Source: Candidatus Desulfatibia profunda (GTDB lineage Bacteria > Desulfobacterota > Desulfobacteria > Desulfobacterales > UBA11574). From it: a DNA stretch of 64,000 nt. Of the stretch, positions 1-64,000 are shown one piece after another; position 1 is the stretch's first letter, and each line of letters opens with the position of its first letter. Both the position numbers and the translations under genes were made by a program. The DNA lies in contig JACNJH010000129.1 of NCBI GenBank assembly GCA_014382665.1, positions 305 to 64,304 of the forward strand, read 5' to 3'. Under the pieces are notes generated by a model. That model was not told the origin of the DNA, did no database searches, and saw only the letters and a program-made list of their open reading frames with translations.

Positions 1-822
1 GCTTATCGGCAAATTAAGCGGATCAAAAGAGTCCTTGCAGCTTTGCATGCTTACCTGCAAAGGCATAAAATCAATCTTTCATCATTAAAAATCGAGCAGA
101 TAGATACTTTTCTGGCAGAGTTTTTTGCACCCTTTGCACCGGCAACATGCAAAGCGTACCGCTCCATGATTCGGGGATTTTTAAGATATCTGTATCAAGA
201 GCGCAGGATTATAAAAAGAGATCTTGCCCCACTGGTGGTTGGCGCTCCCATGTTCGCCCAGGCAAAACCTCCCACTTTCCTACGCCCCCACGAAGTACAA
301 AAGTTGTTTGCCGGCATAGATCTCTCTACCCCCGTCAATATCCGAACCTATGCCACGCTTCATTTGGCCTATACCCTGGGACTTCGTCCGGATGAGATAT
401 GCTCAATCACTCTGGATGATATATCGTTTAGCAGGGGGGACTTGAGCATCGAGAACCGAAAAACCAAAAATCCTATCATACTACCTATGCCCGAAGTAGT
501 TATCAAGACTATCGCAGCTTACCTTGTCGGTGTCAGGCCGGAAAGTGAGCACCGAACGCTTTTTTTAAGTCTTCATCCTCCCTTTGGCCCCATCTCTCCA
601 ACGGTTGCCAATCATCATATCAAGACGCTGATGCATAAAGTCAACTTGCCTGCAACGGCCTATTGGCTGCGGCACACTTATGCTCAAAATCTTTTGGAGG
701 CCGGTGCTTCCATCTATGAAATCAAAGAAATGCTGGGCCATGACAGTATCGAGTCTACCCGAAAATATCTTCACATTCACATTAAACTCATGCGAAAGGT
801 ACTCTTTGATGAAGATCTTTGA
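1..822 (+). CDS. tyrosine recombinase/integrase, 5' end outside window
   Basis: Frame 1 is open from nt 1. The C-terminal catalytic signature is intact: LGLRPDE ... LRHTYAQNLLEAG ... MLGHDSIESTRKYLH (R, HxxR, H, Y). Confidence 0.85.
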   Translation, partial: AYRQIKRIKRVLAALHAYLQRHKINLSSLKIEQIDTFLAEFFAPFAPATCKAYRSMIRGFLRYLYQERRIIKRDLAPLVVGAPMFAQAKPPTFLRPHEVQKLFAGIDLSTPVNIRTYATLHLAYTLGLRPDEICSITLDDISFSRGDLSIENRKTKNPIILPMPEVVIKTIAAYLVGVRPESEHRTLFLSLHPPFGPISPTVANHHIKTLMHKVNLPATAYWLRHTYAQNLLEAGASIYEIKEMLGHDSIESTRKYLHIHIKLMRKVLFDEDL

Positions 823-1672
823 AAGCTTTTTGGCGCCACTGTTTGACGAATATCTTATCTATCGCAGAAATTTGGGCTATACGACCGAAATAACGCTGTC
901 TCATTTAAAAGAGTTTGATCGATATGTAAAAGAGAAAAAGATCGAAAAAGGCTTACTTAAGCCCTCATTTTTTCTTGAACTAAGGGCTGCTCTGAAACTG
1001 GAATCACGATCGGTTAACAGAGTGCTTTCTTCGGTACGCGTTTTCTTCCAACATTTGGTGCGTAAAGGCATCTATGAACAAAACCCTTTGCAGGATATTC
1101 CTCTTCTGCCGGAAAACGATATTGTTCCTTTTGTATTTACACCCGAACAAATTGATCAATTGCTTATCGCAGTTTGTAAAAGAATCCGTAAGGCCCAATG
1201 GTGTTACTTAAAAGATCTGTCCCAATACATGGCCATGGTGCTGATCGCTCGATGCGGGCTGCGGATCTCGGAGCCGCTGCGGCTGATGCGCAACCATTAC
1301 CGGCAAGAGGAAAAGACGCTTTATATTGAAAAAACCAAATTTAAAAAGGATCGTCTGATCCCCGTTCCGATGGCTGTGGCCACAGAGATCGAAAACTATC
1401 TGGCGGTGCGAGATACCCTGCTGAAAAACTATCATGTCCCATACCTTCTAATCGGTAATCTTCGAGGAAAATTACAACAAAACTCGGTTAGCTATACTTT
1501 TCGCCAGGCTGTGAAAGCTATCGGCCTTGACCAGCCAAGACAGGTTATCGGCAATAAAAACTTCAGCTCGCCCACGGTGCACAGTCTAAGGTATTATGCC
1601 GCGTTCCGGATTATGCCGAGTTGCTTACCAGTTTTCGATAGAGATTCTGACCCTTCTTGGTTAACGCCATAA
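809..1672 (+). pseudogene. second tandem tyrosine recombinase, C-terminal catalytic region lost
   Basis: ATG at 809 overlaps the end of the upstream integrase (stop 820-822). The N-terminal SAM-like domain, CGLRISE and HSLR boxes are present. After HSLR (~nt 1590) the translation is no longer integrase-like, with no LGH...Y. Confidence 0.65.
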
Positions 1673-1700
1673 ACCGATGCTTGATTACTCGGCATAATCC
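1608..1700. repeat. 14-bp perfect inverted repeat at the integrase truncation point
   Basis: Arms are GGATTATGCCGAGT (1608-1621) and ACTCGGCATAATCC (1687-1700), read directly from the sequence with a 65-nt spacer. They lie just after the point where integrase similarity ends. Confidence 0.8.
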
Positions 1701-1899
1701 TGCTGTCTCTTCCTTATTAATTTTTTATGACTATTTCGGGCGAAGTTACTGATACCTGGTACCAATCTGAGAGGTAGATGTCGGGGAGGCGAGCGAGCCT
1801 TTTAGGTGAGCTCGCTCGTCTGCCTTGGATCGTGCCCCCAGTTTTTTAGATGAATGGTTGTGATACTGGTTCGAAATGTTGATTATGTTCAAATTTGGA

Positions 1900-2045
1900 T
1901 TAAGTTATAATTGAAACTTCGATACCAAAGTTTCTTGCGGAATTTGAAAGCTGTATGTCAGCGGTTAACAAGGAAAAATTATTTGCAGCGACGATAGCAA
2001 GATGAAGCGCATCCAAGGTTCTGAGGGGGGTGGATAAAAGCAAGA
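1900..2045 (-). pseudogene. PIN-domain (VapC-like) toxin remnant, C-terminal part only
   Basis: The translation ...LRTLDALHLAIVAANNFSLLTADIQLSNSARNFGIEV matches the C-terminal PIN pattern (DAlHLA ... lvT.D..l...A...Gi.V). The N-terminal half is missing. Confidence 0.5.
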
Positions 2046-2119
2046 CCGTTTGAATAAAAGTCCTTTTCATACTGTAAAAAAATCTTCGTGTTTCTTCGTG
2101 TACTTCGTGGTGACAACAG

Positions 2120-2473
2120 TCAATTTGAGATGCTGGCATCAAACATTTTGCGGTCTTTAAACTCTGCTATTTTGGCATCGTTCCACTGGTTCACCGGACG
2201 CAAATAACCGACGACACGACTATAAACTTCGCAGTCCTGATAATTTCTCAATACAGGATCCTTTCCATAGCAGCCGTCACATTTCATCATAAACTTATGT
2301 TCCTCAGGTTCGTATACGCTGCCCCCCTTTATATGGATTCCATCCGTTTTGGGAGTTGCCGTCACATTGACGTTGCCTTGGCAGTCATGGCAAGTTCCCT
2401 GCCACATCAAACCATCTTTTTCCTGATTCTCATCCAGTAGCTTGTGCAATCTTGACACGGTCATTGTCGCCAT
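2120..2473 (-). CDS. stand-alone anaerobic RNR (NrdD) C-terminal glycyl-radical/zinc-ribbon domain protein, ~117 aa
   Basis: CHDC...CDGC cysteine pairs are followed by EVYSRVVGYLRPVNQWNDAKIAEFKDRKMF. Compare the E. coli NrdD C-terminus, ...TRRVCGYLGSPDARPFNAGKQEEVKRRV. ATG 2473 is preceded by AAGGAAAGGAGAAG. Confidence 0.7.
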   Translation of the reverse strand: MATMTVSRLHKLLDENQEKDGLMWQGTCHDCQGNVNVTATPKTDGIHIKGGSVYEPEEHKFMMKCDGCYGKDPVLRNYQDCEVYSRVVGYLRPVNQWNDAKIAEFKDRKMFDASISN

Positions 2474-2507
2474 ATCACTTCTCCTTTCCTTGTTGCGAGC
2501 ATCACCA

Positions 2508-2597
2508 TAGCCCGGACATTTCATGAAAATTTTTAAGAAAACTTTATTTTTAATTAAAAAAATGAATGTCTAAACTCGTGAAAAATCCGGGATAGCT
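2508..2597. repeat. ~90-nt dispersed repeat, copy 1 (CCCGGACATTTCATGAAAA...CGTGAAAAATCCGGG)
   Basis: Near-identical to 3949-4037 in the same orientation. Imperfect terminal inverted repeats flank an A/T-rich core. It lies 35 nt upstream of the minus-strand NrdD-like gene. Confidence 0.85.
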
Positions 2598-2768
2598 CCA
2601 TATGCTGTTAAAATCGGTTGCTATGTTTTACAATAAGCAGGAATATATGGTATGTCAATGCCAAATATACCACAACATATAGATAATTTTCCTGTTTAAA
2701 TCCAACAGCGAACCGGCGCCGGCGAATTGTCCGATGGTTGCAGTCTTTATGGGACCAGGGCTCTGCGA

Positions 2769-3938
2769 TCATTTCTGGGTTGAAATTACGTGCCCTTCCT
2801 CCCGCTCCCGGTAATCAGACATTTCGCGCACTTTATCCTGACTTTTATGAATATAATTTTCCGTCACGTGAAAGGCCTCATTATCGGTAAACTGGCGCGG
2901 CGGGTGTTTGCAGAAATACGCAGACGGTCCCGCCAGCACGCCGCCTTCACCCCGGTCGAGTGCCAGCTTGGCACATCGGATCGAATCTATGGCAACCCCG
3001 GCCGAGTTGGGGGAATCCTCAACGGAAAGGCGCAATTCCAAATTCATGGGAACGTCTCCGAACAGTTTGCCTTCCATGCGAATAAAGCAAACCTTATTGT
3101 CCTTCTGCCAGGGCACGTAGTCACTGGGACCGATATGGATATTTTCACTGTCCAGCCGCCGGGCGGCTACAGACTGGACCGCTTCGGTCTTGGACTTTTT
3201 CTTTGAAGCCAGACGGTGTCGGTTGAGCATATTCAGAAAATCGGTATTGCCGCCGGTATTCAACTGATAGGTCCGCTCCAGCTTTACGCCGCGTTTCTTG
3301 AACAGATCGGTCAAGGTCCGGTGGATGATAGTAGCCCCCATTTGAGACTTGATATCATCACCGATAAGGGGGATATTCTTTTCCTTGAAGCGTTTGGCCC
3401 ACTGCGGGCTGCTGGCGATAAACACCGGAATGTTATTGATGAAAGCAACACCTGCCTCCAGGGCACATTCGGCATAAAACCGGGTGGCTTCTTCGGAGCC
3501 TACCGGCAAATAATTTAGAAAAATTTGTGTATCGCTTTCCTTTAAGATGTTGATTACTTCTTCTTGGTCAGGTTCCGGCTCGTTCGCCGGCAGGAACGTA
3601 TATTTATCTTCATATGCTTTCATATGGTCGGAAAAGCCGTCCAAGATTCTGCCCATACGGACGCTAATCCCTGATTTCGGAAGATCAGGGCAAAAAACCG
3701 TTGCACAGTTGGATCCTGAAAAAATGGCTTCATTGACATCCCGGCCGACCTTGCGCCGGTCAATATCAAAGGCCGCAACGACCTGGATATCTGCCGGCGT
3801 ATACCCTCCGATCTCCCAGTGCATCAGGCCAATTGCATCCCGGGAATCTTTGTCTTTATAGTAATGGATACCTTGAACCAGCGAACTTGCGCAATTTCCC
3901 ACGCCGGCAATCGCAATATTTATTTTACGCATAACCAT
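2769..3938 (-). CDS. ino1: myo-inositol-1-phosphate synthase (inositol-3-phosphate synthase)
   Basis: 389 aa. The N-terminus INIAIAGVGNCASSLVQGIHYY and the overall pattern are typical of bacterial/archaeal MIPS. RBS AAAGGAGG precedes ATG 3938. Confidence 0.8.
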   Translation of the reverse strand: MVMRKINIAIAGVGNCASSLVQGIHYYKDKDSRDAIGLMHWEIGGYTPADIQVVAAFDIDRRKVGRDVNEAIFSGSNCATVFCPDLPKSGISVRMGRILDGFSDHMKAYEDKYTFLPANEPEPDQEEVINILKESDTQIFLNYLPVGSEEATRFYAECALEAGVAFINNIPVFIASSPQWAKRFKEKNIPLIGDDIKSQMGATIIHRTLTDLFKKRGVKLERTYQLNTGGNTDFLNMLNRHRLASKKKSKTEAVQSVAARRLDSENIHIGPSDYVPWQKDNKVCFIRMEGKLFGDVPMNLELRLSVEDSPNSAGVAIDSIRCAKLALDRGEGGVLAGPSAYFCKHPPRQFTDNEAFHVTENYIHKSQDKVREMSDYREREEGHVISTQK

Positions 3939-3948
3939 TAGCCTCCTT

Positions 3949-4037
3949 TAGCCCGGACATTTCATGAAAATTTTTGAGAAGACTCTATTTATTTAAAAAA
4001 ATGAACGTCTCAAGCTCGTGAAAAATCTGGGTTAGCT
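3949..4037. repeat. ~90-nt dispersed repeat, copy 2
   Basis: Aligns with 2508-2597 at roughly 90 percent identity by eye. It ends 11 nt upstream of the ino1 start. Confidence 0.85.
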
Positions 4038-4194
4038 GTTAAATCATATGCTACCCTCCGGGCCAAAAAAATTAAAGAAAAAAATGAATGGGTAAGCTTT
4101 AAACAGAGGAAAGCGCTTGAGATATGATGAATTGTTGGATAAAGATGCAAAAAACCGCTAGCGGATTAGGGTGGCAAAAGATAGGAGAACGGCG

Positions 4195-5517
4195 ATGCCC
4201 GGCATCAAAACGTTGACAACGCTTATGCGACAACTGGAAGATCAGCTTGCGGCCTGCATGCGCTGCGGGATGTGCCAGGCGGTCTGCCCGCTGTTTGCGG
4301 AAACCGGCCGCGAGGCCGATGTGGCCCGGGGGAAACTGGCCCTGCTGGAAGGGCTGATGCGGGAAATGTTTAAAAACCCAAAAGGGGTATATGAACGTCT
4401 GAACAAGTGCCTCTTGTGCGGGTCCTGCGCGGCCAATTGCCCCAGCGGCGTGAATGCTCTGGAAATTTTCATCAAAGCCCGTGCGATCCTGACCGGCTGC
4501 ATGGGGCTCTCACCGGCCAAAAAACTCATTTTGAGGGGAATGCTGTCGCGCCCTGAAATTTTCGACCGGATGGTCGAGTGGGGCTCAAAATTCCAGAAAA
4601 TTCTCACACGGCCGGCCAGTGAACTTCTCGGTACCTCCTGCGCCCGCTTTGTTTCACCATTACTGAAAGACCGGCATTTTGTGCCCCTGGCGCCGGTGCC
4701 GTTTCATCGTATGATGCCGGCGCTGGATTCAAACCCGGGCCGTTCCGGCATCAAAGCCGCCTTTTTCGTCGGATGTCTCATCGATAAAATGTTTCCCCGC
4801 GTGGCCGCAAGCGTTATCGATGTTTTCAATTATCACGGTGTCGGAATTTACATGCCCGAAGGTCAGGGCTGTTGCGGAATTCCGGCGATTTCCTCCGGAG
4901 ATATGCTGACCTTTAACCGTCTGGTTCGCCATCATCTGAAATTGTTCGATCCTGACAAATTTGACTATCTGATAACAGCGTGCGCCACCTGTACGGCAAC
5001 GATTCGGAAACTGTGGCCGCTGATGGTTCAGGATGAACTCGGCAATATCAAGGCACGTGTCGAAAAAATTGCGGCAAAGACCCTGGATGTCTGTCAGTTC
5101 CTGGTAACAAGCATCGGCCTGCACACGGGTGAATTTGAGGAGCGGGCGGAGGCCGTCGATGTCACCTATCATGATCCCTGTCATCTGAAAAAATCGTTGG
5201 GCGTGTTTAACGAACCCAGGGCGCTCATCCGCGCCAACCCGGGATACCGCTTCAAGGAAATGCCGGAGTCGGACTGGTGCTGTGGCCTGGGAGGCAGCTT
5301 TAGTTTGCAACATTATGACATTTCGGCCAGCATCGGAAGACGCAAATGCGACCATATCAGGGCAACCGGATGTTCGGTCGTAGCAACCGGCTGCCCGGCC
5401 TGCATGCTGCAGATTTCAGATATGCTTTCAAAGTCAGGCGAAAAAATTGCGATCAAACATCCGGTGGAAATCTATGCGGCCTCATTGCGCAATTCCTCTA
5501 ACCCGGATATTTCATAA
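4195..5517 (+). CDS. Fe-S oxidoreductase, GlcF/HdrD-like (2x[4Fe-4S] ferredoxin motifs plus two CCG domains)
   Basis: Motifs CMRCGMCQAVCP and CLLCGSCAANCP, followed by two cysteine-rich CCG-type regions (GCCGIP, WCCGLGG). ATG 4195 has an AGGAGA RBS; the ORF track starts earlier, at GTG 4171. Confidence 0.8.
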   Translation: MPGIKTLTTLMRQLEDQLAACMRCGMCQAVCPLFAETGREADVARGKLALLEGLMREMFKNPKGVYERLNKCLLCGSCAANCPSGVNALEIFIKARAILTGCMGLSPAKKLILRGMLSRPEIFDRMVEWGSKFQKILTRPASELLGTSCARFVSPLLKDRHFVPLAPVPFHRMMPALDSNPGRSGIKAAFFVGCLIDKMFPRVAASVIDVFNYHGVGIYMPEGQGCCGIPAISSGDMLTFNRLVRHHLKLFDPDKFDYLITACATCTATIRKLWPLMVQDELGNIKARVEKIAAKTLDVCQFLVTSIGLHTGEFEERAEAVDVTYHDPCHLKKSLGVFNEPRALIRANPGYRFKEMPESDWCCGLGGSFSLQHYDISASIGRRKCDHIRATGCSVVATGCPACMLQISDMLSKSGEKIAIKHPVEIYAASLRNSSNPDIS

Positions 5518-5539
5518 AAATTTTCATGAAATGTCCGGG
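5502..5539. repeat. hairpin-only copy of the CCCGGA repeat family, overlapping the stop of the upstream CDS
   Basis: CCCGGATATTTCATAAAAATTTTCATGAAATGTCCGGG is a near-perfect palindrome. The last codons of the CDS (NPDIS*) are encoded by the left arm. Confidence 0.8.
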
Positions 5540-5625
5540 CTAATGAAGGCAAAAGACACCAGAACAGGAACATGCCTGGCCGGTATCGGTAAATCAATAG
5601 GCTTTGAAGTTTCTAAAGGCGAGAA

Positions 5626-6396
5626 TTATGGCATATGTATTAAATCTTTTATTTGCTTCTCCTTTTCCATGATATCCCTCCTATCAGGGACTCCATGTTC
5701 TTTTCTTTTAACAGATGGTTTATACATTATAAAGAGGTAGTTAAAACCGCGCAAAAAGTAATTGTGCTCGACAGAAGCTTTATGCCAGTCGGTTCGATAC
5801 ATGCTCACGTTATGCCGCGTAACTGCAATAATATCAATTGGCGTAAAGAGTTCATTAAGGATCGAAAACAGTCTGAAACCTATGGGTATAAAGGGCTTGT
5901 TCTTTTTATAGGAATCGGAAACATAAAGGGCCATGTATCTATCATGGTGCAGTATGCGGTAAATCTCTTTAATTACCGAATGCATTGCTTGATAGTACGC
6001 TTTGCTTTGAGCGTTTAGTTCACCGATGCATTCCTTTAAACCCGAGTACTTTATGTGATCTGAGTACGGCGGATCTATAAATACGAAATCCGCTTTTTCA
6101 TCCTCGAGCGGGAGCTTTCTGGCGTCTGCACGAAAGATATCTTTGCGGACAGGGTTGATATCGTAACCAAGAGCCCTGCGCTTTAAATCGCGGGCAACGT
6201 CGATTGTAGTTCCGCTGCCGCACATGGGGTCCACAATCAGGTCTTTGGGTTTCGTATAACGTGATAAAAGATTCCAGATGATATAGGCAGGGGTAGCGCC
6301 TTCATAAGGCTTTTTCGGTTCCATGGATCTTTTATAATGCCCAGATGGGTAATCCCATAATGTTGTTGTCTGAAGACGTAAAGGTGGTTTTGGCAT
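5626..6396 (-). CDS. DNA methyltransferase (N6-A/N4-C type), apparently orphan
   Basis: SAM motif I, VDPMCGSGTT, comes before catalytic motif IV, FIDPPYSD. N-terminal WDYPS box is present. No adjacent restriction endonuclease ORF was seen. Confidence 0.8.
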   Translation of the reverse strand: MPKPPLRLQTTTLWDYPSGHYKRSMEPKKPYEGATPAYIIWNLLSRYTKPKDLIVDPMCGSGTTIDVARDLKRRALGYDINPVRKDIFRADARKLPLEDEKADFVFIDPPYSDHIKYSGLKECIGELNAQSKAYYQAMHSVIKEIYRILHHDRYMALYVSDSYKKNKPFIPIGFRLFSILNELFTPIDIIAVTRHNVSMYRTDWHKASVEHNYFLRGFNYLFIMYKPSVKRKEHGVPDRRDIMEKEKQIKDLIHMP

Positions 6397-6432
6397 AGTT
6401 GTTAACCTTCTGGATTTGAAATAAAAGTTGAG

Positions 6433-6540
6433 TTGATAAGAGTACCAGAATTCGCTTTTTGAAGCGGGTGTATCGGAAATTTCTGATTGTGTTAAGCACT
6501 AAGGCAAACCGCAACATATGGAAGCCTGTCTGTTGCAGTG
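6433..6540 (+). repeat. 108-nt conserved element, copy A (inverted partner at 59882-59989)
   Basis: TTGATAAGAGTACCAGAATTC...CAACATATGGAAGCCT...GTTGCAGTG aligns with the reverse complement of 59882-59989, including long identical blocks. It ends 37 nt upstream of the methyltransferase start. Confidence 0.85.
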
Positions 6541-6747
6541 GCCATTTAAATTCAAATACCAAAGGCAGCCCGAGATGTCAAATGCCTCATTCCAAGAAAC
6601 AAAATTACGGCTATTTGGGGTACAGTTCAAGCTTTAATCTTGACACATCGACGTCTGCAGACAAGCTCAGACCGCTCGCCCAAAAGAACCTGGATGACCT
6701 TAGCAGCGATTATCTTTCGATGAACGATTCGTTTTGCTCTTCTTTGG

Positions 6748-7080
6748 ATGTGGTTAAATTTCTCTGGGCAGGATGAATTCGATCGAGCCTTCAATTTGAT
6801 GGAAAAGGGTGATTGGAAAGGAGCCATCAAGGGATTTGAACGCGCTATACACTGGCACCCGGCTTTGCCTCAGCCATACAGTAATATGGGTCTCTGCTAT
6901 GCTAAGCTGGGGAAAAGACAGGCTGCTCTCGCGGCTTTTAAAAAAGCGCTTGAAATCGACCCGAAATATGAACCGGCCATCATCAACAAAGATGCAACGG
7001 AGCAGCTAAACGATGGCCAATGCCTGTCGGGCGATGTGAAAACCACACGCTATTATGGACAAAACCAAAGACGTCGTTAA
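6748..7080 (+). CDS. small TPR-repeat protein, possibly a remnant of a longer frameshifted gene
   Basis: AIKGFERAIHWHPALPQPYSNMGLCYAKLGKRQAALAAFKKALEIDPKYEPA reads as two TPR units. The upstream region has a protein-like reading in another frame. Confidence 0.45.
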   Translation: MWLNFSGQDEFDRAFNLMEKGDWKGAIKGFERAIHWHPALPQPYSNMGLCYAKLGKRQAALAAFKKALEIDPKYEPAIINKDATEQLNDGQCLSGDVKTTRYYGQNQRRR

Positions 7081-7458
7081 GGCCTCTATCGTCAGTGAAT
7101 GAGGGTAATAATGGAATCACACAAGATTTGGATTTTCTCGGACTCAAACTGAACCTGCAGATGAAGGTCTCTTCAGTAATGATACGCATCACTTATCAAA
7201 GGAATTAAAGAATGTTACGGCCCCTGACTTATATTGCAGTTATCTGCAACGCGCGCAGTTGAGCAACAGGCCGCTTAATTCCACAGAAACTCAACGATGC
7301 TTAGGAAAAACAAAAAAATCTGGGATGCTGAAGCCGCAAGAAAATAGCAGTGTATTCTACTTGCTTGTCATGTTAAAATTTTGAATTAACACATGAAAAT
7401 ATATTTATTCACAATTCAAGCTTTGACCCCATTTTTCTGTTTTTACCGGTTCAAGGTT

Positions 7459-13385
<5,927 letters not shown>

Positions 13386-13691
13386 GGTTTCCAGGGATGT
13401 TCTCTACCAAAAAAATCAGTTTCTTTGTAAATCTAGGCACAACCAGATCAAAAAGTAACCTTTCCGATAGAACCTATTGCATATCCAAACAAAAATATCA
13501 ATAATCCAATAAGTTAATATTTCGGGCGATGATGCTGTTCAAAAAATAATGAAAACCGGATGCTTCGCTTAAGGTTTTGTCCTGGTCACCCGGGCTGTGT
13601 AACTTCATCCAATTGTGTTTAACCTTTGGACTTACGGGACGCCCCTTAAATTATAAGTTTCTATTTGGGCTGATAATATGAATATGGTTCT

Positions 13692-13891
13692 GGCATACCA
13701 CGCAAAGCCCGTATCGATGCTCCTGGCGCTCTTCATCATATCATTATAAGAGGAGAGGCATCGAGCGGAGAAAAATATTTGAAGATGACACTGACAGGGT
13801 TAATTTCCTGGATCGCCTAGGAAAGGTGCTTTCAGAAACCGGCACAAAATGTTTTGCATGGGCCCTGATCCCCAATCACTATTTATGTTGA
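13692..13891 (+). pseudogene. Y1 (IS200/RayT-like) transposase N-terminal fragment, frameshifted and truncated
   Basis: Reads PRKARIDAPGALHHIII, then a frameshift, then GIERRKIFEDDTDRVNFLDRLGKVLSETGTKCFAWALIPNHYLC*. There is no start codon and it ends inside the HUH motif region. Confidence 0.6.
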
Positions 13892-13911
13892 GCTCAACAT
13901 AAATAGTGATT
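13874..13911. repeat. 38-bp perfect palindrome at the junction of the two Y1 transposase fragments
   Basis: AATCACTATTTATGTTGAG|CTCAACATAAATAGTGATT, centred on GAGCTC. Each arm encodes NHYLC* for one of the two convergent fragments. Confidence 0.95.
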
Positions 13912-14085
13912 TCCCATTGACACATAGGCAAAAACATCTATCTCAAAACGTTTGGACATCTCGCCAATTGTCCTTAAAAACAATAAGCGGTCCCGGTCGT
14001 CGTAGAAAATATCCTTCCGCTCATTGCCCCGAGACAAAATATGATACAATGCGCCTTCATATTCAATTCGCCATGCTCTGCCCAT
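13894..14085 (-). pseudogene. Y1 (IS200/RayT-like) transposase N-terminal fragment, 63 aa, truncated at the HUH motif
   Basis: MGRAWRIEYEGALYHILSRGNERKDIFYDDRDRLLFLRTIGEMSKRFEIDVFAYVSMGNHYLC*. The HUH histidines and the catalytic Tyr region are missing. Confidence 0.65.
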
Positions 14086-14306
14086 AATGTCATTTCTACA
14101 GCATATATTTTACTGTCAATATTTTATTCACTATGCAAGGTGTGACACCATTTGCTCACCATTTGCTGATCTCGATCACGAGGGATTAGAATCTCTGCTG
14201 CAAACTCGTTTGCTCGGTTTCGAGCTGCTTTCGTTTCTAAGTTTTAGCCAACTGCTCTCGATTTAACATAACGTGTTAATATTTATTGGAGACCAATAGG
14301 GCCAAG

Positions 14307-14675
14307 TTAGTCCATTTTACCCTGATTTAAGATGGTTTTGACTATGCATCGCAGATCGTAAATCCCAATTGGTTTCATGATACAGGCTGTAGCCCCATTT
14401 TTTAGAAGATCTTGGACAGGTGCCTTGCCGCTGACGACAAGGATAGGCATGAATGGGTATCTCGCTTTTATCCTACACGTTAACTCAAGCCCATCCATTT
14501 GGGGCATCATGTAGTCGGTGATAATTAGATCATAGAGCTTTTTTTCAATCTGGTTGATCGCCTCGACGCCATTTTTCACCACGGTTATTTCGTAACCCTG
14601 AGACCCTAGAGCCTTGGCAAGTAAAAGTCTTACAGGTTTTTCATCATCTACTATAAGGATCCTCTTTTTTTCCAT
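14307..14675 (-). CDS. single-domain response regulator (CheY-like receiver)
   Basis: ILIVDDE...DLIITDYMMPQMDG...ILVVSG...KP is the classic receiver pattern. No output domain is present. Confidence 0.9.
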   Translation of the reverse strand: MEKKRILIVDDEKPVRLLLAKALGSQGYEITVVKNGVEAINQIEKKLYDLIITDYMMPQMDGLELTCRIKARYPFMPILVVSGKAPVQDLLKNGATACIMKPIGIYDLRCIVKTILNQGKMD

Positions 14676-15029
14676 CCCTCCTCCTTCATTTCAGGTTCTT
14701 GCAGAAAAAGCACATAGTAAAATGGATAATACGGCCGCGCATATATTTATGAAAAACACAGCTTAGCCGGCTTTGAGAATAGAATGCAAACTTTTCACCT
14801 TTTGTGACATAAAGGGTATAAAATATGTTGTTTTTACATTAGAAATCAGTGCGCTTAAGTAAATAAAGTGCGCTTATATTAGCGTGTCACGATGCCACTC
14901 AATACAATTACTATGATAAAAAAGCAACAAAAAAATACAACCATGGGTTGTTAGACTTTAGCAGATATTTATGAGATAAATTTGTCTTTAATTGGTGAAA
15001 TAAGGATGCATACAGGAAGGTAAAAGCGG

Positions 15030-15443
15030 TTGATCGACCAAAAAATCGGAGAAAAAATTAGGCAATTAAGAAAGAACTGGGGGCTTTCTCAGGGTGAGCT
15101 GGCTGAAAAAATAGGGATATCATTTCAGCAAGTTCAAAAATATGAGAAAGGCTCAACCCGAATTTCTGTCATGCGTTTGCAACAAATCTCGGAGCTTCTT
15201 GGCGTTGATATTACTTCCTTTTTTGAGCAAGGCAGAAGCCTTCCGAAGGTTTCAGATTTTAGTTTAGAATATACATCCGGAGAAGAGCTACGTGAAACCC
15301 TTCTGCCTCATAATAAGGAGGAAATTACGCTCATCAAGCTATTTCGCAAGACAAAAAATAGAAAAGTTAGAGAGGGTATTATAAAACAATTAAGAGGCGT
15401 TGTTGAATTGGAAAACCGGAAACCGGAATCGTCCCTCCCCTAA
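15030..15443 (+). CDS. XRE-family HTH transcriptional regulator
   Basis: IRQLRKNWGLSQGELAEKIGISFQQVQKYEKGSTRISVMRLQQISELLGV. TTG start is preceded by AGGAAGG. Confidence 0.85.
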   Translation: MIDQKIGEKIRQLRKNWGLSQGELAEKIGISFQQVQKYEKGSTRISVMRLQQISELLGVDITSFFEQGRSLPKVSDFSLEYTSGEELRETLLPHNKEEITLIKLFRKTKNRKVREGIIKQLRGVVELENRKPESSLP

Positions 15444-15482
15444 AGCACCGAGTAAAGCCGAATATAACCATAGGAGATCGTT

Positions 15483-16142
15483 TTGAAACCTATTAAAGAG
15501 CTTCCCAGTTTTGACAGACCACGAGAAAAACTGGCTGCCAAAGGAGCCAAAGCTCTTTCAGATATAGAACTGCTCGCAACTCTCCTTGGAAGCGGTGTAA
15601 AGGGCAAGGGTGTTTTTAAAATATCACATGCCATTTTACGAGAGCTTGATAACCATAAAGAAACGATAGATATAAAGACCCTTGTTTCGATAGAAGGTGT
15701 TGGTTTTGCCAAGGCATGCCAGATTGTGGCTGCCTTTGAATTTGCAAGGCGGAGACTGTTAAAGGAAAGTACTTTCGTCAGGAAAGCAGAAGACATCTTG
15801 CCGCTCATTTCATATATTGCCGATAAAAAGCAGGAATATTTCCTTTGTATCTCTTTGAGCGGAGCAAATGAGGTTATCGGAAACAGGATTGTTACAGTAG
15901 GTCTTCTGAATACGAACCAGGTTCATCCGCGAGAAGTATTTGCAGATGCAATATCGGACCGGGCTGCCAGCATTATCCTCGCTCACAACCACCCGTCAGG
16001 CATACTTACTCCCAGCGCTGACGATGTCGCGACAACGCGACAATTGGTGGATGCCGGCAATATTATTGGAATATCTGTCTTGGATCACATCATTGTCACC
16101 AAAAATGGCTTCCTGTCGTTCAAGGAAAAGGGCTTGATGTGA
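15483..16142 (+). CDS. radC: RadC-like JAB-domain protein
   Basis: JAMM motif LAHNHPSGILTPSADD with an upstream HhH-like region. TTG start is preceded by AGGAGA. Confidence 0.85.
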   Translation: MKPIKELPSFDRPREKLAAKGAKALSDIELLATLLGSGVKGKGVFKISHAILRELDNHKETIDIKTLVSIEGVGFAKACQIVAAFEFARRRLLKESTFVRKAEDILPLISYIADKKQEYFLCISLSGANEVIGNRIVTVGLLNTNQVHPREVFADAISDRAASIILAHNHPSGILTPSADDVATTRQLVDAGNIIGISVLDHIIVTKNGFLSFKEKGLM

Positions 16143-16408
16143 TGAGTTTCTCAATTTTTCGACATTCTTGCGTTCACACGTCCTTCCATAAACCGAATGT
16201 CGTAAATGGTGTCGTGTCTTGAATTGTGGATAAGATGCCACTATTCACTATTCAAGATATACCACCCTTTCCATGTTTTAACTCCATTACGTCAAGATCG
16301 AATCCGGTTTCACAAAAGCTATGAACACCGTATTTTAGGCAGGCTTAGACGGATCGATAAGCGGCAGGTTGGATACAAATTCCGTGAAATGTGCCGTGTT
16401 AAACGTCG

Positions 16409-17545
16409 CTATTTCAGATTTCTCAAAGCCGACACGATTTCCCGGCCGAATTCCTTGCGCTGCCAGCGTTTCATTTCTTCGATTGCTTTAAGGGCTTTGG
16501 TATCCGTGGGGTTGCAAACGGCAACAGCACCGATAAGGTGGTTGCTGAAAAAAACGCCGGGATCGATGTCAAGGGCCCGGGCTTTTGAATCCCGCCAGGC
16601 CTTTAAGGCCCTGATCCGTTTTGAAACGGAAGCATCCACCCGCGGCGACTGTTTTTTGGGATACACCGGCAGTCTATTTGCAGGCGTTTTCAGGATACGG
16701 TTTACGATCTCGATAACGGTATGGCCATACATGTTGATCTGCTTTGGGCTGAATATGTTGGCCTTTGTCAAGCTTGCCTGGGCCGTCGGCTTTTCCGATG
16801 CCACCTTCAACAGCGCGTTGTTCGGAAAGATTTTGAACAGGGGCTTATCTTTTTGCCTGGCAACCTGCACCCGAAACTGAAGCAAGGCTTCCAGAATGCC
16901 CAAACCTCTGCGATCGATCTGCCCGGCGCCCTTGAACCTAAGATATAATGGATGCCCCTCGTTACAAGACGGCCTTACCTTGCTGATGATTTCACTCTCT
17001 TCATATACCCAGTAAAGCCGCCCTTTTCGTTCAAGCTCTTTTTCGAGAATTTCCGCCAGGGGAATCAGAGACATCACGTCAGCAACGGCGTAGGCCATCA
17101 TCTCTTGCGTCAACGGGCGTTTTGACCAATCTTTCTTTTGATATTTCTTGTCCAGGCGAATATTGAACCTTTGATGAAGCACCGCATCCAGTCCGGTTTC
17201 CTTGAGACCTAAAAACATGCATGCGACCTGAGTGTCAAAAAGATGGTTTACCTGGATGCCAAAATCCCTGTAAAGGCTGCGGACATCGTAGTCGGCTCCG
17301 TGAAAAACTTTTTTGATTTTACTATTGGAAAAAAGCGGTTTCAGCAAAGATATGTCTTTTATCCGGATGGGATCGATAACGATGCCGTCGGTCCTGGTAG
17401 CCATTTGAATCAGGCAGACCTTTTCTTGAAAATGGTACATGGAATCAGCTTCCAGATCAACGGCGACGGCTGTTGATTTTTCAACGGATTTTGTAAATTT
17501 TTCAAGTCCGGATCCGGTGTCGATGTATGTGAAGCTCAATTTCAT
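16409..17545 (-). CDS. rnd: ribonuclease D (3'-5' exonuclease plus HRDC)
   Basis: AVDLEADSMYHFQEKVCLIQMAT ... FHGADYDVRSLYRDFG ... YAVADV are DEDDy exonuclease motifs. The C-terminus is HRDC-like. Confidence 0.85.
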   Translation of the reverse strand: MKLSFTYIDTGSGLEKFTKSVEKSTAVAVDLEADSMYHFQEKVCLIQMATRTDGIVIDPIRIKDISLLKPLFSNSKIKKVFHGADYDVRSLYRDFGIQVNHLFDTQVACMFLGLKETGLDAVLHQRFNIRLDKKYQKKDWSKRPLTQEMMAYAVADVMSLIPLAEILEKELERKGRLYWVYEESEIISKVRPSCNEGHPLYLRFKGAGQIDRRGLGILEALLQFRVQVARQKDKPLFKIFPNNALLKVASEKPTAQASLTKANIFSPKQINMYGHTVIEIVNRILKTPANRLPVYPKKQSPRVDASVSKRIRALKAWRDSKARALDIDPGVFFSNHLIGAVAVCNPTDTKALKAIEEMKRWQRKEFGREIVSALRNLK

Positions 17546-17593
17546 ACTTTCCGCAGCTTGTAAATCCTAGCGTTGCCTAATTTTAATTTTACC

Positions 17594-17622
17594 TTGACCC
17601 GACGTTATATTTGCCCTAAATT
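17594..17622 (+). promoter_or_regulatory. candidate sigma70 promoter for thrS
   Basis: TTGACC, 17-nt spacer, TAAATT, located ~80 nt upstream of the thrS ATG. Based on pattern match only. Confidence 0.3.
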
Positions 17623-17699
17623 TCTGTATTTTAATTGCTTCGTTGAACAGTTAAATAGTATATTGCCTCAACTAATCATAGAAAAATGGTGATAAGCTA

Positions 17700-19619
17700 A
17701 TGATAAACATAACATTTCCTGATGGTAAGATAAAGGGTTTTGAAAATAACCCAACGGGTTTGGAAGTGGCCAACAGTATTTCCGAGGGTCTGGCGCGGGA
17801 TTGCGTCGCTCTGGAACTCAACGGTAAGATTGTCGATTTAACTACGAAAATTGACCGGGACGCCGACATCAGCCTGATCACAACCCGGGATCAGGAAGGG
17901 CTTGAAATTATGCGCCACAGCGCAGCGCATGTCATGGCCGATGCTATTTTACGTCTTTACAAAGACGCCAAACTGACCATCGGCCCTATCGTTGAAGACG
18001 GCTTCTACTACGATATTGATATGCAGCCGCTGTCCAAAGACGATTTTCCCAGAATTGAGGCCGAAATTGAAAAAATCGTCAAGGCCAAACTGACCTTTGA
18101 GCGCATTGAGGTTTCAAAATCCGAAGCAATGGAATTTTACAAAAACGAGCCCTATAAACTGGAAATGATTTCAGAGCTTCAAGAGGGAACCATCTCCTTA
18201 TACAAGCACGGCGACTTTACGGATTTGTGCCGCGGGCCGCACGTCCCCCATACCGGCTTTGTCAAGGCCATCAAACTGACAAAGGTATCCGGCGCTTATT
18301 GGCGGGCGGATCCGAAAAAGGCCCAACTCCAGCGGATATACGGCACGGCCTTTTTCAATAAAAAAGAACTGAAAGAATACCTCCATTTTATTGAAGAGGC
18401 CAAGAGGAGAAACCACCGCAAAATCGGTGAAGCCCTCGATCTTTTCAGCTTTCACGATGAAGCACCCGGAATGCCGTTTTTTCATCCCAAAGGAATCAGT
18501 ATCTGGAACTGCCTGCTCGATTACTGGCGCCTTGAACACCGGGCGGCCGGCTATGTGGAAACAAAGACGCCGATCATGCTGCAGCGCAGTCTCTGGGAAA
18601 AGAGCGGTCATTGGGAAAATTACCGCGAACATATGTACACATCTCACGTTGACGAATATGAGTACGCCATTAAGCCCATGAACTGCCCGGGCGGAATGCT
18701 CCTGTTCGGCCGGAGGCCCCATTCCTACAGGGAACTTCCGGTTCGGGCTGCTGAAATCGGACTGGTACATCGCCACGAACTCAGCGGTGTGCTGGCCGGC
18801 CTCTTCCGGGTCCGGGCGTTTCATCAGGACGATGCCCATATTTTCATGACGCCCGAACAGATCGAAGATGAAATATTAGGGGTACTGAAACTGGTGCAAC
18901 GGATTTACAGCACCTTTGGTCTCGGCTTTCATCTGGAACTTTCAACCCGTCCTGAAAAATCCATTGGAACGGACGAACAGTGGGAAATGACGACACAGGG
19001 TTTGAAAGCAGCGCTCAATAGGTATGGCAGAGACTATAAGATCAACGAGGGTGACGGTGCCTTTTACGGACCCAAGATCGACGTGCATATCAAAGATGCC
19101 CTCAACCGGACCTGGCAGTGCGGCACAATCCAACTGGACATGTCGCTGCCGGAACGGTTTAATCTTGCGTATATTGACCAAAACAATCAAAAACAGCGCC
19201 CGATCATGATCCACAGGGTGATTTACGGCTCCATCGAGCGTTTTTTTGGAATCCTGGTTGAACATTTTGCCGGCAAGTTTCCTCTGTGGATGGCACCGAC
19301 TCAGGTCGCCTTGCTGGCCATCAACGATGATCTGGTCCCTTACACCAACCAGATTAAACAGACGCTTGAAAACGCCGGTCTGCGTACTGAAATCGACAGC
19401 CGATCAGAAAGCCTGAACAAAAAGATCCGTGACGCCCAGCTCAACAATATTCCGCTGATCCTGACCATCGGCAACAAGGAAAAAGAATCCGGAACCCTTT
19501 CTATACGAACTTTGGACGGCCAAGTCCGGTTCGGGATCAGCCAGGAAAGTTTTTTAAACAAGACGCGGGAGCATATCAAAAACAGAAAGCCGGATTTGCT
19601 AATATTTGAAGACTCATGA
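17700..19619 (+). CDS. thrS: threonyl-tRNA synthetase
   Basis: 639 aa with TGS N-domain, editing-domain HSAAHVMA, class II core and anticodon-binding domain. The identity is unmistakable. Confidence 0.97.
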   Translation: MINITFPDGKIKGFENNPTGLEVANSISEGLARDCVALELNGKIVDLTTKIDRDADISLITTRDQEGLEIMRHSAAHVMADAILRLYKDAKLTIGPIVEDGFYYDIDMQPLSKDDFPRIEAEIEKIVKAKLTFERIEVSKSEAMEFYKNEPYKLEMISELQEGTISLYKHGDFTDLCRGPHVPHTGFVKAIKLTKVSGAYWRADPKKAQLQRIYGTAFFNKKELKEYLHFIEEAKRRNHRKIGEALDLFSFHDEAPGMPFFHPKGISIWNCLLDYWRLEHRAAGYVETKTPIMLQRSLWEKSGHWENYREHMYTSHVDEYEYAIKPMNCPGGMLLFGRRPHSYRELPVRAAEIGLVHRHELSGVLAGLFRVRAFHQDDAHIFMTPEQIEDEILGVLKLVQRIYSTFGLGFHLELSTRPEKSIGTDEQWEMTTQGLKAALNRYGRDYKINEGDGAFYGPKIDVHIKDALNRTWQCGTIQLDMSLPERFNLAYIDQNNQKQRPIMIHRVIYGSIERFFGILVEHFAGKFPLWMAPTQVALLAINDDLVPYTNQIKQTLENAGLRTEIDSRSESLNKKIRDAQLNNIPLILTIGNKEKESGTLSIRTLDGQVRFGISQESFLNKTREHIKNRKPDLLIFEDS

Positions 19620-19822
19620 ATAAAAATGCCGGAGTAACAACCCACAAAATCAAATGGTGTGACTTGCGTTGCCAAGACGCCGATGTTGCCAAGCTTGATG
19701 CTTTAGACGGCAGTTGTCGAACCTTTCAATCCCTTTGGTGCAATAAACTGCAAAAGCATGTCACTAAAAATTCTCCCTGTGAAGCCGTTTTCGGGGAAAG
19801 GCGACCAACCACCGGCTTTTAA
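19616..19822 (+). CDS. small Cys-rich hypothetical protein (68 aa)
   Basis: Its ATG overlaps the thrS stop (ATGA). It contains five Cys. No family was recognised. Confidence 0.35.
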   Translation: MNKNAGVTTHKIKWCDLRCQDADVAKLDALDGSCRTFQSLWCNKLQKHVTKNSPCEAVFGERRPTTGF

Positions 19823-19824
19823 AA

Positions 19825-20181
19825 TTGAGTAAATTACACAAATTCTTTTATTACTGGTTTCCGGTTTTCATTTACTGCCTTTTGATTTATATCCAGTCCT
19901 CGTATCCTTCACCTAAAGGAATCCCCGGCATACCCTATTTCGACAAGGCCCTCCATTTTGCAGCTTATGCCCTGCTGAGTGCTCTCTTTTTCAGAGCTCT
20001 CAAAACAGGGCCCATAAAAAACAATGTAAAGCTGGTGATGATTCTCAGTATAGTTTTGTCCTCGCTTTATGGAATCAGTGACGAAATCCACCAGCATTAC
20101 GTTCCCTACCGCAACGCAGATGTTATGGATGTTCTGGCGGACATCCTCGGAAGCTTCATCGGAGCCTATCTTTATCGATAA
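19825..20181 (+). CDS. VanZ-family membrane protein
   Basis: FDKALHFAAYALLSALF ... SDEIHQHYVPYRNADVMDVLADILGSFIG is the VanZ-like pattern. TTG start. Confidence 0.75.
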   Translation: MSKLHKFFYYWFPVFIYCLLIYIQSSYPSPKGIPGIPYFDKALHFAAYALLSALFFRALKTGPIKNNVKLVMILSIVLSSLYGISDEIHQHYVPYRNADVMDVLADILGSFIGAYLYR

Positions 20182-20405
20182 ATTATAAAAAAGAATTGCA
20201 AAGCAGATGACAATTTCCCGCGAATTTTTACAAACCTATGACGATGGTCGATGGGACGTGTTTGCAGACAGTCTGCTGTGGATTTTTTTGATAAGCCGTT
20301 TCAAGCTTGTCAACTGCGTTTCTAATTTCCCGATCTCGGTAAGGCCTACTTGAAACTTTGTGATTATGATATAAAATTAAAATTGAACGGATAAATATTT
20401 TGAAA

Positions 20406-21131
20406 ATGACCGTGGACTATTCTGTTATCATTCCGGCTTATAACGAGGAACATTGGCTGCCCAAGACCCTGATTGCGCTGCATGACGCCATGGACGGACA
20501 AAAGTTGTCCGGAGAAGTGATTGTTGTTGATAACAACTCAACCGACCATACAGCACAGGTCGCCCGCGCCAACCACTCCCGTGTCGTTTTTGAACCGGTC
20601 AACCAGATTTCAAGGGCACGCAATGCCGGAGCTATAGTTGCCAGGGGACTTTATTTTATATTTATAGATGCGGATACGATCATCTCTCCGGCCTTGTTGC
20701 AAAGCGCCTTGGATAACCTCTCCAGCGGCCGGTGTTGCGGCGGAGGAAGTTTGGTGGACTTCGAAAGGCCGCTACGATTTTTCGAGCGCAAAGGTTTGGA
20801 TTTGTGGAACTGGGCCTCTTTGAAATTCCATCTTGCAGCCGGATGTTTCATCTATTGCCTGCGGGAAGGATTCGAGGCTGTCGGCGGTTTCAGCCAGAAG
20901 GTCTATGCCAGCGAGGAAATCTGGTTCTCTCAGCGACTGCGATCCTGGGGGGACCGGCGGAACAAGGCTTTCAAAATGCTGGCGGCTCCTCGGGTGATTA
21001 CTTCCAGCCGTAAGCTGGAATGGTTTTCTCCCTTGCAACTGGGGCTTACCGTTCTGGTGGCGACGCTTTTTCCATTTTCATTGCGATTCCGGATGCCCTG
21101 CGCACTCTGGTACTACAGGCCCAAGCGCTAA
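20406..21131 (+). CDS. family 2 glycosyltransferase
   Basis: YSVIIPAYNEE...VIVVDNNSTDHT...IDADT motifs. ATG 20406 (the ORF track starts at TTG 20400). Confidence 0.85.
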   Translation: MTVDYSVIIPAYNEEHWLPKTLIALHDAMDGQKLSGEVIVVDNNSTDHTAQVARANHSRVVFEPVNQISRARNAGAIVARGLYFIFIDADTIISPALLQSALDNLSSGRCCGGGSLVDFERPLRFFERKGLDLWNWASLKFHLAAGCFIYCLREGFEAVGGFSQKVYASEEIWFSQRLRSWGDRRNKAFKMLAAPRVITSSRKLEWFSPLQLGLTVLVATLFPFSLRFRMPCALWYYRPKR

Positions 21132-21180
21132 CCCGGATATTTCACGAAAATTTTTCAGCATAATTTATTTAATTAATAAA
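21132..21180. repeat. partial copy (left half) of the CCCGGA ~90-nt repeat family
   Basis: CCCGGATATTTCACGAAAATTTTTCAGCATAATTTATTTAATTAA aligns with the first half of 2511-2560. It starts immediately after the glycosyltransferase stop. Confidence 0.6.
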
Positions 21181-21281
21181 TTTAATAAGTTAAGAAAATA
21201 TCAGCGTGACGTTACCAAGGTGCAATTTGTACCCACAGATGTTTTTCCTTATGATATTTTGCATGAAAGGAATTTTGGGAA

Positions 21282-22310
21282 ATGACGATACCCGGCAACC
21301 TGCTCACAACCGCCATGGCGGTGATGCCTCACCGGGACCCGGACAGAGCCCTGGAGGCGGCCCTGTCGCTGGACATCCCCTTCTGACCTCAACTCCCCCG
21401 CATGAATTACTACGAAGACATGTATGTACAGGCTTCGGAACATTTTCCGGGGATATGCCTGGATATGGAAAAACAGACCCTCTCGTTTTCCATGGATAAA
21501 TTTTTAGACGAATTCGAACAGACCATGTCCCACTTTGAGGAGCCGGATTACTTTGATATCAGCCCTGAATACTCTGTTGTCTACCATCGCTTTCTCAAAA
21601 TGGATTTTTCCGATCGGCCGGCAATCAGAGGTCAACTTGAAGGGCCCATCAGCTTCGGTTTGAACGTTCTGGACCAGAACAGACGCCCGATTCTTTTTGA
21701 TGATACCATCCGAGCCTTCATGTTCGAATTCATGGCCAAGCGGATCAACGTCCAACTCGGCCGCCTTAAATTATTAAACCCCAATGCCTTTATGTTTGTC
21801 GATGAACCTGGCCTGCAGTTTTTGTTCAGCGCCCTGTCCGGTTACGACAGCGCCAAAGCTCGCATGGATATGGAGTATTTTTTCTCATTGATCCGGCGGC
21901 CCTGCGGGGTTCACCTGTGTGGCAATCCAGACTGGGATTTTCTGCTGGGGCTCGACATGGACGTTCTTTCGCTAGATGTCTACCTCAACGGAGAAGTCTT
22001 TTCTTCCTACGTCGATTCCATCAAAAGGTTTCTCGACCGGGGCGGGTCCATTGTTTGGGGAACCGTACCGACCAATTTCGAACCCTTTGAAAAGGAAACC
22101 ATCGACGCCTTGGAACATCGTCTGGCAAGTCTGTGGGACAGTCTCGGCAAAAAGGGTATCGACAGGAAATTTCTACTCTCAAGAAGCCTGATTTCTCCGG
22201 CCACCTGCTGCCTGGTGAACCCGGATGGCGTAACAACCGTCGAGAAAGCCTTCCAGGTGGTCCGGGATCTTTCCGCCCGCCTGCGCGCAAGATACAAACT
22301 TGAACCCTAA
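21282..22310 (+). pseudogene. MetE/URO-D-like TIM-barrel protein interrupted by an in-frame TGA at 21384-21386 (alternatively an N-truncated CDS from ATG 21402)
   Basis: Contains GPISFGL, VDEPGLQF and HLCGNPDW motifs. The 34 codons upstream of the TGA (MTIPGNLLTTAMAVMPHRDPDRALEAALSLDIPF) are in frame and protein-like. Confidence 0.55.
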
Positions 22311-22315
22311 TTGAG

Positions 22316-22380
22316 GTGTAAAAGTCAAAATCTTATCAGCCAAGAGGGCGACCTGTCTGATAAGATTTCGACTTTTACAC
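22316..22380. terminator. long hairpin between convergent genes (bidirectional terminator candidate)
   Basis: GTGTAAAAGTCAAAATCTTATCAG (22316-22339) pairs with CTGATAAGATTTCGACTTTTACAC (22357-22380). The stem is 24 bp with one mismatch and a 17-nt loop. Confidence 0.6.
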
Positions 22381-22396
22381 TTACCGGGTTATCAAG

Positions 22397-23218
22397 TTAC
22401 CTGAGATGTATCAGGGTACTGCATTCATCCTGGAGTGCCACAGCAAGTTTTGTGCGGTTTTGGGTTAGGGCCCGGCCGACTTCATTGAGGGCTTTTTGAG
22501 GTGTGTTGTTGGTTTCACTCAGGTGGGCCAGCACGACATATTCGAGCCGGTCATGCTGAATTGCCCCTAAAAGGTTTTTCGAGGCCTTGTTGGAAAGATG
22601 ACCGGTTCTGCTCTGGATGCGCTGCTTTAACGGCCAGGGGTATGGCCCGTTGATCAGCATGGTTTCATCATGATTGGCTTCAAGAATCAATAAAGCGCAC
22701 CCTTTTAGATGTTCCTTCACGACGGTCGTCGCTATGCCAAGATCCGTCGCGATCCCGATTTTGGTTCCGTCCAGGCTTATTGTAAATCCTGCCGGGTCGT
22801 TGGCATCATGAGATACGGAAAAGGGGTGAATCGTCAAGTTCTCAATCTTAAAAGTGGCACCGCATTCAAACTTTTTAAAATCATGGATATTTCCCAACTG
22901 CGAGGCAGCGGCCTTTTTGGTTTTGGGTGTCATATAAACCGGCAGGTTATAACGGCGCGAGAGCACACCGACACCCTGGATGTGGTCGGCATGTTCATGG
23001 GAAACCAGGATGGCATCGAGATCTTGCGGGTAAAGTCCTTTGGATTCGAGCCGGCGTTCAATTTCGATGCCTGAAAGGCCGGCGTCGATAAGGATCGAAA
23101 TCGAACCGTCGGAAAGATAGATGGCATTACCCTTGCTGCCGCTGGCCAGGATGCAAACGGAAAGATTATAATTGGAATGTTGACCAGTCGTTTCGCCGGG
23201 AAGGTTGTTAGCGGTCAT
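22397..23218 (-). CDS. MBL-fold metallo-hydrolase
   Basis: VSHEHADHIQG motif, with a later ANHD/H pattern. Confidence 0.85.
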   Translation of the reverse strand: MTANNLPGETTGQHSNYNLSVCILASGSKGNAIYLSDGSISILIDAGLSGIEIERRLESKGLYPQDLDAILVSHEHADHIQGVGVLSRRYNLPVYMTPKTKKAAASQLGNIHDFKKFECGATFKIENLTIHPFSVSHDANDPAGFTISLDGTKIGIATDLGIATTVVKEHLKGCALLILEANHDETMLINGPYPWPLKQRIQSRTGHLSNKASKNLLGAIQHDRLEYVVLAHLSETNNTPQKALNEVGRALTQNRTKLAVALQDECSTLIHLR

Positions 23219-23233
23219 CAGCCTTGTAAATTC

Positions 23234-23360
23234 GTTAAATGGTCAAGTAGCCAAATGGTTAAATAGTCAAATTAGCTCTACCCGTCAATACAAAGAAAAT
23301 AAATTTTCAAATCAGCCATTCAGCCATACAACCATTTAACTAATCAACTAATCAACTAAT
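23234..23360. repeat. inverted pair of octamer tandem arrays
   Basis: Left arm, 23235-23274: TTAAATGG TCAAGTAG CCAAATGG TTAAATAG TCAAATTA. Right arm, 23313-23360: CAGCCATT CAGCCATA CAACCATT TAACTAAT CAACTAAT CAACTAAT. The cores are reverse-complementary (ATGG/CCAT, TTAG/CTAA). Confidence 0.8.
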
Positions 23361-23819
23361 TCACATTCCCGTATGCCCGAATCCGCCGGCATTCCGATCG
23401 GTTTCATCAAGCTGCGGCACAACTTCCAATCTGGCCGAGTAAACCCGATTGATGACCATCTGGGCGATCCTGTCGCCGCGGGAAAAGGTATAGTCTTTGT
23501 CTCCAAGATTTATCATGGCAATTTTGACTTCACCGCGATAGTCGGCGTCAATGGTGCCGGGAGAGTTGATCAGACCGATACCGTGTTTGGCAGCCAGTCC
23601 GCTTCGGGGGCGAATCTGGGCTTCATATCCTTCGGGGATGGCTACGGCAAAACCGGTGGGAATCATCGCGATTGCGCCCACTTTCAGCACAAAATCCTTT
23701 TCAATAGCGGCACAGATGTCCATTCCTGCAGCCCGGGGCGTCATGTAACGGGGCAGAGGTATATCGGCGTCCGTCTCCGGTCTTAAGCGCAGAATTTTAA
23801 TGGTAGGCGTGTGGTCCAT
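23361..23819 (-). CDS. dut: dUTP diphosphatase
   Basis: PRSGLAAKHGI...NSPGTIDADYRGE...GGFGHTG are canonical dUTPase motifs. Confidence 0.95.
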   Translation of the reverse strand: MDHTPTIKILRLRPETDADIPLPRYMTPRAAGMDICAAIEKDFVLKVGAIAMIPTGFAVAIPEGYEAQIRPRSGLAAKHGIGLINSPGTIDADYRGEVKIAMINLGDKDYTFSRGDRIAQMVINRVYSARLEVVPQLDETDRNAGGFGHTGM

Positions 23820-23827
23820 TATGTTTT

Positions 23828-25099
23828 TCAGATCGTTAAGATATTCTCATAAGCAGCCTTGTCGCCGACTGCTCCGAGCATTGTCAGGGCAAAGCAGTTG
23901 TCCTTAAAAAGGGCTTCCGCCAGTTCGAGGATATCATCTTGGGTAACCGATTCGATGTTGTCGATAACATCCTCCAAAGGAATATAACGCCCGAAATGGG
24001 TTTCGTTTTGGGCCAGGCGAACCATCTGGTTGTCATTATTCTCCGAGGCCAACAGAAGGTTGCCTTTCGTGTATTCTTTGGCATCTCCCAACTCATCTGC
24101 CCCGACTCGCGTTGCTTTAAGCTTCCCCATCTCCTTTAAGATTGTTGTTGTCGACTCGAAGGCATTCTTAGGGTCGACGCCTACATAAGCCCCGAAAATG
24201 CCGGTGTCGACATAAGAGGATATGAATGAATAGACCGAATAGGCCAACCCCCTGCGTTCACGTATCTCCTGAAAAAGCCTTGAGCTCATGTTACCCCCAA
24301 GCAGGGTGTTCATCAGTGAGTAGGCGTACCGCTTGGGGTTGGTGATGGATATTCCCTTTGTTGCCAGGCAGACATGAACCTGTTCCAGATCCCTGTAGCG
24401 CAGGTCAACCAGGGGGCGTCCATCGGGCATGATGCGTTCGGGAAAGCCGTTGCCCGGCCGAACGGATTCGAATGCCGGTCCCACCAGATCAACTAGGCGG
24501 TCATGCTCCAAGCTGCCGGCAGCAGAGATAACAATCCGATCAGGCTGATAAAAACGGCAAAAAAAATCCTTGATGGTATCGGCAGTAAAACCAAGGATGT
24601 TTTCACGAGGGCCTAAAATCGACCGTCCCAAAGAATTTTGACCCCAAAAGTTATTTCCTGAAAGAATATGAACATACTCCTCCGAATTGTCTTCAACCAT
24701 TCCAATTTCCTGGAGAATAATCGTTCGCTCGTTTTCAACCTCTTTTTCGTCGAATAAAGAGTTTAAAAATATATCAGAAAGAATATCGACGACGGTCTCA
24801 AGATGGGTATCGATGACTTTGGCGTGGTAGCAAGTATTCTCTAAGCTCGTGAAAGCGTTGGTATGTCCTCCGATGGCATCAAATTCCTTGGCGATTTGAA
24901 ACGCCGACCGCTTTTCGGTTCCCTTGAAAATCATGTGTTCAATAAAATGGGAAAGTCCGCTTTCAGCCAGTGATTCGTCCCTGGCGCCGACATTCACCCA
25001 TACCCCTACCGATACCGATCGGATATGGGGCATCTTTTTGGTGACAATCCGGATACCATTTTTAAGGATGGTTTTGTTGGCGCCCAAACCCATTTTCAC
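23828..25099 (-). CDS. M16-family (insulinase-like) zinc peptidase
   Basis: [11 protein letters not shown] (HxxEH) motif. It is positioned downstream of pnp, as in many bacteria. Confidence 0.85.
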
Positions 25100-27186
25100 A
25101 CCTTTCCTTCTTCTTCCAGAACAGCCTTGTGACTCAGGCGGATCTTTCCGTCTCTGCCGATTTCCAGAACCTTGACCTTAATGCGGTCGCCTTCCTTGAC
25201 GATATCGGAAACTTTTGTAACGCGGTGGGGAGCCAGTTGCGAGATATGCACAAGTCCGTCCGTACCGGGCCTTATTTGGACAAAAGCCCCGAAATCCATG
25301 ATCTTTACAACCGTTCCTTCGTAGATCTTCCCTTCTTCCGGTTCCACGATGATCTCGTTGATCATGTCTAAAGCCGCATCTCCTTCAGCTTGCGAAAAGG
25401 CGGCAATTTTGACCAGACCTGAATCGTCAATTTCAATTTTTGTATTAGTTTCACTTTGAATCGACCGGATGACTTTTCCTCCGGGGCCGATGATTTCGCG
25501 GATTTTGTCCGGATTAATCTTAATAGTAATTATCTTGGGTGCATAAGGAGAAATTTGATCGCGGGGTTCCCTCAACGCCTCCAACATCCGGTCTAGAATA
25601 TAAATCCGGCCGACACGAGCCTGTTCCAGCGCCTTTTCCATGATATCCCTTGAAAGTTCATGGATCTTAATATCCATCTGCAGCGAAGTAATGCCGTCTT
25701 TGGTGCCGGCAACCTTGAAATCCATATCACCGGTGTGATCTTCATCTCCTAAGATATCAGACAGAATAAGCACCCGATCTCCTTCTTTTACAAGTCCCAT
25801 GGCTATACCGGAAACCGGAGCCTTGATGGGAACCCCTCCGTCCATAAGCGCCAGGATACTCGAACATACCGTTCCCATGGATGAAGACCCGTTCGACTCG
25901 AAAACCTCCGAAACCAGCCGAATGGTATAGTCAAATTTTTCCTTGGGGGGCAGAATTTTTTCGATGGCTCTGGTGGACAGCCCGCCATGGCCGATATCTC
26001 TGCGGCTGGGACCTCCGATCCGTCTTACCTCTCCCACCGAATACGGCGGGAAGTTGTAATGAAGCATAAAAGGTCGGAACTCTTCACCGATTAATGTTTC
26101 CACCCGCTGCTCGTCCTGTCCCGAACCAAGGGTCAGCACCCCTAAAACCTGGGTTTCTCCCCGTGTAAAGAGGGCGCTGCCGTGGGTTCGGGGCAAAATT
26201 CCGGTCTCGCAGGTAATGGGCCTGATTTCATCAAATTTGCGGTTATCGATCCGTCTGCCTTCTTTCAGGACAAGGTCGCGACTGATTTTTCGTTGCAGGT
26301 CATTCAGGATGTCATCGATTTGGCCTTTTTGATCGACATAGTCTTGTCCGAGCTTTTCGAACACTTTCGCTTTGAGGTCCCGAAGTGCCGCACTGCGTTC
26401 GATTTTTTGAGGCACTTGCAGAGCTTCGTATAGAGGAGAAGCCACTTCGGCCTCAATTTTTCTGACCAGTTCCTCGTCCCTTTGAGGCGGAGTAAAGGGG
26501 CGTTTTGGTATGCCGTTGGTCTCTTTTAGCTTCTCTTGAAGTTCTATGATCGGCTGTATCTCTTTATGGCCGAAAAAAATGGCTTCCAGCATATCAGCTT
26601 CTTTAACGATGTTGCCGCCGCCCTCTACCATGACCACACCGGTTTTTGAACCTGCAACAATAATGTTGATATCAGATAGTTCCAATTCGTCAATGGTGGG
26701 ATTGATTTTGAATTGACCGTCCAGACGGCCGACGCGTACGGATGCAATCGGCCCTGCAAACGGGATGTCCGATATTTCGAGCGCAGCTGACGCCCCTACC
26801 ATTGCCAGTATGTCAGGGTCGTTTTCCTGGTCCATGGACAGCACCGTTGCAATTACCTGAGTTTCATAGCGGTAGTTTTTCGGGAAGAGGGGGCGAATGG
26901 GCCGGTCAATAAGACGGGCGGTTAAGGTCTCTTTTTCAGAGGGCCTTCCGATTTCGCGCCTGAAATAATTTCCGGGTATCCTCCCGGCGGCATAAATTTT
27001 CTCCTGATATTCGACGCTCAGCGGTAAAAAATCCGCCGCTCGTTCTTCTCTGGCCGATACCACCGTGACAAGTACCATGGTGTCGCCATAGCGAACCACA
27101 ACCGAACCGGACGCCTGTTTGGCAACTTTTCCGGTTTCGATGCTCAGGGGTTTACCTCCAACTTCTGTTTTAAGTACGGTTTTCAT
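25096..27186 (-). CDS. pnp: polynucleotide phosphorylase
   Basis: Two RNase PH domains plus KH and S1 domains. ATG 27186 is preceded by AAGGAG (the ORF track starts at TTG 27210). Confidence 0.97.
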
Positions 27187-27323
27187 GCTAATCTCCTTAG
27201 GGAAAGGCAACTTCGAATCTGAAGCTGCCGCTATTTAACAAATCACGCAACGCTGTAACTTTTCAATGAGTTATGAGTCCGGCCGCAGGCAATGAAATTT
27301 GAAATTTGATATCAGAAAACCAA

Positions 27324-27427
27324 GCCGACTTCGCCAAAGTAGCTGCCGACTTCGCCAAAGTAGCTTTAGCTACGACGGCTGAATTAGCTCCGACGGCTGA
27401 ATAACCATTAACGAACAACGAATAACG
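27324..27427. repeat. tandem 21-mers and 18-mers forming an imperfect palindrome in the rpsO-pnp spacer
   Basis: GCCGACTTCGCCAAAGTAGCT x2 (27324-27365), then TTAGCT(A/C)CGACGGCTGAA x2 (27366-27401), then AACGAAC/AACGAAT words. GTAGCT pairs with AGCTAC at the centre. Confidence 0.8.
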
Positions 27428-27496
27428 CCCCATCGAGTTTTGACTCGATCAGAGTAAGACTTTCTGTCCGTAAAACCGGTCACAAAAGACTTGAAG

Positions 27497-27766
27497 CTAT
27501 CTTCTCAATCCAAGGGCTTCGATAACCGTCCTGTATCGTTTTACATCTTTGTTTTTAACGTAGTTCAAAAGTCTGCGACGTCTACCGACTAAAATCAGCA
27601 AACCTCTTCGGGAGTGATGATCCTTTTTATGAACCTTCAAATGCTCCGTAAGATATGAAATACGTTGTGTCAAAAGTCCTACCTGAACCTCCGGTGAACC
27701 GGTATCGGATTCATGCAGTTTAAACCGTTCAATCAACTCCTTTTTGTCATTCGATGTTAAAACCAA
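27497..27766 (-). CDS. rpsO: 30S ribosomal protein S15
   Basis: 89 aa, with ...[40 protein letters not shown].... TTG start is preceded by GGAGG. Confidence 0.95.
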
Positions 27767-27871
27767 TTTATTTAGCCTCCTGCATTTGAATAATTATTTT
27801 TACCTCGATTTAGGTTTCAACAAACGAAGCGCTTCTCAAATCCGGAACTCCAATGATTCCAGACGTAGGCG

Positions 27872-28777
27872 CTAGCTGTTGAAGACACAACAATAACGAT
27901 ACCTATTTGTTTCGGGTGTCCACTGTAACACGGCAATAAGATTCTTATCGATATCAACGATCTTGATAAATCCCTTTAAAGCGTCCATCTGCCCGGGTAT
28001 AAAATCCTTTTTTGTTAAAATCCTGCCATGCATTATTTTTGCGTTCAAAGCCTTATCGGCAACGTGTTCGGGCATTTGCGGCAAAGCGTTCGACATACTT
28101 ATCATCCGCTCGAATAACCTGGCGGATAAAGCAAGTTCTTCTATTTGTTGCAAGGTTACAGCCTCGGCAATTGTAAATCCGGCGCTCTTGATCCTTCTGA
28201 GTTCCTTAAGGTGTCCCCCGCATCCTAAAGAAGCACCGATGTCTGCGCAAAGTGTTCTGATATATGTCCCTGCGCTGCAGGAAACAACAAAACGTACCAG
28301 CGGGAGATCGATTTTAAGTATTTCGATGGTTGAAATACATATACGTCTTGCCTGTTTCTGAACAGGCTTGCCGTTTCGAGCAAGTTTATAAAGAGGAACC
28401 CCTTTATACTTCAGTGCCGAATAAACCGGTGGAAATTGCTCAAGTGTTCCTTCAAACTGGCTGAATACGGACCGGATCGCACGATCCGAAAATCTTACCT
28501 CATCACACGTTGCTGTTACAGTTCCGGTCAAATCCTGGGTGTCGGTTGCAACACCCAGCTGAAGAACAGCCTCGTATGTTTTGCTTGAGTGCAGAAAAAA
28601 CCTTGCCAGCTTTGTGGCCTGGTTCACACAGCAAACCAGAACCCCTGTTGCAAAGGGATCAAGTGTACCGGTGTGCCCTGTCTTTCTGGCACCAAGCAAT
28701 CTTTTTACAACCGCCACCACCTCGGCGGATGTTGTGTTCGCGGGCTTATCAACAACTAAAATTCCGCTTTTGTTCAT
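27872..28777 (-). CDS. truB: tRNA pseudouridine(55) synthase
   Basis: GILVVDKP...KTGHTGTLDPFATGVL motif. Confidence 0.93.
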   Translation of the reverse strand: MNKSGILVVDKPANTTSAEVVAVVKRLLGARKTGHTGTLDPFATGVLVCCVNQATKLARFFLHSSKTYEAVLQLGVATDTQDLTGTVTATCDEVRFSDRAIRSVFSQFEGTLEQFPPVYSALKYKGVPLYKLARNGKPVQKQARRICISTIEILKIDLPLVRFVVSCSAGTYIRTLCADIGASLGCGGHLKELRRIKSAGFTIAEAVTLQQIEELALSARLFERMISMSNALPQMPEHVADKALNAKIMHGRILTKKDFIPGQMDALKGFIKIVDIDKNLIAVLQWTPETNRYRYCCVFNS

Positions 28778-28793
28778 GCTGAATGTATCCGGA

Positions 28794-29762
28794 TCACAAT
28801 TTTTCAGCCAGGTTTAATATTTTTGTTTTTAAATCGGGAAGTGTCGATTCAATATTAAATCCGGCAGCACTGGAATGACCGCCCCCGCCAAATGAGGCGG
28901 CTATTTCGGCCACATTCACCGTTCCATCTGAACGGAGGCTGACGTGATACTTGCTGAAAGATGTTGATTCTCCGCCGCTGTCTTGATGCTCCTGAATAAG
29001 CGCCGCTACTTTTACATCTTCAATACGTTTGGCATAATTAATAAGGCCGTCCACGTCTTCAGGCTGGGTCCGAGTTTCATTGAACATGTTCTGAGTGAGC
29101 GTCATAATTGACAGTTTGCCGTTAGATGAAATCACAATGGAATCAAGCGCAAGGTTCAACAGTTTTATGCGGCCCAGGGAATAAGTTCCATATACGTGCT
29201 GAGCAACTCTGTAAGGATCGACGCCTATCGCTACCATCTCTGCGCAAATGGCAAAAGCAGCCTTGTTTGTATTTGAAAATCGAAAGGACCCTGTGTCAGT
29301 CAAAATTCCTGTATATATCGAAATCGCAATATTTTCATCAATGGGAACAGACAGCTGTTTTATCAGTCGGTACACGATCTCTGCGGTAGCACTTGCGGAC
29401 GTATCGACAAGTCGAAAGCTGCCAAAGAAAGTATTGGTGATATGATGATCAATGTTGATGATGACCGGTGTCCGTTCTATCTCTGAAACGCCTTCTCCGA
29501 CGCGCTGCAAGTTGCCGCAGTCAAGTATAACGGCCGTGTCATAGCTTGAATTGTTGAGGCGACGAACGACACGATCAACCGACGGTAGAAAACGATACAC
29601 AGCCGGAATGGGACTTTCGTTGTATAATGTTGTTTTTTTGTTCAAGGTCTCAAGGGCAAGTCCCGTGGCAATCAGCGAGCCGATGGCATCACCGTCCGGA
29701 TTTGTGTGAGAAACAACTAAGACATTTCGGCTATTTTTCAAATGGCGTATGATCTGGTCCAT
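28794..29762 (-). CDS. DHH-family phosphoesterase (NrnA-like oligoribonuclease/pAp phosphatase)
   Basis: VVSHTNPDGDAIGS, IDHH and GGGH motifs (DHH plus DHHA1). Confidence 0.85.
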   Translation of the reverse strand: MDQIIRHLKNSRNVLVVSHTNPDGDAIGSLIATGLALETLNKKTTLYNESPIPAVYRFLPSVDRVVRRLNNSSYDTAVILDCGNLQRVGEGVSEIERTPVIINIDHHITNTFFGSFRLVDTSASATAEIVYRLIKQLSVPIDENIAISIYTGILTDTGSFRFSNTNKAAFAICAEMVAIGVDPYRVAQHVYGTYSLGRIKLLNLALDSIVISSNGKLSIMTLTQNMFNETRTQPEDVDGLINYAKRIEDVKVAALIQEHQDSGGESTSFSKYHVSLRSDGTVNVAEIAASFGGGGHSSAAGFNIESTLPDLKTKILNLAEKL

Positions 29763-30108
29763 TATCTGCTTTGATTGACTTCAGCACGTTATCGATGCGT
29801 GATCCGTACTCAAAAGATTCATCGTAATAAAATTTAAGCTCGGGCATATAACGCAGACCGAGCTGTTGGGCCAAGGTCCGTTTTACATACCCGAGAGCGC
29901 TTCTAAAACCTTCGGCCGCTTCTTCGCTGCTTTTTCTGCCGCCTGGTGAAATAAAGTAAATCCGCGCAATCCGAAGATCACGGGACATCTTTACACCCGT
30001 AATTGTCGCCATTTCAAGACGAGGATCTTTAAGGTGCTTCTGCAACATGTCCGACAAGACCTTTTTGATATGACCGCTGACTCTTTCGGAACGTGAATAG
30101 GGTTTCAT
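29731..30108 (-). CDS. rbfA: ribosome-binding factor A
   Basis: RSERVSGHIKKVLSDMLQ...DPRL...ITGVKMSRDLRIARIYF. Confidence 0.92.
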   Translation of the reverse strand: MKPYSRSERVSGHIKKVLSDMLQKHLKDPRLEMATITGVKMSRDLRIARIYFISPGGRKSSEEAAEGFRSALGYVKRTLAQQLGLRYMPELKFYYDESFEYGSRIDNVLKSIKADNGPDHTPFEK

Positions 30109-30162
30109 TGTCCACTTTTTAGCAGCGCGGCTGCCTTTTAGAAAATCGCGCAGCGATTTTAT

Positions 30163-30450
30163 TTATAAATTGATGAGCTCCATTTCGCTATCGATAACCT
30201 CGGCCAGCCCCAACTCGTTTGCCAAGTTGAATATTTTATCAATTTTGGAGTTTATCACCGTTCGGTCGTTGCCAACTACCGCAAAACCTATTTCCGCCCT
30301 CTGATAGATATCATTTGCTCCAACCTCGGCAACCGAGATATTAAAGTTGTTGCGCAACCGGCTGATAATTGATTTTACAACTTTGCGCTTGCCTTTTAAC
30401 GACCGGCAGTCATGCAGCCTGAATGTTATTATCCCTAAACCGGCAACCAT
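30163..30450 (-). CDS. DUF503-family protein (YlxP-like)
   Basis: MVAGLGIITFRLHDCRSLKGKRKVVKSIISRLRNNFNISVAEV.... The start was chosen at ATG 30450 so that it does not overlap infB. The position between infB and rbfA is conserved. Confidence 0.8.
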   Translation of the reverse strand: MVAGLGIITFRLHDCRSLKGKRKVVKSIISRLRNNFNISVAEVGANDIYQRAEIGFAVVGNDRTVINSKIDKIFNLANELGLAEVIDSEMELINL

Positions 30451-30463
30451 GACATCCTCATTA

Positions 30464-33190
30464 TTACTGTTCAAGTTCGGGTCTGATCTCTTCCAGGTAA
30501 TAGCATTCGATGATGTCGCCGATCTTGATGTCATTGTAATTTTCAATACCGATTCCGCATTCATAGCCGCTTTGAACTTCCTTGGCGTCGTCTTTAAATC
30601 GCCGCAGAGAAGAAATCGTGCCGTCGTATAAGACAACCCAATCCCTTAAAATGCGCACCTTCCGCCCCCGCTCCACCTTTCCTTCAGTTACGTAACAACC
30701 TGAAATCGCTCCCACTTTGGGGACATGAAATACTTCGCGGACCTCGGCCCTTCCCAAGACTCGTTCTTCAAAGGTGGACGACATCATACCGATGATGGCA
30801 TTTTTAATATCTTTGATAACATCGTAGATGATATTGTAAAACCGTGTATCCACATTTTCTTCGCTGGCAAGCGCCTGAACCTTGGAACTGGGGCGCACGT
30901 TAAATCCAATAATGATGGCATCGGATACGGCGGACAGGGAGACGTCTGATTCGGTTAGGGTGCCGGTAGCTGCGTGGATCACATTAATTTTGACTTCCTC
31001 ATTGGAAAGCTTTGTCAGTGAATCTCTGAGAGCTTCAATAGAGCCGTGGACATCAGCCTTCAATATGATGTTCAGCTCTTTAACTTTCCCTACCTGCATC
31101 TGCTCGTAAAGTTTTTCAAGACTTAAGCGGCCGGTTTTGGCCAGTTCTTTAGATCGCTGCTTCTGGATTCGATGGGCACTAACCTGTTTGGCATCCTTTT
31201 CATCGGCAAGTGCGATCATCTCATCTCCGGCATTGGGAACGCCGGTTAGGCCGATGATTTCTGCCGGCATTGAAGGTCCGGCCGAGGCTACCTGAACTCC
31301 GCGGTCGTTCAATAAAGCGCGTACTTTCCCGTGGTGCACGCCGCAGACCACCGGATCATGGACTTTTAAAGTTCCTTGCCGTATCAGGACGGTGGCGACA
31401 GGACCTCTGCCTGAATCCAGTTTGGCTTCAACCACGTGCCCCATGGCAAGCCTGTCCGGGTTGGCCTTAAGTTCCAATATCTCGGCCTGAAGAAGGATCA
31501 TTTCAAGCAGGTCGTCTATGCCCGTATTCTCTTTAGCAGAGACCTTGACAAAAATAGTTTCGCCGCCCCATTCCTCGGGCACAAGCCCGGCATCGGCAAG
31601 TTCACGTTGAACACGTTCGGGATCGGCATTGGCTTTGTCGATTTTGTTAATTGCAACGATTATCGGTACCCCGGCGGCTTTGGCGTGATTGATCGCCTCA
31701 ATGGTCTGCGGCATGACACCATCATCGGCGGCAACAACCAGAACTACCAAATCTGTAACTTTGGCGCCGCGGGCACGCATTTCAGTAAAGGCCTCATGTC
31801 CCGGTGTATCCAGAAAGATGATTTGGCCTTTCTCCGTGGAAACATGATAGGCTCCAATGTGCTGCGTAATTCCTCCGGCTTCATTTTCAGTAACTTTGGT
31901 TTTGCGAATGACATCAAGAAGAGATGTTTTACCATGATCCACATGTCCCATAACGGTAACCACCGGAGGCCTCTCGATGAGTTTGCTGGGGTCATCCTGT
32001 TCCACCCTGATAAGTGTTTCTTCCTCAAAGGATGCTTTTTCAAGCTCGTAATCGAACTCTGAGGCAACAAGGACTGCGGTATCAAAGTCTATGATCTGGT
32101 TCACTGTCGCCATAACATTCAAACCCATCAGTTTTTTTATTATTTCAGCAGCTTTAATTCCCATGCGCTTGGCAAGATCAGAAAGGGCAATGGTGTCATC
32201 GATCTTTATTCGGCGCTTGATGGCCTTAGGGATTGTAATCTGGGGCTTTTGTTGAATGACGGCTGCTTTGGCCTTGGTCGTTTTGCGGATCTTTCGAACC
32301 CGCTGACTCGGGGCGTAAAGGTCTTCTCCCTCAACAACCTCTTTTTTTCGAAACGAAATTTTCTTTTTAAAAAACTTTTTATCTATAACCGTGTCTTCAG
32401 GTCTCTTTGCCCTTTTCTTTTTCTTTTTTGCAGGCACTTCTTCCGGCGGTGCCGTGTCGTCATGGTCAAGTTCCACCGGCAGAGGTATCTTTGTAACCAC
32501 CGGCTCGGGAGGTGTGTCTTTGGCTTTATCGACCACGGGGATTATGACTTCATCGGGGGGTTTTGCCGGCAGTCTTATAATTTTTGCAGGGATCTCTTTT
32601 TTAATCTTTTTGGGTTTTACTTTCTTGGCAACAGGTTGTCTCTTCTGTTTTAATACGGCCGGCGGCACAACCTGTTGCCTCTCTTTTTGAATTACGGTCG
32701 GCGAATCGACGCCATCCGGCACATCGATGATTTTCGGAGCGTCTTTCTCTGCAACCTTTTTTTTCTCAACAACCATTTCGGCCATATCTGCCTTTTTAAT
32801 CGCTTTAGCTTCGATTTTCGCTGCCCTTGCCGTTGCTTGCGGTTCTTTTTTGAAGGGGGGTTGCTTTGCTGCAACGCTTTCCTCAATGGGCTCCTGGGCA
32901 GCTTCAGTTTTTTCAGGACGCACTTGGGGCTCGGCGACCGCTTCTACCTCAACAGGTTCTTCCGGTACACGTTTGTGGCGTCTTCGAATAATTGTGGGTT
33001 TAATGCGTGTTTCCTCGACATCTTTTTCTTTAAAGCCGAGTATGTTCTGCTTGATTCTGGCGACGATATCATCGTCCAGAGCGCTCATATGGCTTTTTAC
33101 AGGAATAGCGATTTCCCGCATTTTTTCGAGCAGCGCCTTGTTCGTCATGTTAAAATTCCTGGCAAGCTCATACACCCTGATCTTTGCCAT
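30464..33190 (-). CDS. infB: translation initiation factor IF-2
   Basis: 908 aa with GTPase motifs [17 protein letters not shown] and NKID, and a charged N-terminal region. Confidence 0.97.
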
Positions 33191-33265
33191 TCATCCCCCT
33201 TAGCTTTGGTTATTGTTGGAACTTTGTGTTCTCTGAAATCCCACTGTTCTGCGATGATTAAAAAA

Positions 33266-34630
33266 TTATTGCTCGTCGGGAGCATCATTGTTCGATGACT
33301 GCGCCCGAGCGGACATATCCTCACCTTCACCGGTATCTTTTTCAGAAGCTTTCCCTGACGAAGCTTCCATAGGTGTTTCATTGATAGGATCAATAGTTGC
33401 CGTATACTTTTTTGCGGTTTCGATCAGCTTTTGAGCTTTTTCTTCGGCAATTCCTCTGATCTGGACTAGATCTTCTATAGACGCATGGCTGAGCTCCTCG
33501 GCAGAATAAAAACCTTTTTCATACAGGGCATCCGCCATACTGATTCCAATGCCGGGCAGTGCCACCAGTGAATCGTATCCATCCTGCATCGCCTCGCTGT
33601 ATCGAGATTCACTGATCACATCAAGATGCCATTTGGTCAGTTTTGAGGCCAGCCGTACGTTCTGCCCCTTTTTTCCGATAGCAATCGAAAGAAACTCATC
33701 AGGAACAATGACCTCCATGCTGCGGTTTTCTTCATCGATAATGACTCTGGAAATTTCGGCCGGCGCCAGCGCATTACATACAAATTTCGCCGGATCAATA
33801 TGATAGGGTATGATATCTATCTTCTCGCCCTTGAGTTCCTGGACAACGTTCTGAACCCGGCTTCCTTTCATTCCCACGCAGGCGCCAACCGGGTCGATAT
33901 CGGAATCATTAGACGTCACGGCAATCTTTGCCCGGACTCCGGGTTCACGGGACACACCCATGATGGAGACAATACCTTCACTGATTTCGGGCACTTCTGT
34001 TTTGAAAAGGTTGACTAAAAAATTAGGATGCGTCCTTGAAAGAACAATTTGGGGTCCGCGCGTTTCATACAACACATCCATTATATAGGCTCGGATACGA
34101 TCGCCTCTGCGATACGTCTCCCTCGGGACTTGCTCCTTATACGGCAGGATGCCTTCGGTCTGTCCAAGATTAACAATAATATCATTGCGGTCGATACGCT
34201 GGGCAATTCCATTGATGATTTCACCTTTGCGGTCGATGAAGCTGGAATAAATCGCATCCCTTTCGGCGTCCTTCATTTTCTGAATAATAACCTGTTTGGC
34301 CGATTGGGCGGCGATACGTCCGAAGGTGGAAGTATCCATCTTTGTGCCCAGGCTGTCGCCGACCTCACATTCCGGGTCCAATTTACGTCCTTCTTCAAGA
34401 CTGATTTGAAGATCAGTCTCTGTGACCACTTCGGCCACATCTTTAAACTGGAAGACCTCAAGTTCGCCGGCCTCTTCATTATATTGAACCTCGATATCGA
34501 TCTTGCCTCCAAACTTTTTCCTGGCTGCAGATCCCAAAGCCTCTTGAAGCGCCTTGATAAGGACTTCGCGGTTAATACCTTTGTCTCGGCTAACCTGCTC
34601 AACAACGCGTTTTATATCTGTTATTAACAT
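33266..34630 (-). CDS. nusA: transcription termination/antitermination factor NusA
   Basis: Begins at MLITDIKRVVEQVSRDKGI. S1 and two KH domains are present. The ORF track extends to 34705, but ATG 34630 fits the conserved N-terminus. Confidence 0.93.
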   Translation of the reverse strand: MLITDIKRVVEQVSRDKGINREVLIKALQEALGSAARKKFGGKIDIEVQYNEEAGELEVFQFKDVAEVVTETDLQISLEEGRKLDPECEVGDSLGTKMDTSTFGRIAAQSAKQVIIQKMKDAERDAIYSSFIDRKGEIINGIAQRIDRNDIIVNLGQTEGILPYKEQVPRETYRRGDRIRAYIMDVLYETRGPQIVLSRTHPNFLVNLFKTEVPEISEGIVSIMGVSREPGVRAKIAVTSNDSDIDPVGACVGMKGSRVQNVVQELKGEKIDIIPYHIDPAKFVCNALAPAEISRVIIDEENRSMEVIVPDEFLSIAIGKKGQNVRLASKLTKWHLDVISESRYSEAMQDGYDSLVALPGIGISMADALYEKGFYSAEELSHASIEDLVQIRGIAEEKAQKLIETAKKYTATIDPINETPMEASSGKASEKDTGEGEDMSARAQSSNNDAPDEQ

Positions 34631-34761
34631 CCGGTTTCTCCGTTGAATCTTTGAAAAACGTCCCCTTTTGTCCGAAATTATCATTGAAGCTCCCCGCGGC
34701 CCCAAAAACGGGATTTGCGTTACGTTCCAATCCCGCCATGGCGGGACGGGGATTACGCTTG

Positions 34762-35304
34762 CTATTGCGGTTCAACGAGCTGCGCTCTGGCAATTTCCCC
34801 GAATGGAATAGAAACGATGGTACCTTCGACTGAAAGCCTTACGATCCCTTCGGATATGCCTGCCAGGGCACCTTTGAAATTTCTTTGTCCTCCAATAGGT
34901 TGCCTGGTCCTGATTCTTGCCTGTTTCCCCATGAATCTTTCATAGTCAAGCGCTTTCGACAAAGGGCGATGCGGTCCTGGTGATGAGACTTCAAGACTGT
35001 AAGGCCCGGCGTTTTCAAGATATACGTCAAGAAGGTCACCCGCCTGGCGGTTGATACATACGCAGTCGTCGAGCGTAATCCCTCCGGGTCTGTCTATAAA
35101 AAGGCGCAGGATCCTGCCGCCCGCTTCCCGCTGATACTCGATGTGTACCAGTTCCAGCCCCTCGGCTTCACACAAGGATTCAATCAACTCCCTGATTTTA
35201 AAAATTATTTTTGCACCGTTCTCTGCGGAACGTTGTGTCGCCTCCTGGCCCTTTGCCTCGGATTTTTGTCTTTTTTTCTTCGATATTTTCTTTGGTCCTT
35301 TCAC
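34762..35304 (-). CDS. rimP: ribosome maturation factor RimP
   Basis: LVHIEYQREAGGRILRLFIDRPGGITLDDC...LEVSSPG pattern. The GTG start and basic N-terminal extension are uncertain. Confidence 0.8.
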   Translation of the reverse strand: MKGPKKISKKKRQKSEAKGQEATQRSAENGAKIIFKIRELIESLCEAEGLELVHIEYQREAGGRILRLFIDRPGGITLDDCVCINRQAGDLLDVYLENAGPYSLEVSSPGPHRPLSKALDYERFMGKQARIRTRQPIGGQRNFKGALAGISEGIVRLSVEGTIVSIPFGEIARAQLVEPQ

Positions 35305-35320
35305 CGGCCCTTAGCTTGAT

Positions 35321-35349
35321 TAAAAACAAAAACGGGCTGTCGCCCGTTT
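35321..35349 (-). terminator. rho-independent terminator downstream of tRNA-Gly
   Basis: On the minus strand, AACGGGC-GACA-GCCCGTT is followed by TTTTTGTTTTT. Confidence 0.7.
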
Positions 35350-35497
35350 CCGCTCGTATTGGTAGATCTTTTGTTGTGGATCGAAAATTTTAAATCTTCA
35401 TGCAACTAACCATAATGAAAAAATTAACTTCAAACCACACCTGCCCCTAAAAGCTCTACCTTCAACAACCTTGATAATGAATAAGGCGTTCTTTCTG

Positions 35498-35572
35498 TGG
35501 AGCGGGCAACGAGATTTGAACTCGCGACTCCAAGCTTGGGAAGCTTGTACTCTACCACTGAGTTATGCCCGC
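35498..35572 (-). tRNA. tRNA-Gly (anticodon CCC), CCA encoded
   Basis: Minus strand reads GCGGGCATAACTCAGTGGTAGAGTACAAGCTTCCCAAGCTTGGAGTCGCGAGTTCAAATCTCGTTGCCCGCTCCA. It folds by eye as a cloverleaf with acceptor GCGGGCA/TGCCCGC, anticodon loop TTCCCAA and T-loop TTCAAAT. Confidence 0.93.
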
Positions 35573-35675
35573 ACGCTAACGAAGTTAAGATATTATAGAA
35601 AATTTTACTTGTCAATATTTTTCAAGCATATTTTTGGGTACCGGAAAAGATATAAAAAGACATGACAATTTTAAT

Positions 35676-36023
35676 TTAGCCGATGAGATCCCGGATACTT
35701 TTGAGTTCTGAGCGGATTTCAGCCACCGTGATGGATGAGGACCTCTCTTTTACTTCAACAGTTCCGGCACTTAGATGCTTCCTTGCCCCCTGGATCGTAA
35801 ATTTTTTTTCATATAGAAGATACTTGATTTTTAAGATCAGCTCAAGATCGCTTTTTCGGTACAGTCTATGGCCTGAAGGTGTCCGCTTTGGTTTTATTTT
35901 TTTGAATTCAGACTCCCAGAACCTTAAAACATACGCCGGAACACCCGTAATTACACTAACTTCTCCAACCTTGAAGTACAGTTTGTCGGGCAATTCTGTT
36001 TGGTTAGGCTGCTTGTCCTGCAT
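35676..36023 (-). CDS. MerR-family transcriptional regulator
   Basis: YFKVGEVSVITGVPAYVLRFWESEFKKIKPKRTPSGHRLYRKSDLELI. Confidence 0.85.
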   Translation of the reverse strand: MQDKQPNQTELPDKLYFKVGEVSVITGVPAYVLRFWESEFKKIKPKRTPSGHRLYRKSDLELILKIKYLLYEKKFTIQGARKHLSAGTVEVKERSSSITVAEIRSELKSIRDLIG

Positions 36024-36088
36024 CTTAATCGCTACTGTTGATAGAGAGTGAAAGGCGCAAAAACTTCACGTGCCGTAAGGGCCAAGGT

Positions 36089-38506
36089 TTAGGCCGGCAA
36101 TATGGCGTTAAACTCCTTTAAAAGCCTCTCTGCAATGTTTTGATGAATGCGATTTACCGTATCATCATCCAGGGTCTCATGAAAAGATCTGTAGCTTATT
36201 CTAAATGAAACACTTTTTTTGCCTAAAGGAATCGGATCGCCTTCGAAAGCGTCAAATAAATGCAAATTTTCAACCAGAACTTCATTAAGGGCTTCAACGC
36301 TTTTTAGTATCTTCAACGCTTCGACATTCTTATCGACAATAAGGGTAATATCTCTTGATGTAGCCGGAAATTTCGGAATGGGCAGGGCTGATTTTATCTC
36401 CGCTATATGCTTGCTCAACTGGTTGACGTTAAGCTCAAAAATATAAGCGGTTTGCTTTAGCTCGTAATTACGAAGCACGTTTGGATGCAGCTTTCCTATA
36501 AGGCCTAGCGATTGATTTGCTGTGAATACTTCGGCCGTAAAACCGGGCTTTGTGTAACTGCAAAATTCCGGCGGCATGCCGGTAAATAATGTGTCGTCAA
36601 CGCGCAGGTTTCTTAACAGCTCTTCGACCACACCTTTTAAGTCATAAAAATCACAATGTACTTCTTTGGAAAACCACAAAGCTTCGTTTCTAATCCCGGT
36701 ACAAAGACCGGCCAGTATTTCAGCTTCAAGCGGCTGGCTGTCGGCCTCTCCGGTACTGAAAAAAACGTTGCCGATCTCGAACAGCTTAAGATTTCTGTTT
36801 TGCATCGCCAGATTGTAACGCATGGTTTCAAGCAGGCCGGGTATTAGAGACGTCCGCATCACAGCCTGATCTTCAGACAGAGGATTTAAGATTTCTATTT
36901 CCTTGCGTCTGGGATCATCAGATCTGAGTTCGAGCCGATCACAGGATCGTTTGCTGACAAAACTGTAATTGATTACCTCTGTAAATCCCAGGCCCGTCAT
37001 CAGGCGTTTGATGCTATTCCTCGAATCAATCTGTTTTGAAGTCCTTCTGGTGTCCGCTGCTATCAGGGGAAAGGTTGTTTTGATATTGTTATAACCCAAT
37101 AAACGGGCAACCTCTTCGGTGAGATCTTCAAATCTGCTGATGTCAACTCTATAGGACGGTGGAAAAACCCGCAGCTTATCGGCGTCATTTTTTTTGACAT
37201 CAAACTCGATCGACCTTAAATAGGATTCAATCTCGTCCTGATTCAGACGGGTTCCAAGATAACGATTTAAAGCGGTGACACTAAGATCGATCATTTTTTC
37301 CGAAAAGGGCTTGGGGTTCTCATCAATTGTACCGCCAACGAGTTTGCCACCGGAGATTTCAGCAATGATCCTGGCAACCCGATGCAAGGCCGCAATCGTG
37401 CCCCGGGGGTCAACGCCACGTTCGAAGCGTTGGGACGCGTCGGTGCTCAGTCCTAGTTTTTTAGACGTTTTTCGAATACAAACCGGATCAAAATAGGCGC
37501 TCTCAAGCAGAACCCGCGTGGTGGTCTCTTCGACTTCTGAATTCAACCCGCCCATAACTCCGCCGACAGCAACCGATTTTTCTCCGTCACAGATCATGAG
37601 CATTTCCGAATCCAGGCGCCGCTCTTTTTGATCCAGGCTGGTAAATGTTTCACCCTCTTGGGCGACCCGGACAACAATTCTGTTTTCGGCAAGCCGGTCA
37701 AAGTCAAAGGCATGCAGCGGCTGACCGGTCTCCATCATTACAAAATTGGTAGCATCAACGATGTTGTTAATCGGTTTTAAACCCACTGAAACCAGACGAT
37801 CCCGGAGCCAAAACGGTGAGGGGCCGACGGCAACATCAAAAACAAGCCTAGCGGCATATCTGGGGCAAAGGTCCGGATTCAAAATCGTAACAGACGTATA
37901 ATTTAAGATATCATCGCAAGATTCCGGAAGGCTGATTCGAGGATAGTTTACCCTTGTTTTTCGGAGAGCTGCAATTTCCCGCGCTATTCCAATGATACTC
38001 AGACAGTCCGAACGGTTCGGTGTCAGATCAATTTCGAACACGGGGTCTGACAATCCAAGCGCTTTGTTTAGAGGTTTTCCCACCGCAAGATTCTGTTTCA
38101 GAACCATGATGCCGTCGCCACCTGCACCCAGACCCAACTCGGCTTCACTGCAAAGCATTCCTTCTGAGCCTTCACCATGAATCAGGCCTTTTTTCAATAC
38201 ATTGCCGCCCGGCAGACAGGCGCCGGGAAGGGCACAGGGCGCCAAAATACCCGTTTCTACATTCGGCGCTCCACATACGACAGGAATCGTGCGATTGCCT
38301 AAATCCACCCGGCAGATTTTCAGACCATCGATATTGGCGTGTGGAACGATCCCGGCAATTCGGCCGACAAAAACATGATCGAGATAATCATAACGATCTG
38401 AAAAGGTGTCAACTTCAAGCCCGACCATGGTAAGGGCGTCAGCGAGATCACTCGGCGGCATGTCGACGTCCATGTATTCTTTTAACCAGCTAACACTGAC
38501 CTTCAT
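36089..38506 (-). CDS. pheT: phenylalanyl-tRNA synthetase beta subunit
   Basis: 805 aa with N-terminus MKVSVSWLKEY and B3/4, B5 and FDX-ACB regions. It is adjacent to pheS. Confidence 0.96.
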   Translation of the reverse strand: MKVSVSWLKEYMDVDMPPSDLADALTMVGLEVDTFSDRYDYLDHVFVGRIAGIVPHANIDGLKICRVDLGNRTIPVVCGAPNVETGILAPCALPGACLPGGNVLKKGLIHGEGSEGMLCSEAELGLGAGGDGIMVLKQNLAVGKPLNKALGLSDPVFEIDLTPNRSDCLSIIGIAREIAALRKTRVNYPRISLPESCDDILNYTSVTILNPDLCPRYAARLVFDVAVGPSPFWLRDRLVSVGLKPINNIVDATNFVMMETGQPLHAFDFDRLAENRIVVRVAQEGETFTSLDQKERRLDSEMLMICDGEKSVAVGGVMGGLNSEVEETTTRVLLESAYFDPVCIRKTSKKLGLSTDASQRFERGVDPRGTIAALHRVARIIAEISGGKLVGGTIDENPKPFSEKMIDLSVTALNRYLGTRLNQDEIESYLRSIEFDVKKNDADKLRVFPPSYRVDISRFEDLTEEVARLLGYNNIKTTFPLIAADTRRTSKQIDSRNSIKRLMTGLGFTEVINYSFVSKRSCDRLELRSDDPRRKEIEILNPLSEDQAVMRTSLIPGLLETMRYNLAMQNRNLKLFEIGNVFFSTGEADSQPLEAEILAGLCTGIRNEALWFSKEVHCDFYDLKGVVEELLRNLRVDDTLFTGMPPEFCSYTKPGFTAEVFTANQSLGLIGKLHPNVLRNYELKQTAYIFELNVNQLSKHIAEIKSALPIPKFPATSRDITLIVDKNVEALKILKSVEALNEVLVENLHLFDAFEGDPIPLGKKSVSFRISYRSFHETLDDDTVNRIHQNIAERLLKEFNAILPA

Positions 38507-38507
38507 A

Positions 38508-39515
38508 TTAAAACTGCCTTAAGAACCTTAAATCGTTTTCAAAAAACTTGCGGATGTCATCAACCCCGTATTTCAGCATTGCAATCCGTTCAACACCCAT
38601 TCCAAAAGCAAATCCGCTGTAGCGGGCGGTATCATAACCGACGTTCTCAAACACAGCAGGATGTACCATGCCGGAACCAAGCACTTCCAGCCATCCGGTA
38701 TTTGAGCATACCCTGCATCCGGCACCTCGGCAGATAACGCACCGGATATCGACTTCCGCACTCGGTTCCGTAAACGGAAAGAAGCTGGGTCGAAACCTGA
38801 GGCTTGTTTCTGTGTCAAACATCTGGTGCACAAATGTAGTCAGCACCCCTTTCAGATCTCCAAAGGAAATCCCTTCATCAACAAGAAGACCTTCAACCTG
38901 ATGAAACATGGGCGTATGGGTCAGGTCGGAGTCACAACGGTAGACTTTACCGGGTGCGATAATTCTGACCGGCGGTTTTTGTCGCTCCATTATCCGGGGC
39001 TGGGTAGGGGAGGTGTGGGTCCGCAGAACAATGTTTTCTGAAATGTAGAATGTGTCCTGCATGTCCCTTGCAGGATGATTTTTGGGTATATTCAGGGCTT
39101 CAAAATTATAATAGTCGGTTTCAACTTCCGGTCCTTCGGCAATATCAAACCCCAGTCTTGTAAAAATATCACAAATCTGCTGGGTAGTCTGCGTAATTGG
39201 GTGCAATGACCCATGACGGACAACTCTGCCGGGCAGCGAAACATCAATTCGGTCGGCTGTTTTTAATGACGCACTTTCAAATTGTTGAAAGGCCTTTTTG
39301 AATTTAGCATCAAGAACCCTCTTAACATCGTTGGCCCTTTTACCGGCCTCCGGTCTTATCTTTTGGGGAAGATTCGCAATATCTCTCAAAAATTGAGTCA
39401 GCTTGCCCTTGCGACCCAGATATCGGACCGAGAGGTCTTTAACACTTTCCATATCAGAAGCAACTTCAAGCTCCTTTAGCGCCTGCGCTTCAATCTGTTC
39501 GATATCCTGTTCCAC
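38508..39515 (-). CDS. pheS: phenylalanyl-tRNA synthetase alpha subunit
   Basis: HPARDMQDTFY...LRTHTSP...FRPSFFPFTEPSAEVD...GMGVERIAML. Confidence 0.97.
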   Translation of the reverse strand: MEQDIEQIEAQALKELEVASDMESVKDLSVRYLGRKGKLTQFLRDIANLPQKIRPEAGKRANDVKRVLDAKFKKAFQQFESASLKTADRIDVSLPGRVVRHGSLHPITQTTQQICDIFTRLGFDIAEGPEVETDYYNFEALNIPKNHPARDMQDTFYISENIVLRTHTSPTQPRIMERQKPPVRIIAPGKVYRCDSDLTHTPMFHQVEGLLVDEGISFGDLKGVLTTFVHQMFDTETSLRFRPSFFPFTEPSAEVDIRCVICRGAGCRVCSNTGWLEVLGSGMVHPAVFENVGYDTARYSGFAFGMGVERIAMLKYGVDDIRKFFENDLRFLRQF

Positions 39516-39721
39516 TTTTTATGGTCTGTTTTCTCAATTGTAATTGTTTGTCGAAAGCCGAAAGGCGGAATCTGATTGAAGATCCCTGCCTTATCGGCCG
39601 TTCGCTATTCCGCAGCTCCACCCTGAAAGGACGGGGTAGGCGCCCGTCCCATCCGATTCATCTTGTTGTAATTTATGGGAAATTAGCCCTGCCTAGATAA
39701 ATTCTTCATGAAAAATTCGGG

Positions 39722-40072
39722 TTAGAGTTGCTGGGCAGCCAAGTTGGCGATCTGAGCAAACCCCGAAGGATCAGATATAGCCAGCTCCGCCAAAACTTTT
39801 CGATCAAGCTCAACACCGGCCAGTTTAAGTCCATGGACAAATTTACTGTAAGACAGATTATTCATTCGTACCGCTGCATTAATTCTTGCAATCCAGAGTT
39901 TCCGGAAGTCGCGCTTCCGTGCTTTGCGATCGCGATAAGCGTACATCAGGGCCTTGTCTACCGCGTCGGCCGCTGTTCGAAATAATTTGCTACGCCCTCC
40001 GCGGAACCCTTTGGCCAATTTCAGTACTTTTTTACGGCGTTGTCTAGCTTTAAAACCTCTTTTTACACGCAT
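39722..40072 (-). CDS. rplT: 50S ribosomal protein L20
   Basis: [32 protein letters not shown].... Confidence 0.97.
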
Positions 40073-40233
40073 GGTTATTCTCCTTAAACGTGAAACTCAA
40101 CTTCTCAATAAGCCGGCATCGGCGATCCTGCCCCATCCCTTTCCTCCCAAGGAGTAAAAGGCCGTTCCCGCCCTGTGCTTGATACGGGAATAATGGGACA
40201 AAAGCCAACGCTATTGAGAAGGTCCCCGTGAAA

Positions 40234-40431
40234 TTATCCGTTGGGGAGTAGTAACTTTATCTCTTTTTTGTTCGTTTTGTCAACAAGTTGGATTTTCCGC
40301 AGCGACCGCTTCCGCTTTGTGGTCTTTTTTGTTAAAATATGATTTGCATGTGATTTTGAAAAGACAAATTTACCTGTACCTGTCTTCTTGAAACGTTTTG
40401 CTGCTGCACGATTTGTTTTAATCTTTGGCAT
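40234..40431 (-). CDS. rpmI: 50S ribosomal protein L35
   Basis: [22 protein letters not shown]...[15 protein letters not shown]. Confidence 0.96.
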
Positions 40432-40453
40432 TTATTTAAACTCCTTTAAACAT

Positions 40454-40493
40454 AGATGGCGTGGGCAATAGACAACTTCGGGCCACGCCATCT
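40454..40493 (-). promoter_or_regulatory. 11-bp-stem hairpin immediately upstream of the rpmI RBS
   Basis: AGATGGCGTGG (40454-40464) pairs with CCACGCCATCT (40483-40493), with an 18-nt loop. It lies ~22 nt from the rpmI start. Confidence 0.5.
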
Positions 40494-40598
40494 CGAGACC
40501 TTTATGTTAAAAGATATATGACATCAATTAGCTGAACGACATTTTACAACACAAACGTATCGTTTAGCGGTTGCCGGAAAAGCTCGGATGAACAATTA

Positions 40599-41150
40599 TT
40601 ATTTCGACAATTGTTTTGGCGACAATACCATAATCATGGTGCGGCCTTCAAACTTGGGATGTTGCTCCAACGATGCAACTTCTTCCGTTTCTTGAATAAT
40701 TTTTTCAAGCAACTCCCTGCCAAGATTGGAAAGCGTAATTTCGCGACCCCTGAACATAACGGTTACCTTGACCTTGTCCTTTTTTTCAAGAAACTTCTTG
40801 ATATGATTGATTTTGGTCCGCAAATCGTGATCGCCTGTTTTGGGACGAACCTTTATTTCCTTGAGTTGAAAGGTGCTTTGTTTCTTTTTGGCGTCCTGTT
40901 TCTTTTTGGTCAGTTCATATTTGTACCGACCGTAATCCATTATTTTGCAAACAGGGGGATTTGCATTGGGAGAAATTTCAACCAGGTCAAGACCAAAATC
41001 TCTAGCAGTAGCAAGGGCCTTGTATGTAGGAATAATGCCGATCTGATTGCCGTCGGGATCGATTACTCTAACTTCTTTGGCTCTTATATTAGTATTGATA
41101 TTTGTTCTCTCTGACTTGCTCGGCCTACTTGTTTGTTTGGTTACAGCTAT
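40599..41150 (-). CDS. infC: translation initiation factor IF-3, probable ATA start codon
   Basis: Conserved INTNIRAKEVRVIDPDGNQIGI... sequence. AGGAGGTGCAGG is directly followed by ATA at 41150. No ATG, GTG or TTG is in a suitable position. Confidence 0.85.
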   Translation of the reverse strand: MAVTKQTSRPSKSERTNINTNIRAKEVRVIDPDGNQIGIIPTYKALATARDFGLDLVEISPNANPPVCKIMDYGRYKYELTKKKQDAKKKQSTFQLKEIKVRPKTGDHDLRTKINHIKKFLEKKDKVKVTVMFRGREITLSNLGRELLEKIIQETEEVASLEQHPKFEGRTMIMVLSPKQLSK

Positions 41151-41429
41151 CCTGCACCTCCTACAGCGAATGTTCGTATTATTGCTCGGCAATACGGAAG
41201 AAAAGGAACCTATTTTGAACTGTGGCAGCGAGCGCTAATGTCGCATTTACCCTATTCCATATTATGAGCCATCAATCCAAATTCGATCTTGAAATATAAA
41301 ACAACGTTAATAAATGCAAGAAAAAAAAGCAACTAAAATAAAAATTTGGTTCGTCTTCAATACGTTCTCATAAAATGGTGGCGGCAGGCGCTCTCTGTAA
41401 AATATTTTTCAGCAAATCGAAACGAATGT

Positions 41430-41930
41430 TTACTGGCCGAGAGTGTATCTGGCAAGCAGACTTTGGCGCCAGTATGCATTCTGCGGATTGTTAAAATAAG
41501 TCTTGAAAAGCTCCAGGCTCTGAGGGCGCAAAATGTTCGGCACAATGGAAATCCGCTGGTCGCGGTACAAGGGGGTGAGTTTTTTTAAATCACAACCCGT
41601 GCCGCCTCCCATGACATCTTCATAGGCGTAAACAACTTTACCAAGGCCGCTTAAAACGATGGCGCCAAGACACATCATACAGGGTTCCATGGTACAGAAC
41701 AGGGTTATCTTGCTTTTATCTATAGCTGCATTAAGATCGATAAGGCGCCTTAATGCAACCATTTCAGCGTGATCAATTTCATTGGCAACATCTCCGGCGG
41801 TTCCTGTGCGGGAAGTGCTTACCAGCACCCTGTTTTGATAAACCAGCACGCAGCCAACCGGAAACTCCCCGGCAGCTAGTGCTTTTCGGGCCTGATCCAG
41901 CGCCTGCTGCATAAAATACTCGTAATCCAT
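41430..41930 (-). CDS. CMP/dCMP-type zinc deaminase (TadA/guanine-deaminase-like)
   Basis: HAEMVAL ... TMEPCMMCLGAIVLSG (HAE ... PCxxC). Confidence 0.8.
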   Translation of the reverse strand: MDYEYFMQQALDQARKALAAGEFPVGCVLVYQNRVLVSTSRTGTAGDVANEIDHAEMVALRRLIDLNAAIDKSKITLFCTMEPCMMCLGAIVLSGLGKVVYAYEDVMGGGTGCDLKKLTPLYRDQRISIVPNILRPQSLELFKTYFNNPQNAYWRQSLLARYTLGQ

Positions 41931-42040
41931 GTTACCCGCCTCTATTTGTCTTCATAATTTATATCAAATATACTCAATCGGCCCGCAGCCGTCGGGTGGT
42001 GCCGTTGTAAAACGTGAAGCTGTTTGAGGGCAAATAACTG

Positions 42041-42187
42041 GTTAGCCCGTTTGCCAGTTTGCCCGTTGCCCCGTCTGGATAAGGCAGACTGGCAGCGTAT
42101 TCATCAACATCTGCAAATCAAGATCTTTATTAACAATGAGTAAATCAAATCAACCGGCCAACCGGCGAACGGGATAACGGGACAACC
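42041..42187. repeat. inverted pair of octamer tandem arrays
   Basis: Left arm, 42041-42072: GTTAGCCC GTTTGCCA GTTTGCCC GTTGCCCC. Right arm, 42151-42187: CAACCGGC CAACCGGC GAACGGGA TAACGGGA CAACC. The units are reverse-complement related, with a ~78-nt spacer. Confidence 0.8.
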
Positions 42188-42197
42188 ATAAGCAGAC

Positions 42198-42758
42198 TTA
42201 TAGCCTGCAAATGCTATCATCGCACGGACAGCTGCCGTCGACTTCAAAGGCATAGACGACTCTCGATTCAACTACAGCTTGCTCGGCCGAAATCCGATTT
42301 AAACTTGTTTTGGCTATCTTTTCAGAAAGTTCTGTTTTGGTAGGTATCGATCCAAGTCCCTGTGACATAACCTTGCCGGTAGCCCCCTCCAAAATCTCGG
42401 CATCCTCGCCGTTTGTCACCACCACAACCGGGACCTGGTAAGGCGCCACCAACCGGGAGGCAGCCAGCGCAGGACGGTGACGGGTGACCAGGGAACCGGG
42501 GCCGTACTTTATGATCATGCCGGTGATACCGTCCAAGTTGACCTGAAAATCGATTTTCACAATAGCACTTTTATTTCCGGCTGTTACCAGAAGTTCGCCG
42601 CGGGTTTGGATCTCTTTTTTCAGATAACCTTTTTGGTTCACAAGCAGATGAGCCACTTTCTGCCGGTACCTTTCGTCGTGGGTATCTGCTATGATTTCAC
42701 CGGAGATAAAATCGACAAGTTCGCCGAGTATGAGATGATGTCCCTGCATTTTTGTCAC
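42198..42758 (-). CDS. conserved hypothetical protein, possibly of the HsdR-N-terminal-domain-like family
   Basis: 186 aa. The pattern ...DTHDERYRQKVAHLLVNQKGY...KYGPGSLVTRHRPALAASRL...VVVVTNGEDAEIL matches, from memory, proteins annotated as type I restriction enzyme HsdR N-terminal domain-containing. The start could be GTG 42758 or ATG 42749. Confidence 0.45.
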   Translation of the reverse strand: MTKMQGHHLILGELVDFISGEIIADTHDERYRQKVAHLLVNQKGYLKKEIQTRGELLVTAGNKSAIVKIDFQVNLDGITGMIIKYGPGSLVTRHRPALAASRLVAPYQVPVVVVTNGEDAEILEGATGKVMSQGLGSIPTKTELSEKIAKTSLNRISAEQAVVESRVVYAFEVDGSCPCDDSICRL

Positions 42759-42983
42759 AATCTATACATAAATAATGAATGGTTTTCAGGATGTAAAGCC
42801 CAAAACCTAAGACTTGCAAAATTTAGGTGAATTCAAGCAGCGTAAAGATTCTTATCAATTTTCATGCAAGATTCAGGAAATTATTACTTTACAATTGAGC
42901 TTGCTTGTGAATAAAACCGCTTTGAAGAAATTTTACAATGGTGATATTGTTACTGAAATAATCATAGTAAGAACTGGAATGAT

Positions 42984-44039
42984 ATGTCTATACGTGAAGA
43001 CTTTGAAAAACGGGAAAAAAACTTTATGGCCCCTTTTGGATGTCTAAGTTCCCAATCACGCGGCCGTTTGAGAACCGAAGAGCCTTGTCCTGTCCGAACA
43101 GCATTTCAGCGAGATCGGGACCGAATTGTTTATTCAAATGCTTTCAGGCGATTAAAACGCAAGACCCAGGTTTTTCTGTCCCCCTTGGGGGATCATTACC
43201 GCACCCGTCTGACCCATACACTCGAGGTATCTGAAATTGCAAGAACGATAGCACGCGCCCTGCGCCTGAACGAAGATTTGGTCGAAGCCATTGCCCTTGC
43301 CCATGATCTGGGTCATCCGCCTTTTGGACATGGCGGTGAGATGGCCCTTAAAGAAATATATTCACCGGATTTTTCGCACCACCACCAGAGCCTGCGGATT
43401 GTGGATGTCTTGGAAAAAAACGGCAGAGGGCTAAATCTCACTTACGAGGTTCGCGATGGAATTTTGAAGCACTCCAAGGGCTACGGCAAGATTATTCCCG
43501 ACAACCCTGAAGAAATGGCATGTACGGTTGAAGGGAATATCGTTCGGATTGCCGATATTATGGCTTACCTGAATCATGATCTGGATGACGCCGTCAGAAG
43601 CGGTGTCATTGCTGCGGATCAAGTGCCCGATACTTGTGCAAAAGTTCTTGGAAGCACACATTCCGAGCGTGCCACCGTTATGATCAAGGATCTGATTTCT
43701 TCGAGCAAGGTGCACAACGGCGAACTGCGGTTGAGCATGAGCGATGCGGTCTTTGCCGCCATGGCCGAACTACGGCAATTTCTTTATGAAAACGTCTACC
43801 GTTCTCCCCAAGTCCATAATGAGTTTGTCAAGGCCAAGAGAATTCTGATCGAACTTTTCACCTATTTTTTAAACAACGAAAAAATGCTCCAGAAAGAACT
43901 TGTGGCCATGGAGATGTCAGAGTGCAATCATGACAGTCAACCCAACGAGAGGATTATATGTGACCTTATTGCCAGTTTGACAGACCGATACGCACTCGAT
44001 CTTTATTCAAAAATCTTTTTCCCTTCGCCGCTGTTTTAA
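42984..44039 (+). CDS. dGTP triphosphohydrolase-like HD-domain protein
   Basis: RTAFQRDRDRIVYSNAFRRLKRKTQVF...RTRLTHTLEVSEIARTIARAL...AHDLGHPPFGH. Confidence 0.88.
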   Translation: MSIREDFEKREKNFMAPFGCLSSQSRGRLRTEEPCPVRTAFQRDRDRIVYSNAFRRLKRKTQVFLSPLGDHYRTRLTHTLEVSEIARTIARALRLNEDLVEAIALAHDLGHPPFGHGGEMALKEIYSPDFSHHHQSLRIVDVLEKNGRGLNLTYEVRDGILKHSKGYGKIIPDNPEEMACTVEGNIVRIADIMAYLNHDLDDAVRSGVIAADQVPDTCAKVLGSTHSERATVMIKDLISSSKVHNGELRLSMSDAVFAAMAELRQFLYENVYRSPQVHNEFVKAKRILIELFTYFLNNEKMLQKELVAMEMSECNHDSQPNERIICDLIASLTDRYALDLYSKIFFPSPLF

Positions 44040-44072
44040 AATCAAACCGCTTTTGATGAAACGATAGGCTCA

Positions 44073-44681
44073 ATGATTGCCACCCGGCACCAGCTATCCA
44101 AAATTCGCCATACCGCTTATGAGCCTTTTTTACAGCGCCTTGAGGCGGTATATGCCGCCATGGACCGCAAATACAAAGAAGCCGCAGACTATTATGGTTT
44201 TGATTGTAGCGGTTGCCAAGACAACTGCTGCTTGAGCCGGTTTTATCATCACACCTTGCTGGAATACCTTTATATATTGGAAGGCTTCAAAACACTCGAT
44301 AAGGAAAAACAAAACAAGGTAAAAAGCAACGCCTCGGAGGTATGCCGAAAAACGGTCTTGGCCGATAAAAAAAGGCAAACCGTGCGACTGATGTGCCCGC
44401 TCAACGGCGACGGTTTTTGTCTGCTTTATGCGTTCCGCCCCATGATCTGCAGACTGCACGGCATTCCCCATGAACTTCGGCTGCCCGGCCAGGAGGTCAC
44501 TCGCCGTCCGGGCTGCGGCACTTTTTCGGAGCAATTTCTGGCAAAGAGCTATTTTGCGTTTGACCGCACAACTTTTTTTATCGAGATGGCCGGCCTCGAA
44601 AAGGAACTCAAGCCGGCAACCGGCATGAGGCAGAAGGTGAAGATGACCGTCGCAGAAATAATAGACAGTTTCCATCCATAA
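44073..44681 (+). CDS. YkgJ-family (CxxCxxCC) cysteine-cluster protein
   Basis: CSGCQDNCC ... CPLNGDGFCLLYAFRPMICRLHG. Confidence 0.75.
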   Translation: MIATRHQLSKIRHTAYEPFLQRLEAVYAAMDRKYKEAADYYGFDCSGCQDNCCLSRFYHHTLLEYLYILEGFKTLDKEKQNKVKSNASEVCRKTVLADKKRQTVRLMCPLNGDGFCLLYAFRPMICRLHGIPHELRLPGQEVTRRPGCGTFSEQFLAKSYFAFDRTTFFIEMAGLEKELKPATGMRQKVKMTVAEIIDSFHP

Positions 44682-44762
44682 ATGGCTATTTTCCCGATGA
44701 GCGGCGTTCTCCGCAGGTTTTCGTTAGTTTATTGAGAAAATACCTTTCAGAAACGTTAAGTT

Positions 44763-45545
44763 ATGAAATACATAGACATTGACAACCTGGAGCAATTGCC
44801 AGGCAGAAGGCTTGAGGCCGGCGACACATTTTTGTTTCGCTGCCATCCGAAAATCGCCTGCTTTAATCAATGCTGCCGCAACCTTAATCTTTTTTTGTAC
44901 CCGTATGACGTTATCCGTCTGAAAAAGCGGCTAAACATTACATCCAATGAATTTCTGGACAACCATGTCGATATTGTTTTAAGAGCTTCGAATTTTTATC
45001 CCGAAGTACTCCTTAAAATGTCAGACCACACAGAGCGGACCTGCCCTTTTTTGAGCAATGCCGGCTGCATGGTCTATCCGGACCGGCCGGATACCTGCCG
45101 GACCTTTCCGCTGGAGCAGGGTGTTCTTTACGATGCCGCCGGCAATTCGACAACACTTGTTCATTTCTTCAGACCGCCGGATTTCTGCAAAGGACAACAC
45201 GAAAACAGCGTGTGGACGACCCGATCATGGGCCCAGGACCAGCAAGCCGTCATTTATAATCAAATGACGCTGCAATGGTCGGAACTCAAGCGCCGGTTTC
45301 AGGACGACCCCTGGGGCCAAGAGGGACCGGTAGGCCCCAAAGCCAAAATGGTCTTTATGGCCACCTACAACCTCGATCAGTTTCGTGACTTTGTGTTGAA
45401 CAGCACTTTTTTGAGGCGCTACAAAGTAAAATCCGCAACCCTTAACAAGATCCGCTCCGAGGATGTGGAATTGATGCAGTTTGGGTTTGAATGGGTCGAA
45501 TTCTTCATCTGGGGAATCAAACCCAGGTCTTTTAAACTCCGGTAG
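44763..45545 (+). CDS. YkgJ-family cysteine-cluster protein, paralog of 50517-51269
   Basis: FRCHPKIACFNQCCRNLNLFLYPYDVIRLKKRL ... CPFLSNAGCMVYPDRPDTCRTFP. Confidence 0.75.
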   Translation: MKYIDIDNLEQLPGRRLEAGDTFLFRCHPKIACFNQCCRNLNLFLYPYDVIRLKKRLNITSNEFLDNHVDIVLRASNFYPEVLLKMSDHTERTCPFLSNAGCMVYPDRPDTCRTFPLEQGVLYDAAGNSTTLVHFFRPPDFCKGQHENSVWTTRSWAQDQQAVIYNQMTLQWSELKRRFQDDPWGQEGPVGPKAKMVFMATYNLDQFRDFVLNSTFLRRYKVKSATLNKIRSEDVELMQFGFEWVEFFIWGIKPRSFKLR

Positions 45546-45722
45546 CTTTCAATCCATTTTGGCATAAAAAATCAGCGGTTTCCCTCGAAAGATAAATCAA
45601 TAAGATTAATGATTGCCATGTGTATCCCAGTTTGTTATGTTTTTAGAATATCTACTGGATATGCTTGATTCCATCGCAATGGTTTGAATGTCCCAAACAT
45701 CTTAAGATGCGGAAAAATTGAA

Positions 45723-48230
45723 ATGAAAGCCCCTTCTTTTTTCATCCCTTTCAAGCGGTGCCTCAAGGTTGATTCTTTTGGCAAATGCTTAGCTGTAATC
45801 GCGCTTTTTATCGGCCTGCTGATTTGGGTGACCACTCCTCTTTGTTCCAGGGCGGCTCATCAACCCCTGAAAGTGGGCATTTATCAGAACAAGCCGCTTG
45901 TTTTCATTGACATCAATGGAAAAGTAAAGGGACTTTATATTGATATCATCAAACACATCGCCTCAAAAGAAAAATGGAACATTCAGTATGTTCCAGGATC
46001 ATGGCAGCAGTGTTTGGAAAGACTTGAAAGCGGCGAGATCGATACCCTGGTTGCCATAGCCTATAACAAAGAAAGAGCCCAAAAATATCTTTTTACCAAG
46101 GAAATCGTCTTTTCGAATTGGGGCCGGGTATACACGCAGGAGAATTTAAATATTAACTCCATTCTAAACCTGACTGAAAAGAAGATCGCCGTCCTGAAGA
46201 ATGATATCTATTATGAGAATTTAAAAAAACTCCTTCAAAGCTTTGGCGTGAGGTCCGACTTTGTCGAAGTGGAAGACTATGAATCCGTATTCCGGGCCGT
46301 TCAGGCCAAAGAAGCGCATGCGGGAATTATTGGCCGCCTCTATGGTGTGCAACATGAAGATGAATATCAAGTTGACAAAAGTCCCATCGTCTTTTCCCCG
46401 GTGGAACTGCGTTTTGCGTTTCACATGAATGATTACAAGACGATAATGCACGTCTTAGATAAATATCTTCAGGATTTAAAGGCAAACCGGCAATCCGTTT
46501 ATTACCGATCATTGGATAATTGGATCGGAAAGGCTCCCGACAGACAATTTCCAAATTGGACTGTTCCGGCACTCATATCCATAGGCGCCTTATTTTTGCT
46601 CTTGCTTGTGTCCAGCATCGTCTTGAAATCCCAAATTAAAGTCAAAACAGCCGAGATGGCCCGCAAAAACCTGGAACTGGCAGCCGAAGTTGCCGAGCGC
46701 AAGCAGGCCGAAGCGGCCTTGCAGGAATCGGAGGAAAAGTATCGACTTCTAGTGGAAAATGCCAATGATGCCGTTTTCATCGCGCAGGATGATGTGGTCA
46801 AGTTTCCGAATCCCAAGACCGTGGAAATGACGGGCTACTCTGCTGAAGAGCTGGCTAAAACGCCTTTCTCCCAAATAGTCCACCCGGACGACCGCCGGAT
46901 GGTTATGGACAGACACAAAAGAAGATTAAACGGAGCAACACCGCCTGGAACATACTCCTTCAGGATCTTAAATAAATCCGGCCAAAAACTGTGGGTTGAG
47001 CTGAGCACGGTTTTCATCCGCTGGGAAGAAAGGCCGGCTACCCTTAACTTTCTGAGAGACGTCAGCGCCCAAAAGAAGCTGGAAGCCCAATTCATGCACG
47101 CCCAAAAAATGGAGGCCGTAGGCATCCTTGCGGGAGGTATAGCTCATGATTTCAATAACCTTCTTCAGGCCATCCTGGGTTTTACGCAGCTTGCCCTGGC
47201 GGATTGCAGCCGCGATGACCCCAAGTTTGACCACCTGGAAGCGATCGAAAAAGCCGGCCTCAAGTCGGCCGAACTCATCCGGCAGCTCTTGACCTTCAGC
47301 CGCAAGATCGAAAGCCATTTGCGGCCCCTCGACCTCAATCATTTTGTGCGGCAGATCAAAGAAATCTTATTTAGAACCATTCCGAAAATGATCGCTATTG
47401 AACTGCATCTCGACGATAACATCAAAACGGTCAATGCCGACCCCGGGCAAATTGAACAAATGCTGATCAATCTTGCCGTAAATGCCCGCGACGCCATGCC
47501 GGAAGGGGGCAAATTGATCATCGAAACCGCAAACGTCACGCTGGACAGGGACTATTGCCGCATCCACCTGGGAGCCGAACCCGGCGAACATGTCCTTTTG
47601 AAAGTTACGGACAGCGGCCATGGCATGGATAAAGATATACTTGAACACATTTTTGAGCCGTTCTATACCACCAAAGCATTGGGAGAGGGGACGGGTCTGG
47701 GTCTCTCCACAGTATACGGCATTGTAAAGAGCCATGGCGGTTATATCACCTGCAACAGTGAACCCGGGAAAGGGACCACCTTCAAGATATACATCCTTGT
47801 TTCCCAAGCGTCATTGCAATCCAACGATGTTGAGGATATTAAAGAAAACGACGTGCGAGGCGGTACGGAAACCATCTTGATCGTGGATGACGAAGAGTCG
47901 CTCAGAACTTTAGGGGAACAGATATTGAAACGATCCGGATATACCGTATTAACCGCTTCAAACGGTGAGGATGCTCTAGCACTGTACGTACAAAAAAAGG
48001 ATCAGATCGACCTGGTCTTGCTCGATTTAATCATGCCGGGTATAGACGGCCGAAGGTGTCTTGAAGAGATTCTGCAAATAAACCCCGCTGCCAAAGTTGC
48101 AATTGCTAGCGGTTATTCCATCAATAGCCCGAGCAGAAAAGCCGCTCTAGACAGAGCCAAAGGATTTATCAACAAACCTTTTGGTGTCAAAGAGATGCTC
48201 AAGATTGTCCGCGAGATTCTGGATAATTAA
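45723..48230 (+). CDS. hybrid sensor histidine kinase (periplasmic SBP-like domain, TM, PAS, HisKA, HATPase, receiver)
   Basis: Contains an H-box, AHDFNNLLQAI, and N/G boxes NLAVNARDAMP, DSGHGM and GTGLGL. The C-terminal receiver reads ILIVDDE...DLVLLDLIMPG...KP. Confidence 0.9.
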   Translation: MKAPSFFIPFKRCLKVDSFGKCLAVIALFIGLLIWVTTPLCSRAAHQPLKVGIYQNKPLVFIDINGKVKGLYIDIIKHIASKEKWNIQYVPGSWQQCLERLESGEIDTLVAIAYNKERAQKYLFTKEIVFSNWGRVYTQENLNINSILNLTEKKIAVLKNDIYYENLKKLLQSFGVRSDFVEVEDYESVFRAVQAKEAHAGIIGRLYGVQHEDEYQVDKSPIVFSPVELRFAFHMNDYKTIMHVLDKYLQDLKANRQSVYYRSLDNWIGKAPDRQFPNWTVPALISIGALFLLLLVSSIVLKSQIKVKTAEMARKNLELAAEVAERKQAEAALQESEEKYRLLVENANDAVFIAQDDVVKFPNPKTVEMTGYSAEELAKTPFSQIVHPDDRRMVMDRHKRRLNGATPPGTYSFRILNKSGQKLWVELSTVFIRWEERPATLNFLRDVSAQKKLEAQFMHAQKMEAVGILAGGIAHDFNNLLQAILGFTQLALADCSRDDPKFDHLEAIEKAGLKSAELIRQLLTFSRKIESHLRPLDLNHFVRQIKEILFRTIPKMIAIELHLDDNIKTVNADPGQIEQMLINLAVNARDAMPEGGKLIIETANVTLDRDYCRIHLGAEPGEHVLLKVTDSGHGMDKDILEHIFEPFYTTKALGEGTGLGLSTVYGIVKSHGGYITCNSEPGKGTTFKIYILVSQASLQSNDVEDIKENDVRGGTETILIVDDEESLRTLGEQILKRSGYTVLTASNGEDALALYVQKKDQIDLVLLDLIMPGIDGRRCLEEILQINPAAKVAIASGYSINSPSRKAALDRAKGFINKPFGVKEMLKIVREILDN

Positions 48231-48233
48231 AAG

Positions 48234-48257
48234 CCCCTGCCGAAGCGCCGGCAGGGG
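48234..48257. terminator. GC hairpin between convergent histidine kinase and proA genes
   Basis: CCCCTGCCG (48234-48242) pairs with CGGCAGGGG (48249-48257), with a 6-nt loop. Confidence 0.6.
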
Positions 48258-48284
48258 CAGAGTCAAGAGTTCGGGATTCGGGGT

Positions 48285-49583
48285 TTACCGATTGCTGAAG
48301 GATTTGTTCAGGGGACGGTGAGAGAATTGTTTCGATCCGCCGGCGTAGTCGGCCACCACCTGGCCGCTGCCCTTTAACTTCCACTTGTAGATCACCAGGC
48401 CTTCGAGGCCGACCGGACCCCGGGCGTGGATCTTGCTGGTGCTGATGCCGACCTCGGCCCCGAGGCCGTAACGGAAACCGTCGGAAAATCGCGTGCTGCA
48501 GTTCCAGAAAACGTTGCCCGAATCGCACAAATCCATGAATATGGTGGCCGAATCGGGGTTGCCGGTCACAATGGCGTCCGTGTGCCTGGACCCGTAAGTG
48601 TTGATGTGGTCGATGGCCTCGGAAAGGCTGTTGACGACTTTGACCGACAGGATCGTGTCCAGGTATTCCGTTTTCCAGTCTTCTTCAACAGCCTCGACAA
48701 CATCGATGAACGAGCGGGTCTTTTGGCAGCCCCGAATTTCCACATTATGCCGTTCAAGGGCCTGCTGCAGGCCGGGGAGAAAATCCGCGGCCACGGCCGC
48801 GTGAACCAGCAGCGTTTCCATAGCATTGCAAACCGCCACATACTGACACTTGGCGTCAAGAGCAATCCGTGTTGCCATATCAAGGTCGGCATCGGCGTCC
48901 ACGTAAACATGGCAGATCCCGTCGGCGTGACCCAAAACCGGTATTCTGGAATGGTCCATGATGTAGCGCACGAATTCATTCGAGCCGCGGGGAATGATCA
49001 GATCGATGAACTCGTCAAGCTTCAGCATGTTATTGACATCTTCCCGCCGCTCCAGCAGTTGGAGCCAGCCTGGGGGAATACCGGCTGCTTGGGAGGCCTC
49101 GCCAATGACCGATGCCAGGATGCGATTGGTGTTGGCCGCTTCCGAGCCGCCCTTAAGCAGAACGGCATTGCCGCTCTTTAAACACAGGGTCGAAATCTGC
49201 ACCAGGGCGTCAGGCCGCGATTCGAAAATCAAGCCGATGACGCCAATGGGACAGCTCACCTTGTAGAGCTCGAGGTCTTTGTCCAACTCGGTGGCCGACA
49301 GCGTGGCGCCGACCGGATCAGGGAGTTTAAGCAGGCTGTTGATGCCGGCAACCACCTCGGCAATCTTTTTTTCGTCGAATTTTAGCCGCTTGAGCAATGG
49401 TGCCGCCAGGTCGTTCTCCTTGCTGACCCTTAAATCCTCCCGGTTTGCCGCAAAAATAGCATCGCGATGGGTCTCCAATGCCGCAGCGATGGCATTTAGG
49501 GCTTTATGTTTCACTTTTGTTTCAGCGGCGGCCAAATGGATCGATGCCGTTTTTGCCGTTTGGGCTGTTTGTCGAATACCCAT
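48285..49583 (-). CDS. proA: gamma-glutamyl phosphate reductase
   Basis: 432 aa of the aldehyde dehydrogenase-type ProA pattern (...IPRGSNEFVRYI...VCNAMETLLVH...STRFSDG). Confidence 0.93.
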   Translation of the reverse strand: MGIRQTAQTAKTASIHLAAAETKVKHKALNAIAAALETHRDAIFAANREDLRVSKENDLAAPLLKRLKFDEKKIAEVVAGINSLLKLPDPVGATLSATELDKDLELYKVSCPIGVIGLIFESRPDALVQISTLCLKSGNAVLLKGGSEAANTNRILASVIGEASQAAGIPPGWLQLLERREDVNNMLKLDEFIDLIIPRGSNEFVRYIMDHSRIPVLGHADGICHVYVDADADLDMATRIALDAKCQYVAVCNAMETLLVHAAVAADFLPGLQQALERHNVEIRGCQKTRSFIDVVEAVEEDWKTEYLDTILSVKVVNSLSEAIDHINTYGSRHTDAIVTGNPDSATIFMDLCDSGNVFWNCSTRFSDGFRYGLGAEVGISTSKIHARGPVGLEGLVIYKWKLKGSGQVVADYAGGSKQFSHRPLNKSFSNR

Positions 49584-49625
49584 TGAAAGATCTCCTGATT
49601 TCGTAATCTAAATAATAGTAAATTA

Positions 49626-50441
49626 TTAAAGCACGCCCGGTGGCATCGGTGCAATCTTTTCTCCCCCTAGAACATAACCGCCGTCCAGCCGCAAAACACT
49701 CCCGGTCATAAACGGGGCATCTTTGATGATGAAAAGTACTGTCTTTACGACGTCCTTGACAGTACCGATCCTCTCCAGCAAAGTGTGATCGATCAACGCT
49801 TGTTTCTGATCGTCGGAGAGCAGTTCCCAGCCTCTGGTATCGGGACCATGCCGGGTTTCAACAAAGCCCAGCATGATTTCGTTCACGCGAACCTGGGGCG
49901 CTCCCATCCGGGCCCACGTTTCCGTCAACAGCGAGATCCCCCGGTTCACGGCGCCATAACCGTCATTGAATATATAACCGGCCGGGCCCGAACGTCCAAC
50001 AATGCCGGCTATAGAGGAAAAATTAATAATCACACCGTCACCGGAGGCCTTGAGATAAGGGAGGGCTGAATCAAATATCCAGCGTTTGGCGCGCAGGGTG
50101 GTTTCCATCTCAAGGTCCCACTGTTCCTGAGTGTACGGTCCGTGAACCACCGGCCAGCCGCCCCGCTCGATGTTATTGATCAGAATATCCAGGCGACCGA
50201 AGTGTTCCACGACCTTTTGGACAAGCCCCGGTATTTTATCGATTTCAAGCAGATTTGTTCGGATAATCAGGTGCTCATGGCCGGTTGCGGCAAAGTCCTG
50301 TTTCAACTCCGCCAGGCTTTCTTCCCAGTCAAAATAGTTTAAAGCGACCTTGGCGCCTTCCTCGGCCAGAGCCAGCCCGATCCCTTTTCCGATCCCTTTT
50401 ATCGCCCCCAGCACCAGCGCCACTTTGTCTTTGATTTTCAT
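49626..50441 (-). CDS. SDR-family oxidoreductase
   Basis: N-terminal ALVLGAIKGIGKGIG Rossmann motif, an NNI motif, and an SDR-like core. Confidence 0.8.
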   Translation of the reverse strand: MKIKDKVALVLGAIKGIGKGIGLALAEEGAKVALNYFDWEESLAELKQDFAATGHEHLIIRTNLLEIDKIPGLVQKVVEHFGRLDILINNIERGGWPVVHGPYTQEQWDLEMETTLRAKRWIFDSALPYLKASGDGVIINFSSIAGIVGRSGPAGYIFNDGYGAVNRGISLLTETWARMGAPQVRVNEIMLGFVETRHGPDTRGWELLSDDQKQALIDHTLLERIGTVKDVVKTVLFIIKDAPFMTGSVLRLDGGYVLGGEKIAPMPPGVL

Positions 50442-50516
50442 AATTCAATATGTTCCGGGTTACGAGTTTCGAGTTGCGGGTTAATCATCATGGACGATCG
50501 GCTCAAGTATCAAAAA

Positions 50517-51269
50517 TCAAGTTTCGAGTTGCAAGTTTGCAAAAGGGGTGTCCTTTATCCATTGAAGCCCGATTCGCAGCAGGGCTTCATCCCCATGCTT
50601 TGCGGCCTCCAACATGTCGGCATCCAGTTCATGTTCTTTTAAATTTTCTTTTTCAAAAATGTAGGCTCTGAATTTGTCCAGATCGTAACAGGCCATGTGA
50701 AAGGCAAGACTCGCCTTGATATCCAGCCGGCCAGGTTTCAGGCGATTCTTGAGGCTGATAATTTCCATCATCATATCGTTCATCTGATTGTAAATGGTAA
50801 GTTCCTGGCTCTCTACCCATTCTGCAACGGTCTGGCTTTGATCCTGGCAAAACCCCAGGCAATGCGGCTCTTGCAGCAGCATGTATTGCTCCTGCATGCG
50901 GCCGGTTTCCCGCGACCGGGATAAAACCCGCATCAGCGGATACGCCCGGCAGGATGAGGGGCGATCCTGGTAAACACTGCATCCTGTCTGGGTCACAAAC
51001 GGGCATTTTAGTTCCCGAGAATGATCGGCTTTGAACGTAATGATCGGGAGTCCGGATTCTGGACCGGTATGCTGTCTGGTGTAACGCTCCAAAAAAAGAC
51101 CGGAGGGCAGGTCCAGACGGTTTTTCAGACGCAGAATATCATATGGGGTCAGATACTGGTTTAAATCCCGGCAGCATTCATTAAAACAGGACACCCGCTC
51201 TGAGCACGCAAATCTGAAGGTGTCGCTCAGCGAAAGCGGGGTCATGTTATCACCATTATCCATAGACAT
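50517..51269 (-). CDS. YkgJ-family cysteine-cluster protein, paralog of 44763-45545
   Basis: FRFACSERVSCFNECCRDLNQYLTPYDILRLKNRL ... CPFVTQTGCSVYQDRPSSCRAYP. Confidence 0.75.
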   Translation of the reverse strand: MSMDNGDNMTPLSLSDTFRFACSERVSCFNECCRDLNQYLTPYDILRLKNRLDLPSGLFLERYTRQHTGPESGLPIITFKADHSRELKCPFVTQTGCSVYQDRPSSCRAYPLMRVLSRSRETGRMQEQYMLLQEPHCLGFCQDQSQTVAEWVESQELTIYNQMNDMMMEIISLKNRLKPGRLDIKASLAFHMACYDLDKFRAYIFEKENLKEHELDADMLEAAKHGDEALLRIGLQWIKDTPFANLQLET

Positions 51270-51349
51270 CTACCCTTAGTGCTCTAATTCGTAAATATGG
51301 TGACGTATTTTATGGTAGGCCACCACATTCAAAGGGGCCAAGGATCATA

Positions 51350-51474
51350 AAAGTGACTAAAGTTTGAAGTGAGCTAAAGTTGTGGAATCCGCCTGCGGCG
51401 AAGCCAATTTTAAAAATGATAGAATTCATTAACTTTAGGCACTTTAGATCACTTTAGGCACTTTAAACTTTGAA
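51350..51474. repeat. inverted pair of 8-10-nt word arrays in the aprB upstream region
   Basis: Left arm, 51350-51381: AAAGTGAC TAAAGTTT GAAGTGAG CTAAAGTT. Right arm, 51431-51474: AACTTTAGGC ACTTTAGATC ACTTTAGGC ACTTTAA ACTTTGAA. The shared core is CTAAAGT/ACTTTAG. Confidence 0.8.
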
Positions 51475-51810
51475 ATTAAATGGATAAACTAGATATTATA
51501 CGTAATCGTATTTAAGAATACGTACACTTAATATCTTGTATCTTGTATCATTCACTCCCATGTCAACACCTAAATGCATCCGTGCTGAAAACCGTCCCTG
51601 CCGTTTCGAAGTTGCCCCTGATAACGCTTGATTTAAACCGCAGCCGTCTTTCATGCTATACGGGATTCATATCCTGAATTTTTTGAAGAACATGAACGCA
51701 TTTCAGCACCACATATAGTGCTGGTTAAAAAACGGCCATCCAGATATCGACATGGGCAGCCTGGGGTTTTAAGGCTTTATTTTTTAACAATTTAGTTTGC
51801 CCAAAAGTTC

Positions 51811-51839
51811 TTGACAAGCATAATGTTAATTGGTATTGA
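51811..51839 (+). promoter_or_regulatory. candidate sigma70 promoter for aprBA
   Basis: TTGACA, 17-nt spacer, TATTGA. This would give a ~255-nt leader before aprB. Based on pattern match only. Confidence 0.3.
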
Positions 51840-52100
51840 TTTGCTTTGATTTTCGACCATGATCTATCTTCTTGATATTAAAGTATATTTTCATGCCGGG
51901 CCCTTGTATTTATATCACGGTGTTCCGTGATTTGGATGAAATAGGAAAGACGTTTTTCGTTGATTATTTAAAAAGGCGGCCAAAAAGTAGTTTTTCGGGC
52001 CAAAAGTATGAAGGGAGGTGCCAAAAGCTTAATAACTGTACCAAAAGATTATCAGAGGTTGAAATATTGAACTTTTAAGCAAAATCAGGAGGTATCGTAA

Positions 52101-52538
52101 ATGCCAAGTTTTGTAATTACTGAAAAATGCGATGGCTGCAAAGGCGGAGACAAAACCGCCTGCATGTACATTTGTCCTAACGACCTGATGGTTCTGGAGC
52201 CCAATGAAATGAAGGCCTACAACCAGGAACCGGATCAGTGTTGGGAATGTTTTTCATGTGTCAAGATCTGCCCCACCCAGGCAATCGAGGTAAGAGGTTA
52301 TGCCGATTTTGTGCCGCTGGGAAGCAGCATTGTGCCGATGCTGGGAACCGAGGATGTTATGTGGACCTGCAAATTCAGAAACGGGACCATCAAGCGCTTC
52401 AAGTTCCCCATCCGGACAACCCCGGAAGGCGGCGCCAACGCTTACAAGGATATGAAAGGCAAAGACCTTGACAGCGAACTGCTTTGCACCGAAGAGGCTG
52501 ACGGTTGCAAACTTCCGAAACCGCTGGCAACCGTCTAA
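52101..52538 (+). CDS. aprB: adenylylsulfate reductase beta subunit
   Basis: MPSFVITEKCDGCKG...CMYICPNDLM...CWECFSCVKICP...RGYADFVPLG. RBS is AGGAGG. Confidence 0.97.
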   Translation: MPSFVITEKCDGCKGGDKTACMYICPNDLMVLEPNEMKAYNQEPDQCWECFSCVKICPTQAIEVRGYADFVPLGSSIVPMLGTEDVMWTCKFRNGTIKRFKFPIRTTPEGGANAYKDMKGKDLDSELLCTEEADGCKLPKPLATV

Positions 52539-52606
52539 GCGGGCGCTGGCTTTTTACAGATCCAAAAAAAACGATCAATTTAGAAAATAGTTAAGGAGGA
52601 CATAAT

Positions 52607-54592
52607 ATGGCATTACCGAATAAACCTTTAGGTGAAACCAAAGCCGTCAGGGATCCGGCAGTAGAAGAGCGCGAAGTTGATATTCTGATCGTTGGCGGTG
52701 GCATGGCTGCCACCGGAACGGCTTTTGAGATCAAGAAATGGGCGCCCGACAAGAAAATCCTGCTGGTGGACAAAGCCGCCCTGGAGCGCAGCGGCGCGGT
52801 GGCTCAAGGTCTTTCCGCCATCAACACCTATATTGGAAGCGCACAGGGTGATAATACCCCGGATGACTATGTTCGCATGGTGCGCAACGACCTGATGGGT
52901 ATCGTGCGTGAAGACCTTATTTTCGACCTGGGTTGCCATGTAGACGACTCGGTCTATCTGTTCGAGGAATGGGGTCTGCCGATCTGGAAACTGTCCGAGG
53001 ACGGCAAGAAGATGGACGGTAAACGGGGTATGAAGATGGGGACCTTGAAGAGTGGGGCCAAACCTGTCCGTACCGGCAAGTGGCAGATCATGATCAACGG
53101 CGAGTCCTACAAGCGGATCGTGTCCGAAGCCGCCAAACTGGCCCTTGGAGTAGAAAACATCCTGGAGCGCGTTTTTATCGTTGAGCTGCTGCTGGACGCC
53201 AATGAAGAAAACCGCATCGCCGGTGCGGTCGGCTTCTCCGTGCGTGAAAACAAGGTATACATCATCAAATGCAACACCATGATGGTCGCCTGCGGCGGCG
53301 CCGTCAATATTTATCAGCCCCGCAGCGTCGGTGAAGGTAAGGGACGGGCCTGGTATCCGATCTGGAACGCCGGTTCCACCTATACCATGTGCATGAAGGT
53401 CGGCGCCGAGCTGACCATGATGGAAAACCGTTTCACCCCGTCGCGTTACAAAGACGGTTACGGTCCAGTGGGGGCCTGGTTCTTGCTGTTCAAGGCCAAA
53501 ACCCTCAACGGTCTGGGCGAGCTGTATGTCGCCAGCGACGCGGCCAAAAAAGAGCTTCAGAAATACGCCCCGTACGGCACCGCCGCCATTACCCCGACCT
53601 GCCTGCGGAACCACCTGATGATCTTTGAGATGAAGGAAGGCCGCGGCCCCATCATGATGGATACGGTCACGGCACTGAAGGAACTGGGCGCCAAGGTCGA
53701 CAAAAAAGAGTTCAAGGCGCTGGAATCCGAGGCCTGGGAAAACTTCCTCGATATGACCTGCGGACAGGCCAACCTGTGGTGCGGCACCAACACGGAGCCG
53801 GACAAGAAGAACTCCGAAGTTATGCCTACCGAGCCTTACCTGTTGGGATCCCATTCCGGCTGCTGCGGCCTGTGGGTTTCCGGACCCGATTTCGACTGGG
53901 TGCCCGAAGCCTACAAGATCCGCTACAAAAGCAAAGTTTACAACCGCATGACCACGGTGAACGGTCTGTTTTCCTCCGGTGACGGCGTCGGTGCCTCCGG
54001 TCACAAGTTCTCTTCCGGTTCCCATGCCGAAGGCCGCCAGGCTGCCAAGTCCATGGCCCGGTTCGTGCGCGACAATGCCGACTTCAAGCCGACCCTGAAA
54101 CAGTCCAAAGAAGAACTGGTCGACCTGGTTTACAAGCCGGTGAGACTGTTCCTGGAGCATTGCAAGTATACCACCGCCATCAATATCAACCCCAACTACC
54201 TCAAACCCGACGGGATGACTTACCGGCTCATGAAAGCCACCCATGAGTACGGCGCCGGTACGGCCACCTATTACATGACCAGCAACAAGAGCCTGGAAAT
54301 CGTGATGGATATGCTCCAGCTTATGCATGAGGACTGCGAAAAGCTGGCGGCCGGCGACCTGCACGAGCTGATGCGGGCCTGGGAAATCGAACATCGTATC
54401 TGGACGGTCGAGTCTCACCTGCGCCACATTCAGTTCCGCAAAGAAACCCGTTATCCCGGCTTCTACTATCAGGCCGACTTTCCGGGAGTAGACGACAAGA
54501 ACTGGTTCTGCTTTGTCAACTCCAAGTTCGATCCCAAAAACAAAACCTGGGATATTTTCAAGAAGGAATACATCAAGATCATCCCGGATTAA
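52607..54592 (+). CDS. aprA: adenylylsulfate reductase alpha subunit
   Basis: 661 aa with DILIVGGGMAATGTAFE FAD-binding motif and the conserved AprA pattern throughout. Confidence 0.97.
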   Translation: MALPNKPLGETKAVRDPAVEEREVDILIVGGGMAATGTAFEIKKWAPDKKILLVDKAALERSGAVAQGLSAINTYIGSAQGDNTPDDYVRMVRNDLMGIVREDLIFDLGCHVDDSVYLFEEWGLPIWKLSEDGKKMDGKRGMKMGTLKSGAKPVRTGKWQIMINGESYKRIVSEAAKLALGVENILERVFIVELLLDANEENRIAGAVGFSVRENKVYIIKCNTMMVACGGAVNIYQPRSVGEGKGRAWYPIWNAGSTYTMCMKVGAELTMMENRFTPSRYKDGYGPVGAWFLLFKAKTLNGLGELYVASDAAKKELQKYAPYGTAAITPTCLRNHLMIFEMKEGRGPIMMDTVTALKELGAKVDKKEFKALESEAWENFLDMTCGQANLWCGTNTEPDKKNSEVMPTEPYLLGSHSGCCGLWVSGPDFDWVPEAYKIRYKSKVYNRMTTVNGLFSSGDGVGASGHKFSSGSHAEGRQAAKSMARFVRDNADFKPTLKQSKEELVDLVYKPVRLFLEHCKYTTAININPNYLKPDGMTYRLMKATHEYGAGTATYYMTSNKSLEIVMDMLQLMHEDCEKLAAGDLHELMRAWEIEHRIWTVESHLRHIQFRKETRYPGFYYQADFPGVDDKNWFCFVNSKFDPKNKTWDIFKKEYIKIIPD

Positions 54593-54624
54593 TTATGGAT
54601 CGGATATAATCTAAATCGGTTACG

Positions 54625-54660
54625 CCTCCAGGCGTCATTAGGACGCCTGGAGGTTTTTAT
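54625..54660 (+). terminator. rho-independent terminator/attenuator after aprA
   Basis: CCTCCAGGCGTC-ATTAG-GACGCCTGGAGG is followed by TTTTTATT. Confidence 0.85.
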
Positions 54661-54886
54661 TAAATAAAGGTGGCTAAAAAAATCACAGTCGGCCTTTGGG
54701 CGGTTTCTTCAAGGCTTTTAGCATTGTGTCCGGATGCTCAAGGGTTTTATGACGGCCAAACCATAAAACGTTTAAGCATGGGGACATTGTTTGTCAGGGA
54801 TATCGCCTGAAGGAATCTGCTGATAATATAAATTAAAGTAAACGGTTATTCATCTATTAGAAACTTTGAATGCACGGAGGGATAGC

Positions 54887-56164
54887 ATGACAGAAGACAA
54901 AGCAGCTCCTGCGAACGGAAGCATTTTGGTAGTTGGAGGAGGGATTAGCGGGCTGACCACGGCCCTCGAAGCCGCCGAAGTGGGGTATGACGTGTTTTTG
55001 GTCGAAAAAAATCCTTACTTGGGCGGGCGAGTGGCCCAGCTAAATCAATATTTTCCCAAGCTATGCCCTCCATCTTGCGGACTGGAGATCAATTTCCGGA
55101 GAATCAAGGATAATCCGAAAATAAAGGTTCTTACCCAGGGAAAAGTCGAAAAGGTCGACGGAACTCCCGGCAACTATGACGTTACCATATCTTTAAGCCC
55201 GAGGTATGTGAACGAAAACTGTACGGCCTGCAATGATTGCGTCGATGCCTGTCCGGTGGAAAGGGACAATGAATTCAATTTTAACATGGACAAGACCAAA
55301 GCCATTTACCGGCCTTTTGAAATGGCCTTTCCCATGCGCTATGCCATTGATGGGTCTGTCTGCAAAGGCGCCGAATGCGGTGAATGCGCCAAAGTATGCA
55401 AGTACAGCGCCATCGATCTTAATATGCAGGCCCAACCCCAAAACTTAAAGGTCGGGGCCATCGTCTGGGCGACGGGCTGGCAGCCTTATGATGCCACCAA
55501 GATGGACAACTTGGGTTTCGGTCAATATCCGAACGTGATTACCAACATGATGATGGAACGGCTGGCCTCGGCCAACGGTCCGACCAAGGGTAAAATCACC
55601 CGCCCTTCGGATAACAAAGAACCCGAAAGTATCGCCTTTGTTCAGTGCGCCGGGTCCAGAGACGAAAATTATCTGCCCTATTGTTCTTATATCTGTTGTA
55701 TGGCGTCCTTGAAGCATACCACCTACATCCGGGACCAGTATCCCAATGCCAAGGTGTATATTTTTTACATCGACGTCCGGGCTCCGGGCCAGCGCTATGA
55801 AAAGTTTTATAAAAAAATCAAAGAGGATCAAAATGTCTTTCTGATCAAAGGCAAGGTTGCCGAAGTCAGCGAAGATTCTGCCACCGGCAATATCACCGTA
55901 GTGGCTGAAAACGCCGTCACCGGCGAAAAAATCTCGCAAACCGTCGAAATGGCCGTCCTCGCCACCGGTATGCAGCCCACAGCAGCAACCGCCAAGCTGC
56001 CGGCCGACCTGACCTACAACCCGGACGGCTTTATCATCAATGATTTTGAAAAAGGCGGGATGTTTGCGGCCGGATGCGCCAATAAGCCGTCCGATGTGGT
56101 GACGGCAAATCAGAATGCAACCGGCATGGCCCTTAAAGCGATTCAAACCCTGGTGAGGAAGTAG
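54887..56164 (+). CDS. qmoA: quinone-interacting membrane-bound oxidoreductase subunit QmoA (HdrA-like)
   Basis: ILVVGGGISGLTTALEAAE FAD motif, HdrA-like, following aprBA. ATG 54887 is preceded by GGAGGG. Confidence 0.9.
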   Translation: MTEDKAAPANGSILVVGGGISGLTTALEAAEVGYDVFLVEKNPYLGGRVAQLNQYFPKLCPPSCGLEINFRRIKDNPKIKVLTQGKVEKVDGTPGNYDVTISLSPRYVNENCTACNDCVDACPVERDNEFNFNMDKTKAIYRPFEMAFPMRYAIDGSVCKGAECGECAKVCKYSAIDLNMQAQPQNLKVGAIVWATGWQPYDATKMDNLGFGQYPNVITNMMMERLASANGPTKGKITRPSDNKEPESIAFVQCAGSRDENYLPYCSYICCMASLKHTTYIRDQYPNAKVYIFYIDVRAPGQRYEKFYKKIKEDQNVFLIKGKVAEVSEDSATGNITVVAENAVTGEKISQTVEMAVLATGMQPTAATAKLPADLTYNPDGFIINDFEKGGMFAAGCANKPSDVVTANQNATGMALKAIQTLVRK

Positions 56165-56174
56165 GAGGTTATCC

Positions 56175-58514
56175 ATGGATAAAAAATATGGTGTCTATAT
56201 TTGCACAGGTTGCGGCATCGGAGATGCCCTAATAATGGAAGAGCTGTGTGCAGTCCCTGAAGAAGAAGGTTTTGCGGTCAAAACCCACCCGTTTCTGTGC
56301 GCAAAGGAAGGGGTTGAACTTTTAAAGAAAGATATCGCCGAGGACGGCGTCAACACCCTGGTGATCGCCGCCTGTTCCCGCCGGGTCAATTATGACGTCT
56401 TCAAATTTGAGGGCTGTATCGTTGACCGGGTGAACCTGCGTGAACAGGTGGTCTGGTCTCATCCCCGATCCGAATTTTTGGCACTTACCGAAGACCAAAA
56501 AGGCGATGGAGAGAGCTTTGACCGTGTTCAGATGCTGGCGGAAGATTATCTGAAAATGGGTATGATCAAAGTGAAGAAGATCACCCTGCCGGAGCCGTAT
56601 AAACTGGAGACCCTGAGCAAAAAGATTCTGGTAATCGGCGGCGGCATCACCGGTATTTCAGCCGCCATCGATGCGGCCAAGGCCGGTTATGCGGTCACCA
56701 TCGTTGAAAAAGAATCATCCCTGGGCGGCTATGCAGCCAAAGTCCGCAAACAACTGCCTACGGAAGATCCCTATGAAACCCTGATTCCGCCGGTGATTGC
56801 CGGCAAGATCAAAGAACTTGAAGCCTATGACAACATTACCGTAAAAACCGAAACCGTTGTCGCCCGTCTGGCCGGTGAGCCGGGGAACTTTACCGTGACC
56901 CTTAAAAAGCCCGGTGAAAAGATCAAGTTTGATGTTCCCTACCCGCTGCCGGACGAGATGAAGTTCGATGAAAAGGGCAAAGAACTGGATGTTGAAGCCC
57001 AGCACAAACGCTACCTGGAATATAACGAGGGCAAGGTCGACATTCTGCAGTTTGACCCTGATGGCGAGAAGTTCGGAGCCGTCGTCCTGGCGGCCGGATG
57101 GCGTCCGTACAAACCGGAAGGCAATGAATTGGCCCATTTGGGTTTCGGGGAGCTGCCCGATGTGGTCACCAACCACCAGTTTGAGCAAATCGCCGCCAAG
57201 GGCAAGATTACCAGGCCGTCGGACGGCAAAGAAGCCAAGTCTGTTGTCTTTGTCCAGAGCCCCGGCAAGGGTGAAGATGATGCCGATTTTGATTATTGCG
57301 GCTCGGTCACCAGCCTGGTAGCCCTCAAGCAGGCCAAATATGTGCGCGAGGATTATAATGACGGCAAGGCCTACATTTTTTACCAGCATATGCGCACCCC
57401 GGGTCTGAGCGAAAACTTCTACAAGAGCATCCAGCAGGATCAGGGCATCTTTATGACCAAAGGTGAAGTTATCAGTGTCTCCAAAAACGGTGACGGCATG
57501 ATCGTCGAAGCGGACAATACACTCCTGGGAGAAAAGGTCAAGGTCAAAGCCGATCTGGTGGTTCTGGCCACCGGCATGGTTCCGGCAACTGCTGACGACC
57601 CGGTGGTCAACATGGCATATCGCCAGGGCCCGGCGTTCCGGGACATTGGTCTTTTTAAGGGATACTGCGATTCGAATTTCATCTGCTTTCCGTATGAAAC
57701 CCAGCGTACCGGGATTTATGCGGCCGGCTGCATCCGGCGCAGCATGACCATGGAAGAATCCATGGAAGACGCCACCGGCGCCGCCCTCAAAGCGATTCAA
57801 TGCATTGAATCGGTCAACCGCGGCGTTGCCGTGCACCCAAGGTCCGGCGACATGAGCTTCCCCGACTTCTTCTTTGAAAGATGCACCCAATGCAAGCGCT
57901 GTACCGCCGAGTGCCCTTTTGGCGCCCTGGATGATGATGAAAAGGGAACACCCAAGCTGAACCCGGCGCGCTGCCGGCGCTGCGCCACCTGTATGGGAGC
58001 CTGCCCAGAGCGTATCATCGGCTTCGCCGACTACAATATCGACAGCATCGGGTCGATGGTCAAAGCCATCCGCGTGCCCTCGGAAGACGATTATTACGCA
58101 CCTCCCTTTAGGATCGTCGGATTTGTGTGTGAAAACGATGCCTACCCGGCCCTGGATATCGCCGGCCTAAACCGGCTCTCCTATTCGGCCGAGGTCCGGT
58201 TCATTCCGATTCGATGCTTAGGGTCCATGAACGTAATCTGGATCAAGGACGCATTGGCCCAGGGCATGGACGGGGCCTTTTTGCTGGGCTGCAAGCACGG
58301 CGACGACTACCAGTGCCATTTTGTAAAGGGGAGCGAACTTGCGGAGATCAGAATGCAGAAGATCGGGGATGCCCTGGCGAGCCTGGCTTTGGAAAATGAG
58401 CGCGTGGCCCAGTTCCAGGTGGCCATCGACGAGTACGATAAGCTTCCAAAAATGATTAACGATTTTGTGGCATCCGTAGAAGCGCTCGGCCCCAACCCGT
58501 TCAAGGGATTCTAG
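56175..58514 (+). CDS. qmoB: QmoB (HdrA-like with ferredoxin and MvhD-like C-terminus)
   Basis: ILVIGGGITGISAAIDAAK, CTQCKRCTAECP/CRRCATCMGACP, and an MvhD-like C-terminal domain. Confidence 0.9.
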   Translation: MDKKYGVYICTGCGIGDALIMEELCAVPEEEGFAVKTHPFLCAKEGVELLKKDIAEDGVNTLVIAACSRRVNYDVFKFEGCIVDRVNLREQVVWSHPRSEFLALTEDQKGDGESFDRVQMLAEDYLKMGMIKVKKITLPEPYKLETLSKKILVIGGGITGISAAIDAAKAGYAVTIVEKESSLGGYAAKVRKQLPTEDPYETLIPPVIAGKIKELEAYDNITVKTETVVARLAGEPGNFTVTLKKPGEKIKFDVPYPLPDEMKFDEKGKELDVEAQHKRYLEYNEGKVDILQFDPDGEKFGAVVLAAGWRPYKPEGNELAHLGFGELPDVVTNHQFEQIAAKGKITRPSDGKEAKSVVFVQSPGKGEDDADFDYCGSVTSLVALKQAKYVREDYNDGKAYIFYQHMRTPGLSENFYKSIQQDQGIFMTKGEVISVSKNGDGMIVEADNTLLGEKVKVKADLVVLATGMVPATADDPVVNMAYRQGPAFRDIGLFKGYCDSNFICFPYETQRTGIYAAGCIRRSMTMEESMEDATGAALKAIQCIESVNRGVAVHPRSGDMSFPDFFFERCTQCKRCTAECPFGALDDDEKGTPKLNPARCRRCATCMGACPERIIGFADYNIDSIGSMVKAIRVPSEDDYYAPPFRIVGFVCENDAYPALDIAGLNRLSYSAEVRFIPIRCLGSMNVIWIKDALAQGMDGAFLLGCKHGDDYQCHFVKGSELAEIRMQKIGDALASLALENERVAQFQVAIDEYDKLPKMINDFVASVEALGPNPFKGF

Positions 58515-58515
58515 T

Positions 58516-58570
58516 GATTGTTGATTGACGATTGACGTCGCTGTTCATCGATCAATCGTCAATCAACAAT
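58516..58570. repeat. heptamer-word hairpin in the qmoB-qmoC spacer
   Basis: GATTGTT GATTGAC GATTGACG (58516-58537) pairs with CGATCAAT CGTCAAT CAACAAT (58549-58570). About 19 bp pair, with an 11-nt loop. Confidence 0.85.
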
Positions 58571-58602
58571 ATTCAATATTGATTGTACGAGGAGGTAGTC
58601 TT

Positions 58603-59742
58603 ATGACGGATAAATACCTGATTGAGCCTGATGTAAACTTTATTAAGGAAATCGTCGGGCTTGGGGGCGACACCCTGAAAAAGTGCTTTCAATGCGCAAC
58701 CTGTTCGGTGGTCTGCCCTATATCTCCGGACACCAAGCCTTTTCCCAGAAAGGAGATGATTGCGGCATCCTGGGGATTGAAGGACAGACTGGTCGGCAAT
58801 CTCGACATCTGGCTGTGCCATCATTGCGGGGATTGTACCACCAGGTGCCCGCGCGGCGCCAAACCGGGTGAAGTGCTGTCCGCTGTTCGCTCTTACGCCA
58901 TCACCGAATACGCTGTTCCCAAAGCCATCGGAAAGGCGGTGAATGATCCCAAGATGCTCCCCTTGCTCTTAGCGATTCCCACGGTACTGTTTCTGGTTTT
59001 GGGTCGTATCACCGGTTTGCTCAATTTTTCACCGCCGCTGGGGGAACACGGGATTGCCCACCATCTGTTCTTTTCCACCTGGCTGGTGGATATGATTTTC
59101 GTCCCGCTGGCGGCCTGGGTTGTGGTGATTTTCGCTATGGGCCTGAAGCGATTTATCAAGGACATCCATGAAAACGCCGTCCTCGAAGGCAAAACCGACA
59201 AACAGGAACTTGAATACGGTGGTCTGCTCAAGGCGTTGATTTGCCTTATACCCACCATCTTAAAACAGGATAAGTTTGCAGAATGTTCGGAAAATAAAGA
59301 CCGCGACGTTGCCCACTGGATGGTCTTTTTGTCGTTTATCGCGCTTTTTATCGTTACCAACATTTTCTTTGTTACCCTCTACGGGCTTCAAATTCACGGT
59401 CCCTATTCCCAGTTGAACCCGGTTAAGTGGCTCGCGAATATCGGTGGGGTGGCCCTTGTTATCGGGAGTATCCTGTTGATCAAAAACCGTTTGGCCAAAA
59501 CGGATCAGACCAGCGTTTACAAAGACTGGTATCTGCTGGGACTTGTTCTGGGATTGGGCCTCACCGGCATGCTGACCGAAATGACGCGTCTGGCCGGTAT
59601 GGCCGGGGTGAGCTACTTTATTTATTTTGTCCATCTGGTGTTTGTGTTCAACCTGTTTGCATTTTTACCGTTTTCAAAACTGGCGCATCTGGTTTATCGA
59701 ACCGTGGCCCTGACCTACAATGAGTGGTCGGGCAGAAAATAA
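58603..59742 (+). CDS. qmoC: QmoC (HdrC-like Fe-S domain fused to HdrE-like membrane cytochrome b)
   Basis: CFQCATCSVVCP and CHHCGDCTTRCP motifs, followed by multiple TM helices. ATG 58603 is preceded by GAGGAGG. Confidence 0.9.
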   Translation: MTDKYLIEPDVNFIKEIVGLGGDTLKKCFQCATCSVVCPISPDTKPFPRKEMIAASWGLKDRLVGNLDIWLCHHCGDCTTRCPRGAKPGEVLSAVRSYAITEYAVPKAIGKAVNDPKMLPLLLAIPTVLFLVLGRITGLLNFSPPLGEHGIAHHLFFSTWLVDMIFVPLAAWVVVIFAMGLKRFIKDIHENAVLEGKTDKQELEYGGLLKALICLIPTILKQDKFAECSENKDRDVAHWMVFLSFIALFIVTNIFFVTLYGLQIHGPYSQLNPVKWLANIGGVALVIGSILLIKNRLAKTDQTSVYKDWYLLGLVLGLGLTGMLTEMTRLAGMAGVSYFIYFVHLVFVFNLFAFLPFSKLAHLVYRTVALTYNEWSGRK

Positions 59743-59774
59743 CCGTAAACCATAAAACAGCAAACGCTCACCTC

Positions 59775-59812
59775 GAAGGGGATACAAAAAATGTATCCCC
59801 TTTCTTTATTTG
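59775..59812 (+). terminator. rho-independent terminator after qmoC
   Basis: GAAGGGGATAC-AAAAAAT-GTATCCCCTTTC is followed by a T-rich tract. Confidence 0.8.
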
Positions 59813-59881
59813 CGCCCCTTTGATTCAGCCGCGTAAAATAGTTATTTGCTTATTTACGGATGTCCCGGATATTCCGATTGT

Positions 59882-59989
59882 CACCGCAACCGGTAGGCTT
59901 CCATATGTTGTGGTTTATCGAATTCCATACCCAATCAGATTTTTTAGATACAACCTTACCCAAAAAGGGAATTCTGGTACTCTTATCAA
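59882..59989 (-). repeat. 108-nt conserved element, copy B (inverted relative to 6433-6540)
   Basis: The reverse complement aligns with 6433-6540. Identical blocks are TTGATAAGAGTACCAGAATTC, TGTATC, TCTGATTG and CAACATATGGAAGCCT. It ends ~150 nt upstream of the helicase start. Confidence 0.85.
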
Positions 59990-60140
59990 TTTCTATCGGT
60001 CGTGTTGGCGTTATGTATCCGAATGTGCATGAAAATCGTTTTGAAAGTCCTCTTTACAATCCCCGCACATATTGATAAGCATTCCACCAGGCTGAACAGG
60101 GCGGCTCAGCTCAATACCATTTTATTCATTTTTAGGCCTT

Positions 60141-62687
60141 ATGAGGAATGATGCATTTTCATCAATTCAGAAAAATCCCATGAGCGACACTGTTGACAAC
60201 CCGCAGTTGCAGCTAGCTTTTGATTTTGTGCAGCACACTGGTAAAAACCTGTTTCTCACCGGCAAGGCCGGCACCGGTAAAACCACTTTTCTGCGCACTT
60301 TGAAAGAACGGTCACCCAAGCGCATGATCGTGGTGGCGCCTACTGGGGTGGCCGCCATCAATGCCGGCGGGGTCACCATCCATTCGTTCTTCCAGATGCC
60401 GTTCGGCCCCCTGGTGCCCGACGTTAATCCCCTTGACGGCAGTGGTGATGCCGGCCGGCCCCGAAGCCAGTTCCGCTTCAGCAAAGAAAAAATCAACATC
60501 ATCCGCAGCCTGGACCTGCTGGTCATCGATGAGATCAGTATGGTCCGCGCCGACCTGCTCGACGGCATCGACGCCGTTCTGCGGCGCTTGCGTGCCAGCA
60601 GCATTCCTTTCGGCGGCGTGCAGCTGCTGCTGATCGGCGATCTGCTGCAACTGGTGCCGGTGGTCAAAGTCGACGAATGGGAAATCCTGCGTCGCCATTA
60701 CGACACCATATTTTTCTTCAGCAGTCGAGCCCTGGCCGCGGCCCGATTCGTGAGCATCGAGCTGAAGCATATTTACCGGCAAAGCGATACGCGCTTCATT
60801 GATTTGCTGGGCAAGGTCCGCGACAACCGCATGGATGCCCAGACCCTGTTCGCGCTGAACAAGCGCTACGATCCGGTCTTTGCCAAAGAATCCCCCGAAG
60901 GCTATATCACCCTCGCCACCCATAATTACCAGGCCCAACAGATCAACGAGGCCCGGCTGGCCGCATTGCCCGGCCGGGAGAGAAGATTTGAAGCGGTGGT
61001 TGAAGGGGATTTTCCACCCTATGCCTTTCCGACCCCCTCCGAACTGGTGCTCAAGTCCGGAGCCCAGGTGATGTTTATCAAAAATGACAGTTCTCCAGAA
61101 AAACGGTACTACAACGGCAAAATCGGCCGTCTGAAACGGATCGCCGGGGATGAGCTGACAGTTGAATGTCCGGACAGCGCCGATCCCATTACCGTTGCCA
61201 AAGCCGAGTGGCGCAATGTCAAATATACACTCAACGAGGAGACCAAAGAGATTGAAGAAACCGAATCCGGCAAATTCATTCAGTTTCCTTTGAAACTGGC
61301 CTGGGCCATCACCATTCACAAGAGCCAGGGCCTGACCTTTGACAAGGCGATTATCGATGCCCGGGCCGCCTTTGCCGACGGCCAGGTCTATGTGGCCTTA
61401 AGCCGCTGCCGAACCCTCGACAGCCTGGTGCTCAGCACCCCCATCGAAAGCAGCAGCATTAAAAGCAACGATGTGGTGCAAGCCTTTACCGGTGCCATTG
61501 AGCAAAACCCGCCTAGTCAAGCCCAGCTCAGGGACGGCAAGCGGGAATACCAACTGGCGCTCCTGGATGAGCTGTTCGATTTTACGATCCTGTGGCGCCG
61601 CCTGCTCACTTGCATCAAAATCTCTAATGAATACAAAAGCATTCTGACCAGCCCCGCCCCTTCTTTCTTCGGCCGCATCGTGGAACCCGTAAAAGCGCAG
61701 TTAACCGAGGTCGCGGACAAATTCGCCATCCAGCGACGGAACATCGTCAAGGATGTGGCAGATCCCGAAGCCAGCCCGCATCTTCAGGAACGGGTGGCCA
61801 AGGCCGCCGCCTATTTTGCCGACAAGATCGAATCGCTGGTGGGCGAGCCCCTGCGTGGCCTCGCGGTTGAAACTGATAACCGGGACGCACGCAAGACGTT
61901 GACCAAAGCCATCAACGCTGTCCGTGAAGAAACGGCCGCAAAGTTTTACTGTCTCAACGAATGCCGCGCGGGCATCGTGTTTGCCGATTATCTCAAGGCA
62001 CGTGCCCGATCCTTGTTCCAGGAAGGGCCGACCAAAGCCGGGCGCATGCAAGCCGAAAACCAGCCTTCTGAAGCCATCGATCATCCTGCACTTTACCGCA
62101 TGCTCAAGCAGTGGCGGGCTGATCAAGCTGAAAAAACTGGCCGGCCGGCATTCTGGGTGCTGCACAACACAACCCTAGCCGCCATCGCTGCCAAGCTGCC
62201 GGCAACCCGTCAGGAACTGGGCGCCATCAAAGGGTTGAAAGGAAAAAAAGGCAAAATTTTCGGCGATGAAATTCTAAAGATAGTGGCCCGATATCGGTCG
62301 GAAAACAACCTGCCCCCGCCGGAACCGGAGCCCGCTGGATCGGAAGACGAACCGGTCGATAAAAGAAAGGAAAAATCGAAAACCAAAGATGAATCGCTGC
62401 GCCTGTTTCTGGAACGCAGGAGCGTGTCGGAGGTTGCCGAAGCCCGGGGACTGGCCCTATCCACCATCGAAGGCCATCTGGCGCATTTTGTAGGCACCGG
62501 CCAGCTGGGCATCCATCGCCTGGTGGAACCGGCCAAGGCCGCCCGCATCGCCGCCTATTTCCAAAGCAGCCGGAACCCGCTGCTGGCCCCGGCCAAAGCG
62601 GCCCTGGGCGATGACGTATCCTACAGCGAGATGCGGTTCGTGCTGAAGGAGCTTGAACGTAATGGGGAAATAAAGCCATCACATTAG
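60141..62687 (+). CDS. Pif1/RecD-family helicase with C-terminal HRDC and HTH domains
   Basis: Walker A LTGKAGTGKTTFL, then VVAPTGVAAINAGGVTIHSFF, DEISMV, and later an HRDC-like region (ALYRMLKQWRADQAEKTGRPAFWVLHNTTL). The start could be ATG 60141 or ATG 60180. Confidence 0.8.
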   Translation: MRNDAFSSIQKNPMSDTVDNPQLQLAFDFVQHTGKNLFLTGKAGTGKTTFLRTLKERSPKRMIVVAPTGVAAINAGGVTIHSFFQMPFGPLVPDVNPLDGSGDAGRPRSQFRFSKEKINIIRSLDLLVIDEISMVRADLLDGIDAVLRRLRASSIPFGGVQLLLIGDLLQLVPVVKVDEWEILRRHYDTIFFFSSRALAAARFVSIELKHIYRQSDTRFIDLLGKVRDNRMDAQTLFALNKRYDPVFAKESPEGYITLATHNYQAQQINEARLAALPGRERRFEAVVEGDFPPYAFPTPSELVLKSGAQVMFIKNDSSPEKRYYNGKIGRLKRIAGDELTVECPDSADPITVAKAEWRNVKYTLNEETKEIEETESGKFIQFPLKLAWAITIHKSQGLTFDKAIIDARAAFADGQVYVALSRCRTLDSLVLSTPIESSSIKSNDVVQAFTGAIEQNPPSQAQLRDGKREYQLALLDELFDFTILWRRLLTCIKISNEYKSILTSPAPSFFGRIVEPVKAQLTEVADKFAIQRRNIVKDVADPEASPHLQERVAKAAAYFADKIESLVGEPLRGLAVETDNRDARKTLTKAINAVREETAAKFYCLNECRAGIVFADYLKARARSLFQEGPTKAGRMQAENQPSEAIDHPALYRMLKQWRADQAEKTGRPAFWVLHNTTLAAIAAKLPATRQELGAIKGLKGKKGKIFGDEILKIVARYRSENNLPPPEPEPAGSEDEPVDKRKEKSKTKDESLRLFLERRSVSEVAEARGLALSTIEGHLAHFVGTGQLGIHRLVEPAKAARIAAYFQSSRNPLLAPAKAALGDDVSYSEMRFVLKELERNGEIKPSH

Positions 62688-62735
62688 ATGAATGACGGGC
62701 CGATAGATATGGGCGAGCGTTTTCCCGGGAACATA

Positions 62736-62815
62736 GGGGACGTTGGTGAAAAGTTGAAATGTTGAAATGTTTATGTGATCAGGAGAAATATTGTCAATCT
62801 TTCACCAACGTCCCC
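62736..62815. repeat. 16-bp perfect-stem hairpin with an octamer-word loop, downstream of the helicase
   Basis: GGGGACGTTGGTGAAA (62736-62751) pairs with TTTCACCAACGTCCCC (62800-62815). The loop begins with GTTGAAAT GTTGAAAT. Confidence 0.85.
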
Positions 62816-62882
62816 AAAACCGCGTATTAATAAAAGACAAACTGCGCTAAATGCAGGGTTTGTTGGTTAGGCTAACAAAGCA

Positions 62883-63179
62883 GTGATCATGCCTGAGCGA
62901 TTCGTCAGTGAAGTCATCAGACCTGTGGTTGCCACATGTGACACCTCGCGCATGGCAGTCGGGGAGCCTGGACTCCCGCGTGAGTTCGTGTGGCGAGGTC
63001 GAACCATTAAAATTGCGGCTGTACTGCGCACCTGGCGTGAAACCGGGAAATGTCGCCACGGCAGTCCCGAGTTATATGTTCGCAAGCACTGGTTCGAGGT
63101 CGCCACGACCTCCAACAGCACGATGAAGATCTATTTCGATAGGCAGCCTCGCGGTGGACGCAAGAGCGATAGATGGTAG
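62883..63179 (+). CDS. hypothetical protein (98 aa), GC-richer than its surroundings
   Basis: The translation is protein-like (...GEPGLPREFVWRGRTIKI...GSPELYVRKHWFEV...IYFDRQPRG). No family could be confirmed and the RBS is weak. Confidence 0.45.
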   Translation: MIMPERFVSEVIRPVVATCDTSRMAVGEPGLPREFVWRGRTIKIAAVLRTWRETGKCRHGSPELYVRKHWFEVATTSNSTMKIYFDRQPRGGRKSDRW

Positions 63180-63554
63180 CTTTTCACCATTTGTGAGTCA
63201 GAGGAATAAATCCCCAAAATTTAGACAGATTATGGTCGAGTGGTCGTCATTGCCGAGAATCTGAACACTGGCGCGAAAAAACGCGTCAGAAATCATCTTC
63301 AAAAAGAGAAGGAAGGAGACTCCATGGGAAAGAAATACACTCTGGAAGACGGGATGGAGTTGGGAAATATAAGGGACGGGCATTGATATATTGATAAGAT
63401 TGTAAAAAATGGCCTAACATTTATATGGCCTTCACTTGTCAATAAAAAACTACTCCCATAGATCAGAAGGTGTAGAGAAATAACTTTCCGTCTTTGCATA
63501 TGATACTTTGACAAGTGATCCGTTCGTTTCGGCTTTTGGATTGAAGAACTTCCA

Positions 63555-63915
63555 CCCTAATTGAGCGTAAACAAAATGAAGAAAGTCAATTATTGTTAAA
63601 TATTTCAGAGTATAATAAGGATCATGCCAGCATGTTATAATCCGTGTATAAGTTAGTTATAAATTGCTAAATCAAATCTTCATTTTGTTTACCCTGCGGG
63701 AAAGCCCGCCGGGGGCGGACAAGCCGATGATACGCCATCTTCTTTGTTGCTCGTCTCGCCGAAGCGAGGCGCAGGCGGATCAAGGGCTTGCAGTAGCTTA
63801 CGGAGGTTTATCCCGCTTTATTAAGCGGGGCTTCGCCCTTGACGCCGCTCGTAGTGAAACGAAGATCCCGTTATCGGGGGAATCTGGCGCATCCTCGACT
63901 TTCGCTCAATTAGGG
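63555..63915 (+). other. nested inverted repeats enclosing an AT-rich loop and a GC-rich multi-hairpin domain; candidate structured RNA or mobile-element end
   Basis: The contiguous 28-nt segment 63555-63582 pairs in two blocks. The inner 15 nt pair with 63677-63691 and the outer 13 nt pair with 63903-63915. At least five short GC hairpins lie between 63692 and 63902. Confidence 0.5.
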
Positions 63916-64000
63916 TTCCAGTATAAGATTCCCTACAGAAGCTTGTTGGAGCGCAGCGGAAATCCCGCATAGCGGGGCTGCAGGGAGCTTTAAAAAATGG

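What the first reader, a model, noticed from the sequence alone, without database searches (positions are those of the whole stretch)
6433..6540. A 108-nt element upstream of the orphan methyltransferase recurs, inverted, upstream of the Pif1-like helicase 53 kb away
Seen in sequence: 6433-6540 and the reverse complement of 59882-59989 align over their full length. Long identical blocks are TTGATAAGAGTACCAGAATTC, TCTGATTG and CAACATATGGAAGCCT. Weaker similarity continues for ~40 nt beyond. Relative to the adjacent gene the orientation is the same in both cases: the CTTATCAA end points toward a start codon 37 nt away (methyltransferase) or ~150 nt away (helicase). Both copies can form a distal helix (A: CCGCAACA/TGTTGCAG; B: CCACAAC/GTTGCGG). 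Both can also form a small hairpin, in which a G:C pair in copy A (CGCTT/AAGCG) is a C:G pair in copy B (CCTT/AAGG). Inference: this may be a shared cis-regulatory leader or small structured RNA controlling two DNA-transaction genes. Alternatively it is the end of a mobile element carrying such cargo.
Basis: partly seen in the sequence, partly recalled or inferred. Interest (0 to 1): 0.6.

Follow-up and report, generated by a model that had tools for sequence, protein, structure and literature searches.

The report
Relic ends of IS91-family transposon
The two 108-nt look-alike stretches are the decayed outer ends of old insertions of an IS91-type "jumping gene" that is scattered in many copies through this genome and its relatives, so they are ordinary mobile-DNA debris and not a shared regulatory RNA for the neighbouring methyltransferase and helicase genes.

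Summary
The repeat is real: 77 % identity over 108 nt, blastn E 5e-16. It is not a two-copy element. This genome has at least 7 clear copies and several weaker ones, and 19 of 41 related genomes carry several copies each.

All copies share a sharp edge, TTGATAAGA (TCTTATCAA on the other strand), and are truncated at different points on the inner side.

In longer copies the opposite strand holds broken reading frames of an IS91-family (Y2/HUH, rolling-circle) transposase. Its stop codon lies about 230-290 nt from that edge.

Intact relatives (447-449 aa; Zn_Tnp_IS91 + Y2_Tnp domains) pass NCBIfam's "IS91 family transposase" model. They end with the same small hairpin followed by TTCTTATCAA. One of them sits at five or more different sites that diverge exactly after TCTTATCAA.

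- Its small hairpin is the subterminal palindrome typical of this family and has modest covariation support.
- The "distal helix" has no covariation support.
- No Rfam family matches, RNAalifold finds no consensus fold, and no promoter is predicted.
- Neighbouring genes across copies are unrelated in function.

The methyltransferase and helicase lie outside the terminus and are not cargo. This is ordinary and of low interest.

The parts
6433..6730 (-). Copy A: relic of the oriIS-side non-coding end of an IS91-family insertion sequence (the IS/transposase sense is the - strand). The terminus is at 6433. The inner boundary is approximate and includes traces of the last transposase codons and stop. 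No transposase gene is left.
   Evidence: blastn/nhmmer family membership; alignment with copies that carry transposase remnants; alignment with the ends of intact elements; no tnp remnant in the window by tblastn.
6433..6441 (-). Terminal nonamer TTGATAAGA (TCTTATCAA in IS sense), the physical end of the element.
   Evidence: An intact relative sits at 5 or more different sites that are identical up to ...TTCTTATCAA and diverge directly after it. The same terminus is seen in L074, L079, L091 and C165.
6450..6469 (.).
   Evidence: Predicted in nearly all copies with different stem sequences. 82 % of cells paired, 2 pairs with compensatory changes, covariation score 0.289 against 0.227 in shuffles, reached by 23 of 500 shuffles.
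6508..6539 (.). Second imperfect inverted repeat of copy A (ACCGCAAC ...
   Evidence: 84 % of cells paired across 19 copies, but 0 compensatory changes and no excess over shuffles. The block is conserved as CATA..ATATTG.GG in intact elements.
59868..59989 (+). Copy B: a shorter relic of the same IS end (IS sense is the + strand). The terminus is at 59989. It is truncated about 120 nt in, where an unrelated short repeat family begins.
   Evidence: matches to other copies stop at +107 to +123; second repeat family.
59981..59989 (+). Terminal nonamer TCTTATCAA of copy B.
59952..59972 (.). Subterminal hairpin region of copy B (ATTCCC TTTTT GGGTAAGGTT). The register is ambiguous: CCC/GGG or CCTT/AAGG.
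5626..6396 (-). Flanking gene, outside the IS terminus and not part of the element: 256-aa N6/N4 DNA methyltransferase.
   Evidence: ORF; Pfam PF01555 E 3.5e-24.
60141..62687 (+). Flanking gene, outside the IS terminus and not part of the element: 848-aa PIF1-like helicase with HRDC and HTH_40 domains.
   Evidence: ORF; Pfam PF05970 E 2.5e-26, PF00570, PF14493.

Best explanation
Both stretches are 'solo' remnants of the oriIS-side end of an IS91-family (HUH/Y2, rolling-circle) insertion sequence. This is the non-coding 230-290 nt that follows the transposase gene.

In the active element, the terminal ...(hairpin)-TTCTTATCAA with its subterminal imperfect palindromes is the site where the transposase starts strand transfer. 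This step is inferred from the family's known mechanism.

Old copies inserted next to the methyltransferase gene and next to the helicase gene. They then lost the transposase gene by deletion, and in copy B partly through a neighbouring unrelated repeat. They have drifted to about 77 % identity.

The resemblance between the two loci is therefore common descent from a mobile element, not a shared regulatory function. The copies are most likely inert.
For: Shown:
1. The family is multi-copy: 7 clear and about 5 weaker copies in this genome, and several copies per genome in 19 of 41 relatives across 10 genera.
2. All copies share one sharp edge and are ragged on the inner side, ending between +113 and about +700.
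3. Pfam Y2_Tnp matches at E 1e-9. In this genome, C165 has a 290-aa remnant whose stop lies about 245 nt from the terminus, and C81 has a remnant directly behind copy C.
4. Intact relatives at 77-85 % identity are 447-449 aa with Zn_Tnp_IS91 + Y2_Tnp. They pass NCBIfam NF033538 'IS91 family transposase' with 165 and 173 bits against a cut-off of 125.
5. Those intact elements end 229-286 nt after the stop with hairpin + TTCTTATCAA. One (P0007) sits at 5 or more different right flanks that diverge exactly after TCTTATCAA. It has a different, non-inverted left end 250 nt upstream of the ATG, giving about 1.83 kb in all.
6. A direct alignment of A and B with the intact ends shows shared blocks: CATA..ATATTG.GG, ACACAA.C.TAAATTTT and AAAG(G/C)GA(A/G)TTCTTATCAA. 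nhmmer with the relic profile hits the intact ends at E 1e-6 to 3e-4.
7. The literature describes, for IS91-family elements, an oriIS downstream of tnpA with one or two imperfect subterminal palindromes, no inverted repeats, no target duplication, and a last 82 bp that is sufficient for transposition (PMC13181058). ISCR1 has a 232-bp oriIS region (PMC6218425).
Against: - No copy of exactly this subgroup with an intact transposase was found. All 43 transposase matches in 52 family genomes are fragments. This could be true extinction, or assembly loss of repeats in fragmented genomes.
- Outside the last 60-80 nt, similarity between the relics and the intact elements' ends is modest.
- The gene beyond the terminus is co-oriented with the lost transposase in 19 of 26 copies (p about 0.03). 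Pure debris does not predict this.
Confidence: 0.93

Rival explanations
1. One reading: the element is a structured small RNA or 5' leader that co-regulates the methyltransferase and the helicase.
For: Both window copies lie upstream of, and in the same orientation towards, a start codon. The small hairpin shows compensatory changes.
Against: No Rfam match at E<=1. The RNAalifold consensus energy is -0.9 kcal/mol on either strand. The distal helix has no covariation. Genes next to the other copies are unrelated, and in 7 of 26 copies they face the other way. The conserved sequence continues into a transposase pseudogene. No promoter-like site is predicted.
Confidence: 0.02
2. The relics are IS ends that have been co-opted. 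The oriIS region carries an outward promoter or operator that now drives the adjacent co-oriented gene, as the POUT promoters in the ISCR1 oriIS region do.
For: The gene beyond the terminus starts next to the element and runs away from it in 19 of 26 copies (two-sided binomial p 0.029). Inner-side genes show no such bias, 9 against 14. ISCR1 is a precedent in the same superfamily (PMC6218425).
Against: No sigma-70-like -35/-10 pair is found in either window copy. The gene calls are crude and the copies are not all independent. The bias could also come from target or strand preference of insertion, or from which insertions are tolerated. The relics drift at roughly 70-80 % identity, with pair-breaking substitutions.
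Confidence: 0.06
3. The copies are non-autonomous mini-elements (MITE-like: oriIS plus a terIS, without a transposase) that can still be mobilised in trans.
For: Many copies lack the transposase. Mini-IS91 constructs with only the two ends transpose when TnpA is supplied in trans (PMC13181058). The genome holds one intact Y2 transposase on contig C102.
Against: The inner boundaries differ from copy to copy and no second shared end was found. Copies are only about 70-80 % identical to each other (the closest pair, C and E, 91 %) and not near-identical. The C102 transposase is only 24 % identical over about 100 aa to this lineage and has no TCTTATCAA end.
Confidence: 0.03

Closest known systems
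IS91 family insertion sequences (IS91, IS801, IS1294/IS1294b): HUH/Y2 rolling-circle transposons
   Same: - The transposase has Zn_Tnp_IS91 + Y2_Tnp domains and passes NCBIfam NF033538.
- The element is a single gene of about 1.83 kb.
- The two ends differ and are not inverted repeats.
- A long non-coding oriIS-side end follows the stop codon and carries subterminal imperfect palindromes (PMC13181058).
- A pyrimidine-T-rich short sequence abuts the terminus, compared with CTTG/GTTC in characterised members.
   Different: - The terminus is ...TTCTTATCAA. From memory, canonical members and ISCRs end in ...TTCCTATAC(C)-like sequences. A Trichlorobacter lovleyi relative ends ...TTCCTATCC.
- The flank consensus is loose (YTCA-like) and not a strict tetranucleotide.
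- The hosts are Desulfobacterota from metagenomes.
- The window copies are dead fragments without a transposase.
ISCR1 oriIS region with outward POUT promoters (PMC6218425)
   Same: A non-coding oriIS region of about 230 bp lies downstream of the transposase, directly upstream of co-oriented unrelated genes.
   Different: No promoter is predicted or shown here, and there is no association with resistance genes or integrons. The NCBIfam ISCR clade Ia model scores far below its cut-off, 153 against 925 bits.
MITEs and other IS-derived short repeats
   Same: A short, multi-copy, intergenic, non-coding repeat derived from a transposable element.
   Different: It has no terminal inverted repeats, no uniform length and no second conserved end. 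The copies are one-sided truncation products of a full IS.

Membership tests
IS91 family insertion sequence (relic end) | Associated transposase of the IS91/Y2 HUH type (Zn_Tnp_IS91 + Y2_Tnp; NCBIfam NF033538) | tested here: met
   Remnants lie directly behind copies C, C165 and L025. Intact relatives at 77-85 % identity pass NF033538 with 165 and 173 bits against a cut-off of 125, and have both Pfam domains. Window copies A and B themselves retain no transposase, so their membership rests on homology of the end.
IS91 family insertion sequence (relic end) | The element end lies downstream of the transposase stop (oriIS side) and has a defined physical terminus | tested here: met
   The stop-to-terminus distance is 229-286 nt in four intact elements. 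Five or more independent right flanks diverge exactly after TCTTATCAA.
IS91 family insertion sequence (relic end) | Two functionally distinct ends, no terminal inverted repeats | tested here: met
   The left end is CAGGTCATGTTCTTTG... and the right end is ...GGGAATTCTTATCAA in the P0007 element. They are not reverse complements of each other (by inspection).
IS91 family insertion sequence (relic end) | Imperfect subterminal palindrome(s) at oriIS | tested here: met
   A hairpin directly inside the terminus is present in nearly all copies, with modest covariation. A second inverted repeat lies about 75-105 nt in; it is paired in 84 % of cells but shows no covariation.
IS91 family insertion sequence (relic end) | Specific tetranucleotide target abutting oriIS (CTTG/GTTC/GTCC in characterised members) | tested here: inconclusive
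   Of 33 termini, 15 flanks start with YT, 8 of them with CTCA or TTCA. The active P0007 element has CTTA, CTTG, CTAT and CGAT. This is a tendency and not a fixed tetranucleotide.
IS91 family insertion sequence (relic end) | No target-site duplication | tested here: inconclusive
   No direct repeat is seen between the left and right flanks of the P0007 copies. However, metagenome contigs mix left and right flanks, and the relics lack the left end.
IS91 family insertion sequence (relic end) | Rolling-circle transposition through a single-stranded circular intermediate | not testable with these tools
   This needs in vivo or in vitro transposition assays.
Structured non-coding RNA / riboswitch-like leader | Match to a described RNA family, or a conserved secondary structure with covariation | tested here: not met
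   No Rfam 15 match at E<=1 on 7 loci. RNAalifold gives -0.9 and -0.7 kcal/mol on the two strands. The distal helix has 0 compensatory changes. Only the 6-bp terminal hairpin covaries.
Structured non-coding RNA / riboswitch-like leader | Constant position and orientation relative to a functionally coherent set of downstream genes | tested here: not met
   Orientation splits 19 to 7, and the neighbours are functionally unrelated.
MITE | Terminal inverted repeats, target-site duplication, uniform short length | tested here: not met
   Only one conserved end, ragged inner ends and no inverted repeats.

The most novel reading that the evidence does not exclude
Solo oriIS ends of this IS91 lineage may have been kept because they act as portable outward promoters or operators for the gene just beyond the terminus, including defence-type genes such as the methyltransferase, the Pif1-like helicase and a PLD-SNF2 helicase. 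That would explain the 19:7 orientation bias. A second open point: the (YTCAA)n pentamer arrays that often abut the terminal ...ATCAA could be written by the transposase itself, through reiterated nicking or termination at oriIS, instead of being a preferred target.
Probability: 0.08. Interest if true: 0.35.

Novelty: new member of a known kind. Interest (0 to 1): 0.1.

Why it matters
It matters mainly as a clean negative. A tempting 'shared regulatory RNA upstream of two DNA-transaction genes' turns out to be transposon debris. The methyltransferase and the helicase should therefore not be treated as a co-regulated pair.

As a by-product, the work defines the oriIS-side terminus of an apparently uncharacterised IS91-family lineage common in Desulfobacterota: ...hairpin-TTCTTATCAA, about 230-290 nt after the stop, in an element of about 1.83 kb. 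This helps to mask such repeats in annotation and in searches for non-coding RNAs, and to recognise IS scars in defence-gene neighbourhoods.

Tried and rejected
- Rfam search at E<=1 over 7 loci gave only a chance miRNA hit elsewhere in L003.
- RNAalifold on 20 copies, both strands, core and long versions, found no consensus structure.
- Protein coding of the core was tested. Six-frame translations of 20 copies show no consistently open frame. The 'GFHML' frame shared by A and B is interrupted by stops in most other copies, and the core has 1-nt and 8-nt indels.
- A sigma-54 promoter reading of TGGAAGCC..GGTTGC was rejected by inspection, because the GG-GC spacing is 3 nt too long.
- Sigma-70 scans of both window copies found 0 sites.
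- The intact Y2 transposase on C102 was considered as a trans-acting partner and rejected. It is only 24 % identical over about 100 aa and has no matching end.
- A search for an intact transposase of this lineage in 52 genomes of the family found fragments only.
- DNA of copy A against plasmid records gave no match.
- An earlier-notes look-up by sequence returned nothing.
- The idea that the orientation bias reflects general co-orientation of the whole neighbourhood was tested and not supported (inner side 9 against 14).

Full report
**Observation**

blastn gives 77.5 % identity over 111 columns, with E 5e-16 against the whole 3.85-Mb genome.

The stated gene context is correct:
- A 256-aa N6_N4 DNA methyltransferase (5626-6396, -) starts 36 nt from 6433.
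- An 848-aa PIF1/HRDC/HTH_40 helicase (60141-62687, +) starts 151 nt from 59989.

**Not two copies but a family**

A search of the window's own genome found seven clear copies on six contigs. I call them A and B (the window copies) and C to G. A profile search added about five weaker or partial copies.

Aligned together, the copies share a sharp edge at TTGATAAGA. Upstream of it there is no similarity. Downstream, similarity lasts for very different lengths:
- about 113 nt in B;
- about 200 nt in D and G;
- about 300 nt in A;
- about 340-390 nt in E and F;
- about 700 nt in C.

In 41 related genomes, 19 carry the element, usually in several copies. These span 10 genera of the same family plus one genome of another family of the order.

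**Not a structured RNA and not coding**

- Rfam 15 gave no match at E<=1 on seven loci.
- RNAalifold on 20 full copies from at least eight genera found essentially no consensus structure on either strand, at -0.9 and -0.7 kcal/mol.
- Six-frame translation shows no frame that stays open across copies, and the core has 1-nt and 8-nt indels.
It has zero compensatory changes and does not exceed the shuffles.
- The small hairpin directly inside the edge is different. It is predicted in nearly every copy with varying stems: CGC/GCG, CCC/GGG, TTCC/GGAA. In a fixed-register count, 82 % of cells pair, two pairs show double changes in three sequences, and the covariation score is 0.289 against 0.227, reached by 23 of 500 shuffles. 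The arms were registered by hand, so I rate this as modest support.

**What it is**

These read '...RVRYYGHYSNVSRGKRKK...', '...IQKIYEVDPLTCPKCQGSMRVIAFIED..KILKHLGLWEV...' and '...DYPVEAYF*'.

- Pfam assigns one fragment to Y2_Tnp (PF04986, E 1e-9).
- A whole-genome scan with that family finds a 290-aa open remnant on contig C165. Its stop lies about 245 nt from a TTGATAAGA edge.
- A second remnant lies directly behind copy C on C81.
- The second conserved block at +220 to +350 in copies A, C, E and F is simply the last codons and stop of this gene.

The 290-aa remnant has thousands of relatives in the large protein collection. The closest full-length ones are 447-449 aa, 77-85 % identical, with Zn_Tnp_IS91 + Y2_Tnp domains. 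Two of them pass NCBIfam's curated equivalog NF033538 'IS91 family transposase', with 165 and 173 bits against a cut-off of 125.

**The terminus**

I fetched DNA around four intact genes. All four elements end 229-286 nt after the stop codon with a small hairpin followed by (A/G)(A/T)TCTTATCAA.

The element encoding P0007 was recovered with at least five different right-hand flanks. The sequences are identical up to ...GGGAATTCTTATCAA and unrelated from the next base on. On the other side, two different left flanks meet the element at CAGGTCATGTTC..., 250 nt upstream of the ATG.

The intact element is therefore about 1.83 kb, its two ends are not inverted repeats, and TCTTATCAA is its physical right-hand terminus.

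A direct alignment of window copies A and B with these ends shows shared blocks: CATA..ATATTG.GG, ACACAA.C.TAAATTTT and AAAG(G/C)GA(A/G)TTCTTATCAA. The relic profile also hits the intact ends at E 1e-6 to 3e-4. Copies A, B and C, and a relative (L027), carry an extra 8 nt (GGTACTCT) just inside the terminus.

**Mechanism**

This part is inferred from the family's known biology. According to PMC13181058, IS91-family elements:
- have two functionally distinct ends, oriIS downstream of tnpA and terIS upstream;
- carry one or two imperfect subterminal palindromes at oriIS;
- make no target duplication;
- need a specific tetranucleotide (CTTG, GTTC, GTCC) next to oriIS;
- need only the last 82 bp of that end for transposition;
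- use the bottom-strand single-stranded circle as the functional intermediate.

One detail is compatible with this. Pair 3 of the hairpin is T·G in 10 of 15 distinct sequences on the strand antisense to the transposase. The hairpin therefore forms better on the bottom strand.

Outside the terminus, 15 of 33 flanks begin with YT, 8 of them with CTCA or TTCA. The active P0007 element has CTTA, CTTG, CTAT and CGAT. This is a tendency that resembles the family's target rule without matching it strictly.

Window copies A and B keep no transposase sequence (tblastn). B is cut short where an unrelated short repeat begins. The only intact Y2 transposase in this genome (contig C102, a 438-codon open frame) is 24 % identical over about 100 aa and has no such end. 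The relics are most likely inert.

**Neighbours**

The set is heterogeneous:
- in the window: the methyltransferase and the Pif1-like helicase;
- elsewhere: MazF toxin, Band_7, PLD-SNF2 helicase, a TPR protein, PIN toxin, CheW, fatty-acid hydroxylase, PLD, a response regulator, an enolase-like enzyme, DUF2179, sensor proteins and others.

Nothing links the element to DNA-transaction genes.

That gene is co-oriented with the lost transposase, with its start next to the terminus, in 19 of 26 copies (p about 0.03). Genes on the inner side show no bias, at 9 against 14. The gene calls are crude and some copies are not independent. No sigma-70-like promoter is predicted in either window copy.

ISCR1, a relative, does carry outward promoters in its 232-bp oriIS region (PMC6218425). 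A co-opted-promoter effect therefore cannot be excluded, but I give it only about 6 %.

**Limits**

- No intact copy of exactly this subgroup was found. All 43 transposase matches in 52 family genomes are fragments. This may reflect extinction, or the usual loss of repeats in fragmented assemblies.
- The DNA of copy A has no match in plasmid records. The transposase has a 57 %-identical, 14-place relative on a finished Trichlorobacter lovleyi plasmid, whose copy ends ...AAAAAGCAAATTCCTATCC.

**Verdict**

The regulatory or structured-RNA interpretation is not supported.

This is a new, apparently unnamed member lineage of a well-known kind (the IS91 family), seen here as dead ends. It is ordinary and of low interest.

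Noticed in passing
window 59834-59878 (abutting copy B); also G000 contigs C116:4407, C119:22996, C277:42828, C65:4173 and 923, C188:15480, C86:1005-1114: A second, unrelated short repeat family (...CGGGACGTCCATAAATAAGTAAATAACT...) occurs at 8 or more places in the genome. On C86 it forms three tandem 35-nt units. It marks the point where IS relic B is truncated. It could be the end of another mobile element.
   Followed up: partly
L091:2050 onward, L079:2822 onward, L084, L057, L071; window 6420-6432 (CTCAAC on the - strand): Pentanucleotide arrays (CTCAA)n or (TTCAA)n directly abut the terminal ...ATCAA in about 10 of 33 termini, and run to 13 or more units next to an intact element. They are either a preferred target or something produced at the oriIS junction. 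I found no description of this.
   Followed up: partly
The two are separated by IS relic A and a 110-aa TPR ORF (6748-7080, +). Whether the methyltransferase belongs functionally to that module was not examined.
   Followed up: no
L020 (G017:C73), locus positions 1303-1371 and 1501-1647: One copy in a related genome is split at profile position 73 by an insertion of about 130 nt. The nature of the insert was not examined.
   Followed up: no
window 6442-6449 and 59973-59980; also copies C (C81) and L027: An 8-nt insertion or duplication (GGTACTCT in IS sense) just inside the terminus marks a sub-lineage that includes both window copies. This is why A and B look especially alike over the first 21 nt.
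   Followed up: yes
G000 contig C102:2005-4657: An apparently intact but distant IS91-family transposase (a 438-codon open frame) is followed by a 305-aa ORF. The N-terminus of that ORF looks, from memory only, like a TIR-like or nucleotide-binding defence domain. It was not annotated here.
   Followed up: no
L092 (Trichlorobacter lovleyi plasmid pIAE1, NZ_CP058410.1:240089-243712): A 57 %-identical IS91-family transposase is present at 14 places on this finished plasmid. In the region fetched, another 'transposase' CDS and qacEdelta1 follow it. Its end reads ...AAAAAGCAAATTCCTATCC.
   Followed up: partly

Follow-up and report, generated by a model that had tools for sequence, protein, structure and literature searches.

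A 361-bp element with paired terminal repeats in Candidatus Desulfatibia profunda, very probably a complete copy of a MITE family common in Desulfobacterales

The window analysed here is a 64,000-nt stretch of the Candidatus Desulfatibia profunda genome (contig C166, positions 305-64304; 293 contigs, 3.85 Mb, 48% G+C in all), and the region described in this report lies at its right-hand edge, with the contig ending 493 nt past the window. The genes upstream encode a PIF1-type helicase with HRDC and HTH_40 domains and a DUF6504 protein. Downstream, an ATG at 63997 opens an ORF of 21 codons (MELLLDRKLKPQKPGPKKKAK*, window coordinates 63997-64062), beyond which lies a terminator-like hairpin (64216-64240). 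The final 493 nt also contain a 54-codon ORF fragment with no Pfam match, and the last 55 nt of the contig are identical to the 5' flank of a transposase gene with Y1_Tnp and Bac_DnaA_C domains on contig C65; this Y1 (IS200-like) gene is ~450 nt away from the matching flank sequence, with another ORF between the two. No gene for a reverse transcriptase, IS110 recombinase, IscB or TnpB was found within or adjoining the element or in the 493 nt past the window. An original prediction, made from the letters of the window alone, had treated the ORF cut by the window edge as the likely partner gene of a structured RNA, and had proposed reading on past position 64000 to identify it; at 21 codons that ORF is not a credible partner, and the remaining 493 nt hold no other. 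The features of the element and its immediate surroundings, in window coordinates, are as follows.

63550-63554, no strand: left target-site duplication TTCCA, the same 5-mer as at 63916-63920 (family form TNNNA)
63555-63567, plus strand: left terminal inverted repeat CCCTAATTGAGCG, complementary at 13/13 positions to 63903-63915
63568-63582, plus strand: left arm of the inner (subterminal) inverted repeat, TAAACAAAATGAAGA, pairing with 63677-63691
63583-63676, plus strand: AT-rich loop of the inner hairpin, holding TATAAT and TGTTATAAT; the least conserved part of the family
63677-63691, plus strand: right arm of the inner inverted repeat, TCTTCATTTTGTTTA, pairing with 63568-63582
63692-63902, plus strand: GC-rich right-hand hairpin domain, made up of the ~107-nt family hairpin (helices 4-6) and four insertions
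63702-63720, plus strand: insertion 1, 19 nt, with GCGGG/CCCGC and CCGCC..GGCGG hairpins; in neither the consensus nor the C276 copy
63749-63778, plus strand: insertion 2, 30 nt, CTCGC-CGAA-GCGAG hairpin module; not in the consensus
63799-63822, plus strand: insertion 3, 24 nt, in the apical loop, CCCGCTT-TATT-AAGCGGG hairpin; from the consensus alignment
63849-63879, plus strand: insertion 4, 31 nt, GAAACGAAGAT CCCG-TTAT-CGGG module; from the consensus alignment
63903-63915, minus strand: right terminal inverted repeat CGCTCAATTAGGG, matching the left repeat at 13/13 positions
63916-63920, no strand: right target-site duplication TTCCA, the same 5-mer as at 63550-63554
63931-63986, plus strand: separate dispersed hairpin repeat, CCCTACAG..GCTTGTTGGAGCGCAGCGGAAATCCCG-CATA-CGGGGCTGCAGGG, outside the transposable element
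63997-64000, plus strand: start of the 21-codon ORF, which runs to window coordinate 64062 on the contig

The nested inverted repeats of the original prediction were all recovered at their coordinates, both in the sequence itself and by a repeat finder, which extended the inner arms to 63564-63582 and 63677-63695 (19 nt, 95% complementary) and the outer arms to 63554-63570 and 63900-63916 (17 nt, 94% complementary). The four capped GC hairpins, the longer-range pairing of ATCTTCTTT with AAACGAAGAT and the hairpin at 63953-63981 were likewise confirmed. The AT-rich loop contains TATAAT at 63611-63616 and TGTTATAAT at 63633-63641, and a scan for consensus promoters found no plus-strand -35/-10 pair inside this loop. 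RNAfold predicts a free energy of -169.1 kcal/mol for 63550-63995, compared with -132.3 +/- 6.3 kcal/mol for dinucleotide shuffles (z = -5.9), and the minus strand of the same interval folds equally well (z = -6.8 against its shuffles), such that structure beyond chance is present on both strands. The predicted RNA fold of this interval consists of a terminal stem around an AT-rich hairpin and a GC-rich domain of multiple hairpins. This is the three-way-junction-like layout of the original prediction, and it is also the standard architecture of the family of elements to which this copy belongs.

The segment from 63555 to 63915 measures 361 bp. Its terminal inverted repeats are 13 bp long and match perfectly, and the 5-bp sequence TTCCA is duplicated exactly on either side of it. 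Its left arm, CCCTAATTGAGCG, also bounds elements elsewhere in this genome and in related genomes, and arms of the form CCYNARYTGAKCG occur ~110 times in this genome, most of them as inverted pairs 30-360 nt apart. A family consensus derived from 41 distinct full-length copies is 257 nt in length and runs from a 13-nt end through an inner arm, TAAACAAAATGGGGAAA, an AT-rich segment of ~95 nt and the second inner arm, CCCATTTTGTTTAC, into a right half composed of a ~107-nt GC-rich imperfect hairpin that ends in CGACTTTC and is followed by the right end. The dominant form among the loci we fetched measures 252-259 nt (35 copies fall in the 250-259 nt length bin), and shorter forms of ~148 nt, with two 28-nt ends, and ~64 nt are also present. 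This genome carries a second full-length copy of 258 nt (C276:7106-7363). A search with the family profile (nhmmer) returned 58 matches in this genome, two of which are full-length with this terminal repeat and most of which are partial modules common to other repeat families. A sister family with the same architecture and different ends (CCCTAATGTTGCA) is present in the same genome.

Target-site duplications recur throughout the family. Among the paired elements with CCYNARYTGAKCG ends in this genome, 9/22 are flanked by a perfect 5-bp duplication and 9 more by one with a single mismatch. In other genomes, the flanking 5-mers are identical for 29 of 78 non-redundant paired elements, compared with 0-1 in shifted controls, and these flanking 5-mers have T at position 1 in 70/78 cases and A at position 5 in 72/78. 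TNNNA duplications of constant 5-bp length are the signature left by transposition with a 5-bp stagger, by a cut-and-paste or copy-in route. We also searched for the left 24-nt end of the element, CCYYAATTGAKCRTAAACAAAATG, allowing one mismatch and using the reversed pattern as a control. Of 52 genomes from the same taxonomic family, 49 contain it (reversed control, 0), and its occurrence across the order is patchy, at 17 of 121 sampled genomes. Among GTDB representative genomes it occurs in more than 120 stretches, nearly all of them assigned to Desulfobacterales or to a broader taxon that includes them (labels such as Desulfobacterales, Desulfobacteraceae, Desulfosarcina, Ca. Desulfatibia and Deltaproteobacteria, with a few contigs otherwise labelled). 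The mobility of the family is read from the duplications and from this dispersed, patchy distribution rather than from presence/absence polymorphism; a search of metagenome contigs for the exact empty-site pattern found no match.

Alignment to the consensus resolves the 361-bp copy into the 257-nt backbone and four insertions of 19-31 nt, with the backbone 87% identical to the consensus in its right part and 56% identical in the AT-rich loop. Each of the capped hairpins listed in the original prediction sits in or overlaps one of the four insertions. Thus, this copy looks hairpin-dense because the GC-rich hairpin typical of the family has been enlarged by four GC-hairpin insertions. The insertion sites are unpaired in the consensus fold, one being at the junction, one on each side of an internal loop and one in the apical loop, and the same four unpaired positions carry insertions in copies from other genomes (L046, L050, L051, L066, L121, L146 and L155), the inserted sequence being the same in some of these copies and different in others. 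The module that forms insertion 2 also precedes the central hairpin in eight copies of a palindromic repeat family of ~190 nt in this genome, the variant seen as insertion 3 is also found in copies from other genomes (L051 and L061), and insertion 4 is common to three contigs of this genome (C128, C78 and C14) and two loci elsewhere (L050 and L033).

A BLAST search of the region against its own genome gave a similar picture of modular parts, with separate segments recurring on many contigs: 63554-63602 (6 loci), 63753-63796 (8 loci), 63830-63917 (3 loci) and 63941-63990 (~12 loci). The last of these covers the hairpin at 63953-63981, which lies outside the element and is a copy of a small repeat of the form ..TTGGAGCGMAGCGGAAATCCCG-loop-CGGGG..; the full mini-repeat, 63931-63986, has 12 BLAST copies and 19 motif copies in the genome, some of them nested in other repeat families. 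The GC mini-hairpins, which occur as loop-only insertions and in two other repeat families, may represent a further kind of mobile hairpin, smaller still, which would insert where structured repeats are unpaired.

Together, these data make it very probable that 63555-63915 represents a non-autonomous MITE family common among Desulfobacterales, and that the 361-bp copy is complete. The element is small (MITEs measure roughly 50-600 bp) and contains no transposase gene, it is bounded by terminal inverted repeats and duplications of constant length, and its copies are dispersed over unrelated loci, all of which are features by which MITEs are recognized. The copies have no conserved coding capacity and lie in either orientation between genes. 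The original prediction had named a transposon end as its main alternative; the transposon part of that alternative stands, and the single end does not, since what is present is a whole element with both terminal repeats and the duplication. In the mechanism that we propose, a DDE-type transposase supplied in trans would bind the CCYYAATTGAKCG ends and would cut with a 5-bp stagger at TNNNA sites, leading to insertion. The apparent three-way junction is the usual layout of the family, in which the stem formed by the terminal repeats encloses the AT-rich hairpin and the long GC-rich hairpin. The family is apparently undescribed and of an ordinary repeat kind rather than a new RNA machine. We found no description in the literature of MITEs in Desulfobacterales or of IS1380-derived MITEs.

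The fold of the family shows signs of having been maintained. We aligned 24 diverse copies and obtained an RNAalifold consensus of 53 pairs, in which 96.5% of cells are standard pairs. Seventeen pairs have changed on both sides, compared with 8.9 +/- 1.6 in column shuffles (none of 500 shuffles reached 17) and with 1-5 when the partners were slid by 1-3 columns; this covariation signal is in part an inherited difference between subfamilies, as the copies share ancestry. Covariation is most prominent in helices 4 and 5, which belong to the GC-rich hairpin; it is also seen in the terminal stem and towards the distal end of the inner stem (helix 3 of the consensus), where the distal three pairs alternate between GC and AU. 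At columns 174 and 232, for instance, 11 copies have CG and 10 have UA; at columns 182 and 225, 12 copies have GC and 11 have AU. The changes are almost all from one Watson-Crick pair to another, and wobble cells of the G-U type number 12 on the plus strand, compared with 23 cells of the A-C type. An A-C-type cell is a wobble on the opposite strand. The absence of strand bias in the substitutions, together with the equal folding of both strands, suggests a constraint that is blind to strand rather than one dedicated RNA. We infer from these alignments that the fold has probably been kept by selection on propagating copies, through a constraint that would act at the DNA level or independently of orientation.

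Covariation extends to internal helices, and is not confined to the ends where a transposase would bind; a purely neutral MITE would not require it there.

A different reading places the fold itself, beyond the terminal repeats, at the centre of propagation: the element would spread as folded single-stranded DNA acted on by an unrecognized enzyme, in keeping with the lack of any detectable partner transposase even in complete genomes, or would encode a functional RNA, and the GC hairpins would be a second mobile class. We consider this reading unlikely. Under the more specific proposal of a mobile gene that encodes a functional structured RNA, regulatory or ribozyme-like, the three-way junction would be selected at the RNA level, transcription would start in the AT-rich loop or arrive by read-through, and the transposon features would serve only as a vehicle. 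Such an RNA would agree with the strong compensatory covariation in helices 4 and 5, which are internal and lie beyond the terminal repeats, with the high conservation of the GC-rich half across genera (the 87% identity of this copy and many invariant columns), and with the position of all observed insertions in loops and junctions, where they leave the helices intact. In addition, bcr1, the closest analogue of the family, has been reported to be transcribed (PMC3184786). However, both strands fold equally well and the substitutions show no strand asymmetry. The extended -10-like TGTTATAAT could provide a start site in this copy, but it is not kept in the 257-nt family consensus, it is not part of any -35/-10 pair that our scan detected in the loop, and a putative transcript beginning after this box would lack the left arms and would fold only marginally better than shuffles (z = -2.9). 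The patchy distribution across the order and the near-identical ends are what is expected of horizontal spread. Finally, an Rfam search, which the original prediction had proposed as a check, matched no family in the region, the extended contig end or the canonical copy; it returned sub-threshold scores for microRNA-like hairpins only, none of them over 63550-64000 and none for the canonical copy. A functional RNA is therefore rather improbable in our judgment.

A cis-regulatory leader or a portable promoter for the gene downstream would fit the TATAAT and TGTTATAAT in the AT-rich loop and the placement of several ~148-nt relatives (L030, L032 and L034), whose ends fall 10-25 nt ahead of a ribosome-binding site and start codon. 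This copy, however, is followed by the 21-codon ORF, the 54-codon fragment and, at the contig end, the repeat, in that order. Across 45 copies of the family, 18 right-hand neighbours are co-oriented and 13 convergent, the corresponding ratio for left-hand neighbours is 16:14, and the genes adjoining the copies, including those downstream, are functionally unrelated, a pattern expected of a selfish element. We regard a role as leader or promoter as very improbable. The central claim of the original prediction, a structured non-coding RNA linked to the gene downstream, is not supported: there is no sizeable gene downstream, Rfam gave no match, orientation is random in the 45 copies, and the conserved link between structure and gene, whose absence in relatives the prediction had named as grounds for giving up the claim, is absent. 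A regulon or operator role for the 24-nt motif was also considered and rejected, on the grounds that the genes downstream share no function and that the copies face either way at random.

A retron msr-msd, the bridge RNA of an IS110 element or the guide RNA of IscB or TnpB, with its protein gene beyond the window, as the original prediction had suggested, can be set aside as extremely improbable. The nested inverted repeats resemble a1/a2 repeats superficially and one copy in another genome (L151) has an IS110-family element inside it, but that element inserted secondarily and splits the central hairpin. None of the four candidate protein genes occurs in the 493 nt past the window, and the sequence at the contig end is that of the flank of a Y1 transposase gene that lies ~450 nt off behind another ORF. 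The upstream genes encode the helicase and the DUF6504 protein, dozens of family copies have unrelated neighbours, and the region drew no match in Rfam. The bridge RNA and the IscB/TnpB omega RNA were rejected specifically because the recombinase or nuclease gene is absent within or beside the element, and the long leader proposed along with them lacks a partner gene next to the region in the same way. A false lead is thereby removed, and the locus contains no retron, bridge RNA or riboswitch-like leader.

Returning to the MITE interpretation, we tentatively assign the family to an IS1380-type transposase, an assignment that is drawn from the sequence of the ends, the repeat length and the duplication size and that we hold to be possible rather than probable. 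IS1380-type elements have ends that start with CC, inverted repeats of ~14-16 bp and duplications of 4-5 bp; in the present family the ends also start with CC, the repeats are ~13 nt long and the duplication is 5 bp. ISEcp1 has the left inverted repeat CCTAGATTCTACGT and produces AT-rich 5-bp duplications such as TAATA and TAAGA (PMC6061673). The CCTAAATTGAGCGT variants of the present family are identical to CCTAGATTCTACGT at 10 of 14 positions; the family ends read CCYTAA/CCTAAA, with terminal repeats of ~13-14 bp and an AT-rich 5-bp duplication, and L167, an IS1380-family element from a relative, has the ends ACCTAAAAYCTGCAATT. Unlike these elements, the one described here encodes no transposase, and the interior of L167 has no similarity to the family consensus. 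A looser search for the IS1380 end motif with mismatches was uninformative.

Multiple searches for an autonomous partner were unsuccessful. No autonomous element with these ends was detected in this genome, in the 52 genomes of the taxonomic family or in two complete genomes, and no DDE_Tnp_1_4 transposase gene bounded by the same terminal repeats was found. IS1380-type (PF13701) genes above the Pfam cut-off are present in 14 of the 52 family genomes, and none is bounded by the arms; in this genome PF13701 is represented by one fragment at a contig end, without the repeat. The ORFs downstream of 56 solo left ends include no recurrent transposase, and those adjoining 37 solo arms in this genome gave nothing. 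One complete genome (G135) has 35 arms, in pairs that are all 236-336 nt apart, and no PF13701 or PF13843 match; the other (G008) has 37 arms, no pair at the spacing of an insertion sequence, a single sub-threshold PF13701 hit and no PF13843 match. Two candidates were examined and rejected. A long pair of arms (L068) proved to be a chance pairing around DNA polymerase I, and a 2338-nt element with perfect ends and duplication (L151) is the family copy already mentioned, split in its central hairpin by an IS110-family element that is frameshifted. The family is thus an "orphan" MITE, like Correia or bcr1. To our knowledge, many accepted bacterial MITEs, including these two, have no known partner, and the absence of one does not exclude membership of the MITE class.

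The closest functional analogue of the family is bcr1, which makes up the group A bcr repeats in the Bacillus cereus group. This small, non-coding, dispersed element has 5-bp direct repeats and two independent stem-loops in a cruciform-like fold, its structure is maintained by compensatory base changes, and its cognate transposase is not known (PMC3184786). The present family also has 5-bp duplications, compensatory changes and no partner transposase that we could find. It differs from bcr1 in host phylum and in length (bcr1 is ~155 bp, compared with 257 bp for this family and 361 bp for this copy), there is no sequence relationship between the two, and, whereas compensation in bcr1, which is transcribed, has been read as acting at the RNA level, the substitutions described here lack strand bias. 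The Correia (NEMIS), ERIC and RUP/BOX elements are likewise short and intergenic, with terminal inverted repeats, target duplications and long hairpins; their copies can hold promoter-like sequences, and BOX elements are modular in build (PMC3184786). Each of those elements folds as a simple hairpin, duplicates TA or another short target and occurs within one genus or family only; the present family differs in its two-hairpin, three-way layout, its 5-bp TNNNA duplication and the extra GC hairpins acquired in its loops. REP/REPIN sequences, which RAYT (Y1) transposases mobilise, are also dispersed palindromic intergenic repeats, and this genome has multi-copy Y1_Tnp genes; REPs, however, are 20-40 nt long and have neither terminal inverted repeats nor target duplications. 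A REP/RAYT link was rejected, as the Y1 genes here are flanked by a 25-nt AT-rich repeat of their own, GGGACGTCCATAAATAAGTAAATAAC.

These data define a MITE family by its 257-nt consensus, its CCYYAATTGAKCG ends and its TNNNA duplication, for which we found no earlier description in the literature, and the family and its sister families are present in assemblies of uncultured Desulfobacterales. With clean Watson-Crick covariation over a three-way junction and no recognizable transposase, it is a reasonable test case for why bcr1, Correia and ERIC conserve their structure. The repeats lie at several contig ends of the present assembly and may contribute to assembly breaks. Such repeats can also pass for structured RNA genes and create spurious ORFs. 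At this locus, a 102-aa ORF (63664-63972) extends from the AT-rich loop across the right end of the element. The original prediction had named real protein homologues of this ORF as an outcome that would count against a non-coding RNA; that objection does not apply, as Pfam gave no match to the ORF and other copies do not preserve its frame, their tblastn matches to it being fragmentary and shifting in frame. We rejected it as a gene on these grounds, and it is a spurious ORF created by the repeat.

The ends of the element find relatives elsewhere in the Candidatus Desulfatibia profunda genome (contigs are denoted C). One MITE family, ~210 nt long, has related ends (CCTAARYTGAGCG), shows 5-bp duplications and accounts for roughly 50 arm copies (about 25 per end type); repeats with ends CCCTAATGTTGCA (on C75, C285 and C145) constitute a sister family of the element, and several contigs begin or stop inside repeats of these two families. 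A ~190-nt palindromic repeat family of the same genome, with ends CTAACCCGGATATTTCAYG, has a central hairpin (ATCARGGGCTTGCAGTAG..) in common with the family of the element, which shows that the repeat families exchange modules. GC-rich mini-hairpins of 19-35 nt behave as presence/absence insertions at many loci in three different repeat families, one example being TTGGAGCGMAGCGGAAATCCCG-NNNN-CGGGG (19 copies). In the copies examined, these mini-hairpins occupy loops, and the insertions showed no target duplication.

Example copies of the repeats
C89:3564-3771, C80:4301-4508, C153:7093-7301: ~210-nt MITE family
C169:10050-10270, C87:1-200, C153:1130-1400: ~190-nt palindromic repeat family
window 63941-63990, C153:1299-1335, C13:~60-136, C223:~2180-2259: GC-rich mini-hairpins

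One copy of the element's MITE family, its TAATA duplication perfect, lies in another genome (L151:3699-6036, on a contig labelled Thermoguttaceae MAG). A ~2.1-kb IS110-family element (DEDD_Tnp_IS110 + Transposase_20, frameshifted) interrupts the central hairpin of this copy. The central hairpin of the family may be favoured by IS110 as a target.

A 25-nt AT-rich repeat, GGGACGTCCATAAATAAGTAAATAAC, lies on both flanks of an IS200-like transposase gene (Y1_Tnp + Bac_DnaA_C) on C65 and also occurs in a gene-free form as ~66-nt inverted doublets, a layout that resembles that of a REPIN/RAYT system. The break of C166, the contig containing the window, falls within one copy of this repeat.

Copies of the 25-nt AT-rich repeat
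window 64439-64493: end of C166, beyond the window
about window 59865 (C166:60169), minus strand
C65, C116, C119, C128, C188: further copies

Other features were observed near the element. Directly upstream of it (window 63414-63539) is a different dispersed repeat with a perfect 11-nt inverted repeat (63432-63442 / 63508-63518) and further copies on C157 and C242 (82-87% identity). The PIF1-type helicase gene is followed, about 50 nt past its stop codon, by a long, near-perfect hairpin of ~80 nt (window 62735-62815), possibly a terminator or one more palindromic repeat; plant and animal models of microRNA precursors matched this hairpin only below threshold, and these matches are spurious. 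Past the window, at 64100-64250 (L001 2100-2250), an AT-rich stretch containing no ORF precedes a strong hairpin resembling an intrinsic terminator (CACCCTGCCGAACCGCGGCGGGGTG + T7), and this region could either specify a small RNA or terminate a transcript coming from upstream.
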